From positions 13,640,001 through 13,704,000 of the forward strand of contig OX597835.1 in assembly GCA_951406725.2 (NCBI GenBank): 64,000 bases of DNA, read 5' to 3'. Position numbers and translations under genes: made by a program. The DNA comes from Octopus vulgaris. Its lineage: Eukaryota. The notes below the pieces were generated by a model. The model did no database searches and was not told the DNA's origin. It was given only the letters and a program-made list of their open reading frames with translations. Shown in pieces: positions 1-64,000 of the stretch (its first letter is position 1; each line of letters opens with the position of its first letter).

Positions 1-319
1 GTGGCACGTAAAAAGCACCATCTGAATCGTGGCCGAAGCCAGTGCCGCCTCGACTGGCTTCCGTGTCGGTGGCACGTAAAATACACCAATCCGACCGTGG
101 CCGATGCCAGCCTCGCCTGGCACCAGTGCAGGTGGCATGTAAAAAGCACCCATTACACTCTCGGAGTGGTTGGCGTTAGGAAGGGCATCCAGCTGTAGAA
201 ACATTGCCAGATAAGACCGGAGCCTGGTGCAGCCTTCTGGCTTCCCAGATCCCCGGTCGAACCGTCCAACCCATGCTAGCATGGAGAACGGACGTTAAAT
301 GATGATTATGATGATGATG
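1..319 (+). mobile_element. 3' tail of RTE-type LINE or derived element with (GAT)n end
   Basis: Shares GTGGCACGTAAAAAGCACC units and the '...CCGTCCAACCCATGCTAGCATGG...GGACGTTAAA(TGA)n' end with the RTE fragment at 38986-40580. Confidence 0.75.
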
Positions 320-332
320 CACATTGCACATT

Positions 333-363
<31 letters not shown>

Positions 364-959
364 CAGCGGTTTTCATTTAACAGAGTGTGTTTCAAGGTGG
401 GATTTAAAAGTTATTTCTAACAGGTTGCCCAACCTGTTGTCTGCAGACCTGTACTATGTGGGGGCAGGTGGTGGTAGGGGTAAGGACTTGGTGGTCAGTG
501 AGCTGTGTACGAAATTCTAAAAGGCTCCAATGCTTTTCATGTAATTACTCAGTTACTCGTATAACTTTTAATTGAGAGATGAAACTGGGGGTAATTGTTT
601 GTTTCTGTTAATTGATAAAACTGGTTTATTGAATGAATAGACTTTTCAAAAGATTAGGGTCTGTGTGGTGGGGGAGGAGGAGGAGGTGTTGGGGGAAAAT
701 TCATTTGAATCTAAAAAGGGGGTTTTGGGTAGTGAAAATGTTGGCAGGGTCACTGATGTTGAAGGTCCTTTGTTGGCTTCAGTAAGTGCAGTTATTCAAG
801 ATGGTGTGGCTATTGCTGTTGGAACTGGTGGCAGCTGTTGGTGCTGCTGTCGCTGCTGTAGTGTGGCAGTTGCTGCTTGTTTGTTTGTTGAGCGAAGCAG
901 TCTTTGTCCCATTAGTGGGAGAAGTCTGAAATGTGGTCCTTTGCTATTCGTAAGACCCA

Positions 960-1250
960 CAGAAGAGAAAGCAGGTCAACCCCCGACACCGAGAGCATCG
1001 ACGGATGGATAAATGCGCATCCAGGCTCAGTGGTTGCGTAGGAAGTCGGGGACAAGAAACAGGAAGAAAGAGTGAGAGAAAGTTGGAGTGAAAGAGTACA
1101 ACTGGGGTTGCCACCACCCCCTGCTGGAACCTCATGGAACTTTTGGTGTTTTTGCTCAATAAACACACACAACGCCCAGTCTGGGAATTGAAACTGCAAT
1201 ACTCCGACTGCGAGTCCGCTGCCCTAACCATTAGGCCATTGCGCCTCCAC
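960..1250 (-). mobile_element. tRNA-like SINE, family B
   Basis: Head GAGGCGCAATGGCCTAATGGTTAGGGCAGCGGACTCG with A/B-box-like motifs. Homologous to 6715-6875 and 47120-47497. Confidence 0.75.
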
Positions 1251-2391
1251 TGCTGCTGCTGGTGACAGTGATGGTTGCTGCATACATCAATACCAGACCA
1301 ACTGATGCCTTCTGAGAGAATTTGATAGACAGAAATTGCCTGGAAGCCCATCACGTGTGTATGTGAGGGGTGGGTTGTGGTTCCCTCACCACCACTTGTC
1401 AACTGGTGCTGGTTTGTTTACATCCACCTTAACTTAACAGTTCAGCAAAAGAGATTGGTAGAATAAGTGTCGGACTTAACAACTTAAAATTCTGAGGTCA
1501 GTTTATTTGATTAAACCTTTCATGCCGCATGGCCACAGTCCAATGACTGAAAAAAGTAAAAGATAAAAGATACATGTACAGACAAATCACATGGTTCTGG
1601 GTTCAGTCCCACTGTATGGCACCTTGGGCAAGTGTCTTGTACTATAGCCTCAGGCTGAACAAAGCCTTGCAAGTGGATTTGGTGGATGGAAATTGAAAGA
1701 AGCCCATCATGTTGGTATGTTTACATCTCTGTAACTTAGCAGTTCAGCAAAAGAGATCAACAGAATAAGTACCAGGCTTAAAAAACACAATTCCTGGGAT
1801 TGATTTCTTTGACTAAAACCCTTCAAGGTGGTGCTCCAGCATGGCCACAGTCAAATACCTGAAACAATTAAAACAATAAAAGAAAGGCTTGAGCAACCCT
1901 TTTCATATTTATTGATTGAATTGACCCCAGTATATGACCAGTACTCATACCATTGACCCCTTTGAGTTGATTCTGCTAGTGATTTTGTCTAGAATTCTAA
2001 AATTGTCGGCACTCTCCATAATAGTTTCTGATTTCGGCACAAGGTCAGTGATTTTGTGTGGTGAGGATTGGCCAATGCCACTCTCTGTAAGAAATGTATC
2101 TTTGCATCACTCTCTGTAGAATGGCATTCCTTTTATCCTTAATCATTCAAACCGACCATAGCCAACCAAAATATTCTGCTTCTTTTATGTTCAAACTGGC
2201 TGGATCCGACATTTCACGCCTACCCTACAATGTGACAGTAAAAACGAACAATCATATTGTTAAAATCTCCAAAGCTCTGAGATAATGTATGATTATTTCA
2301 AAACAATGTGGATAAATAAGGATTAGATCTGATCGAGTAATCCAAGTAATTTAATGTTAATACTTAGCCAACTCGGTGTAGATTCTGTCCA

Positions 2392-2858
2392 TGAAGTCTG
2401 TTACTGTGCTGGAGGAATGAACCAGTTCTGTTGCATATCACTTACAGGGCGACCTGCTGTGCTCGAGGAAACCTATTGAGTCAAGTATATCAACATCGAA
2501 ATAAAAATCAAATGGAAATTGTAGTTGTGATACCCGTGCCAGTGGCATGTAAAAAGCGCCATCTGAAAATGGCCGATGCCAGTGCCGCCTTTACTGGTGT
2601 CTGTGCCGGTGACATGTAAAAGCACCAACCAATCGTGGCTATTTGCCAGCCTCCTCTGGCCCCTGTGCTGGTGGCACGTAAAAAAGCACCCACTACACTC
2701 ATGGAGTGGTTGGCGTTAGGAAGGGCATCCAGCTGTAGAAACACTGCCAGATCAGACTGGAGCCTGGTGCAGCCCCCTGGCTTCCCAGACCCCGGTTGAA
2801 CCGTCCAACCCATGCTAGCATGGAAAACGGACGTTAAACGATGATGATGATGATGATG
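2392..2858 (+). mobile_element. RTE-tail family copy ending in (GAT)n
   Basis: Homologous to 1-319, 10480-10681 and 12225-12506. Confidence 0.75.
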
Positions 2859-4042
2859 AAATCAGAAAAATTAACAAACTTCATTAATTTATTAGATACA
2901 TCAAGTTATGAAAATGTTCAGTTTTGCACTTAGCGACGAATGATTACAACTGCTTGTAATAATTACATGTTAAAACCCTCAACGAAGCCAGATAACAGGA
3001 TTATGAATATTGAAGATTAAATATCTGAGAGAATATTTAAGTGTTATCTAATGCTTAAAGTAGATTTATTGCTTGCTAAACGATTACTTTCAAATCCAAT
3101 GAAGACAGTTGCTTGACTCAAGGAACAAGACTTCATTAAATCATAATTGTCTTAAAGTGTTTTCTGGCACCACTCTGCAATTAATCCAGCTTGGTAAACC
3201 TAGTTTATTGTCTATTTATGGCCACTGTAAACTAATAAAATATTTTGCATCATCTGAACGAAGTATTTATCGGTTTATGTGTCTTCCAGTCGTTTCATCT
3301 ATAATTTGTGGCAATTTCAGAAATGTGGAAGTAATGGGTCTTTCACTGACGCAGGCTTCCCTACACCATATTTTGTCCAGTGGAATTAATTCTTTCGTTA
3401 ATGAGGGGTGGTGGTAGGGGTGAGGATTAGCTTTGGTTTCCATAGTGTTAATTAGATAAGTAGATAAGAACTACAAGTCTCTCTTGGCTTGGCTTGGACA
3501 CTGGCCTGTTTACGAGAAGAGCCTCTCTCAGATAGTGATACCCAGTGATGCATCTGTACATATGTGGCTAAGTATAGGGATTAAAAAGCTCATTTGGCAA
3601 CCATGTAGTTTCAGGTTCAATCCTACTGCACAGTACCTTGGGCAAGTATCTTCTACTATAGCCCCAGGCCAACCAATACCATGTGAAACAGAAACTGTAT
3701 GGAAGACAGAAACTGTGTGAAAGCCCGTCAAGTGTGTGTGTGTGTGTGTGTATATAAGTGTGGGGAGGGGGATGTTTGCAATGTCTCTTACCACTACGTC
3801 TCAGCTGGTGTTGGTTTGTTCACATCCCCTTGACTTAGCAGTTCAGTGAAAGAGATTGGTAGAATAAGTGTCAGACTTAACAACTGGACAAAATACTTAG
3901 AAACATTTATGTTCGGAGTTCAAATTCCAACAAGATCGTCTTTTTCTTTCATCCTTTCAGGGTATTAAAAAAAAAAAGTTACATTCTCCCGAAATTGCTG
4001 ATCCTGTGCCAAAATTTGAAACCAATATTTCAGGATATCAAC

Positions 4043-4298
4043 ATAGGCGCAGGAGTGGCTGTGTGGTAAGTAGCTTGCTTACCAACCACATGGTTCCGGG
4101 TTCAGTCCCACTGCGTGACATCTTGGGCAAGTGTCTTCTGCTACGTCCCCGTCACTTAGTAGTTCAGCAAAAGAGACCAATAGAATAAGTACTGGGCTTA
4201 CAAAGAGTAAGTCCCAGCGTCGATTTGCTCGACTAAAGGCGGTGCTCCAGCATGGCCGCAGTCAAATGACTGAAACAAGTAAAAGAGTAAAAGAGAGA
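4043..4298 (+). mobile_element. tRNA-like SINE, family A (internally deleted)
   Basis: Head GGCGCAGGAGTGGCTGTGTGGTAAG...GGTTCAGTCCC and tail GGCGGTGCTCCAGCATGGCCGCAGTCAAATGACTGAAACAAG(TAAAAGAG)n. Many copies in the window. Confidence 0.8.
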
Positions 4299-5213
4299 GT
4301 ATATGAACAGGTGCCTCTTGATACTGATTTCCATTGCTCCTGCGTAGCAATCCTGATTCTACCATTCACATCTTTTGTTCCACAAATATTGTCTCTAACT
4401 TACTCTTTTAATTCCTCAATCTATGACAATATCCTTCACGCAGCCGTTGAGAAATCTTATTTAGATAAGATTTCAACCTGATTAGTGATTCTTGTACCCA
4501 AATATTTAGAGAAGCATAGGGTGGAGTTAAATGTGATTAGAATCTTTTGAGCTTTTCTTCTGAAGTTATTTCAGAAAGTTTGATAAAAAAAAATTCCTTG
4601 GCTCCTTCCTGACTGCTTACTTAAACCGAGAGATAAATGTATAATTTAACGATAAAACTGCAGAAAATGGCAGTACATTAAACTGCGTAAAAATACTTGT
4701 TGGCTGATATCAGCGCTTGGTAATAGGAAACTAATTTTTGAAAAGAAATAAAATACGACCCAATTATTGGGAAATGATGCCAGTCAACTTGGGAGCCAAA
4801 CTGGTGATAAAAAAATCAGGACCTTAAATCAAATACCTTTTTTTTGTTTTTTTTTTGTTTATTTTTGAAATATAGGAATGTTTGCCCTATCAACACAGCT
4901 GATATGTAGCCATTTGATCTGCTAAAAATAGCAACCAATCTCCTGCAAATCGACAACCTGCTATCTTAAGAAAAAAAAAAGACGAAAGGATATATGAGAT
5001 AAAATGGAAGGATACATTTGATAAAAAAAGGATACATCTGATAATAAAGATTGTATACAAAGGAAGGATATAGATAAAAGGATATACAGAGGAAGGATAT
5101 AGATAAAAAGGAAGAACACAGATCAAAAGGAAGGAAGGATGTATAGGATAAAATGGAAGGATACATTATGAAAAGGAAGGACGTATTAGATGATGTAGTT
5201 GTAGATAATGTAG

Positions 5214-5244
<31 letters not shown>

Positions 5245-5251
<7 letters not shown>

Positions 5252-5336
5252 GAAAGAAGGTTTGAAAAAGCAATTTTAAAAGATAAGTAAATAAACATCT
5301 TTTAAAATTGCATTTTCAAACCTTCTTTCGTATATA
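5245..5336. repeat. Fold-back hairpin abutting (TA)n
   Basis: About 40-bp arms, CGAAAGAAGGTTTGAAAAAGCAATTTTAAAAGAT and its near reverse complement, with a 12-nt loop. Confidence 0.85.
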
Positions 5337-5372
5337 ATTCCACTCGTGTGGTACCCTACAACTCCACTTTGT

Positions 5373-5406
<34 letters not shown>

Positions 5407-6092
5407 TAAAAAAAAAGGCAGATAGGATAGTCACAACTGCAGTGTCTTCAATCATGGGTCTGCTTAATCAGGCCTGGCCTTGGGCTAAACACTAACAACA
5501 TCAAGATTATAATAAGCTAGTGCTCCAGTATGGCCCTTCCAGTGATGGAAAGCAAATAAAAGAATGTGTGTGTGTGTGAGTGTATTTGAAGTTGCTCTTT
5601 CATATAAATCACGTCATTGTTGACATAAGCTATAACCAAACCAACGAGTTATGCATTAAAAGGTGTGGGTCACAAACTGACTGTCAAATACATAACATAT
5701 TGGAAGACAAAATGGAGAGAAGGAAGCATGAAAAATATAAACAAACCCCAAAAAAAAAAAACAAAAGGGTGAAAAGTATGAAAAATCCTACAAACATGTC
5801 TACACAGAAATACTGTTTCTGTTTAGAAACATCTATAATAATGATGCCCTGAAGACATCACAGTAAATATCAAAGCCATCGAATACCCCATTGCAAATTT
5901 GAGGATTAATGACACCATCCTCATTAATCAGTTAAACCTGTCTATTAACAGCAGGTACAAACTGTAGGAAGTGGATTGCTTGTTGCTATCATACCGGTTT
6001 GTGCATGTCACACTGCACTGGCCTACCTGCCTGCCTGCTCACATCTTCTCACTTGTGTATGCTAGATACCACTTCACTGTCGTCCTCTGTCC

Positions 6093-6130
6093 TCTTTTGA
6101 TAAAGGGATTTTCACCCCGAAATATTGAGA
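6093..6130 (+). ncRNA. Minimal hammerhead-like motif (U3/A8 variant)
   Basis: TCTT-TTGATAA-A-GGG-ATTTTCAC-CCC-GAAA-TA-TT-GAGA. Confidence 0.4.
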
Positions 6131-6419
6131 CCGTTGTCAACGCCATCATGTTCCCTTTGCCCCTGTTAGCACAGGTTAACACAAAATTCATTGAGGCAGA
6201 TTTTCAACGGCCAGATGCCATTCTTGTTGCCATAAGAAAAAAAGACAATCACCTTAACAAAAGCAGATAGTAAAGCAGATATTTTAATTAAGCAAACAAA
6301 CTGAGTCAAAATAGTGGCACCTAATTTTTAGATGGTTGGATATGTTTGTTGTGGTGGGAAGAAGGAAGAGTGTAGAACCAAAATTACTAGAAATGTTATC
6401 ATTCTGGGTGTATGTGTAC

Positions 6420-6642
6420 TCTTTTACTCTTTTACTTGTTTCAGTCATTTGACTGCGGCCATGCTGGAGCACTGCCTTTAGTCGAGCAAATCGGCCCCGG
6501 GACTTATTCTTTGTAAGCCCAGTACTTATCCTATTGGTCTCTTTTGCCAAACCACTAAGTGACGGGGACGTAAACACACCAGCATCGGTTATCAAGCAAT
6601 GCTAGGGGGACAACCACAGACACACAAACACACACACATATA
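6420..6642 (-). mobile_element. Family A SINE, 3' half (5' half at 7771-7955)
   Basis: Colinear with the intact copies at 19707-20105 and 61371-61775, but interrupted in its internal (CA/TA)n tract. Confidence 0.85.
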
Positions 6643-6875
6643 TGTTTGTTTGTTTTTGTTTTGTTTTTCCAGTTTCAGCTCTTGAGCTGTGGCCATGCTG
6701 GGGCACCGCCATTGTGGTGAAAGAGTACAGCAGGGATCACCACCCCCTGCCGGAGCCTCGTAGAGCTTTTAGGTGTTTTCGCTCAATAAACACACACAAC
6801 GCCCGGTCTGAGAATCGAAACCGCGATCCTGCGACCGCGAGTCCGCTGCCCTAACCACTAGGCCATTGCGCCTCT
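6643..6875 (-). mobile_element. Family B SINE (head plus tail, internally deleted) inserted in a family A SINE
   Basis: tRNA-like head at 6875-6715, GGCGGTGCCCCAGCATGGCC tail and (AAAC)n end at 6712-6643. Confidence 0.8.
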
Positions 6876-8845
6876 ACTTTGAAAACTTTATATTTCGAAT
6901 GGGAATTTAGCAGCCCCACGTCTAGCCAAACAGTTATTCTGTGCTGATGAAGGGAAATAACCTGGAAATCGTGATTTCTGGGATATTTTCTTGAGCTGAG
7001 TGAGGGTGCTAGGCTCCCTTGTTCGAAAATATAAGGACACAGATCGTGTTGTATAGCCGTTAAAATAACTATTGTGGGTCCTCAATTCACTATTTTCTTG
7101 CATGGACCCCCTCACAAAATCTTATATGGACCTCAGGGGCCATATATACCCTGACTGAGAACCGCTGGGTTAAACAAGTTAAATAGTTAAATATGTTGTT
7201 GTGTGGAAACCTAGATTAACTATTTGCCAACAAAAACTAAAACTGGTTTCTACTAATATGTCCCGGTATCTTATTTGCTTCTTTTACTTATTTGCTTTTT
7301 TTTGGTTGTTGAATCAATGACAATGTAAACAATGTAAACAGATCAATAGAGAACTGGATATAATCAATACTCTACTTCATGGATTTAGAAAAAAAAACAA
7401 CAAAAAAACACCTAATTTTCTCGACCTCTGAATAGTACTTCAATCTGTCTTGTGTACTCACTGGAGTAGCATTATTAACGCTGTCAATCACAAAATAGAA
7501 TCTTAATTGTTGATGGATTACAACACTTGCCCCTTGGTCTGCCTGCCAATAGATTATCAAACTTGCGGCTGTTGAGAGACACTTGAAAGTTTCAAGTGTC
7601 GTAAACAAAGCAGTCCAGACTGAAACACCATCCTAAACTTTCATTGTTAATAAACATAAGTAAATATCCCGGTTTGCAGGGAGTAAAAAGGAAACAGTGA
7701 GTCGGTGGAAGATAAACAACAGAATTTTTTTAAAATGTAAAAAAAAATAAATAAATACACAGTCGCAGGTATATATACATATATATACATATATACGACA
7801 GGCTTCTTTCAGTTTCTGTCTACCAAATCCACTCACAAGGCATTGGTCGGCCCGGGGCTATAGCAGAAGACACTTGCCCAAGATGCCACGCAGTGGGACT
7901 GAACCCGGAACCATGTGGTTGGTTAGCAAGCTACTTACCACACAGCCACACCTGCGACTGTGTATTTATTTATTTTTTTTTTACATTTTAAAAAAATTCT
8001 GTTGTTTATCTTCCACCGACTCACTGTTTCCTTTTTACTCCCTGCAAACCGGGATATTTACTTATGTTTATTAACAATGAAAGTTTAGGATGGTGTTTCA
8101 GTCTGGACTGCTTTGTTTACGACACTTGAAACTTTCAAGTGTCTCTCAACAGCCGCAAGTTTGATAATCTATTGGCAGGCAGACCAAGGGGCAAGTGTTG
8201 TAATCCATCAACAATTAAGATTCTATTTTGTGATTGACAGCGTTAATAATGCTACTCCAGTGAGTACACAAGACAGATTGAAGTACTATTCAGAGGTCGA
8301 GAAAATTAGGTGTTTTTTTGTTGTTTTTTTTTTCTAAATCCATGAAGTAGAGTATTGATTATATCCAGTTCTCTATTGATCTGTTTACATTGTTTACATT
8401 GTCATTGATTCAACAACCAAAAAAAGCAAATAAGTAAAAGAAGCAAATAAGATACCGGGACATATTAGTAGAAACCAGTTTTAGTTTTTGTTGGCAAATA
8501 GTTAATCTAGGTTTCCACACAACAACATATTTAACTATTTAACTTGTTTAACCCAGCGGTTCTCAGTCAGGGTATATATGGCCCCTGAGGTCCATATAAG
8601 ATTTTGTGAGGGGGTCCATGCAAGAAAATAGTGAATTGAGGACCCACAATAGTTATTTTAACGGCTATACAACACGATCTGTGTCCTTATATTTTCGAAC
8701 AAGGGAGCCTAGCACCCTCACTCAGCTCAAGAAAATATCCCAGAAATCACGATTTCCAGGTTATTTCCCTTCATCAGCACAGAATAACTGTTTGGCTAGA
8801 CGTGGGGCTGCTAAATTCCCATTCGAAATATAAAGTTTTCAAAGT
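6876..8845. repeat. Long inverted duplication: arms 6876-7770 and 7950-8845, 179-bp spacer
   Basis: The arms are reverse complements; the only difference seen is a 1-nt homopolymer length. Mirror ORFs 6888-7115/8606-8833 and 7372-7608/8113-8337 confirm it. Confidence 0.97.
7771..7955 (-). mobile_element. Family A SINE, 5' half (spacer of the long inverted repeat)
   Basis: Matches the head region of 19935-20105. Confidence 0.85.
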
Positions 8846-8864
8846 GACAACTAGTCACTGACCT

Positions 8865-9125
8865 ATAAATTAGAAAATTACTATTCGTAAATCTCACAAC
8901 GAGAGATATTCAGCAACAGTATTTGAGTGGGGGTGCTAGATTCCCTTGTTTGAAAATATAAGGACACAGGTCGTGTCGTAGAGCCAGCTGGAGACGATGT
9001 CTCCTGAGGCTAAATTACAGCAACATTCGTCCTAAACCAGGACTGCCATGTTATGGCAAACAATCTTTACTCCAAAGTACTGTTGCTGAATATCTCTCGT
9101 GAGATTTAAGAATAGTAATTTTATA
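8865..9125. mobile_element. MITE-like element with about 55-bp imperfect terminal inverted repeats
   Basis: AAATTACTATTC..AAATCTCAC..GAGAGATATTCAGCAACAGTA mirrored by TACTGTTGCTGAATATCTCTCGTGAGATTT..GAATAGTAATTT. Confidence 0.6.
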
Positions 9126-9207
9126 ACTTCCATTTCATCATTAAGTTTTTTGTTTTTTTTTAATTATCTATTTAATTATTCATTTATTTTATTTATTTAT
9201 TTTCCAG

Positions 9208-9283
9208 AGACTGCAAAGATTGTAGGATACTTACATTAGGAAATTACGATAAAACCCAAAACTATGGACTGAATGCCGGCAAG
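9208..9283 (+). CDS. MGAT2: MGAT2 (GnT-II) internal coding exon, xDCKDCRILTLGNYDKTQNYGLNAGK
   Basis: Acceptor ttttccag, donor AAG|gtaagt, phase 2 to 0. Matches the 'CPECDVLSLGTY' region of vertebrate MGAT2 and joins in frame to the next exon. Upstream exons were not found in the window. Confidence 0.88.
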
Positions 9284-9954
9284 GTAAGTTTAAACTTTGA
9301 TGACCCTTCTCTTTCTCTCTCTATCTCTCCATTACTTTTGCAAGTCTTAGTAGTGTAGGATGATGAGTGTGATTTCAGGTTCAGGAAAAGGGGCAGGAGC
9401 TTTTCAGAAGGGGTCAACTGTGGAGGCAAATGATTTGGTAAAGTGTTCAGTGCAGGAACTTGATACAGGGGACAGACAGTGAGACACAACGCAATAAGGA
9501 TCAGAGTGAGGTGAGGTTGTAGAGTGATCCTTTGTCAAAGGAATATGGAGCTTGGTAGTTCAAAGGAGCAGGGGCCATCATAGTAGTAGTAGTAGTAGTA
9601 GTAGTAGTACAAGAGAAAGAGTGCAGAAGCAGCTGCTTTGTGTGATGGTGATGGAAGAGGAGACTTCACACCTGTGAAGAAACGTGCATTTGTGAGAGAA
9701 TATTTGCTAAACAAAGCATGACCTAGAATAGAGAGAAGCTAAAATGGAAAGTGAAAAAGCTTCGACAAACGTCAATAGAATATTTCCATTGTTATATACA
9801 TCGCGACTGCATGTCCCCTAAACAATTATTTCAAAGACTTATTATTTGGTTTGCAAAATATTCAATACTTTGAGACAACAAAACTAGCAAATAACAGTCA
9901 AAGTCTGTACTTCACTAAATAATATAAAAGCAAACAAAAAGTACAAACATGAAT

Positions 9955-10262
9955 ATAATATATAATAATGAAATTATTGTATACAGTGCTCAGGTGCACC
10001 ACAACTTGTCAGAAAGTGCATATAAAGTACATGCAGTAATGTATAAATGTCTGGAAAGCGAACAATGTATGAGTCAGATACATGCTTGTGTGTGTGTGGA
10101 GGGGAGAAAATCAGGTGTAGTGTTGGCGAATCTCAGAAAGCATGGAAGTTTTGAAGGATGCAGTGCTCCGACAACTAACAACCGATGCCGGCAGTTTGTT
10201 CCACGCTTCAGCAACTCTCAGCGTGAAAAAATGTTTCCTGAAGTCATGGGAGCTGTGCTGTG
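9955..10262 (-). mobile_element. CR1-clade LINE 3' fragment
   Basis: Reverse complement of 45085-45390. Encodes HSSHDFRKHFFTLRVAEAWNKLP and ends in an (ATT)n tail. Confidence 0.8.
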
Positions 10263-10479
10263 TAATAGATCAAAAATAATTTGTTTTTCTCCCTTTTAAA
10301 ACTCCATTCTTTGTTCTTTGTTCTTTAATGTCTCACATGTCACATATCTTCTGAAATCTCTAGAGTCGACAACATGCATCATAAGCAACCGCTTGGTCAG
10401 ATTTTGAGGGGATTTTTCCTGTTTTAGTAGATTATAACAAAAACTCTAGACATTCTTTCGCCATAGCCACAAGAATGAT

Positions 10480-10681
10480 CTGTGTCGGTGGCACGTAAAA
10501 AAGCACCCACTACACTCACGGAGTGGTTGGCGTCAGGAAGGGCATCCAGCTGTAGAAACACTGCCAGATCAGACAGGAGCCTGGTGCAGCCTCCTGGCTT
10601 CCCAGACCCCAGTTGAACCGTCCAACCCATGCTAGCATGGAAAGCGGACGTTAAACGATGATGATGATGATGATGATGATG
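10480..10681 (+). mobile_element. RTE-tail family copy
   Basis: Homologous to 2660-2858, with a (GAT)n end. Confidence 0.75.
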
Positions 10682-11696
10682 AGACCAGTTGCTCCTGCAT
10701 GGTGTTCATTTCACTGTTTTTATAATCAATATTGCAGCTATTGATCTCCTCCACAAAAATCAGAATGATGACAGCCCGTCTGAGAAATGAGCCCTGCAAA
10801 GTGAGGTGGCCGTTAACAACAGCAAGTGCTGATGACCTTTCTTTGAGGCAATGCCTTTGCTGTTATGTCCTCAGGGCGTGGCTAAACACATCATTCGGGC
10901 TGGGGCATATGGCCTGTTAATCCGTCCCACTCCACCCTTTCATCACTTAATTCCATTTTTCTTTCCTTGTGTAGACTGGAGCGATGTGAAACTGTTTCGC
11001 TCATGAACCCAATGCATCGCGCGGTCTTAGAATCGAAACCACAATCTTATTTCTCCTTTTTTGCTTCCTTCTGGAAGTAATTTTGGGGATGCTGTGTGAT
11101 TTCACTTAGACTTTTCTGAAGTAAAAGATGGCCTTAATTTTACAATAATTTAACCTTTTACACTCTTATTTTTATTTTTCTCTTCTAATCATTTTATCTT
11201 TTTGAGCTCAAATAAAGACTTCTGTTATATTGCAGCTTCTTATTAAGAATTTTATTAAACATGTTTCCAATTCTTATGCAAACCCAGCTCAAGCTGCATT
11301 TTAGTCTAGTTGTGGACAAGGTACCCAGCATGCTCTGTAAGGTGTCTAGTGATAGGAAGGACATCCAGCCATAGAAAGTATGTCCAAAATAAACATGTGG
11401 CCCCCAACCTATTTATGAGGGCAGCAACTTAGAATGAGAACTGGACTGGTCTGTGATCATGACCTGTGTAAAGCAGGCATGAAAAGTATATATTATGCAT
11501 TGGTGATGAGAATTGTGTAATATATGTGTATGAACTAATCCATGTCTAGATATATGTATATATATAAGTTCAGCAAAATTTAGATTCAGATGAATATGGT
11601 ACTTAAGTTAAAGGCACCAGAATTTTGTATGGTATTATCCATATAAATCAAATGGGATGATTAATCAAAATAAGCAACAAGGATATCCAAGGTAGT

Positions 11697-11782
11697 GTCG
11701 TACAATTGTTTCATGCTACTTCATTTTATTAAACACTGTAAGTATTACATCAATTTTAAAATGTCGAGCAATCTTCAGCCAC
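11697..11782 (-). ncRNA. Hammerhead-like motif with long loop II
   Basis: GTGG-CTGAAGA-TTGCT...AGCAT-GAAA-CAATTG-TA-CGAC. Stem III is the palindrome ACAATTGT and the site is GUA. Confidence 0.45.
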
Positions 11783-12224
11783 ATATAGAATTTTTTAATT
11801 AAACGGACAATGCACATTCTTATACTTATATATATATATATATATATGATGGCTGTTAACCAGTTATGACCATCACTGACAAGAGTGTCAGCAATACCCT
11901 TATCAGGTGTGCTTTGCACAACACTACAACAACAACTCATTAGCAATAGCAAGAAACCTAGAGACAAGCAAAGTACAAGATATTTGACTCGGTAGTGCAG
12001 CGGGTTTTATATGCAAGTTAGCTTTCTCCTAGATGGGTACCTTGACCCAGGCCAGAGGTCCCTCACTCCTAGTGGACTTACTGTGCCCACAGCAAATGAA
12101 ACACAAGTAATGGAGAATAAATAACAACATTTTTCCCACTTTCCTGTTCTGTTATGTAATAACCCTGTAAATAATATTTTCATTATTCTCAATTTTAAAA
12201 TGTATTTTGAATAACAATGACAAA

Positions 12225-12506
12225 TGAGCGAGACCTTTGGCAATATGCTGTGCTTGAGAAGACTCATTAAGCCAAGTGAAATCGTAGTTGTGGCAGATAC
12301 TGGTGTCACACAGCTGGCACGGTGGCACGTAAAAGTATCCATTACACTCTGTAAAGTGGTTGGTGTGAGGAAAGGCATCCAGCCACAGAAACCATGCCAA
12401 ATCAGACTGGAGTCTGGTACAGCCCCTCAGTTTACCAACCCTGGTCAAACCATCCAACCCATGCCAGCATGGACAACAGATATTGGATGATGATGATGAT
12501 GATGAT
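12225..12506 (+). mobile_element. Diverged RTE-tail family copy
   Basis: Same 3' end and (GAT)n tail as other copies. Confidence 0.7.
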
Positions 12507-13124
12507 ACAGCAGCAACTGTGACTACATATTGGATTGTAATAATGGAATAAAAATGTACTTGAAGCGGAAACAGCTTGGATTTACCTGAACCAAGTATTT
12601 CTACATTCTAGTGCATACCTGCCCGGAATACATTTATGCATACACACACATATATACACATTGTTGCATGGCTGTTGACCTCACTGAGATTCCTTTGACA
12701 GGTGTTGCTTTTCATCCACCAGGCTATCCAGTAAATCACCCTTCCCAACAAGCAAGCTTCACGGGGTTCTCGGTTTAGTTGCTGAGGACATGACCACGCA
12801 ACATGTTGTGATAGGTTACATGTTACTAATAGCACTTAAGAATGCTCTGACCCCCCGCTACACACACACACACCATTACATAATATAGGTTGTTAGGATA
12901 AACCCCGGCTGTTTCCTCTTGAACCACATCTGTTTAATCCATTTTTATGATCGAATATGTGGTCACAGTCACAGCTGTATGGTAATCAAAATCTATATCA
13001 GAGTTGAGAATTATGGAAATAGTATTTGAGAAGCGAAATGGAAAAATGGAATTTTTTTAGTATTATTTATTCTCTGTTACACGTATTTCATTTTTTAATA
13101 GGAATCACAAAGATTTACATATTT

Positions 13125-13330
13125 TATAATAATGTTCGTCCTTCGGGTTCGAAGATGACCACTGACATCATCTGGTGGAACTGCCGCTATGAGACCGGAG
13201 GTGGTTGGTGAGGCCAATCCGGGCAAGGAAGCCCCTCCCACAGGTGGGGCAGAAGTGGGTAGGGGCCGTGCTACTGGTGCAGGCGGCTCTGGCTTTCCGC
13301 ATCTGGCGTTTCTGCTCCTCGGCTGTCCCT
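13125..13330 (-). mobile_element. RTE-clade LINE extreme 3' end
   Basis: The minus frame encodes RQMRKARAACTSSTAPTHFCPTCGRGFLARIGLTNHLRSH, the C-terminal C2H2 motif typical of RTE ORFs, followed by a short 3' UTR. Confidence 0.8.
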
Positions 13331-13609
13331 GTATATTATATAGACAACTAAAGAAATTTCCCCAAGTGTAACAATGTGTGTGTGTGTGTGTGTGTGTTTT
13401 GTATTCTGCCACTAATTGGCAACTGGGGTTCTCCATAACTTAGCAGCTCAGCAGAAGAGACTGATAGAATAAGTACCAGTATCAAGTTGTTTGACTGAAC
13501 CCTTCAAGGTAGTGTCACAGCATGGCCACAGTCCAGTAACTGAAACAAATAAATGATAAAATATACTTTTACATATCAGAACTAAATTGTCCAAAGAATT
13601 CTTCATGTC

Positions 13610-13806
13610 TTAACCATTTAGCATTCAGATTCCTCTGTCAAATGTAATCCTTATTTATTCCCATTGTTTCGAATTAATCCTTTGAGATTTCAATGATCCG
13701 ATAAGTGTGAAAGGGTAAGTGTGAAAGACCAAATATGGCCAATTTGAACATAAGACAGAAGGAACATTTTGGCTTGATACGGTCGGTTTAACTGCTAAAG
13801 GGTTAA
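13610..13806. mobile_element. TTAA-flanked piggyBac-type MITE
   Basis: TTAA|CCATTTAGCA...TGCTAAAGGG|TTAA. Related copies at 28761-28986 and 39003-39221. Confidence 0.7.
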
Positions 13807-14339
13807 GGGCGGAAGAGGAAATTGGTAAACGTGTTGAAGCATCAAATTAAATGCCTTGTAGTTATTTGTCTGAACTCTTTAGGTTCAAGGTTCAAATCCA
13901 GTCAAAATCAACTTTGACATAAAAAAAAAAAGGATGGAAATCAATGAAGCAAGTTGTACCCATCCAGGATGTTGGCCAGGATGATCTGCAATATTCATTC
14001 CAGTTCTAAGCATGTTCAGTTCAAAGTCTACCCTGGACCATCATTACAATGAAGTAACCCCTTCAGGGGTGGGCCAACAAAATTCGAGAACGGAAAAAAA
14101 ATGCTATGGCACCAAACTTAAAAGAGTTTCTATCTTTATTGAGGACAATCTAAGAACGCAACTATGATGATGAGATTTGACGAAAAATGAAGGAATGGGG
14201 TTTTGGCTGTTAATGTTAGCATATCAAATGATCACATAGAGAGGCTGCCTTATTGATTTGTGCAGACTGTGATTGCAAATTTTAGTGGCTCCATAAAACA
14301 ATTTCTGACAAAGCTTTGTGGGTTTTTTGCACAATTAGA

Positions 14340-14462
14340 GCACGTAATATTATAAATACCTGGTTTACTGCACGTAATATTATAAATACCTGGTTTACTG
14401 CATGTAATATTATAAATACCTGGTTTACTGCATGTAATATTATAAATACCTGGTTTACTGCA
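14340..14462. repeat. Minisatellite, 4 x 30 bp
   Basis: Unit GCA(C/T)GTAATATTATAAATACCTGGTTTACT, head to tail with no spacers. Confidence 0.95.
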
Positions 14463-14590
14463 GTCGGCAATTGGAGACAAAGACAGGAAAAAAAGCTTAT
14501 TTCAAAGTATTGAAACTGGTTTTTTTTTGTTTTTTGATTTATTCGTTGTCGCATTTGTTATCTGATTTTCTTTTGTTTTTTTTCTCTCAG

Positions 14591-14680
14591 GTGGAAATTG
14601 CTCGTTGGGTTTCATCTAAACACAACATGGGCATGGCATTTATTCGCCAGATGTGGTTAGATATTAAAAAATGTGGTCTG
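14591..14680 (+). CDS. MGAT2: MGAT2 coding exon, VEIARWVSSKHNMGMAFIRQMWLDIKKCGL
   Basis: Polypyrimidine tract plus ctctcag acceptor, gtaagt donor, 90 nt, phase 0 to 0. Carries the W.S..HNMG motif of MGAT2. Confidence 0.93.
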
Positions 14681-14799
14681 GTAAGTAAATACAATCAATT
14701 GATTTATTGCTTTATTGGGAACTTTGTTGTTCAACTGTGCCACCCCCCCCCACAAAATCCAGGCATTGTACCTATTGTAGAAAGGATTATTATTATTAA

Positions 14800-15668
14800 G
14801 GTGGTGAGCTGGCAGAATCATTAGCATGCCATGGCAAAATGCTTAGCGGTATTTTATCTGTCAGTATGTTCTGAGTTCAAATTCTGCCGAGGTCAACTTT
14901 CGGGGTTGATCCAATAAGTACCAGTTATGTACTAGGGTCGATGTAATCAACTTAAACCCCTCCCCCAAGCTGCCCTTGTGGCAAAGTTATTATTATTATT
15001 TTCAAGGCAGTGAGCTGGCAGAACCATTAGCACACCGGACAAAATACTTATCCATCATTACGTTCTGAGTTCAAATTCCGTCAAGGTCAACTTTGCCTTT
15101 CATCCTTTTGGGATCAATAAAATTAGTACAAGTTGAACACTTGGTGTGGTCGGATGAGGTGTTGATGTATTTGACTCATCTCCAAGCTGCCTTTGTGGCA
15201 AAATTTTATGCCATTATTGCTATTAACCCTTTCATTACTGAATTTATTTTGAGATGCTCTGTGTTTCTTTCAATTACTTAATTCTTTGTTATATTTAAAG
15301 TAAAATAACTTAGTTATCATTAAGCTAGAGTTAGGGACATAAATTGTGACTTAGGTTTGGTGGAAGGTTTTAATGCAGAACTTTTGAAAACCAGACATTT
15401 GTACTAAAGAGCCAGAGCCAGTTTCAGCCGGGTTGGTATCGAAAGGGTTAAGGCAATTAGCAGAGAAACTCGTTAGCACGCTGGACAAAATGCTTTGCAG
15501 TATTTCTTCACGCCCTTTACATTCTGAGTTCAAATTCTGCTGAGGTCGACTTTGCCTTTCATCCTTTTTGATCGATAAATTAAGTACCAGTTGCATACTG
15601 GGGTGGATCTAATTGACCGGTCTCCCCGCTTCCCACAATTTCAGGTTTTATGCCCTATTGTAGAAAGG

Positions 15669-15700
<32 letters not shown>

Positions 15701-15720
15701 GGCAGCATTGTTAGCACCCA
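14800..15720 (+). mobile_element. Cluster of family C SINEs separated by (ATT)n
   Basis: Repeated GGTGAGCTGGCAGAA...GAGTTCAAATTC...GACTTTGCCTTTCATCC...AAGTACCAG units. Confidence 0.75.
15223..15451. mobile_element. TTAA-flanked MITE, second family
   Basis: TTAA|CCCTTTC...GAAAGGG|TTAA. Confidence 0.65.
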
Positions 15721-16949
15721 GACAAAATGCTTAGCAACATTCCTTCTGGCTTTATCTTGTTGAAGATCCTGTAAGGTCATCTTTGCCCTTCATGCTTTCA
15801 GCCAATAAAATAAATGTACCAATTCATTGTGCTTATCAAGGAAACTTTATCGCATCTAAACCCCACCCAGCCACCATCCCAAATATGAAAAGCAAGCAAC
15901 TAGCTGCCATCGATCGGCTCATATATTTGACTTCACTGTCAAAGACGATATCTCTCTTTCCTCAAACGTTCACCCTTCAAAATAACAAACACGACAGTTC
16001 AGAAAACTCCTTTTTTTCTTCTTTTTCCTCTTTCTTCAGATACAGAAAACACTTTAGTACCCTCTCCCCCACATGCACACATAATAACTATTAAAGCACT
16101 AGAATGCCTGGGTGAGGCCCACAATAGGGTACTACTCCCACCACTGGAATGTTGCTACAAGATGGTTGGGGTACGCTCCCCTGCATGCAATATATCAGAT
16201 ACACGCCGCTCCACTGATAACGAGCTAGAGGCGGGGGCCCTTTTGGGGGTAAAAAATAGCAATAATGTTGGTTTGTATGGAACAGCCATGTTGAAGCAGC
16301 AACAAACTTTACTTCTTGGTAGAGTCACTACTTTCATCTCTTATAAAAATGTTCTAACAATAAATGTATTGTCGTTATTATACAAGTGGTTTCCTTTGTG
16401 AAATCCTCTGGGTCCAGTCTTCATATTGCATAGATAAACAAGTCCCAGCTCACTTGAGGCTTGAAACCCTCGTCCTGGCCTGTGAACATCGTTGTTCAGG
16501 GCATGACTGCTGTTGCATGCAGACAGCTTTGAGGAGCCATGGTTGAGAGAGCTGGATGTCAGGTGAGAACCAGGGTGGACAAATTACTCCAAAGGGCACC
16601 AGATGTTTCCCTGTCAGAGGTACCATCCCAACAGGACAGTTTACTGCCACCCTGGTCTTTGGGTGATTTTAGAGGGGTCAACTCTGTTAGCAAACATTCA
16701 CTTGGACAAGGCTTCTCTCCCACCACCACCCAGTTTTTGGAGGCCCTGAAAAGAGTCAAGGGCTTTGGACTGTGCAATAAATATATAAATAAAGACAACC
16801 AGAGTCTCTTCCTCTCTTCCACAGATAGCATCACTGTCGTCCCCACCATCACATAAGCAGTGTTCAAGTTACTGGGGTTGATGCTATCGACTAAATTGCC
16901 TTTCCTTGATATTCCTGGCCTTGTACCTAAATTAGAAACTCTCTTTCTC

Positions 16950-17450
16950 TTTTCTCTCTTTTACTTGTTTCAGTCATTTGACTGCGGCCATGCTGGAGCA
17001 CCGCCTTTAGTCGAACAACTCGACCCCGGGACTTATTTTTTTGTAAGCCCAGTACTTATTCTATCGGTCTCTTTTGCCGAACCGCTAAGTAACGGGGACA
17101 TAAGCACACCAGCATCGGTTGTCAAGCAATGCTAGGGGGACAAAGACAGACACACAAACATACACGCACACACATATATATATAAAGTTAATCCAAACAA
17201 GAAAACACAGAAAAAAAGAGAAAAAAACACAGCAACGCGAGGACGTGGAACAATTAAAGTATTATTGACGCTCAGGAAAGAAGGGAAGGAGGGTTTAACG
17301 TTTCGAGCGGAGCTCTTCGTCGGAAACAAGGAGAAGGAAAGATCCCAAGAAGGGAAGACAGAGGAAAAAATATATATATATATATATATAAATCCATATA
17401 TACGACGGGTTTCTTTCAGTTTCCGTCTACCAAATCCACTCACAAGGCTT
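16950..17450 (-). mobile_element. Family A SINE interrupted at its TA tract by a hammerhead-bearing insert (about 17183-17370)
   Basis: SINE 3' part at 16950-17180 and continuation at 17395-17450, with an unrelated insert between (TA)n runs. Confidence 0.75.
17293..17327 (-). ncRNA. Minimal hammerhead-like motif (U4C variant)
   Basis: GTTT-CCGACGA-A-GAGC-TCC-GCTC-GAAA-CG-TT-AAAC. Stems I and II are perfect and stem III is the palindrome AACGTT. Confidence 0.55.
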
Positions 17451-17644
17451 ATTATTGATCTTGCTAACGAGAATCAAGTTATGATACATAGCAACGAAAT
17501 TTGCAAAGACTAATGAAAGACGACAGGGAAAACACTTAAGACATTGATCTGCTAATTGTTATCGATAAACTGTTGCATTGTCCACATTCGTATATGTTTA
17601 AACGAGTTATTTGGTTCACTGTCATGCTTTCAATCGAAGTCTAT

Positions 17645-17880
17645 CTATTTCTTTACTACTCACAAGGGCTAAACAGAGAGAGGACAAACAAGGACAGACA
17701 GACGGATTAAGTCGATTATATCGACCCCCAGTGCGTCACTGGTACTTATTTAATCGACCCCGAAAGGATGAAAGGCAAAGTCGACCTCGGCGGAATTTGA
17801 ACTCAGAATGTTAAGACAGGCGAAATACTGCTAAACATTTCGCCCGGCATGCTAACGTTTCTACCAGCTTGCCACCTTAA
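17645..17880 (-). mobile_element. Family C SINE
   Basis: Reverse complement of the element at 48230-48465. Confidence 0.8.
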
Positions 17881-18155
17881 TCGAAGTCTATCTATCCCTG
17901 CCTTTCTCTCTCCTTTCCTCCTCCTCCTCCTCATATACAAATATTTGTCGTCTCCGCCATCGCCACCACTGTCATCATCATCGTTGTCAACTTCTTTCCC
18001 GATGCATTTGCAAATATACATACAAAAAAATAAAAAATGAATTACGTTACCTTGAAACTTAGGAATACTTACGTGAGTGTCCCCCTCTGGTTTTGTTTCC
18101 TCATAACTTTCAGAAAAAATGAATATTTTTTTTAATGAAACTTTCTACAAATACC

Positions 18156-18562
18156 GGATCTTTTCGGTTTGAACGGCAGTTTTTAAAAATAATTTCCACG
18201 TAACTAAACACTTTTAAACTTCGTATACTGGTAGAATGTGTTTATAAAACATCTTTTTCTCTTGGCTTTATTGAGAAAATTCTATAGTTTGTAAGATATT
18301 TGTTGTTTTTCTTCAATTTCTGCAATTTCAACCAATCAATGACATCCATTGATGTAAAAAAAAAAAATATTCTGTGCCATATGAATATGTCCCTCGTTTA
18401 AGAAACAGATTGGGTTTATTTACATTTGTGAAGAAAAAAGATACCCTTCCCCCACCCCTAACCCAGATTGAAATGCAATAGATCGATACTAGGGTCATAA
18501 TTATGGGTGACAATTTCATATGACACCGCTAGAAAAAACTGCCGTTCAAACCGAAAAGATCC
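18156..18562. mobile_element. MITE with 29-bp perfect TIRs and 8-bp TSD
   Basis: TIR GGATCTTTTCGGTTTGAACGGCAGTTTTT. TSD CAAATACC at 18148-18155 and 18563-18570. Confidence 0.92.
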
Positions 18563-18603
18563 CAAATACCTTTCAGATGATATAGATTACGATTATATCG
18601 GAA

Positions 18604-19116
18604 TCTATATATATAAAACTGTAGTTGTGTGAGTGTCTGTCCCCTTCGATTTAGATTCCTAACTACTCCCACATTTTGCGGTGCAGTTTAACCAAATTCG
18701 GGTATCTTATAGTCGTGATTAATATCGAGCCCGTTTGGCTATTAGCGCGCGTCTACGATGAGTCTACGATTTTTAAAATAATTTAACATCACTTTTTATT
18801 CCATTTTAATGCATAATTTTTCGTGTGTCGATGGCGGCAGAGTTGGCGTCCATGGTCACACCTGCACCTGTTTGCTTCTCCCCCTTCTTCCCTCCCTCGT
18901 GAAGCTGTGGGGAAGGGAGTGTAAGGAAATCAACGTCGTAAAGCGTTGTCAAGGAGACCAGCGTTCTTTTAGAACAACGACTTCATGGCTTGAAGTCGCC
19001 AAAACAGAAATGGCTAAGAAAGCCCGAATTGGCATCTATAAGGGAAGTAACTCTCTAAAAATGCTTATATAGTTATTTCCCTTACAAAACCGAGCAACGC
19101 CGGGCGATACTGCTAG
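18604..19116 (+). mobile_element. Non-autonomous Helitron
   Basis: 5' TC, subterminal hairpin CCG-AGCAACGC-CGG, 3' CTAG, inserted between A and T with no TSD. Confidence 0.85.
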
Positions 19117-19706
19117 TTAAATATATATTAAAAAAAAAAAAGTAATCGATGACACACGTCACAAAATGAAACTTGGAATTTTGAAAAACAATGTGATGTG
19201 TATAGGATTTGCACACACCCATCAATTTTTTTTCTCTTTTCCTGGCATTAATTCCGATATAATTATGATTTACACAATCTGAAAGATATTTGTAGAAAAT
19301 TGCATTAAAGACTGTTGATTATTTTGAAAGTTATAAGGAAACAAAAGTCGGCGTGGTTGGGCACGCTTGTACAGTTTGGCCCGAGACAGTGTAGTAAAGG
19401 GAGGTAATTAGATATTTGCGGTAAGGGGGAATAACCCTAATCTGATTATCTCAAATTAATAAGTTGACGAAACCCCCGATCTGTATGTTTGTCTTTCGTC
19501 TGATACTGGTTTAGGCCAGAGGCCGAGGCCATGCTGGAGCACTGCCTTTGAGTGTGCTTGGGTTTCCTCTCTGTACTGTTTCTGGAGAAGGAGCAAGTTG
19601 GACGGAGATGCTCTTCTTCGTTGTGCCTCTTGCCACGGCGTGGAATATTTCCTGGATTATTACGGTTACCAGCTGGCAGACTCGTTGGCACACCGGGCAA
19701 AACCAT

Positions 19707-20105
19707 TACTCTTTTACTCTTTTACTTGTTTCAGTCATTTGACTGCGGCCATGCTGGAGCACCGCCTTTAGTCGAGCAAATCGACCCCTGGACTTATTCT
19801 TTTTGTAAGCCCAGTACTTATTCTATCGGTCTGTTTTGCCGAACCGCTAAGTGACGGGGACGTAAACACACCAGCATCGGTTATCAAGCAATGCTAGGGG
19901 GACAAACACAGACACACAAACATACACACGCATACATATATATACATATATACGACAGGCTTCTTTCAGTTTCTGTCTACCAAATCCACTCACAAGGCTT
20001 GGTTGGCCCGGGGCTATAGCAGAAGACACTTGCCCAAGATGCCACGCAGTGGGACTGAACCCGGAACCATGTGGTTGGTAGACAAGCTACTTACCACACA
20101 GCCAT
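19707..20105 (-). mobile_element. Near full-length family A SINE
   Basis: Head, internal (CA/TA)n tract and tail are all present. Confidence 0.85.
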
Positions 20106-21090
20106 GCGGCATTTCGTTCTTCTTTACATTCTGAGTTCAAATTCTGCTGAGGTCGACTTTGCCTTTCATCCTTTCAGGGTTGATAAAATAAATACCAGTT
20201 GTGTACTGGGGGTCGGTGTAATCAATTCAACCCCTCACTCGAAATTGTTGACCTTGTGGCAAGATCTGAAGCCATTAAAGCTGGCAGAAACGTTAGCAAG
20301 CCGGGCTAAATGCTTGGCGGTATTTCACCCGTCGCTACATTCTGAGTTCAAATTCCGCCGAGGTCGATTTTGCCTTTCATCCTTTTGGGGTCGATAAATT
20401 AAGCACCAGTTACGCCTTGGTGTCGATGTAATCAACTTAATACCTATGTCTGTCCTTGTTTGTCCTCTCTATGTTTAGCCCCTTGTGGGTAGTAAAGAAA
20501 TAGGTATTTCACCCGTCGCTACGTTCTGAGTTCAAATTCCGCTGAGGTCGATTTTGCCTTTCATCCTTTTGGGGTCGATAAACTAAGCACCAGTTACGCA
20601 CTGGGGTCGATGTAATCGACTTAATACCTATGTCTGTCCTTGTTTGTCCCCTCTACGTTTAGCCCCTTGTGGGTAGTAAAGAAATAGGTATTTCACCCGT
20701 CGCTACGTTCTGAGTTCAAATTCCGCTGAGGTCGACTTTGCCTTTCATCATCTCAGGGTCGATAAATTAAGTACCAGTTGCATACTGGGGTCGATCTAAT
20801 CGACACATCCTCTCTGCCCTTGTGGCAAAATTTGAAACCATTATAATTATTATTACTATTATTATTAGTGGTAGTAGTATTAAGGTGGTGAACTGACAGA
20901 ACCATTAGCAAGCTGGGTAAAATGCTTAGCGGTATTTCGTCCGTCTTTACATTTCTGCGTTCAAATTCCAGTGTAGTCGACTTTACTTTTCATCCTTTCA
21001 GGGTCAATAAAATAAGTACCAGTTAAGCACTGAGGTCGATGTAATCGACTTAAACTTCCCACCCACACACAGACACATAAAACTGCCGGC
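20105..21090 (+). mobile_element. Tandem array of family C SINEs (about 180-bp units)
   Basis: GGTATTTCACCCGTCGCTAC..TTCTGAGTTCAAATTCCG recurs near 20320, 20502 and 20687. Confidence 0.85.
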
Positions 21091-23044
21091 CTGGGTACAT
21101 GTATTGGATTTATGGAGTACTTATTACACTTTGAGGATTTTGTATTCCACCGCTTGCCCTGTTGATTGGTTGGTAGATTGTTGATATCACTGGTATTCTT
21201 CATGAGTACCCTGTTAGCCAGATGTGATGGGGGAGTGCTTCCAAGTTAATTACCATGATCATTACAGTCCAAACTACTTTGGGCTGTGTGGTAAGAAGCT
21301 TGCTTCCCAACCACATGGTTCTGGGTTCAGTCCCACTGCATGGCACCTTGGGCAAGTGTCTTCTACTATAGATTTTATGCGAATGGTATCGATATTTTCT
21401 TGTTAATTCTTTTTGGTTGAGTTCCTTCATTTCTTCTTTATGGACATTTTCTAGAAAGATATTAAATTTTATAATATAAATCATCATCATTCTTTTGACA
21501 TGCTTGCATGGGTCAGACAGAATTTATATATGTATGTGTGTGTGTGTGTGTATATGTTTGTATGTATATGTATGTTTGTGTGTATATGTTTGTATATGTA
21601 TGTGTGTGTATATGTTTGTGTGTCTGTGTTTGTTCCCACAACATCGCTTGACAACTGATGCTGGTGTGCTTACGTCCCCGTAACTTAGCAGTTCGGCAAA
21701 AAAAGACCGGTAGAATAAGTACTAGGCTTCCAAAGAATAAATCCTGGGGTTGAATTGCTCGACTTAAAGGCGGTGCTCCAGCATGGTCGCAGTCAAATGA
21801 CTGAAACAAGTAAAAGCGAGAGAGAGAGAGAGAGGGAGGAAGTTATATGTAATGTGTGTAGTTTTATTTATCTTTTGGTGGAAAGATTTATCAAAGATAA
21901 CAGCTGCAGTTTTGTTTATTCGCAAACATTAATTTGATCTCCAGTTTGGTTTATACCCTTTGGTAACAGCACAGCACACGGTTGAATCTTTACTGATAGT
22001 CGAACAGCTATTCTGATGGGTCGTTAATAGATAATGTAATTATCTTCAGGTGGCGGTGGTGTTGATTTTTAAATAGAACAGTGGTGATTAATCAATACTG
22101 TTCACCAATTAAATAAATTCAGAAATTAAAATTAGACAATGTTAAAACATTTTTTGACGATGTCTGAAATGGAATTCCATTGTTGCAAAGACTTGTGCTG
22201 AGATTGAAGAGGAAATCTAATGTGTTGCCACTTAGACTTCCCAAACACTTTATGGTTTCAAAAGAGGTTTTAAGAGTGCTGCTCCATATTGGTTTTTAAA
22301 GAAAAAATCATGGTTTAAATTTGTATAAACATGTCTCAAGTTCTGACTCAAAATCTCACATGATTTCTTAATGGTCATGGTTGTGTATACCTTAGTTTTG
22401 GGACTATGATATTATCTATTACTTGTTTCTGTCATTAGATTGTGGCAGTGCTTTGAAGAATTTTTTAGTGCCTTTTCTATTTTTTAAGCCTGGTACTCGT
22501 GCTATTGGTCTCTTTTGCTGAACTGCTAAGTTACGGGGGCGTAAACACACCAACACTGGTTGTCAAGTAATGGTAGACATACACGACAGGCTTCTCTCAG
22601 TTTCCATCTACCATATCAACTCACAAAGCTTTGGTTGGCCTGAGGCTCAAGTAGATGTTTGTCCAAAATACCATGCAATGGGACTGAACTCAGAACTATG
22701 TTTTTGGGAAGTAAACTTCTTACCACACAGCCATGCCAACACCAATTATGTGAATTTCTTTTCTCAAGATCTATTGCAGAGCTTCGATAGTCCACTTGCC
22801 CATGATATCATGGAATGGGGCTGAACCAGAAACCTTGTGGTCGGGAGCAAACTTTTTTTACCACACATCCACACCTCTGCACAAATATACACACACATGT
22901 ATGTTTGTGTGCGTCTATTTGCCCAGTACTTGACCACTGGTGTTGGTTTGTTTACACCCATGTAACTTAACAGTTCAAGCAAAAGTGACCAATACAATAA
23001 GTACCAGGTTTAAGTAAGTCCTGGAGTTGATTTGTTCAACTATA

Positions 23045-23280
23045 CCTATTTCTTTATTACCCACAAGGGGCTAAACATAGAAGGGACAAACAAGGACAGA
23101 CATAGGTATTAAGTCGATAACATCGACCCCAGTGCGTAACTGGTACTTAATTTATCAACCCCGAAAGGATGAAAGGTAAAGTCGACCTCAGTGGAATTTG
23201 AACTCACAACGTAACGGCAGATGAAATACCGCTAAGCATTTCGCCCGGCGTGCTAACAATTCTGCCAGCTCGCCGCCTTA
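23045..23280 (-). mobile_element. Family C SINE nested in a family A SINE
   Basis: Full C element flanked by a duplicated ATTTGTTCAACTATACC target-like sequence. Confidence 0.8.
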
Positions 23281-23449
23281 AATTTGTTCAACTATACCGT
23301 TGAAGGTGGTGCCCCGGTATGGCCCCAAGTCCAGTGACTGAAACAAGTAAAAGATAGTGTTTCACAAACTTTTCTTTTTTAAGGATTGTACTGAGTGAAG
23401 GTTTAAATAATTTTCAGGGATAGTAATTGGAAGAATTTTCTCTTTACAG

Positions 23450-23574
23450 GAATTCTGCAACTTCGATGATTACAATTGGGATTGGACTTTGCAGCATTTG
23501 AGTATGAAGTGTATCCCTGGTACTGTGAAGGTGATGAAAATGAAGGCCACTCGTGTATTTCATATGGGAACATG
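23450..23574 (+). CDS. MGAT2: MGAT2 coding exon, EFCNFDDYNWDWTLQHLSMKCIPGTVKVMKMKATRVFHMGT(C)
   Basis: Acceptor tctttacag, donor gtgagt, phase 0 to 2. Carries the diagnostic FC..DDYNWDWTL motif. Confidence 0.96.
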
Positions 23575-23854
23575 GTGAGTAGCAACGCCTTTTCTACGGT
23601 TCCTGCTATCAGAAAATATACATGTATTTATATGTGCATGCGTGTGTGTGTATATATAATAATAATATTGGGGAGTATGGCTCCAAACTTACAGGGAAAA
23701 ATTAGATTTAGTATTAAATCAAATTTCACAGTATTTATTTATATTATTTGTTATTTATGTATTGGTTTATGTCTATCACTGTTTGAATTTGCATAATAGT
23801 GGTTTTATCTCTAATTCATATTATATATATATATATACAAAGTATAGGGTTAGG

Positions 23855-24318
23855 GTTCACATCCCTACTTCTCAACATAGTCACCGTTTCTCTCAATAGC
23901 AATGGTCCACCTTCGAATGAGAGCATGTATCCCTGCCTCATAAAAATTGACTGCTCTTTGAGCCACTTCTTCACTACAGTTTTCACTTCCTCATCACTAG
24001 AATAATTTAGTGCCTTCAGACTAGCATCTCTTTGGCACCATAAAAGAGGGTTTGAGAAGCAAACATTATTCCAGTGACGAGGAAGTGAAAACTGTAGTGA
24101 AGAAGTGGCTCAAAAAACAGTCAACGGAATTTTACAAGGCAGGGATAGATGCTCTCATTCGAAGGTCAAACATTGCTATTGAGAGAAACGGTGACTATGT
24201 TGAGAAGTAGGGATATGATCCACAGAGGACCAGCTTCATTTTGATGTATGATACATGTTCCTGTGTTGGTAATACCTGTCCTAAACAAAATGCCATTACT
24301 TTTTGACTCACCCTCGTA
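23855..24318 (+). mobile_element. Mariner transposon 3' remnant with an inverted partial copy
   Basis: 24033-24210 encodes GTIKEGLRSKHYSSDEEVKTVVKKWL...FYKAGIDALIRR...NGDYVEK*. A TIR-like end ...TTACTTTTTGACTCACCCTCG|TA follows. 23860-24006 is the reverse complement of part of it. Confidence 0.85.
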
Positions 24319-24662
24319 TATATATATAAGTTTCTTCTCCATTTTGCTTATATACATCACACAACATTCTGACACATGGACACACTTCTATCACCATCTT
24401 CTTGTCCCTCCAAATGTCACATCTAATTTCTTTTTTATTCTCTCACTCAGTGCAAAAATGAAAATTATTTTCTTGTTTATGTTTATTGATTTCTTCAATT
24501 TTTCCTCACCTTTTTAACAGCGTCTACACCCATACCCTTGCACACAATATGGCTACACCTACACACCAACCTCCCACTACTCCTCCACATTTGCACTTTC
24601 AACATACATTCTCCTCTCTTCTTCGCTCCCCTTCCCATATAAACCACATTCTTTTTCTACCT

Positions 24663-24700
24663 CTCTACTGAAGAAGGACTAACGTCCGAAATGTCAAGAG
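24663..24700 (+). ncRNA. Minimal hammerhead-like motif
   Basis: CTCTA-CTGAAGA-A-GGAC-TAAC-GTCC-GAAA-TG-TC-AAGAG, with a GUC site at 24693-24695. Confidence 0.6.
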
Positions 24701-25299
24701 TCTTTACCTGTATTAAAGGTTTGGACTTATACAACAATTGTTATAACCTTTGCTTGCCTCCATTGTTGTCTTCCTTTTGTTTAACATTTCTTCCACTGAA
24801 ATATATACACATACATATATATACACCCTCTCTTGCATACTTCCATTCACGTATTCATACACACACGCACACACCTTCTCTTTTGCTCTCTGTTTCTCTC
24901 CTGCATTGTGTCTTTGACTTTCTGTCCCTCTCTCCTTTGTTTCTCTTTTCCTCTCCTTTTGTCCCTCTTTCCCCCTGTCTCTCTTTCCCTTTCTCCCCAC
25001 CACCTCACTCTATTTGGTTGGTGGGGGGTTTAAAGATGCAGTAGGTTTACTTACTCATATCCTGAGTTGGCAGAAACTGAAAAAAAGTCTCTGCAATTGT
25101 CATTATTTCTTGCAATGAAATATTTTCTTTAGATGTTCATCAACAGAGATTTGGCTAACTTCAGAATCTATGCTAAATTCTTCAAAACAAATATATCACT
25201 ACAATAACAGCAACATACTTTTGCCTCCCTGAATAATCTGAATGCTAAAGTGTTAATCATTGTCACATCATTGTTTTTTTTTTTCTTTTTCTTTTCTAG

Positions 25300-25555
25300 T
25301 GGTGTCCATCACAAAGGAAAGGTTTGTAGCCCAGAAGCGAAAAAGAAAGCAGTTGAAAAACTATTGCTTGATAATAAACAAAACTTCTTCCCCAACGTTA
25401 TCACAATGGCTGGTGTTTCTGGCTTACGTCTACGCGATCCGAAGCCAAACGGAGGCTGGGGAGACTACAGGGACAGACAACTGTGTTACAGTTTCATCCA
25501 TAGAAACACTTCAGAATTGAGTTTTATTAAGAACCCTAATATCACAAGGTCTTAA
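25300..25555 (+). CDS. MGAT2: MGAT2 terminal coding exon, (C)GVHHKGKVC...PKPNGGWGDYRDRQLC...NITRS*
   Basis: T-rich ttctag acceptor in phase 2. CG.HH and NGGWGD.RD..LC motifs of the MGAT2 C-terminus. TAA at 25553-25555. Confidence 0.95.
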
Positions 25556-25648
25556 CGCTTCTCGGTTTTTGACATAGATTAAACAAATTTCTTCTTTTTT
25601 TTTTTTTCCTTTTGTTTCAAAATCTTGATAACATTGACCAAGCAATCC

Positions 25649-25654
25649 AATAAA
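25649..25654 (+). terminator. Candidate polyadenylation signal for MGAT2
   Basis: AATAAA about 95 nt after the stop. The hexamer is common in AT-rich DNA, so support is weak. Confidence 0.25.
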
Positions 25655-26294
25655 TAACATTTACTGTCTTGTCATAAATTGAAGAAGAAGATGATGGATG
25701 GAACCAAACCATTTTGATTCTACAAAAACAAAGGAAAAAAATAAAAGAAACGACAAGACGTACAGCGTGAAATGTGATCTCATCTAACTGACTCCATTTA
25801 ACAGTTATGGTTGGTGCTACACAGTCGACACAACCATTTCCCTACAATTACAGATACGGTAGAGACGAACAGACAGACGGACGGAAAGAAGGTGGCGTAG
25901 TCGTCTGAGATGTCTCTGCCCTTACTAAAAAAAAAAAAGGAAAAAAAACTGAATTAACAGGTTTGGTTTCCACTGCTGAACTAAAACGACCTGCTGGAAA
26001 CTGGAGTGTTAAGATCCTGTGATGTAATGTGAAAAAGAGAAAAAGGAAACAAAAACACACACAACAACAAAAAAAAACAACTGTTGCCTGGCTGTTTTAT
26101 CCTTTTTTTTTTTTTTTTTTTCCCTAACTTCCAATGTTCTATTGTTTGCCAATAGACCTTAACTGCTCATCATCTCAACTGGTGAAGTCTCATTCTTCTC
26201 GACTACTGCTCCGTTCTACCAAACATCCGCACATCATTGATAACCTGCCTTCTTACTCTGTGATTATTATCATTATTATTATTATTATTATTAG

Positions 26295-27090
26295 TATGGT
26301 GGCGAACTGGCAGAATCGTTAGCACGCCAGGCAAAATGCTTAGCAGTATTTCGTCCGTTGCTTCATTCTGAGTTCAAATTCCACCGAGATCTATAAATTA
26401 AGTACCAGTGAAACATTAGGTGGGGGGGTCAATGTAATCAACTAGTCCCCTCCTCCCAGATTTCAGGCCTTGTACCTATAGTAGAAAGGATTATTATTAT
26501 TAGGGTGGTGAGCTGGCAGAGCCATGAGCATGCCAGATGAAATGCTTCGTGGTATTTCATCTGTCTGCACATTCTGGGTTCAAATTCTGCCAAGGTCGAC
26601 TTTGCCTTTCAGGGTCGATTAAATAAGTACCCGTTATGCACTGGAGGGTCGATGTAACCCCCTCCCCCATTAGTAATTATTAAGATGGCAAACTGGCAGA
26701 ATCGTTAACGTGCCGCATAAAATGCTTAACGGTATTTCGTCCAGAGCTCAAATTCTGCCAAGGTTGAGTTTGCTTTTCATCTCTTTCAGGGTCGATAAAA
26801 TAAGTATCAGGCAAGCACTGGGGGGTCAATGTAATTGACTGGCCCACTCCCCTCAAAAACCTCAGGCCTTGTGCCTTCAGCAGAAATGATAATAATTACT
26901 ATTATTATTATTTTTATGCTTAACGGTATTTCGTCCGTCTGCACATTCTGAGTTCAAATTCCATCGAGGTTGATTTTGCCTTTTCCTTTCAGGGGTGATG
27001 AAGTAAGTACCAGTTATACATTTGGGGCCAATGTAATCAACTTATTCCTTCCCCACAAAATTTCTGGCCTTGTGCCTTCAGTAGAAAGGT
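26295..27090 (+). mobile_element. Cluster of family C SINEs separated by (ATT)n
   Basis: Four co-oriented units with the family C core. Confidence 0.75.
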
Positions 27091-27109
27091 CTATTATTAT
27101 TATTATTAT

Positions 27110-27344
27110 TGGTTGTATACTGTCAATCTAACAAGGACGTGACAGTAGGGGGTACACCACCGCTGTTAAGCCCTAGGAAGCATCGAACGCCTCCTGATAG
27201 CTTTGACACATTTTTCCCTGTGTCCTTATATACATATATAAAATGTGTCAAAGCCATCAGGAGGCGTTCGATGCTTCCTAGGGCTATACAGCGGTGGTGT
27301 ACCCCCTACTGTCATGTTCTTGTTAGATTGACAGTATACAACCA
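27110..27344. repeat. Fold-back element, about 104-bp arms and 27-nt loop
   Basis: TGGTTGTATACTGTCAATCTAAC...GACACATTT is mirrored with about 5 substitutions. Confidence 0.95.
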
Positions 27345-28760
27345 TTCTATCGCCCCACCACCGTACATGTCTCTACGAGAGATTTAGAAATTCAATATTT
27401 CTTCTTCTTCTTATTATTATTATTATTAATCAATAATACCACAGTGGTTTGGCAAAAATCAGATGGCGGAAACTGGAATAAAATGCCTTGCAGTAATCTC
27501 TAGATTTTTTTTTTTTTGCCCTTTTTTTTTGCCCCTTTAAATTCTGAGTTTAAATCATGCCAGGGTCAACTTTGCCTTTCATTTCTCAACAGTTGATAAA
27601 TACTTTTATTATGATTAATCTTATGATTATTATTATTATTTTTTTTTTTGGGTTAATTTTATTTTCTATTATTATTATTGAGGCGGTGAGCTGGCAGAAT
27701 CGTTAGCACACTGGACAAAACGCTTTAGAGGCATTTTGTTCGGTTCTTTACGGTCTGAGTTCAAATCCTGCTGAGGTCAACTTTGCCTTTCATCCTTTCG
27801 AGGTCAACAAAGTAAAGTACCAGTCATGTACTAGGGGTCAGTGTAACCGACTTGTCCCCCACTCCACTTGAAAATTGCCGGCCTTGTGCCAAAATTTGAA
27901 ACCATTATTTTTTTTTTTTTTTTTTCACTATTATTAATTTTATGACTTGATTTTATTCTTTCAATGTATTATTTATTTTTTTTTTTTTCCATTATTATTA
28001 TTTTCCACCATATCTGCTGACTTCAATGGAATCAATTCTTTATCTGGCTGTGGAAAATTTCCCCTTAACTTTTTTTTTTTTAATTTTTTCTTGCCAATGT
28101 CTTTTTCTAAAAAAAAAAAAAAAAAGAAAGAAAAAAAAAACTATATTTTGGTCTGGCTTCATTTGATTGTGGGCGGTGAAATTGCTAATAATAATAATGA
28201 TAATAATAATAAAGAACCCAGTTAGAATTTTTTTTTTTTTTTTTTTGTAAATTTCTCCTATCATATTCTGATCCCCCACCTGCCCCCTCCTCCTCTCACC
28301 ACCACTACCCATCCACTTCCACCACTGCTAAACAACTGAGGCAAGACATCATTGCTACGCTAAAGCAAGCAGGCTATTCTGAAAAAAAAAAAAAATGGAA
28401 TATGGCCATGATTTTTTAATGTCACACTTCTTGGGAGATGAGAGAGAGAAGGACAGAGAGAGAGAGGGGTGAAAAACAGAGTGAGAGAGAGTGGGAGAAA
28501 GGAAGAAGAGAGAGATTCCTTTGTCTATTACATAAGGGACCCCCTAATGAAATTCTACAAGGCCAGAACCTGTTTCGGATCTTGTAGAATTTACTCCCAA
28601 AATTCAAAAGAATGTCAGGTATTTTTTTTTTAAGACCCCTGCCACATATTTACAAGTTGACCCCTTATAGACCCTCCTGATTAAATATTTAAATGCAGTT
28701 CTAGAACCTACTCATCCCCCCCCCCCCCATATGTGACCCATCATCATACAATTCTACAAT

Positions 28761-28986
28761 TTAACCCTTTGGCATTCGGCCATATCCAGCCCAAATATTC
28801 TCCCTGTTCTTGTATGTTCAAACTGGTCGGATCCAGCCTCTCACACCAATCCGAGAGTGTCATTCTCAATATAAACAATCACATCATTGAGCTCTCAAAG
28901 CTAAAAAATAATGCAGGATTAATTGTAAACAAGGTGAATAAACAAGCATTATATTGGTCAGATAATCTGAATGCTAAAAGGGTTAA
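28761..28986. mobile_element. TTAA-flanked piggyBac-type MITE
   Basis: TTAA|CCCTTTGGCATTC...AATGCTAAAAGGG|TTAA. Confidence 0.7.
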
Positions 28987-29527
28987 GGGCTACATCAATG
29001 TTTGTGTCTCCTAATTTTTTTCCTGGAATTTACAAGAAATTTCCATCTCTGAAACCAAATTACTGGGCTGTTGCAATGTTTTACTGATCTATTACTAATA
29101 ATGGTCCTAGAATCATAGAAAAATGTTATTCGATTAGACTAGTTCGTTAATGGTTCCAAGAGAAGCTATGCTTTTGACTAGTATGTATAATTGTGTCTTT
29201 CACTGGTTACTCTTACCCTGAGCAGATAAGGTTATCATGTCAGACTAATGAACAGCACTTTTGGTGCTTACTCTTGTCTTTCTATAACTAGGAGCAACAT
29301 TATTTATGTTTGCTAAGATTTTCATCTTGAAAACCATGAGAGGGAATAAGGAATGAAATGGTAACCTCGGTCATATTACACACACACACATATATACATA
29401 AGCACAGGTACACACACTCTTACAGACACGTTTTTACTTTTATCTAATGTACATAGATGTAAACATATATACATTCACACACGAACATACACACACACAT
29501 GCATGCAAACAAACACATACACACATT

Positions 29528-29890
29528 TTGTTTCAGTCATTTGACTGCGGCCATGCTGGAGCACTGCCTTTTAGTCAATCAAATCAACCCCAGGACTTAT
29601 TCTTTGTAAGCCTAGTACTTATCATATCAGTCTCTTTTGCTGAACCGCTAAGTTACAGGGATGTAAACACACCAGCATTGGTTGTCAAGTGATGATAGGG
29701 GGATAAACACAGGCACACAATCATACACACATATGATGGGCTTCTTTCAGTTTCCGTCTACCAAATCCACTCACAAGGCTTTGGTAAGCCCAAGGCTACA
29801 GTAGAAGACACTTACTTGCCCAAGGTGCTTTGCAGTGGGACTGAACCTAGAGTCATGTGGTTGGTAAGCGAGCTACTTACCACACAGCCG
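29528..29890 (-). mobile_element. Family A SINE
   Basis: Colinear with 19707-20105. Confidence 0.8.
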
Positions 29891-31781
29891 CCACTTTCAT
29901 TATTCATTCACATATGGAATTGGTTAAAAGTGGAATGAAAGATTTTCTCTTTCCTTTCCCCGTTCCTTAAATGAAAAATATATTTCATTCAGGGTCTTCC
30001 GAAACAAGAGTCTTTAAATTAATTAGCACAACATCATCATGACAACAACGATGATGATGGTGATAATTATAATTAACAACAAAAAAGGGCGGTGGGGGAA
30101 TGTTACTGGTGACAAAACAAGGTGATCAGAGGTGGGTATTAATAACCTATATTGAAACGAACTATTTAACCTGAGGTCATCTGACCTGGTTGATAATTTT
30201 TTCTGAAAGCAGAGTATCAGTCTGTTGCCATCGTTAAGCAATTAACTTATCTTTATACTTAAAGCAGTCTGTCATTATCTTAAACTAACTTACCTTTATA
30301 CAGATACAATCTACCTTGATTGTTGTTGTTGTTGTGTATTTCTGATAAGAAATCCACTGATAAAGAAATGGAGTCCGGGGAGGGGGGGTAAGGAATTGTT
30401 CAGAGTAAACAAGTTGAACTGATGAGAGTAACCTTTACAATAAAGTCTATGAAATGTCATAACATTATAAGAGAGAGACTGTCCTGAATAGTGACCACCA
30501 CCAATAACATTGCTGCTGCTGCTACTACTACTACAACCATTGTCTCTACTATAGCTACTAGTGTCCCACCTTCATACAAATTCTATTTCCTTCCTAATTC
30601 CTTGTCGTTTTGTCTTCAGAAATGTCCTGGCAAAATTGTCGGCATGGCAGACAATATGCTTTGAAGCATTTCATTTGTTTCTAATATTCTGAATTCAAAT
30701 TCCACCAAGATCACCTTTCATCCTTGACATACAAGGACTCAAGCTTTGAGAGAACCTGGACATGGTTGGCTAACTTGTTAGAAACAGCAGCCAAACCTTC
30801 CTCACATCATAGTCCACTCTCTTGATAAGATTCGAAGACATTATACCTGAAACACAGATGGGATGGTCATGGATGGAACCCTTTAGAACAACAAATCTAT
30901 CCAATGAGGAGTGACCTGGGATTTAACAATAATAGCTACTCCAATTTAAATTCTATTTAATTCATAACCTACACTGTTCAAATATATTGATAATCAAATA
31001 TTATTCCTTACTTCGTTTGAGATTTCTCTTTTCCAGTTTATCGTCCTCATCATTTAACATCCAGTTTCCAAGTTAGCGTGGGTTGGGTAGTTTGGCAGGA
31101 ACTGACAGTCAGAAGAATGTGTCAAGCCCCAGTGTCTGCTTTGACAAGATTTCTATGGCTGGATGTCCTTCCTACTGCCAACCACTTTACAGAGTGTAGT
31201 GGGTGCTTTTTATGTTGCACCAGCACCAGTGGGGTCACCAAGTAACTGACAAAGGCCAAAAACATGAAAAAAGAAAGATCCCTTGACTGAGGAAGGTTTG
31301 AGAGTCTAAACTATGATAGGGGGACAGAAACTGTCTAGCTGTGGTAGAGGTGCATGGTTACCCAACGTTATATAAGGATGGGTGGGAACAGTTGGAAAGA
31401 ATAGTTCAACCACAAGGTATGAGAAGGTGAAACAATAATTAAAGATTCTTCTTGCAGTCTTCATTGAAATATATTTACTCTCATTGCACAGACCCCTAAA
31501 TTGGTTTCTACAATGTTCTCTATAACAACGTTTGTAAATTCAGACTCCCCACATCCTGACTTTTGTTTTCTTTTGTGGTGGTGGTGATGAGAGAATAGGG
31601 GAGGAGGGAGGTTGGCTAAGACATTTCATTAGGGAAGGTGAAGGAAATTAATTTTTATTTTCCATATAATAACTAAATTATAAACAATCCCAATCCGAAA
31701 TATTCCAAGAGCTCCCTATTTACTAATTAAGGAAACATTTGAATTAATGATGTCACATCACTGCCTTTATATAATTATATA

Positions 31782-32198
31782 TCGTTGCTATTATGTTAAA
31801 CTGTCGTATGTCCAAACTTGGCCAAATGCATTTAAACATTTTTTTTTTTTTTTGCAATATTTAATTTTGCTTGCAATAGCCGGTTCTTCTGGTCAGACTA
31901 TCGTATCTCCAGCTGCTTTCGCATGCCAAGATATCAAAAATTTTCAAAGTGTAGTACAACGGTTTAGCATTTTGCAAGAGTGTAGTAAGTCCCACATACA
32001 ACAGTTTTGCAAAAATATATTTCTGACTGAAAATATCATACATGCATGGAGTTACGATTTTATGCATCCAACAAAGTATTATTGTTAAGCTGAAACTATT
32101 GCTAATGTATAAAGAAAGGGAATGGTAAAATTTTTTTTTTTTCGTTTTCTGAAAAAGCAACATTTTAGACTTACGACACTTTTACATAATAGCAACGA
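31782..32198. mobile_element. MITE with about 35-bp imperfect TIRs
   Basis: TCGTTGCTATTATGTTAAACTGTCGTA mirrored by TACGACACTTTTACATAATAGCAACGA. Partial second copy at about 40585-40763. Confidence 0.7.
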
Positions 32199-32299
32199 GA
32201 TTATATATATATAAATAAGGATAAGATTGTTATTTAAATACCGATCTTATCAGGTGGCTAGCATGGGAATAAAAACCTCAAAGGTAATAATTATTATTA

Positions 32300-32495
32300 A
32301 AATTATAATTAAGGGTATCTAAGAGATACCACCATGCTAGATATAGCAGCCAAAACTTGACTCTAAAACCACATTAAATGTTCATACAGCACTTCTCTCT
32401 TGGTGCTGTATGAGTATTTAATGTGTTTTAGAGTCAAGTTTTGGCTGCTATATCTAGCATGGTTGATATCTCTTAAATACCCTTAATTATAATTT
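32300..32495. repeat. Fold-back hairpin, about 92-bp arms and 10-nt loop
   Basis: ATTATAATTAAGGGTAT...CATACAGCAC mirrored by GTGCTGTATG...ATACCCTTAATTATAAT. Confidence 0.93.
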
Positions 32496-33215
32496 ATATA
32501 TATATAATATTTTATTTTAGTCAAGTCAGCCTCTTTCTACCCTGAGGTTCACTTGCAGGTATGTATGATCTTCAGGCAAGTTGTGAAGGGAAAATTTAAG
32601 GGGTTTGCACACTAGTTTAATGCTGAGCAGTATTTCGTCTGTCGTTACGTTGAGAGTTCAAATTCCGCCGAGGTCGACTTTGCCTTTCATCCTTTCGGGG
32701 GTCGATAAATTAAGTACCAGTTGTGCACTGGGGTCGATGTAATCGACTTAATACCTTTGTCTGTCCTTGTTTGTCCCCTCTATGTTTAGCTCCTTGTGGG
32801 TAGTAAAGAAATAGGTATATGTAGTTGATGAGTCATAAGATGTGATAGTGGGGAGAAAGTATGATGAATGGAGAATTACATCCATTTAGTATTAACTGGG
32901 GAGGTGGGGATACTACCCTGGTAGAGATCAGTGACATTTTATTTGGGGTGAAAATGTGCAAACCATCATTTTCCAGCCGCAATTTGCCTGAATACCTTGG
33001 ATGCCTACAAATGAAACTCAGAGTAGCGAGATGTCTTGTCTTAAATAAAATAACAATTTCTGCCAAGGTTTTGAGTATTTTCCATATCATTTATACTAAT
33101 TTGTATATTATGATTAAATTTAGTGATGTGACTTATAGAAAACATAAGTTTAACCATCATTCATGTGTGTGTGTGTGTGTGTGTGTATAGTAGAATAAGA
33201 AAGTCCTCGACCCAG

Positions 33216-33246
<31 letters not shown>

Positions 33247-33346
33247 CTTTATTTAAAGCAGCAGAAAATTCAACAAAATCTGTTACTCTGAGTTTCTCAT
33301 TGCCGAGTAACAGATTTTGTTGAATTTTCTGCTGCTTTAAATAAAG
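33247..33346. repeat. Perfect 42-bp hairpin between (TA)n runs
   Basis: CTTTATTTAAAGCAGCAGAAAATTCAACAAAATCTGTTACTC, a 16-nt loop, then its reverse complement. Confidence 0.95.
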
Positions 33347-33417
33347 CATATTACTCTACCACTGGTATTTGAGTACTCTTTTTTCCACCTTGTTTCACAT
33401 TTATGTGTTTACTCCAG

Positions 33418-33451
<34 letters not shown>

Positions 33452-33597
33452 AAAAACTGAATGGAAATTACTTTACTGATAATTTTCCCGTTTTAATAAT
33501 TCGACGTCCATAATCGATTTGTAAACACAAATTTATAAACATTTAATTATTAAAGTGGAAAAAAATTATCAGAAAAGCCTTTTCTATTCATTTTTTC

Positions 33598-33633
<36 letters not shown>

Positions 33634-34867
33634 CTATATGTGTGTGTATGAAAATGAGAGAGAAGGTACCACATGTTTGAGGTTTATCAATTTAGCTCCG
33701 ATTGCAAAGAAAACTTAAAACTTTTAACTTCACAGCCAGATTCTGTAAACATGTATGAGAGTTGGGCAGTTCACGTTCACTCCTTTTGTTGACCATCTCT
33801 GGCCAGCCAGATAAAAGTGCTCTTCAGCTAGCCAAAAGGACAAATGTACAAAGGCTTGACTACTGCTGTATAAAAAACCCTTATTCTTTATACTACTATT
33901 ATTATTATTATTATTATTATTATCATCATCAAAATTATTATTATTATTATTATTATTTTAATGATTTATATTGATGAAGTTTCTTTTTATATCTAGCACA
34001 TGTATACTACCATGTATATGAAAGACATGTATAAGCAATACTGAAACAAAACAAAAAAAATCAAAATCACCAAAAAAAAAAAAAGAGAGAGCGAGAGAGA
34101 AAATAATGAAAAGAAAAATAATGACAAAGTCGTTAATTAGACAATTTGGACAATAAGAAAAAGAAAAAAACACAATGATAATATTCTTAAAGGTTATTAT
34201 CTTTATATTTTTTTTAACAAGATTCGAAGACAAACCAACAAAAAAAAAAAAATATTGTCAACATTTTTTGTAGCCTAAAAGACATTTCTGCTATGTAAGT
34301 GGGTTTTTTTTTTTTTTGTGTTTTTGTGTTATTTTTTTTTTAATATTTTTTATTTTTTAAATTATCTTTCTAACATTTACTGTGTTGAAGATTCATTTAC
34401 TGTGTATAAATATATATATATATATATATATATAATGTGTGTGTATCTGTGTATGTATATCTATATATGAATGTATATGTATACATGTGTGTGTATGAGT
34501 ATATGTATATATGTGTGTATAAGTGTATGTATATATGTGTATGAGTATATGTATATAGGTATGTGTATGAGTGTATACGTATAGACATACGTCTGGATGT
34601 ATATGTTTATATATATATATGTGTGTGTGTGTGTGTTTATGAATGTACATCTATGTATATGTGCTATGTGTGTGTATGTATATATATATTTATATATATG
34701 TATGTGTGTGTGTGTGTACTTATATAAATACAAGCATATAACTTACACAGGGGGGACTGAAATACTTTAAATATTACATAGATTTTTCCATAATGTGTGT
34801 TCACAAGTTAAAACCAATGTCGAATACAATAATATAATTTTATGAAGTTATATGATAATAATAATAA

Positions 34868-35252
34868 CTAGCAGTATCGCCCGGCGTTGCTCAGGTTTGT
34901 AAGGGAAATAACTATAAAGCATTTTTAGAGAGTTATAGCCAAAAGATAGCAAAAAGATGGGAAAAAATGATGGTAAATTTTTTTTTGAGAGTTAAAAAAT
35001 GTGGAGTTGCGTCCCCTAGACAGTTTGCGGTTTGTGTTTCTGATTCTCGACCCCATGTCGAATTTATCGATTTTTTTCAGAACTGGGGGAACTTTTCAAA
35101 ATTTTCGCTGCGTTAGTTTTGAATTATGACATTGGGCTATGTGTGTGTCAAGTTTCATCAGAATCGGTTGAAAGCCGTGGTCAGGGTGAGGGTACAAGAA
35201 AACAGACACACAGAAACACGCACAGACAAACTGCCGTTTATATAGAGAGAGA
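34868..35252 (-). mobile_element. Non-autonomous Helitron (second body type)
   Basis: Same 3' hairpin and CTAG end as 18604-19116. Body nearly identical to 42594-42962. Confidence 0.85.
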
Positions 35253-38200
35253 TTATACTCGATATCCATTTTAACTATATTTCATGCTGGGTAGCATAAA
35301 TTAAAGGGAGACAACTAGAGTATATGTAATAGCTGAATAACTTTTAGTAATATTTACAACTTTGATATTTGCCACAGGCACACTAAAGGAAGGCGTGGCA
35401 CATTACGTTACAATGTTATATAAAGGAATTGTGACATCACTTGATGCGCTCTTTCTGGAGCTGGGGAAATAAATTTCCAGTCGAGAACTGGACTGAGCCT
35501 TCCTCATCCCTCTCTCTTTTGAACTTACTGGCTTTGTGCCTTGATTAGAGATGCAATTAAGGTAACGAGTGGTAGGTGTTCTGAAATAAGCAATACAGAA
35601 CTTGGAATTCACTAATGTGTATACACACACACACACATTATATATATGGTTGGAATTTACAAAAAACAAAAGATTAAGACAGGTGTGTAAACAACAGGTG
35701 TATTAGTTTAACACTCAGGAAGGTAAGAAAGTCTTACATTTCGAGCACATATGTATGTATGTTATGTATGTGTGCGTGTATGTATGTATGTATATATATA
35801 TATGCATATATATGTGTGCGTATGTATGTATATATATACATATATGCATATACATGCATATATATATATGCATATACATACATATATATACATATATGCA
35901 TATATATACATACATATATGCATATATATACATATACACACAAATGCACTGACATGTACAGACGCCTGTGTATAGCATATACAGATATACATACATATCC
36001 ATACAAATGTGCATACATTTAAATATTTTGTATGTGTAAATGATACACACACACACATATATGTATGTTTGTATATATATGCATATATATATATACACAC
36101 ACACATATATATGATGCCGTTATATATGCATACATGTGTGTTTGAGTCTGTTCTGCTTTGTCTGTCTATACTTGTGTATACATGTGTGTGAGGGTGAAAA
36201 TGATTGGGTTTGTATATGTTATATTTCGTAGGAGAGCAAAGCGTGCCTGGACTGTCCGACTGTCACCAATCTGCTGTGAAAAACATTGCCTCACAACTTC
36301 ATTTACTTTTGTTTCATGTTGTTTCGTTTCTTTCTTTCTCATTTTTCCCCTTTCTTATTGTTCCAGCCTTAAATGTTAAAGTAAAGTTTTTGTATTATTT
36401 ACAATTTATAATCCCCTTGCTATGTCCCCCCTCTCCACCCAAACCCATCTGACCCCCCCCCAATCAATTTACTAGACACTTTCTATTGATAAGCTAGCTC
36501 TGTCTGGTTGTGTCAGCCCCCCTTAAAAGCAACAATCATAACCATTCCTTAGAATTAACACAACCAATTAATAATATCCGTCTTGATTAGATGCTGCATA
36601 TTTAGCGTTGATAATTAACGTAATCAACGACCTTCATTAAAAATCACTTTAGCATGGAATCGAAACTGTATCCTGAACTTATGTCCTGAATTTATTGCCA
36701 GGTCCATAGTAATACCCAACCAAGGAGTTAATTATGTCTCTCTGATGTTGTATTAATTAATAATTATCAATAGATGAAACATTTGAAGTAGATTTATCAA
36801 TTTTAAGAGTTCGTCAAATGGCTATAACGAAGTTGAATTTATTATGTATGTGTGTGTTTATACATATTATGTATGACGTGCATGTATATATGTTTGTTAT
36901 ACTAAAGTAGGTACATCATCATCGTCACATAAATTGTATACACATGTTTATATACATTAACTGTATACACACATTCATATACATACATATTGTTTTCAAG
37001 TGTTTCGTTGCAATGTGAAAGAAAACCATTTTCTTTATTCAATCAAAACGCTATTTCCTTTAATTATTCTTTAATCTTTAAACAATTCTTTAATCTTCTT
37101 CAGATTATAAACTAAACAACTTCAGTTTCAGAAAAAAAAACAAATCCTTTTTTTTTTTTTCTTAATTATTTTCTCCTCTTCTTTTTCTCTTCATTTTCTC
37201 ACAGGGTGCCTCACTTCCAATCATTTTAGACAGAAAACCCTCTCCTTTAGTCTACAAAGTATACATAAGAACAGATACCACTAAGCTATCATTTCATTTT
37301 TCTTTATATTCTTCCCAATTTCGAGCTAACCTCTCCAGCGCTATTAACCTTCAACATTTCACACAATTGATATCCAATCCCCATGACCACCTCCTACAAT
37401 TTCTATATTTTCTGCTGTCTTTTGTTATGAAAGCTGAAATATATCTTCCACTTTTTTTTCTCTTCAAGCATTTATAAAACTAAAATCTTTTGATATTTTT
37501 CGAAGCTGCTGAGAAACACGTTTTTTTCTTCTTTTTTTTTCCTTCCTCCTCCTCCTCCTTTTAGTCTACAAAGTTTCTTATTCCTTAACTTCATTCTAAG
37601 AGATTCTGCCATCCATATTCTTACTCTTTCATGAGGAATAAAACTTTGGAGTAGTTTGCACAAATCAGATTATCTATAGACAGAACCTGTGAACTATTCC
37701 AAACTCCCTGTTGAAGTCATGGGTTTATTTGAGCCAAGCAATCATTGATCACTTTTGGAATCTCTCTGCAACAAATTCTTCAAATTATCTGGTCCATTTC
37801 TACTATAAGTCTAGAAGTTCCTTTATCGTAGTTCTTAAGCCATTTAGTTCCTATAAGAAATCTCCTTCAATATTTCTGACCCCTTAAGAATTTGAGTAGT
37901 TAAATCATTCTAATTTACAGTTAGAATAAGTCATCTAAGAGGAAGAATGGTTACTAAACATCATAGGGCAAAAAACACAAAAAAAAAGTTTGTACAATAT
38001 TCCTTGTGACTGCTAAATTGCTAAGGAACAAAAAAAAAAAAAAAAGAGAGAAACAGAGATAATTGCCTTCCTGTCTGTCCCTAATTAGACCATCATTAAA
38101 CTGTCCCCTATCATAAACTAACATTAGCCAACTTGAAGAAACAAAAGGATCAGACCCAAACCCTTCAAAAGAACAAAACCATAATAAGAAGAACAACCAC

Positions 38201-38985
38201 AGTTGGAATATTTCTTAGAATCTAGTAAAACCCTTAAGTGTCTCACATGATGACATTCTTTCTTTGTATCAGAATCATGTCAAAATTTGTATCTTCAAAT
38301 TTCTTTTATATATTTTTTTATGTCTAAAACAAAAAAAAAATTGCTCTTGTATCATTTACTGGTACCTTTTTTTTTTTGTATGTTGGGTTTTTTTTCCTCC
38401 TTCTCTCTCCTGTAATTGCTCTTTGACCATTTTTATCCATTTTTTTCAGTTATTGTTTTTGTGAAATATTCTTACAAACAGACTGTATTGTCTGTTAGTT
38501 GTATATAAGAGGTGTTTATGGAACGGGAGAGAATTGAAAAATCACAGTTGTAGTCAACAGACTGCAATCATTATCAGAGATTTGCATATATGAATAAATT
38601 ATTTTTTAAATATATCCATTGGTTTTTGTGTTTTTGTGATCATCTTTTGGCACAGTCGTCATCATTATCATCATCATCTTTTGAATGTTCAAATTTCCAT
38701 GCTTCGTCACACAGATGGAATTCAATGAGGCAAACATTCTGTGGTTGGATGTCTTTCCTTTCATCAACCCTCACCTGTTACCAAGCAAAGGAGAAACACA
38801 CAACACTGCTCGCATGACAGTGGCACTCATTTACAACTATCACACAGTCAAGACAAGGAGATACATACCCACACACACCCATACAAACACATATGTAGAT
38901 ACATACACATGAAGCCATACAAACATATATACATACACATACGCACACATATACACACACAGATATACACATACACATATATATA

Positions 38986-40580
38986 CACATCATCATCCTT
39001 GTTTAACCCTTTAGTGTTTGCATTATTCTGCCAAAATTAATGCTTTTTTATCCACATTGTTTTGAACTAATCAGGCATTATCTTGTAGCTTTGAGATTTT
39101 GAAGAGGTAGCTGTTAATTTTTAAAACGATATTGTAGGGTTGGTGTGAGAGACCAGATCTGTCCAGTTTGAACATAAAACAGGCAGAATACTTTTGGCCG
39201 GTTTAAATGCTAAAGGGTTAACGTCCACTTTCCATGCTGGCGTGGGTTGGACAGTTTGGCTGAGGACTGGTGATCCATAAGGCTGCACTAGGCTCCAATC
39301 TGATCTGGCAAGCTTTCTACAGCTGGATGCCCTTCCTAACATCAACCACTCCGAGAGGGTCATGGGTGCTTTTACATGCCACTGTCACAAGGGCCAGTCA
39401 GGCAGTACTGGCAATGACCAGGCTCAAAAGGTGCTTGTATGTGCCACCTGCATGGGAGCCAGTCCAGCAGCACTGGCAATGACCACGCTCGAATGTTGTT
39501 TTTCATATGCCAGTAAGGTGACGATGGCAATGATCATGCTCAAATGGTGCTTTTTACATGCCACCAGCATGGGAGCCAGTCAGCAGTCCTGGCAACAATC
39601 ATGCTCGGATGGGGCTTTTAATGTTCCACTGGCACGAGTACCAATCAGGCGGTACTGTCATCAGCCACATCAGCGATTTTGATTTCACTTGCCCCAACAT
39701 GTCTTCACAAGCAAAGTTTATTGTCCAATGAATGAAGGGTACTCATAAGTGGACTGGTTATACACCACTGGCATAGGCCATGGTCTATGGTCTCACTTGG
39801 CTTGTTGAGTCTTCTCAAGCACAGCATATCTCCAGAGGTCTCGGTCACTAGTCATTGCCTTGGTGAAGCTTAATGTTTGAAGGTTTTGTTTCACCACCTC
39901 AACCCAGGTCTTCATGGCTCTACCTCTTCCACAGGTTCCCTCAACTGCTAGGGTGTGACACTTTTTCACACAGCTGTCCTCATCCATTTGCAACACATGA
40001 CCATACCAGCACAGTCATCTCTCTTGCACACTACATCTGATGCTTCTTAAGTCCAACTTTTCTCTCAGGACACTTACACTGTCGTGTATGCACATTGATG
40101 TTACACATCCGGTGGAGCCTATTGGCTTCATTCCTTGTGAGCTTACGCATGTCCTCAGCAGTCATGGCCCATGTTTCACTGTCATGTAGCATGGCTGTTC
40201 ATACACATGTGTCATACAGTCTACCTTTTACTCTGGAGAGGCCCTATGTTGCCAGCAGGGGTAGGAGCTCTCTGAACTTTGCCCAGGCTATTCTTATTCT
40301 AGCAGCTACCCCCGCTACTGATTCAGTCACCTACGTAATGGAAGCTATCAACTACTTCTAGTTTTTCTCCCTGGAATGTAGCAGAATTTGGTCTCAGCAC
40401 ATTTTCAGTGTTTATAGCACCTGAGCATTTGCCACATACAAAAACTTTCTTCCCAGTTAGCCTCCCTTTGATATTACTGCATCTCTTATGTGTCCATAGC
40501 TTACACTGGGTACATCTTATGGAGTTTCTACCTACACCTTTTCTACAGACTGAGCAGGGTCATCTACTTGAAGGGATTTA
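38986..40580 (-). mobile_element. 5'-truncated, decayed RTE-clade LINE with its 3' UTR
   Basis: Minus frames read ARIRIAWAKFRELLPLL, TAMLHDSETWA and VEGTCGRGRAMKTWVEVV...DRDLWR. The 3' UTR has tandem hairpin units and a (GAT)n end interrupted by a MITE. Confidence 0.85.
39003..39221. mobile_element. TTAA-flanked MITE inserted in the RTE tail
   Basis: Splits the tail motif GTTTAA|CGTCC and duplicates TTAA. Confidence 0.8.
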
Positions 40581-41370
40581 TTTTTGCTTGCTATTGCCAG
40601 TTCTTTTGGTCAAACGATCGTATATCCAGCTGCTTCAGATGCCAAGATATCAAAAATTGTCAAAGTGTAGTACAACGGTTTTGCTATGGAATGGTGGAAT
40701 TATTTTTTCATTTTCTGTAAAAGCAATGTTTTGGACTTATGACACTTTAGCATAATAGCAACAATATATAGAAATATACATATATATATATATACATATA
40801 TATACACACACACACGTGTTGATGTGTTTATGTCCCCATAACTTAGTGGTTTGGTAAAAGAGACCAATAGAATAAGCAGTAGACTGACACAGGATAAGTC
40901 CTGGAGAGTCCAATCTATTTCACAAAAAACTCTTTGAGGCCGTGCCCCGGCATGGCCACAGTCTAATGACAAACAAGTAGTAAAAAAAAAGATAAAATTA
41001 TATATATATATATATACAAATATACATATAGGCATATTTACACCTACACATGCACTCACACACACACACCAGGCTTCTTCGAGTCACTGTTTAATATATT
41101 CATTCATAAGGCTTTTGTTAACCCAGAACTACAATAAAAGACACTTGACCATTTTGGATAGAGTGTGACCGAGACAAAAACCAGGAGATTGGAAAGTCAC
41201 CTTCCTAACCACACAGCCACACCCATACCTGACATGGTTCTTAAATTTCGTGGTTTGTCTGAAGGAAATACGGTTTTGGCGAACAGAAGGAATTATGCTA
41301 TGGAGAGCAAGATGTTTAATTCAGAAACAACTGAATGGGTTACGGAGAGCAGATTTATGATATTCAATTA

Positions 41371-41874
41371 TCTAATCTTTATATATAAAAGTGAAGTTGT
41401 GTGTCTGTCTCCTACAATTTAGATTCCTAACTACTCCCACATTTTGCGGTGCAGTTTAACCAAAACCGGGTATCTTATAGTCGTGATTCATATCGAGCCC
41501 TTCTGGGTATTAGCGTGCGTCTACGATGAGTCTACGATTTAAAAAAAAATTTACCATCAATTTTCCCCATTTTAATGCATTTTTTCGCTATTATATAAGG
41601 GAAGTAACTCTCTAAAAATGTCTACGATGAGTCAACGATTTAAAAAAAAATTTACCATAATTTTTTTCCATTTTAATGCATTTTTTCGCTATTATATAAG
41701 GGAAGTAACTCTCTAAAAATGTCTACGATGAGTCAACGATTTTTAAAAAAATTTACCATAATTTTTTTTCCATTTTTAATGCATTTTTTTGCTATTTTTT
41801 GGCAATAACTCTCTAAAAATGCTTATATAGTTATTTCCCTTACAAATCCGAGTAACGCCGGGCGATACTGCTAG
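41371..41874 (+). mobile_element. Non-autonomous Helitron with an internal triplication of about 100 bp
   Basis: Same head as 18604-19116, TC...CTAG termini, and three GTCTACGATGAGTC units. Confidence 0.85.
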
Positions 41875-41989
41875 TTAATAATATTATCCAGGTAATGACA
41901 TTTAATTATCTAATTAATGATAGTTAATTATCTAAATTACTCATGGCAGAATGGCATAGAACATGCCTTTCAATATTCATTACACCTTA

Positions 41990-42390
41990 GGGCAGCGAGC
42001 TGGCAGAAACATTAGCACGCCAGATGAAATGCTTAGCGGTATTTCGTCTGTGTTACGTTGTGAGTTCAAAACCCGCCGAGGTCGACTTTGCCTTTCATCC
42101 TTTCGGGGTCGATAAATTAAGTACCAGTTACGCACTGGGGTCGATGTAATTGACTTAATACCTATGTCTGTCCTTGTTTGTTCCCTCTGTGTTTAGCCCT
42201 TTGTGGGTAATAAAGAAATAGGTATTTCGTCTGTCTTTACATTCTGAGTTCAAATTCTGCCGAGGTTGATTTTGCCATTCATCCTTTTGGAGTCGATAAA
42301 TTAAGTACCAGTTGCATACTGGGGTCAATCTAATCAACTGGCACCCTCTACAAAAATTTCGGGCCTTGTGCCTAGAATAGAAAAGAATAT
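41990..42390 (+). mobile_element. Family C SINE tandem pair
   Basis: Two consecutive family C cores. Confidence 0.8.
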
Positions 42391-42510
42391 TTATTACACC
42401 TCTTAATGATCCAAGTTCAAATCCAGCCGAGAGTCAACTTTGCTTGTCATCCTGTTGAGGTGTTCGGTAAAATTAAGCTCCAATCGAATACTTGAGCTGA
42501 TGGTATAGAC

Positions 42511-43158
42511 CAAGGGTTCTCAACCATTTCATGTGTGTGGAACCCCTTAACCATTCCATGTTTAAAAAATCCTATTGTATTTTTATGATTAAACTAGCAG
42601 TATCGCCCGGCGTTGCTCGGGTTTGTAAGGGAAATAACTATAAAGCATTTTTAGAGAGTTATAGCTAAAAAATGTAAAAAAAATGGTAAATTTTATTTTT
42701 AGTTAAAAAGGTCGAGTTGCGTCCCCTAGACAGTCTGTGGTTTGCGTTTCTGATTCTCGACCCCATGTCGAATTTATCGATTTTTTTCAGAACTGGGGGA
42801 ACTTTTCAAAATTTTCGCTGCGTTAGTTTTGAATTATGACATTGGGCTATGTGTGTGTCAAGTTTCATCAGAATCGGTTGAAAGCCGTGGTCAGGGTGAG
42901 GGTACAACCTAACAGACACACAGAAACACACACAGACAAACTGCCGTTTATATATAGAGAGATATTATTTTGTGTATTCTGTATGTATAAACCTATTTAC
43001 TACACGTTTACGGGTTTGAAGCACAATTTTTTTTATGGCCCCTGAAAAATTACTATGGGGCCCCCAATACACTATATTGTATCCATGGACCCCCAATTTA
43101 CTATACTGCATCCATGGACTCCAAATAACCTTATATGGACCCCAGCTGAGAACCCCTG
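42511..43158. mobile_element. hAT-type MITE hosting a Helitron
   Basis: Termini CAAGGGTTCTCA and TGAGAACCCCTG, 8-bp TSD GTATAGAC/GTATAGAT. Confidence 0.75.
42594..42962 (-). mobile_element. Non-autonomous Helitron (second body type)
   Basis: Near identical to 34868-35252. Confidence 0.85.
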
Positions 43159-44909
43159 GTATAGATTAAGCCTCTCCCCTCAAAATTTGTGGCCCCTTTC
43201 TGCCTAAGTTAGAAACTATTTTGCAATTTAGACTGGGTATTTTAAATTCCAAATAAAAACAAGTCTGGAACTAAATCAAGGTTGGAGAAGAGACGGAACC
43301 ATAATGAAGACCAAACTTGGTACCCTTAGAAGGGACTCACCTGACTTACATATAAATAGGGAATAACTACAATGGGTTTGTAAAAGGTGCTTGGCCTAGT
43401 GGCTAAGGTGTAGGATTCACGATTATAAAACTGAGTTCAATTCCTGGACAAAGCAGTGCATTGTGTCCTTGAGCATGACACATCATTGCACATTGGTCTA
43501 CTAACTGGTGGAGCACTCTCTCTCTCTGCAGGTGTCACACTCTGAATGTTCCACCAGGCCAAGGGTGGAAGTGTGAAGAGGCTGTCTATGTCCATTTGTG
43601 ACAGACAAAAGTGCCAAGAAACAATTAATGAAAGCATAGCAAATGTTTCCAAGCCACACTTACTTGCAAGTGATGACTGTGCTCTGGACAACAGGTAGGT
43701 TTACCTGCTGAACAAACTCAATCTAGATATGTCATGATAACCAAGTTATCATGGTAACCAAGCTGGTACAATTGTGTGGTGACTAACAGAATGAGGAAGA
43801 AACTGAGAAACCCCTTGGGTAAACTGCCTAACATTAAATAATTATATAAACCTAAGAACCAGGAAAGACTGACATCATCATCATAATACCCACTTCTCCA
43901 TATTAACAAGGACCAGATGGAATTCACTGAAGTATTTTCCAACAACCAGATGCCCCTCTTGTTGCCAACCCTTACCTGTTACTAAGCAAGTCTATTTCCC
44001 CATGGTCACATATGTTTCATGGAAGATTGGAAATGAAGGACACTGCTTGTATAACAGTGATGCTCGTTTAGAGCTATTACATGATGTCAAAACAAAGACA
44101 CATGATTTACTGTTTCATTGTAGGTGGGATCAATAGAAGAGAAATCCGTCCAGTGAGAGATGAATATTATTTAATATACACAGTATTTAAATTTGCTGTA
44201 CCATTAGTTTCATGCTGTTGAAAACAATAAACTGGCAAGCTTATATATATATCAAGCCTTGGGATTCCAAGCAAACTTTCACACTTACATATACAACATG
44301 ACTAGTCTTCATTCACATACATCATACATACATACATACATACATACATACATACATACATACATACATACGTATGTACATATATACATAAGCTTCTTTC
44401 AGTTTCCAGGGCTATAGTAGAAGAGTTAAAGACAGCAATGACATCATCAACCTCATCAGTATTTAAATTGCGCTATTTAGTGCTTATTTTATATTTTAAG
44501 CGTATACTTGGTGTGTATCTAGAAATCTGACTTACAAACAGTTTACAAATGCTTAAAGATTAGCATTGACATCATGAACAGCAAAAGTTATGGGCCAGTT
44601 CCTTTCATCAGACTCAACAATGAAAAAACAAAAATAAGTTTTTACTTGAACCATATTCCTGTAAATCTTAGAGCCAGATACAAGAAATGCAAAGGAGAAA
44701 TCAAGGAACTTGAAATCCTAACCCAACGAAATTCTTATTCAAAGCATCAAACAACCAAACCCAACTATCACTCAATACACAAAAAATTATAACTAAACTC
44801 TCTAACAATGTAGGATGTCCTCAATTCAAGGCCAGCAACTGCATTCCTCATAAACAGTTAATTACATCATATTCATACCATTTAAAAATTGCTCAGAGAA
44901 CAAAGGAGA

Positions 44910-45390
44910 TAGTTGCTGAAGCATGGAACAAACTGCCGGCATCAGTTGTTAGTTGTCGGAGCACTGCATCCTTCAAAACTTCCATGCTTTCTGAGATTCG
45001 CCAACACTACATCTGATTTTCTCCCCTCCATACCTTTTCAAACTCCACCCATCTAACACCCGTGGACATATTTACAAAGTAAGAAAACAGCACAGCTCCC
45101 ATGACTTCAGGAAACATTTTTTCATGCTGAGAGTTGCTGAAGCATGGAACAAACTGCCGGCATCGGTTGTCAGTTGTCGGAGCACTGCATCCTTCAAAAC
45201 TTCCATGCTTCCTGAGATTCCCCAACACTACACTTGATTTTCTCCCCTTCATACACACACAAGCATGTATCTGACTCATACATTGTTCGCTTCCCAGACA
45301 TTTTTACATTACTGCATGTACTTTATACGCACTTTCTGACAAGTTGTGGTGCACCTGAGCACTGTATACAATAATTTCATTATTATTATT
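44910..45390 (+). mobile_element. CR1-clade LINE 3' fragment with partial tandem duplication
   Basis: Encodes TRGHIYKVRKQHSSHDFRKHFF.LRVAEAWNKLPASVV and ends in (ATT)n. 44910-45035 repeats 45130-45255. Confidence 0.82.
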
Positions 45391-47119
45391 ATTTTATAGC
45401 CCTGAAATTCTAGATCTGTGGAAATGGACAGAAATTGCAAAGCACCTTTTTGTATCAACAACATGAGTGTATATAGTGAGAGTAGAGGTGTGTCTAATGA
45501 GAGTGACATGTGTGAAGCATGTGTATAGTGATGGCAAAGGTGTATATAATGAGTGTAAAATGTGTAGATGTATGTAGAATGTGTATTATAGCAATGAAGA
45601 TGAATCTACGTAACGATATGTTTTTACAGTGCACACTCGTCAGGGGGTCAGGGTTAGCTTTAGGATTGGTTAAGGTTACGTAAATGCGTCACGACCCCTG
45701 TATTTAAGTAGTACCCACTAAAATAATGAACGAAACTATATTTAACAGATACAAATTAATACACTTCAAAAGCAGTGTTTGTCTGGGGTTTATTAACCCA
45801 TTTATACTCCTGAAAATGCCTGTACAGGCTAACATGTAGTATTCAGAAGATGGAAACTAAACGAAGGACGGTGTAGAACATAATAAACGAATACAGGTAA
45901 AAATTATTTCACGCTAGGCTTGTCACCCACTTGCCTAACACCCAGGGCTTCTTATATTCCTCTAATGCAGGGGTTCCCAACCATTTTCAGCTATGGAACC
46001 TCTTTGATTCATATTTTCTCGGATGGACCTTCCAAGCCATGCAATGCCTTTTTTTTTAAACTCTGTTACATTTTTGTAATTAAATATCATTAAAATTATA
46101 TTTTTTAAAAAAATAGCGTACGTAAAGAATACGCATACTCAGGGTTTAGGGTTAGGCTTACGCTGAAAACGGGTGGTGTGCGTATAATTTACCTCCGCCA
46201 AAAACATTTAATATTTTGTGTACTGTAGAAGTTTGAGCAATTTTATTGCACATAAATTTTAACAAAATCTTACGTGAAGTTAGGTTAAGAACCATCGATA
46301 TAATTACCGTTTCATAGCTATGATTGGTTGCGTATTTGCAGCGGTTATTTTTTAACAGAACCACACCAAAAACTAGCGAAGTTTCAGAACAGCTTTTCCT
46401 CGAAGTCCTGTGCCCCATGGAAAAGGAAAACGGTATTCCCCACTCATTTTATGATCTTTCTATTCTTCATACGACAGAAATTATGATTCTGGAAAAGAAT
46501 AATGCAAAATTTTCATTATTTTCCCCCACGTGTATGCCTTCCACCTTCTCATTTCTGCATCGTTTTAAATTTTCCGTGAGGCATGGGACTTCGAAGAACA
46601 TCAATTTCAAAACACCACCCACCCAAAACTTTACGTTATCACTGAATAGAACGAAGTGAAAAAGGAAGAGTCGTCATTATTTACAGCTGGGCAACTTTCA
46701 AACACCATTAGTATAGACTCGTAATTAATGAAATAATTAAGAAATTAAGACGAAGAACAACTTACCGTTAGAGGAATCGCTGGACCACAAGAACAGTCTC
46801 AGCAGAACAGGTGGGCGGCGTCGTGTGAATGACACAGAGAATTAAACGAAGTTGTCATGTAGCGAACTACAGCTGTATCTACCAAATTCCAGAACTAATC
46901 AGTTTTAGAAACAACCGCTTCTCTGAATTCTTTGGAAGTTTGATGTTTCTCGACCAAAATTGCTCCGTTGAATTATTCTCTGAGCAACTGTTGTAGCCTG
47001 CTTATCTCCCTTGCATAAACTCGAGTCATTTAAAGTGATCTCCCTTGTTTACCTTTCTACTCATATTTTTTTTGGTTTTGAAGATCATTTTAGTCATCAC
47101 CGTCAAGGCCATGCTGGAG

Positions 47120-47497
47120 TAGTAGGAGCACTCCGTCGGTTACGACGATGAGGGTCCCAGCTGATCCGATCAACGGAACCGCTTGCTCGTGGAATTAACG
47201 TGCAAGTGGCTGAGCACTCCACAGACACGTGTACCCTTAACGTAGTTCTCGAGGAGATTCAGCGTGACACAGAGTGTGACAAGGCTGGCCCTTTGAAATA
47301 CAGGTACAACAGAAACAGGAAGAAAGAGTGAGAGAAAGTTGAGGTGAAAGAGTACAGCAGGGTTCACCACCACCCCTGCAGGAACCTTGTGAAGCTTTAG
47401 GTGTTTTCGCTCAATAAACACTCACAACGCCCAGTCTGGGAATCGAAACCGTGATCCTACGACCGCGAGTCCGCTGCCCTAACCACTGGGCCATTGC
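47120..47497 (-). mobile_element. Family B SINE
   Basis: tRNA-like head GCAATGGCCCAGTGGTTAGGGCAGCGGACTCGCGGTCGTAGGATCACGGTTTCGATTCC. Confidence 0.8.
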
Positions 47498-47704
47498 TAG
47501 AGCACCGCTCAAGGAAGAGAATTCACAATTTTTTTTTTTTTTTGTGTTGTCACTATTTCTTTCTTTCTTTTATTTAAGAACATGTAAAGTATTGAGACAA
47601 AAACTGTCCGAAGAAATCTCTTAACGAACATTACTTTGGAATTTGTGCTGAGTCTAAATGTGACATCCCGGCAGAGTAAATGGATGTAAAATAATGGTAA
47701 AATA

Positions 47705-48465
47705 AGGCGGCGAGCTGGCAGAATCGTTAGCACGCCGAGCGAAATGCTTAGCGGTTTTTCGTCTGCCGTTACGTTCTGAGTTCAAATTCCGCCGAGGTCG
47801 ACTTTGCCTTTCATCCTTTCGGGGTCGATTAAATAAGTACCAGTTACGCACTGGGATCAATATAATCGATTTAATCCGTTTGTCCCTTGTGTTTAGCCCC
47901 TTGTGGGTAGTAAAGAAATAGTAAAATGATAGTCGTGATGACACACACACACACAGGTAGATAGATACATATGTAAATATGTGCATGCATTCATCCATAC
48001 ATATATACATAGCAATTTCAACTGATGAGTGCCATCTTGTACTTTCTCATTGTCAATGGTATTTCTGACAATCCGTCCATGACCTCTCACATATGGTTTG
48101 AAGCACAGGTTACAAACCAAAGTTGTGACTTACTATGTGCTTCCAACTGAGTCTACACATCTCGCCAATTTCAGTGACAAATGAGGTCACCATAAAGAGA
48201 CATTTGTTCGTCATCGGTTTGACTTTTAAAGGCGGCGAGCTGGCAGAAACGTTAGCACGCCGGGCAAAATGCTTAGCGGTATTTCGTCTGCCGTTACGTT
48301 GTGAGTTCAAATTCCGCCGAGGTCGACTTTGCCTTTCATCCTTTCGGGGTCGATAAATTAAGTACCAGTTACGCACTGGGGTCGATGTAATCGATTTAAT
48401 ACCTATGCCTCTCCTTGTTTGTCCCCTCTGTGTTTAGCCCCTTGTGGGCAGTAAAGAAATAGGTA
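47705..48465 (+). mobile_element. Two young family C SINEs (47705-47920 and 48230-48465)
   Basis: CpG-rich, near-consensus copies. Confidence 0.85.
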
Positions 48466-49749
48466 TGACTTTTAAATTCCTCCGGAAGTTCAGTTCTGGT
48501 TCGGGAGTTCGAGGGTTTTGAAGAGTGTGGAACCACGTTTTAACCAATATAGCTCCCAAGTCTCTTCTGAGTGGCAGCACTTGACAAGGATCCCAGCTAC
48601 AGGTTAACTAGCATATCCATCTGAGCACGGAGACAAAGAAATAGCCTGTGTGTGTATTAGGGCATGCAGTACACCCATCGAGATCTGTCCTCTGTAATCA
48701 GACATTTTAATCCTCCTTTCTACAGGTTCCATACGCAATATCAATTACAGAAAAAAGTAAACATTTTCAAAACAAATCAGGAAAATATTTTAATGATTGA
48801 AATTGTCTTTATTAATATGTTAATGAATAAATCAGATTAAAAATTAATTACTGAATTCTTTTTTTTTCTTTTATTCTTTGAGTAATTAAATACGAAGAAA
48901 ATGATAAAACATTTGTTAATGTGAAAGTCAGAATGACGAAGAACTAGGAGAAGATTGTCGTCGATTAAATGCTAAAATGTTTCATGTGTTGTTGAACAAT
49001 GTTAGTGTAATACACTGGATTAGTCTAGAAGGATTATTCTAATTCTTTTTACCATGGAGTATCATTGCTCACACTAAAATGAAATGAAATGTATTAAGAA
49101 TTTTTTTGTTGGAAGTCCGTTGAAAATGAGAATAACGCCGTTAGGCTGCCAAGGGAGATAATTACAAAATGAATTCGGTTTTCTAGACAGACTTACCGTT
49201 CTTAGCAACTTGATATTTTTTCGATTGAGTCCACATACTACATCTATATATGTATGTGTATATATATTATATACATATGTATGTGTGTGTATGTATGTAT
49301 ATATATATAGGTATGTATATGTATATTTATAAATATATACATGCACATATATACGTGTATACATACGTATACATATATATACATACACACATATATATAT
49401 ATACACACATGTACATATATATAACACGCACACACACATATATATATACACATACACACACATATATATATACACATACACACATATATATATATACACA
49501 CACACATATACATATATATATATATATTTGGTTATTATTTATTTAATAGCGCTTTCATCTTGTTTATTTCCTAGACTTATCAGATACCATTTTTCTGTAA
49601 AAATGAATAATCTTATCTAATGAGTCTCAGAAACGAATCAGATGAAAGCGCTAATAAATAAATAATAGCCCAAAATTCTGACTCCCTTCTTCATCTCAGT
49701 ATGTAAAACCTGGATACCACTCCAAACATTCTATACATATACATTGTAA

Positions 49750-49800
<51 letters not shown>

Positions 49801-50109
49801 TGTTCCTTTAGACATAAGCCATGTTTTTTTAAAATATTTTTGCTGGAATTTTGGTAAATATAAAGTTTTTTTTTGTTGTTGTTGTAAAAGAAAAGGAAAG
49901 AAGGGAAATAACAGAAGGAGAAAAATCGATTACAACACCTTCATAGCTTAAATAATTAATTATATAACATCCCTTTGATAATTACCTCTATTCTACAGTT
50001 AATTATTAAACAACAAATCATTTATGTTTAAGCAGTTTTCACAGTCAATAGTTAGTTTGGCATAGAAGAGGGAACAATGCAGAGCAACTCAGAAATTGAT
50101 ATTTTTTAA

Positions 50110-50700
50110 GGTGGTGAGCTGGCAGAAACGTTAGCACACCGGGCGAAATGCCTAGCGGTATTTCATCTGCTGTTACGTTCTGAGTTCAAATTCCACCAAG
50201 ATCGACTTTGCCTTTCATCCTTTCGGGGCCCGATTAAATAAGTACCCGTTACGCACTGGAGTCAATATAATCGACTTAATCCGTTTGTCTGTCCTTGTTT
50301 GTCCCCTCTCTGTGTAGCCACTTGTGGGCAGTAAAGAAATAAGAAATTGTTATTTTTGGCAAGATATCTTCAACTACGAAAGAAAACCATTTGTTCTTTT
50401 ATTCTCTTACTTCTTTCAGACTGCGGCCATGCTGGAGGACCGCATTTAGTCAAACAAATTGACCTCAGCACTTATTCTTTGGAAACCTAGTACTTGTTCT
50501 ATCGGTCTCTTTTGTCAAACCACTAAGTTACTGGGACATAAATACACCAATATCAGTTGTCAAGAGATGGTGGGGAGACAAACACAGACACACAAATACA
50601 TACATATATATATATATATGACGGGCTTCTTTCGGTTTCCATCTACCAAATCCACACACAAGGCTTTGGTCGGCCCAAGGCTATAGAAGAAGACACCTGA
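50110..50700. mobile_element. Family C SINE (+, 50110-50345) and family A SINE (-, 50400-50700)
   Basis: Homology to other copies in the window. Confidence 0.75.
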
Positions 50701-52589
50701 TCAAACAGATTTTCTACAGATGGATGCCATTCTTTCCACCAGCACCCACCTGGTTTCAAGCAAGGTAATGTTTTGCCATGTCCAGACAAGATTTCACATT
50801 GGCAAATTGAAGAGAGACAACCAGGGCTTAAGAGGAATCTTTGATTTTGGCAAAATCAAGACAACCTCTCCTGTGCAGTGACAGTATTTATAATGCCAGA
50901 CGGACACACCTCCAGTCCTCTTCTTCATTTATATTATTCATTCCACGCAGCTTTTCTTCATCCTTCATTCTCCCCAGACTTTTGCAAACTCTACCCATCC
51001 ATCCATCCATCCACCTCCACTTCCTGTTCTCCTGTCCCTGCTCAATTCTATTTGCCTTGAACTTGGGTTCACCACCCTCACATCTCTAGACCACCATTTC
51101 ATCTCTTTCCATCTCCACCCGGATGGATCATTTCCCTACCCCTATCCTCTTATGTAAGTAGCCATGGCACCCCACTTCTGTTCTGGTCCCTTCTTTCATA
51201 CGTCAAGCTCTCATATTTAAGCAAAAAGTCACCTCCCTTCCTATTGCAGCCCCACTCTGTAGAGGGATACCTTAATCTTGCAAACTGTGTGGTGACCTTG
51301 CAGGAAAGAAAAGCACCAAGTGCACTCTGTAAAGTGGTTGCCATTAGAAACCACCACCACCTTCAGAAAGCATACCCAAGCAGACACTGGAGTACAATGC
51401 AGGCCTCAGGCATATTGGATCCTGTCAAACATCAGCATGGAAGATGGTCATCAAATGATGATAATGATGATGTCAAGCAACTGGACACTATAGAACAATA
51501 TCTATAGAGACAAATATATTCTGAACTCTGCTCAGTTCTATGCAATTGCAGTAGATTCTATGGATTTTACAGATGTTGTTATGCTGGAATTTTACATCAA
51601 CAACAAATAGGAACTTAAACCGTTTACAAAATGTATTCCTGCGAGTGAGGAACTAATCCAATTGACTAAATTTTTTTCATGTAATCATCATCAATGAAAC
51701 AAAAGGAAAAAAATTTATTAGCTTGATTATTTAAAAATTTTTTTTTTTACTTGAAGATGGAAAGGGATATGAAAGTACTCCCTCCTCTGCTCAAGGGAAA
51801 CCACTTCAGCCTCCTGAGACAAGCCAAACATCACTTGCTAAGGTTATCTTCACAGATTTTCTATGGAAATTATGGCCAGCATTGGACACTGATTGCAAAC
51901 AAACACTACCATCAGTAAAAGCAATGTTTTTTGTCAGCAATTTTCCACAAAACATGTTCAGCCATTGTGTTGTCTGTGTTCAAAGAAGTAAGGGAAATAT
52001 TACTTCGCATGGGGAACAGGTGAGGGTTAACAACAAGAGGGGTATCTGCCTGCAGAAAATATGCCTCAACTTCAATGAAGCTCATCCGCAACATGAAATG
52101 AAGGGTTTTTCTCAAGAACACAATACACCGCCTGGTCCCAGAATCGAAACCACAATCTCATGGTCATGTGTCTAACACCCAAACCACTAAGCCATGTGCC
52201 ACCATACACACACAGACATACACACAAACATTCCCCTTTCACACTTATTGTAGCTGGTCTTCAGTTTTTCTAAGCCCTGTAAAAGAACTTAGAAGGTCGG
52301 GCCTCCAGCCAGGCCTTTTGCGATACCCTTAAAGCCAGGAAATTTTCAGTACCCCTTCATACATATGAAAAATAGGGATAAATACAAGCTGCTCCTATAT
52401 TTGCTCTTCTAGCTCATAACATAACTGGTAACACTGATCGATGTGGAAGTTACTTAACAACTACACAGAAAGCAAACTAGATTACGAAAATCTACATGGA
52501 GCTCTAACCAAAAAGGTGGCAGCCATAAATCTATCTGTACACATAATTTATACTAAACACAAACATACCCCTACATATTACCTGGATCA

Positions 52590-53040
52590 GCCAGGCTGTC
52601 TGGTGCCGATTCGGCTCCGATGGCCACAGCATTCGCTCCATTCCCCCCACGCTCATGCCATTCTTCAACAGGTTGATCCAAACATTTTTCTGAAATACTC
52701 TTCCCGCCTGGTTCGAGGTCTTCCCAGTGGCCTCTAGACAAGGCAACTCATGTCAATCTCTTCACCAGCACAGTCTTGTCTGCAATGCTATATGCATATG
52801 AGACTTGGGCCCTTGATGAAAAGAGAAGAACAACATCTGCTTCTTCCGGTGCAGAGAGCCATGGAAAGGTGGTCGATGCTGGGATTCTCGCTAAGGGATC
52901 ACATCCGGAACAAAGAGATCAGAAACAGAACTGGAGTGAAGGACCTTGTTGCAGAATATCACCATGCAAAGCTATGATGGGCTGGTCATGTCACGAGGTC
53001 CACAAACAATCAGTGGACCCGTGCATTTGTTGAGCGGAAG
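52590..53040 (+). mobile_element. Decayed RTE-clade LINE ORF fragment
   Basis: Frameshifted pieces read VLSAMLYAYETWAL, QRAMER..MLGFSLRDHIRNKEIRNRTGVKD and WAGHV. Confidence 0.8.
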
Positions 53041-53539
53041 TGACCCCACATATATAGGACTTGTGCACAGTTTTTGACCAAACATATTCACTTATGGGAG
53101 GGACATAGGTCAACCTGAGGCTGCAAGCAGAAAACACTTGCCCGAGTTGCCACATAGAAATATAAAAAAAAACATCATCAAAGACAACAAACAGTCTCAA
53201 AATGGACTGAACCCCTTAACCACGTGGCCCAACCATACTTGTCCCTGTTATACTTCCACACTTCAAAAATAAATATATTTTTAAAAAACTTGAGAATAAA
53301 TAATTTAGAAAATGTTAGAAAAGGTAGTTGCAAAGAAGACAACAAAAAGAATGAAAGTGATAAGAAGTTTTATAATTTATTTATAACTTTCTCGTGTCCC
53401 CCATTTCTGTAATTTTAGGGCAACGGCACAATCACGGATCCGCGACATATAACACCTGTCGACTATTCCTTGTAAATCTGCAGAGTTTGAAATGAAACCA
53501 AGATCTGATTCCAACTGTATTCTTCAATCAGTCATATCT

Positions 53540-53579
53540 GATGCATATATATATATATATATATGTATATGTATGTATA

Positions 53580-53630
<51 letters not shown>

Positions 53631-53837
53631 ATATATATGTATATATATATGTGTATATATATGTATATATATATGTATATATATATATATGTATTTATAT
53701 GTATATATATATATATCTATATATATACATATATATATGTATGTATATATATATAGGGATATATGTGTGTATGTACATGTATATATGTATATGCATATAT
53801 ATATATGTGCATGTGTGGGTATATATATATATATGCG

Positions 53838-53869
<32 letters not shown>

Positions 53870-53935
53870 CACAGACATACATATATGTATATATATATAC
53901 ATATATATAGGGATATATGTGTGTATGTACATGTA
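53540..53935. repeat. Compound (TA)n/(TG)n microsatellite
   Basis: Seen directly. Similar tracts at 34410-34730, 35750-36110, 49245-49530, 56800-57420 and 59870-60110. Confidence 0.95.
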
Positions 53936-54069
53936 TATAAAATAAAGCAGTATTCACTGTTGATCGTAGTGATCGTAAAAAAAGGCCTTATGTGGTGAGG
54001 AAGAGAAAACATATTAGCCACTGGCTAATATCATTTTAACTATTTTGGAAATTATGAGAGAGAATTACA

Positions 54070-54105
54070 TTCATGTTTCAGTCTTTTTGTGACCTCATCA
54101 GTGAA
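54070..54105 (-). ncRNA. Degenerate hammerhead-like motif
   Basis: TTCA-CTGATGA-GGTC-ACAAAAA-GACT-GAAA-CA-TGAA. Stem III and the cleavage site are missing. Confidence 0.35.
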
Positions 54106-55559
54106 ACGAGCTTCTCAGATGGATGTTATTGCAGTGTTCTTCATGCACATGATGTCTGAGTTATTATATATACATTTTATAAATATATACACACATACAT
54201 ACATACATACATATATACCATTTTTATTATTATATAGATATATTCATATTATAGCTCTTATAAATGTTATATGCAATATATAATTATATACCACATATAT
54301 ATATATATATACACACACACAAACATACATACATACATATTCTATTTGTGTGCATATAAATCACATTTGCATGTTCATCTTAAGTCATATATATATATAT
54401 ATATATATATACATACACACATGCATACATACAAACACAGAAACAAGCACACACACGCATACACGAGTTTAGCGAGATATGACAGAGATACTTGAGGCCC
54501 ATCAGCAGCAAAAACAATGGTAGAACAGAAGAAATCATTTGGTAATTATTTGGCCTAGTCTTACAGTGGAGGCAGCTGAAGTGCTTAAATAATCTTGTAA
54601 TCGGAGAGGTTATTGCAAAGGGAGGTAAGGAAGAGAAAATACGAAAAAGACGAACTCCAGGGAAAAGACAATTAACCAACAACAGCATAGCACCAGTCTT
54701 CAGAAATGGCAGTAGGAACTGCATAAGATTAGAAAGTTCTGCAAGAGAGGTATGTTAGCAGGGTGGGGCTATGTCTTCTCGACTTTCTATTGGAAGGTTG
54801 AAATATTTCTTTGTCTTCATTTGGCTGCAACTGAGATCTGTCTTACCAGACTGTTCCAGGAGTCTCTGCTCCACCACCCTGCCACTAATAGTTAAATAGT
54901 TGAACAATGGCTGAAGTTCTGAAACCAACCACTAACTCGATGATGAATTTAGTTCCTTAAAATAGACCAGAACTTGTTAATGCAACTATACAGAAAACAA
55001 GGTCTTAAAACAGCCATGCCGAAAAAATATCTATCACAACTAGTGTTAGCAAGAGAGTATTTTGGTAGGAAATAAATGAAATCATTATTATTATTATTTT
55101 CATGAAAACTCTCAGCTTATTTTGCTGGATATGATGGAAAGTGTCAGCTGCCCACAGCCAGCAGACCAAGGTGACACTTGTCTATTGATTGTGTTTCAAG
55201 AACCCTGCGAAGAATCGTTGCACTTCCAAACGAAGATTATTTTTGTAGGTGTTCTATCTTTAACATTTGTACCGATTCTTTTTGTCTGGCATTGTGACAA
55301 AATTTGAAACCCTTGTTGTAGTTGTTATAATTATTATTATTATTATTATTGTGTTTCGACTTTGCTTCAATTTCTACAAGTTGCACCCTGCACAAGTCTC
55401 AACCAGACACATTAACGGGCAACCAAGATTTTGCATCCAAAGATGCTGACATGTGAGATGCTGTGCAACTGGACAAACTGATGTCTGTGGGAGAAAAAAA
55501 ATATACAACAGAAAATGAGCGAGTAAGGATGCATTTACATGGAGAGGAATCTACAAAGA

Positions 55560-55843
55560 ATATCTTAGGTGGTCTATACCTCTCATATTGACTTCCTCAT
55601 CATTTCAAACTAAAATCAATTACCTGAAACTTTCTCTTCTCCTTGTCTACTTCTACCAAATCAGGCCTTCTAGATTCTATTTTTCTGTCAGTCTGAATGT
55701 TAAAGTCTCACAACATCTGGTACTTCTTACTTTCTAGTACTTTACTAAGTTCATGTTCATACCATTTATCAGTATGGTCAAATCCTAGATTTCTACTTAA
55801 CTCCTGGTGGTTTATTCTTCCTAGGTTGTCATGTCTTTTCTTG

Positions 55844-55874
<31 letters not shown>

Positions 55875-56152
55875 ATTATCATTATTCTTTTTAAATCAGG
55901 TTTTGTTGGAACTCTTGGAGTCTTGCATGCTTAGGGTACCATGTTATCTGTTGTTTTCAAATGTCTAATACTTTCCTGATTATTCTGGCCTTTTGCAACA
56001 GTTCTACAGGGCACTCTATTCGAATTTCATTAATATTCTCCTTGATACCTTCTGTTACTGGATACTGTCCCCAAGGACCCAACAATAATTGGCACTATAT
56101 CCACCTTCTTCATTTTCCATAGCTAGGCTATTTCATACTTAAGAGGACTGTA

Positions 56153-56155
<3 letters not shown>
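55560..56155 (-). mobile_element. Two R4/Dong-like (RLE endonuclease) retrotransposon fragments within (TAA)n
   Basis: YKKRHDNLGR...*DFNIQTDRKIESRRPDLV...VIDF at 55846-55560, and YSPLKYEIA*LWKMKKVDIVPIIVGSLG...ARIIRKVLDI* at 56155-55890. Confidence 0.85.
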
Positions 56156-56186
<31 letters not shown>

Positions 56187-56814
56187 GTTGTTGTTTTTAC
56201 TTTTTTTTCAAATTCTGATGCGGTCAACTTTACCGTTCATCCTTTCGGGGTCGATAAATTAAGTACCAGTTAAACACTTGGGTCAATGTAATCGAATCAC
56301 CTCCTCCCCCAAAACTGCTGCCCTTGTGACAAAATTTTAAATCATTATTATTATTATTACTTTTATGATTATTATTATTATTATCTTTATTATTTATTGA
56401 ACTGTGAACCAATCCTAATCACTTCAGCCACATTCTAATAGGAACAGCCATTAATTTCCCTTCCTGTTTCCATTTAACAACAGTTTCGACCAAATGATTA
56501 TCAAAAGAATATTCTAGTAGTTTTGGCGGTTTTTCCACCACTCATCCTAAAACTACAATTTTTTTTTTTCTACTGGTACAGGACTGTGCTGACCACTAAA
56601 TATACTCGATGTAGGTTCAATCTGATGTCTCTTCTGTCAAAAGAAAGAGGAAACTGTGTAGAAAGATGTTAGTGTTTTCAAGTATTTCTAATGAAAATGA
56701 CGAAAATATGATATAATAATTGTTAATATATAACCAATACATAATAAATATGTAATGAAAACTATATGCTAGGATGGGCACAGGAAAACACACAGAAGCA
56801 TTACATACATACAC

Positions 56815-56847
<33 letters not shown>

Positions 56848-56883
56848 CAAACATATAAATGTACATCTATGTGTGTGTATGTG

Positions 56884-56929
<46 letters not shown>

Positions 56930-56940
56930 CATATATATAC

Positions 56941-57011
<71 letters not shown>

Positions 57012-57282
57012 CATAAATATATTTATATATATATTTATTTACACACATATCTTTACATATACAGATATACACACACACATGTACATGTACATACATATAC
57101 ATGCATATATATATATACACAGATACATGCAGATCTATCTATCTATATATATATCTATATATATATATATATACGTTATACATGCATATATTATGTACAT
57201 ATATATATACATATTATACATGTATATATATATATATATACATATATAATATATAATATATATGTGTATATATATTATATAC

Positions 57283-57325
<43 letters not shown>

Positions 57326-57908
57326 TAATATATATGTGTATATATATTATATACATATATATGTATATATGTATATATGTATACACACACATACTCAAAC
57401 ACACACATGCATATATATCAAACAATTACAGAAAGAATAGTCTCCAGGCATCGCACTGTTCTTTTCTCTTTGAGTCAAACAGAACCAATTCTTATCGGAC
57501 CAGTCTATATTCTTGCTATTTCATTTATTTTTAAATTCTTTTCTTTCTTCATATTATTATTGTTATTATTATTATTATTATTATTAGTTATTATCATAAT
57601 TAATATTAACATTATAATTATTATTATTATTATTAATATTATAATTTCCTTTTTTTTTTTTTTGTTACAAAAGCTGAGATGAACCCAAAAACCAAAAATG
57701 GAAGGAAGAGAGAGAGAGAGATTTAAAGAGTGAGCATTCTACCGAATTACTTCTCAAGTCAATTTGGGATCGGGAGGGGGTCTTATTATTTTTTTTTTTT
57801 TTAGTACAAACAACACTTTTTTTTGGTGGGAGCAAAACTCCCAGCAACCAAGTCAATTTAGTTACCAACGAAAAAAAATTTGTAACTGTGTGTGTGTGTG
57901 TGTGTGTA

Positions 57909-57944
<36 letters not shown>

Positions 57945-58720
57945 TATATATATTTAAGTATATGTGTGTGTGTGTGTGGATTTGTAAGGATTGAAATTTT
58001 TTCAGGAAAGAAAAATAAATAAAGATGGCTTGTAGCCAATTTATCTTCCAATATAATAATTGTGAAGTAATTTTTCCACTGCCAGAAAACAGACGAACTC
58101 TGCCTGTTTTTTTTTTTTTTTTTTTAATATCGGCACTCATTGTTTTTTTTTATTTCGTAATGTTTTAGGTTTTTTTTTTATTTTATTTTTGTCTTATCTT
58201 TGTGCCATGAAATCATCAAATGTCACACTTTTCTGTTCTTCCACAGCCAATTCTTTTCTGGTAAAGTGTTCTTCAATTTTTTTTTTTTTTTCTTAAAAGA
58301 TGTTCATGAAAATAACTAGAGTTTGGGTGGTGGTGGTGACGATGAGGGCTGGGAGGAGGAGGAGGAGAGGTTCTGAACCAGTTTTTTTTTTTTTCTTTTT
58401 TTTTTAACCTGTTTTCTGTTTGGGTTTTTGTTTCTTTTAAAACCCTTCCCCTCCACCACCACCATCACCACCACCACCAACACCACGTGAAGCCATGTTC
58501 TCATACATCAAAAAAAAAAAAAAAAAATTTCACCAAGAAGGCATTGTGTTCACTCTCTTTTCTCTGGGTGCATCCACAATGCTTAGATGATGGGAGGTAG
58601 TCTGGCAGGCAGGCAGGCAGGCAGACACGCAGGCAGGCAAGACATCCCGGAACTAAGAGAAGCACTCATAAAAAGGGCTACAGGCTACGCCACATTTTAT
58701 CAGTGGCCAAGCTACGGTCA

Positions 58721-58957
58721 TTACTCCTCATCGCTTTCGCCGTCACTGGAGAATGTCGGAGCAGTGGACGAGATGTTGGCTTGGTGGCCTGGGCTGACCA
58801 TGTGTTGAGATAGTTGTCGGTAATGGTCAAGCCATTCATCAACCATTTGCTTCACCAGTGAAGGCCGTTTGCCAAGTTTCTGTAGAGCCACCAGGATTCC
58901 ACCTTTGGTTACACAGCAATCAAGCCACTCTCGAATAATGCTTTCTTCGCGACCCAT
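58721..58957 (-). CDS. ZRANB1: ZRANB1/TRABID terminal exon, MGREESIIREWLDCCVTKGGILVA...SSDGESDEE*
   Basis: Acceptor tttttgtag in phase 0. REWLDCCVT.GG.LVA and MV..WLD.YRQ motifs plus an acidic tail, as in TRABID. Confidence 0.95.
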   Translation of the reverse strand: MGREESIIREWLDCCVTKGGILVALQKLGKRPSLVKQMVDEWLDHYRQLSQHMVSPGHQANISSTAPTFSSDGESDEE

Positions 58958-59046
58958 CTACAAAAATAGCAAAAACAAAGAGGTCAGAGGTAAGACTGCT
59001 TTCAGACCAGGCTCACAAAAATATTCTCAGAAAAGAGAAGCTGTCC

Positions 59047-59597
59047 TAGAGTTTCATTCTCTACTGAGGTGTCCATCTTCAGGTGGAATTCTATTTTATG
59101 TGCAACATATAACTCCTCATAACTTTTTTTTCAGTTTTTGGAATTTTCAGAAATTCCCATGTGTTCTACCCATGGGAATTTATATGACTATACAGCCCCA
59201 CAACGGAAAAAAAAAATTTGTGATTTAAGGGGTATTTAGCTGTTTTTTTTAGCACATCTCACAACCACTTCATACCATCCTTGTTTGTTTGTCAGTCTGA
59301 CATTGATGTTTTTCAATATATTTCTCTCCATAAACATATTTAATGATCCATTGCTGGGATTTAAGTAAAAAAATTCACAATGTCTGTATTTTAAATGGTG
59401 ATCTGGAAAACAAAATTTTCTAAAATTTCAAACAATTAAAAAAAAATTTTTTTTTTCAGTGATATGAATTCCCGTGTGTAGGACAAAAATTCAAAAAAAA
59501 TTTTCTGAAAATTCCAAAAAATAGAACAGTTATGAGAGGTTATATGTATACTGTGCATAAAGTAGAAATCCACCCATCTTTATAGAGTCATTACTAG
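59047..59597. mobile_element. Old MITE-like element with long imperfect inverted ends
   Basis: GGTGGAATTCTATTTTATG...CATAAC...TTTTTGGAATTTTCAGAAA is mirrored at 59500-59597. Confidence 0.55.
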
Positions 59598-59676
59598 ATA
59601 TAAGTGTGTGTGAGACCACTTCTACATTTTCCTTTTTTGCTCAAATTTACTTTTTCTTCTAGTCATGTTTTACATC

Positions 59677-59714
<38 letters not shown>

Positions 59715-59878
59715 TTGATATAAGAAGTGCAGTGAGGATCATAGAAATGGAGGAGGAGTGTATATATATATACACACACACACACACAGACATATATATA
59801 CATACATATATACATTTCCAATGGGTCTCAAGACAGCATGATACTCCAACAGTCTGCTTTGGCGTGTAACTACGTGTA

Positions 59879-59936
<58 letters not shown>

Positions 59937-60021
59937 TGTGCATGTGTGTGAGAGTGTGTAGGTATGTATGTATGTATGTATGTATATATATATAATATGT
60001 ATGTGTCTATGTATATATGTG

Positions 60022-60054
<33 letters not shown>

Positions 60055-60439
60055 ATGTATATATGTGTGTGTGTGTGTATATATATATATATAGAGAGAG
60101 AGAGAAAGAGAGGATTTATGTTGTGGTGACCAATGTTTGTCTAATAGTGAAGAGAAAGATAAAGTTAGGTAAAGCTGTTCACAACGTGTTGGTCAGTCAG
60201 TTATGAAATGTGGTCAACATGATGGACGTTATATTGTGACAGCTCAGCTGTCGCAACAGCCACTTTTCGTTTGAAACATGTTACTGCAAATGGCATACGG
60301 AACAGGGGAGTAGCAGAATGTCAAAACAATAAACATGTTGAAAGAAATCAAGGATGATTTGTTGGAATTCTGCCAGAAGCCATGGAGAAAAGAAGGAGAG
60401 TAAGTAATGTTGAAAATGAAAATAGAAATATATTAGGAC

Positions 60440-60790
60440 AAAACGACCTGCTCACAACATCATAAGCAGAAGATGTAACCTCTCAAAAGAGCTGTTCTTC
60501 ACTCCTGCTCCAGAACGTCGGCTGCGGGGGTCACTCCGAAAAGCTCTATCTGCGACGATTTCATCTCAATCGAAGGAGAGGGGCTTTCTCTGTCCGGGTT
60601 GCAGATTCGTGGAATAAGCTGCCGGACGAGATAGTGAAGATGCCGACGACCGCTCAGTTCAAAGTCTCCCTTGACCACAAGTGGCCTGAACTCTTTACAT
60701 GAACACCATCCTGTACATAACTCCATGTCCCCCTACATAGCCTTGCTTTTTTGCTTTTTGAGCCAAATAATTAACTAACTAACTAACTAA
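60440..60790 (+). mobile_element. CR1-clade LINE 3' end (second family)
   Basis: Encodes RLRGHSEKLYLRRFHLNRRRGAFSVRVADSWNKLPDEIV...FKVSLDHKW and ends in (CTAA)n. Confidence 0.85.
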
Positions 60791-60969
60791 GCCCCAGGAT
60801 GGCCACAGCCTTTGAACTGGGACACATAAAAGAATAAAGCAATACAGGAATGTTACAAACAATAAGTCAATCAACACCTAACGGAATGACATTTTGATAA
60901 AAAAATAATTAGTCATGAAACGGTGAGACGAAACGCAGAAACAATAACAGAACCACAGCAATTACTCAC

Positions 60970-61199
60970 TTCTGATCGACTTAGAAAATGAACAGGTAAC
61001 AATTTTCCTTCGCTGTCGATTAGAGGTAGATACACCATCTGGTCCCCTTCATTGGAATCCATGTTAGCTCCAGCTCCTATCATATCGTCTGTGTCTGGTT
61101 CCATCGGGACTAATGCAGAGAAATGGCCTCGGGTGTACCCTAATGCAATTGGAGTTTTCCAACAAAAGCTTCTCTCCCACAATAACGGTAAATAAACTC
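60970..61199 (-). CDS. ZRANB1: ZRANB1/TRABID coding exon, (G)VYLPLLWERSFCWKTPIALGYTRGHFSALVPME...LLPVHFLSRSE
   Basis: Acceptor aaacag, donor gtgagt, phase 1 to 0. Contains the GYTRGHFSAL motif with the OTU catalytic His. Confidence 0.96.
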
Positions 61200-61370
61200 C
61201 TGTTTCAAGGGGGAAAAAAAAGACAATGAAACGTGAATATTATACATCAAAGACGTCAGAAATATTCAAACACACACACACACACGCCACCTGCTGGAAT
61301 TTATTGGCAACAAATCAGTGACTTAATATAAAATAAATTTTAGCACATAAAAAATAGTTGGAGGTATCTC

Positions 61371-61775
61371 TCTTTACTCTTTTACTTGTTTCAGTCATTT
61401 GACTGCGGCCATGCTGGAGCACCGCCTTTAATCGAGCAAATCGACCCCGGGACTTATTCTTTGTAAGCCCAGTACTTATTCTATCAGTCTCTTTTACTGA
61501 ACTGCTAAGTGACGGTGACATAAACACACCAGCATCGGTTGTCAAGCAATGCTAGGGGGACAAACACAAACATACATGCACACACACATATACATATATA
61601 TACATATATACGACAGGCTTCTTTCAGTTTCTGTCTACCAAATCCACTCACAAGGCATTGGTCAGCCCAGAGCTATAGTAGAAGACACTTGCCCAAGGTG
61701 CCATGCAGTGGGACTGAACCTGGAACCATGTGGTTGGGAAGCAAGCTTCTTACCACACAGCCACTCCTGCGCCTA
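61371..61775 (-). mobile_element. Full-length family A SINE
   Basis: Complete from head to (TAAAAGAG) tail. Confidence 0.85.
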
Positions 61776-62249
61776 TCGTTAACAAACTAAATATTTGAGG
61801 GACAAGTAACACAATGTATAGTTAAGGTAACCAATTAGTGTAGAATATTTGAGGGTGCCATCAACACAGAAAACATTTAAGGGTACCTTTAATATCAAAA
61901 TGGCTGAAGCTGTTATTAACAAATTTGACATAGGCGTAGGAGTGGCTGTGTGGTAAGTAGCTCGCTTACCAACCACATGGTTCCAGGTTCAGTCCCAAGT
62001 AGTTATGTTTGTATGTATGTCTAATGTATGTCCCTTTTTCTCTTTCTCTCTCCCTCTGCCTCTGTTCATATGTGTGATAAAGTAGCTATATTTGTATGTA
62101 TATGTAAGGTGTCTCTCTCTCTCTTTTTCTGTATGTGTGTATGTGAGTGTGTTTGCCACCCGTGCCAAAATGTACTGTCACCATAACAGGTTGAATATCC
62201 AGTCAGCCTTGCTTGTCAGCATCTAAACAAACATGCATGATCGTCTCAT

Positions 62250-62618
62250 CCATATTATTATTATTATTATTATTATTGTTATTATCATAATTAATATTAA
62301 CATTATAATTATTATTATTATTAATATTATTGTTATTATTATAATATTAACATTATAATTATTATTATTATTATTATTATTATAATTAATATTAACATTA
62401 TAATTATTATTATTATTAATATTATTATTATTATTATTATTATTATTGTTATTGTTATTATCATAATTAATATTAACATTATAATTATTATTATTATTAT
62501 TATCATTAATATTATAATTTCCTTCTTTTTTTTGTTACAAAAGCTGAGATGAACTTAAAAACCAAAAATGGAAGGAAGAGAGAGAGAGATTTAAAGAGTG
62601 GGCATTCTATCGAATTAC
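62250..62618. repeat. Direct copy of 57550-57749 with an expanded (ATT)n portion
   Basis: The unique stretch TTGTTACAAAAGCTGAGATGAAC..AAAAACCAAAAATGGAAGGAAGAG...GCATTCTA.CGAATTAC occurs at both sites. Confidence 0.93.
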
Positions 62619-62805
62619 GATCATGGTGGCTCAAACACAACACAGACTCTTACAAATCACAGACCATTTTGATGGCAAAAAGCAAAAAAAAAAAAAAATC
62701 CTTTCTGTTCTGCATACATCAGAGATTTATCATTGCATACAATCAGATTGTTTGATGAGACAACAGTTGAAACACTGGCATGTGTACTTAAATGTACTGA
62801 CTTAC

Positions 62806-62931
62806 CTTGAAATCTAGCATAACCTATCGTTTCACCTCGGAAACTTTTTACATATTTAACACCATATACAAGAATTGGACGTCGAAGTATGTGCGCAAGG
62901 GCAAATATATGCATTTGCTCAAGAGAAGCAC
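62806..62931 (-). CDS. ZRANB1: ZRANB1/TRABID coding exon, GASLEQMHIFALAHILRRPILVYGVKYVKSFRGETIGYARFQ(G)
   Basis: Minus-strand polypyrimidine tract plus ccag acceptor and gtaagt donor, 126 nt, phase 1 to 1. Closely matches the TRABID OTU domain. Confidence 0.95.
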
Positions 62932-64000
62932 CTGGATAGATAAAAGCAAAAAAGTAAAAAAAAAAAGGGTTAGATAAAGCTTAAGATATGGAATGGAAAT
63001 GGAATTGATAGAACAAGAATGATATAAAACAGGCTACAAGAACAGTCTGCCAGAAAGAGCAGCTAGATCTCTCTCAAATGACATCCCATTGTTTTACCTT
63101 AGACAGTGTTGTCCAAGTTACACTATGCCTGAAGATATGTCAGGATGATCGTAACATATGTCAGTGGGGTGTAGATGTACCCTGCTGTCATATGAAGCAA
63201 TATAAACCCTGCTTAAGGGTTATCAGGATCTTGTGCCTCAAGGGTAGGATCAGGAGAGCAAGAGACAAGCAGAGGAAATTGTAAATCAACCGACGAAAGG
63301 CAACAGAAAACTACTGCTGCTTGTCTTCCTCAAGATGACGATGATGATGATGAATATTCTCTTGAGCCCCCCTCCCCCCCCCCCCAAAAAAGTGAGAATC
63401 TATATACAACAGTGAAACTGGCTCAAGAGATCAGAGAACTCGGTTATGCTAATATTTCTTATGCAATTTAAAAATCAGTGAACATTGGATCCAAATCCCT
63501 TTGACTATGCAACATTTGTATTTTTCCTGGTGTATAAACACGAGAAGCAAATGACGTCATCACCTTTTATATAACAACAGGTGTCATATAGCATACTCTC
63601 CTTTATATATAATGACAGGTGTCAATAATGTACCCTTCTGCTGTCCCTTATATGTAATGGCTTCAAATTTTGGCTTCAAACCATGTGGTTGGGAAGCAAA
63701 TTTCTCAACCAGACAGTCATTCTTGCACCTAATGTGTGTGTGTGTGTTTATATTTCTTGTTAAATTGAGTATTGATAAAGATTGTTCAGGCAGAGTTGCT
63801 TCCCTTATCTAAAGACCTCCAAATTGTGCGACCCAACCTTGTTTTCAAAGTTATTTTTGTAGTAAAAAAGAGTTGTTGTGCACAAAACATACTTTATTTG
63901 GTAGCTGAAAGATTACTGAATCTTTTGACACCTCATACATCAAAACTGGCAACTCAGTTTTTGAATGCATAAGGAACATATGCAAGCACACACACACAGA

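What the first reader, a model, noticed from the sequence alone, without database searches (positions are those of the whole stretch)
6420..8845. 895-bp inverted duplication fused to a SINE insertion: possible reverse-transcriptase jump onto the host gene's own nascent RNA
Seen: a family A SINE is split in its TA tract (6420-6642 and 7771-7955). The 1.13-kb insert is a family B SINE (tail first, 6643-6875) followed directly, at the SINE's 5' end, by an essentially perfect reverse complement of the flank 7950-8845. The left arm is therefore the new copy and appears to have arrived with the SINE. Established: non-LTR retrotransposon RTs prime at the target, copy RNA 3' to 5' and can jump templates. 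Inference: cDNA grown in the + direction through SINE B and then along + strand sequence from 8845 back to 7950 gives exactly this layout. The + strand is the MGAT2 sense strand, so the second template could be the local pre-mRNA. A DNA fold-back or repair switch is the alternative.
Basis: partly seen in the sequence, partly recalled or inferred. Interest (0 to 1): 0.75.

Follow-up and report, generated by a model that had tools for sequence, protein, structure and literature searches.

The report
SINE insertion with inverted flank copy
A very young short jumping element sits in an intron of the MGAT2 gene, joined at its start to a backwards 895-base copy of the neighbouring DNA; the copy was most likely made from local DNA rather than RNA while the insertion was being sealed, a rare but already described kind of insertion scar with no shown function.

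Summary
The layout is real in the assembly. A very young SINE (96 of 180 surveyed copies identical over its body) splits an older SINE. Its 5' end is fused, with 2-3 nt of microhomology, to an inverted copy (6876-7770) of its own 5' flank (7950-8845), with no substitutions. The right arm is the original: it runs unbroken through a repeat that the left arm cuts. The host gene is MGAT2, + strand. This layout is described for human L1 (fold-back inverted duplication, about 0.4% of insertions, 52-220 bp) and attributed to DNA-templated synthesis; one L1 co-insertion of local pre-mRNA is also published. The copy ends 179 nt from the insertion site and does not cross it, within a transcript of at least 109 kb. 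That favours a local DNA template (about 0.7) over the RNA jump (about 0.13). None of 180 other young copies shows such an event, so strand bias could not be tested. No read across the new junctions was seen. The scan noted similar fold-back scars in other genomes. Verdict: an unusually long, likely germline SINE example of a known insertion by-product.

The parts
6419..6643 (-). Older SINE A, 3' (tail-side) half; the insertion target
   Evidence: 91-95% identical to intact window copies at 19707-19929 and 61368-61592
6638..6643 (.). Candidate 6-bp target-site duplication, left copy (ATATAT)
   Evidence: Largest possible overlap with 7771-7776; this overlap gives the middle closest to intact SINE A copies. 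Inside a TA microsatellite, so inferred
6644..6877 (-). Very young full-length SINE B, A/C-rich tail at the left, head at 6875-6877
   Evidence: 40 of 40 scored genome hits 99-100% identical; 376 exact matches of a 65-nt head pattern; 96 of 180 surveyed copies identical over positions 2-207
6876..6878 (.). Junction SINE head / copy: 2-nt (possibly 3-nt) microhomology
   Evidence: GT precedes position 1 in 59 of 100 copies, AGT in 12 of 100; donor ends in AGT at 8843-8845
6876..7770 (-). New inverted copy of the SINE's own 5' flank
   Evidence: Reverse complement of 7950-8845 with no substitutions; cuts an interspersed repeat at the donor's 8845
7771..7963 (-). SINE A 5' half; 7771-7949 is the 179-nt spacer between the arms; 7771-7776 is the candidate right TSD copy
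   Evidence: 94-97% identical to intact copies; no formal microhomology at 7770/7771
7950..8845 (+). Donor segment (original arm), intronic, MGAT2 sense
   Evidence: Continuous with SINE A's head on the left and with the repeat across 8845/8846 on the right
8663..9010 (.). Interspersed repeat with inverted ends (MITE-like; stem 8663-8724 / 8924-8985). The donor end 8845 lies in its loop
   Evidence: 81-86% identical full-length copies on other contigs; 8 of 9 aligned copies cross 8845/8846 well beyond it and the ninth ends at 8859, none with a gap there; predicted RNA hairpin -138.6 kcal/mol
9208..9283 (+). MGAT2 coding exon downstream of the structure; the structure lies in the intron before it
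   Evidence: Pfam PF05060 positions 192-212, E 0.12, below cut-off, in order between exon matches at G000:C22:13638493-13638651 (146-198) and window 23447-23572 (245-286); AG and GT ends read

Best explanation
A young SINE sits in the TA tract of an older SINE in an MGAT2 intron, fused at its 5' end to an inverted copy of its own upstream flank, and both likely arose in one target-primed insertion in which the finished SINE cDNA most likely primed on the neighbouring + DNA strand. Inferred steps: (1) the + strand was nicked in the TA tract and primed reverse transcription of the SINE from tail to head (6644 to 6877); (2) the cDNA 3' end paired by 2-3 nt with the + DNA strand at 8843-8845 and was extended, by the RT or a host polymerase, back towards the nick; (3) synthesis stopped at 7950, most simply because the nicked + strand had been trimmed back about 180 nt and the template ended there; (4) the new end was joined without homology to the minus-strand end at 7771, leaving a 6-bp duplication. 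The product is likely a neutral scar. It would form an 895-bp hairpin in the pre-mRNA, but it brackets no exon found here.
For: Single event: the copy abuts the complete SINE 5' end, and both parts are of zero-substitution age. Direction: 2-3 nt microhomology at the SINE junction and none at 7770/7771. The minus-strand end matches only 2 of 8 bases at 7949, while 7 of 8 (7969) and 8 of 8 (8579) sites were available and unused. DNA template: the copy comes from the 5' flank, is inverted, ends 179 nt from the nick and does not cross it, although the transcript spans at least 109 kb; there are 0 A>G changes among 272 A. Precedent: PMC10191854 section 11 reports 3 plus 1 fold-back inverted duplications upstream of L1 target sites (0.3% + 0.1%, 52-220 bp), and its preprint explains them by extension of the cDNA 3' end on the upstream DNA strand. 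The 5' junction of this family is error-prone: repeated head pieces of 7 nt or more in 13 of 180 copies against 33 of 1800 control windows. Organism B contigs show arm depth 16 against flank 14.2, as expected without the duplication; run X1 shows 102 against 59.
Against: A 2-3 nt pairing needs the + strand at 8845 to be single-stranded, about 1 kb from the nick, and nothing here shows how. The copy is 4 to 17 times longer than the 52-220 bp cases. 0 of 180 other young copies show a second case, so no family-wide pattern backs it. A DNA and an RNA template of the same strand give the same final sequence. No contig or read across either new junction was seen. X1's arm contig appears to run about 20 letters past the point where two continuations should fork (69 letters beyond 7722; my reading of the record coordinates), which hints at a single continuation in that run, though contig simplification can remove a branch. 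Contig depth is a poor copy-number measure.
Confidence: 0.42

Rival explanations
1. Fold-back of the reciprocal end. After both strands were cut, the + strand was resected by more than 1 kb. The minus-strand 3' overhang at 7771 folded back with a 179-nt loop, primed at 7950, copied 896 nt, and was joined to the cDNA end through the 2-3 nt microhomology. This route is also DNA-templated; together with the best explanation it makes about 0.7.
For: The same layout is modelled this way for L1 in 10.1101/2024.12.14.628481 section 9 and PMC11702581 Fig. S9C legend. That work also shows a 917-bp inversion at a reciprocal end, so kilobase resection occurs. Resection from the first nick exposes exactly this strand. 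A small snap-back in the TA tract (7769-7776 with 7781-7788) could have supplied a 2-nt primer for 7950-7951.
Against: No formal microhomology at 7770/7771, and better priming sites nearby were not used. The published inverted duplications have small hairpins with 2-bp homology, not a 179-nt loop.
Confidence: 0.28
2. One reading: the RT finished the SINE RNA, jumped by 2-3 nt pairing onto MGAT2 pre-mRNA at 8845, copied 896 nt and was then joined to the target.
For: The copied strand is MGAT2 sense. Direction and microhomology fit. One L1 insertion with co-inserted local precursor mRNA is reported (PMC10191854 section 11; figure not seen), and nine two-RNA insertions in PMC11702581 section 7. 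The copy is longer than the known DNA fold-backs.
Against: Nothing in an RNA would stop the RT 179 nt before the insertion site or tie the donor to that spot in a transcript of at least 109 kb. Position 8845 is mid-intron, inside a repeat, with no sign of an RNA end. 0 of 272 A are changed to G; this is weak, because a nascent RNA ending at 8845 lacks the partner strand of the stem. Sense match alone has even odds.
Confidence: 0.13
3. Assembly artefact: a fold-back long-read chimera or a mis-join beside a real SINE B insertion.
For: No junction-spanning contig or read was seen. The arms differ only in homopolymers, and X1's single arm contig differs from both arms at one of them (3 more A than the left arm at 7388). 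That contig seems not to fork at 7770.
Against: A read chimera gives a mirror point, not an offset copy with a 179-nt spacer that is entered from a SINE head and left into the SINE A remainder; two exact switches would be needed. The layout equals a known biological class. Depth in X1 is 1.7 times the flank.
Confidence: 0.07
4. Two independent events: SINE B inserted, and a replication or repair template switch later (or earlier) placed the inverted copy at its 5' end.
For: Inverted duplications of a few hundred bases are common without mobile elements (277 events, median 284 bp, PMC12350158 passage).
Against: The second event would have to hit the exact first base of a SINE that has no substitutions yet.
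Confidence: 0.05

Closest known systems
Short fold-back inversion (inverted duplication) 5' upstream of somatic L1 target sites, process C of Nam et al. 2023 (PMC10191854: section 11 read whole, other passages; preprint 10.1101/2022.05.18.492429: one passage; figures not seen)
   Same: Target-primed insert whose 5' end is joined to an inverted copy of the upstream flank; rare (3 plus 1 events, 0.3% + 0.1%; here 1 of 181); the preprint's model is extension of the cDNA 3' end on the upstream DNA strand.
   Different: Here a non-autonomous SINE in an invertebrate, present in an assembly (so likely germline), with a copy of 895 bp instead of 52-220 bp.
Inverted duplication at the reciprocal end of L1 insertions, Mendez-Dorantes et al. 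(10.1101/2024.12.14.628481: section 9 read whole, passages; PMC11702581: section 7 read whole, passages, supplement 1 part 3 of 5 with the Fig. S9-S10 legends)
   Same: Same order of parts with the target-site duplication kept; kilobase-scale local rearrangement (917-bp inversion).
   Different: Their two inverted duplications have small hairpins with 2-bp homology at the turn; here the loop is 179 nt with no formal homology at the turn and 2-3 nt at the SINE junction.
L1 co-insertion of local precursor mRNA by RT strand switching (PMC10191854 section 11 and the Extended Data Fig. 9g legend; figure not seen)
   Same: Extra sequence from a gene transcribed at the insertion site, in the sense the RT would read.
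   Different: One case; its geometry could not be seen. Here the donor is tied to the nick in the way the same paper assigns to DNA synthesis.
Flank-derived 5' extra nucleotides of LINE inserts (PMC4245944, passages; PMC2912911, passages)
   Same: Extra bases at the 5' junction, a large share of them taken from the flanks (PMC4245944).
   Different: Described there as a few extra nucleotides, not a kilobase.

Membership tests
Fold-back inverted duplication at a non-LTR insertion (DNA-templated) | Target-primed insert with its tail at the 3' junction | tested here: met
   Full-length SINE B with A/C tail at 6644-6668 in a TA tract, like many surveyed copies
Fold-back inverted duplication at a non-LTR insertion (DNA-templated) | Inverted copy of the 5' upstream flank joined to the insert's 5' end | tested here: met
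   Segment -895..-1 equals the reverse complement of -1075..-1970 in SINE-sense coordinates
Fold-back inverted duplication at a non-LTR insertion (DNA-templated) | Donor begins near the nick and does not cross it | tested here: met
   Donor starts 179 nt from 7771
Fold-back inverted duplication at a non-LTR insertion (DNA-templated) | Target-site duplication kept | tested here: inconclusive
   6-bp ATATAT fits best but lies in a microsatellite; no empty allele seen
Fold-back inverted duplication at a non-LTR insertion (DNA-templated) | One event (empty allele and complete allele only) | tested here: inconclusive
   Only contig depth: organism B 16 vs 14.2, X1 102 vs 59; junctions not seen
Self-annealing sub-model (Mendez-Dorantes Fig. 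4D,E) | Small hairpin with about 2-bp homology at the turn | tested here: not met
   179-nt loop, no formal homology at 7770/7771; 2 nt only if a prior snap-back is assumed
Pre-mRNA co-insertion by RT strand switch | Copied strand is host-gene sense | tested here: met
   All 6 PF05060 matches on +
Pre-mRNA co-insertion by RT strand switch | RNA marks in the copy (splice junction, poly-A end, A>I edits) | tested here: inconclusive
   None: 0 substitutions, 272 A unchanged. An unspliced nascent intron piece need not carry any
Pre-mRNA co-insertion by RT strand switch | Across events, orientation of the copy follows the SINE's orientation to the host gene | tested here: inconclusive
   0 of 180 other copies had an event, so nothing to count
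Pre-mRNA co-insertion by RT strand switch | Host gene transcribed in the germ line | not tested
   The one run search asked for DNA runs

The most novel reading that the evidence does not exclude
The RT that moves this SINE jumped onto the nascent MGAT2 pre-mRNA at the very site of insertion and fixed 895 nt of unspliced intron as a heritable inverted duplication: a germline, SINE-borne, invertebrate case of in-place RNA capture, which would show that retrotransposition complexes can reach transcripts still attached to the target gene.
Probability: 0.13. Interest if true: 0.55.

Novelty: new member of a known kind. Interest (0 to 1): 0.2.

Why it matters
It extends a rare by-product of L1 insertion, which I found described only in human somatic and cell-culture data, to a SINE in an invertebrate assembly, at about four times the largest length given in PMC10191854. 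Such events make long, perfect inverted repeats in one step. This one would give the MGAT2 pre-mRNA an 895-bp double-stranded stem, a likely ADAR substrate in an animal group known for heavy A-to-I editing (recalled), and a possible fragile site. No effect is shown. Searches listed no SINE or cephalopod case of this layout in titles or abstract starts; most listed papers were not opened and the library lacks most subscription journals.

Tried and rejected
Survey for sister events: 180 of the 375 other exact-head copies were examined (the first 100 listed, contigs 1-4, 9 kb each; 80 more chosen from the GT-headed lists, 8 kb each; 1.54 Mb). A self-BLAST that found the focal event as positive control gave one other inverted hit at a 5' end, L092. 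I rejected it: the SINE sits inside a palindromic repeat also present in 2 other loci. L032 from the first 29 short loci was rejected for the same reason (94% palindrome, 2 other loci). Direct hits at L081, L097, L120, L125 and L162 are long target duplications or tandem repeats, not inverted copies. An exact-word scan for short templated pieces missed the focal control, so its counts are not used. Contig laying: SINE-derived contigs swamped the joint and loose-end tables, the tool skipped 6608-6674 and 7723-7798 as repeats, and runs X2 and X15 listed no long arm contig, so their low arm depth is not used. The SINE/arm junction remains unchecked in reads. Rfam gave only a chance microRNA match to the palindromic repeat (27.5 bits against a cut-off of 195) and no tRNA match for either SINE head. 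A 5'-transduction from a source SINE at 8846 was rejected: the repeat there is unbroken. Naming RTE as the partner LINE was dropped: no test was run, and earlier scan notes point to Tx1 for a SINE in this genome. The paper search for ORF2p template jumping onto pre-mRNA with all five terms found 0 papers. Figures of the papers, and the supplements of the 2026 bioRxiv version, were not seen and may hold junction details that bear on the comparison.

Full report
Observation. The two arms, 6876-7770 and 7950-8845, align over 897 columns with no substitution and three one-base homopolymer differences. They are 179 nt apart. The spacer and the stretch 6419-6643 are the two halves of one older SINE (A), which are contiguous in intact copies at 19707-20104 and 61368-61774. 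Between the left half and the left arm lies a second SINE (B), tail first. The arm's unique part was found only at these two places in the 2.8-Gb genome. I take the animal to be an octopus from recall of these SINE sequences; no call names it.

Which arm is new. The left arm sits inside SINE A. It also cuts an interspersed repeat (8663 to about 9010) at the donor's position 8845, while the right arm runs through that point like other copies (9 aligned copies, none with a gap there). The left arm is the copy.

Age and single origin. SINE B is very young: all 40 scored hits are 99-100% identical, a 65-nt head pattern has 376 exact matches, and 96 of 180 surveyed copies equal the focal copy over positions 2-207 (29 differ at one base, 5 at two, 50 have indels or more in an ungapped comparison). 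The copy abuts the complete 5' end. GT precedes the head in 59 of 100 unselected copies and AGT in 12, and the donor ends in AGT, so the junction has 2, perhaps 3, shared bases. The other junction (7770/7771) has none. A 6-bp ATATAT duplication at 6638-6643 and 7771-7776 gives the SINE A middle closest to intact copies, but it lies in a microsatellite and is inferred.

Host gene. Six MGAT2 (PF05060) matches lie on the + strand over 109 kb. The short exon at 9208-9283 matches profile positions 192-212 weakly (E 0.12) and in the right order.

Geometry. Read in SINE sense the locus is: 5' flank, inverted copy of that flank, SINE, 3' flank. Three routes give this. (B) The cDNA end primes on the + DNA strand at 8845 and is extended back towards the nick. 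(A) The opposite end is resected, folds back at 7950 and is extended to 8845. (C) The RT jumps to pre-mRNA at 8845. The final sequence cannot show the chemistry of the template, so the choice rests on position and junctions. A and B both require a donor in the 5' flank, inverted, ending near the nick and not crossing it; all are true here. C requires only the sense strand, which has even odds, and does not explain a stop 179 nt before the nick. No A>G change among 272 A is mild evidence against RNA, weak because a transcript ending at 8845 would lack the partner of the 62-nt stem. Between A and B, the minus-strand end matches 2 of 8 bases at 7949 while 7-of-8 and 8-of-8 sites lie at 7969 and 8579, and the shared bases are at the SINE junction. 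That favours B. Against B, how the + strand was opened 1 kb from the nick is not shown; 8845 does lie in the loop of a long inverted repeat.

Sister events. In 180 of the 375 other exact-head copies (100 unselected, 80 chosen for a GT start; flanks of 3.5-5 kb) none has an inverted copy of its flank at the 5' end; one raw hit was a pre-existing palindromic repeat. The rate of 1 in 181, with the 1 being the selected case, is compatible with the 0.4% reported for L1. The 5' junctions of the family are untidy: repeated head pieces of 7 nt or more occur in 13 of 180 copies (3 of 100 and 10 of 80) against 33 of 1800 control windows, and a few copies have target duplications of 33-90 nt.

Reads. Twenty of 24 listed runs hold part of the region; four were laid on 6000-7949. 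In organism B (X4) the arm contig has depth 16 against 14.2 for the flank, as for a single copy. In X1 it has 102 against 59, compatible with an extra copy but also with a heterozygous flank. X1's contig seems to pass the expected fork at 7770 without a break, which counts against two continuations in that run unless the assembler pruned one. Neither new junction was seen, so reality rests on the assembly and on the implausibility of a two-switch chimera.

Comparison. PMC10191854 (section 11) reports short fold-back inversions upstream of L1 target sites in 3 plus 1 insertions (52-220 bp), and one adenoma event with co-inserted local precursor mRNA. Its preprint explains the fold-backs by route B (passage). 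This locus meets the layout features of the DNA-templated class and fails only the small-hairpin detail of route A. What differs is the carrier (a SINE), the host, the likely germline origin and the length.

Verdict. A real feature of the assembly, most likely one insertion event, DNA-templated at about 0.7 (B 0.42, A 0.28), RNA jump 0.13, artefact 0.07, two events 0.05. New member of a known kind; interest 0.2.

Noticed in passing
L140, L148, L168, L171, L178, L180, L184, L197, L208, L214 (within 45 nt upstream of the SINE head): Ten of 180 young SINE B copies carry a 9-20 nt repeat of the SINE's own first bases just before the real head, some with flank-like bases in between: aborted and restarted synthesis at the 5' junction.
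   Followed up: partly
L097 (59 nt), L081 (33 nt), L162 (63-90 nt, in a minisatellite): Unusually long target-site duplications around young SINE B copies, while most copies have none detectable outside TA tracts.
   Followed up: no
L048, L108, L022, L043 (just upstream of the SINE head): Short tandem duplications of flank sequence directly at the 5' junction.
   Followed up: no
L074, L077, L084, L157 (tails): Variant SINE B tails built of a different repeat unit (ATAAAC-like or GACAAA-like) instead of AAAAC.
   Followed up: no
window 8663-9129: The MITE-like repeat has two overlapping sets of inverted repeats (8663-8724/8924-8985 and 8867-8924/9075-9129), and several genome copies occur as tandem units about 350 nt apart.
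   Followed up: no
L092 (about 800 nt, 98.6%), L032, L008, L031 flanks: Long near-perfect palindromic stretches are common beside young SINE B copies; those of L092 and L032 recur in other loci, and in L092 the SINE landed inside one arm.
   Followed up: partly
window 6664-6713 against 4235-4284 and other SINE A copies: SINE A and SINE B share a similar 50-nt 3' region (about 80%), suggesting a common or related partner LINE, not identified.
   Followed up: no
G000:C22:13556300-13665486: MGAT2 is split into at least seven coding pieces over 109 kb here, whereas the human gene has a single coding exon (recalled). The first two Pfam matches overlap in the profile (2-91 and 53-113).
   Followed up: no
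window 5245-5336: A 40-bp, 98% inverted repeat with a 12-nt loop directly after a TA tract, about 1.1 kb upstream of the finding.
   Followed up: no
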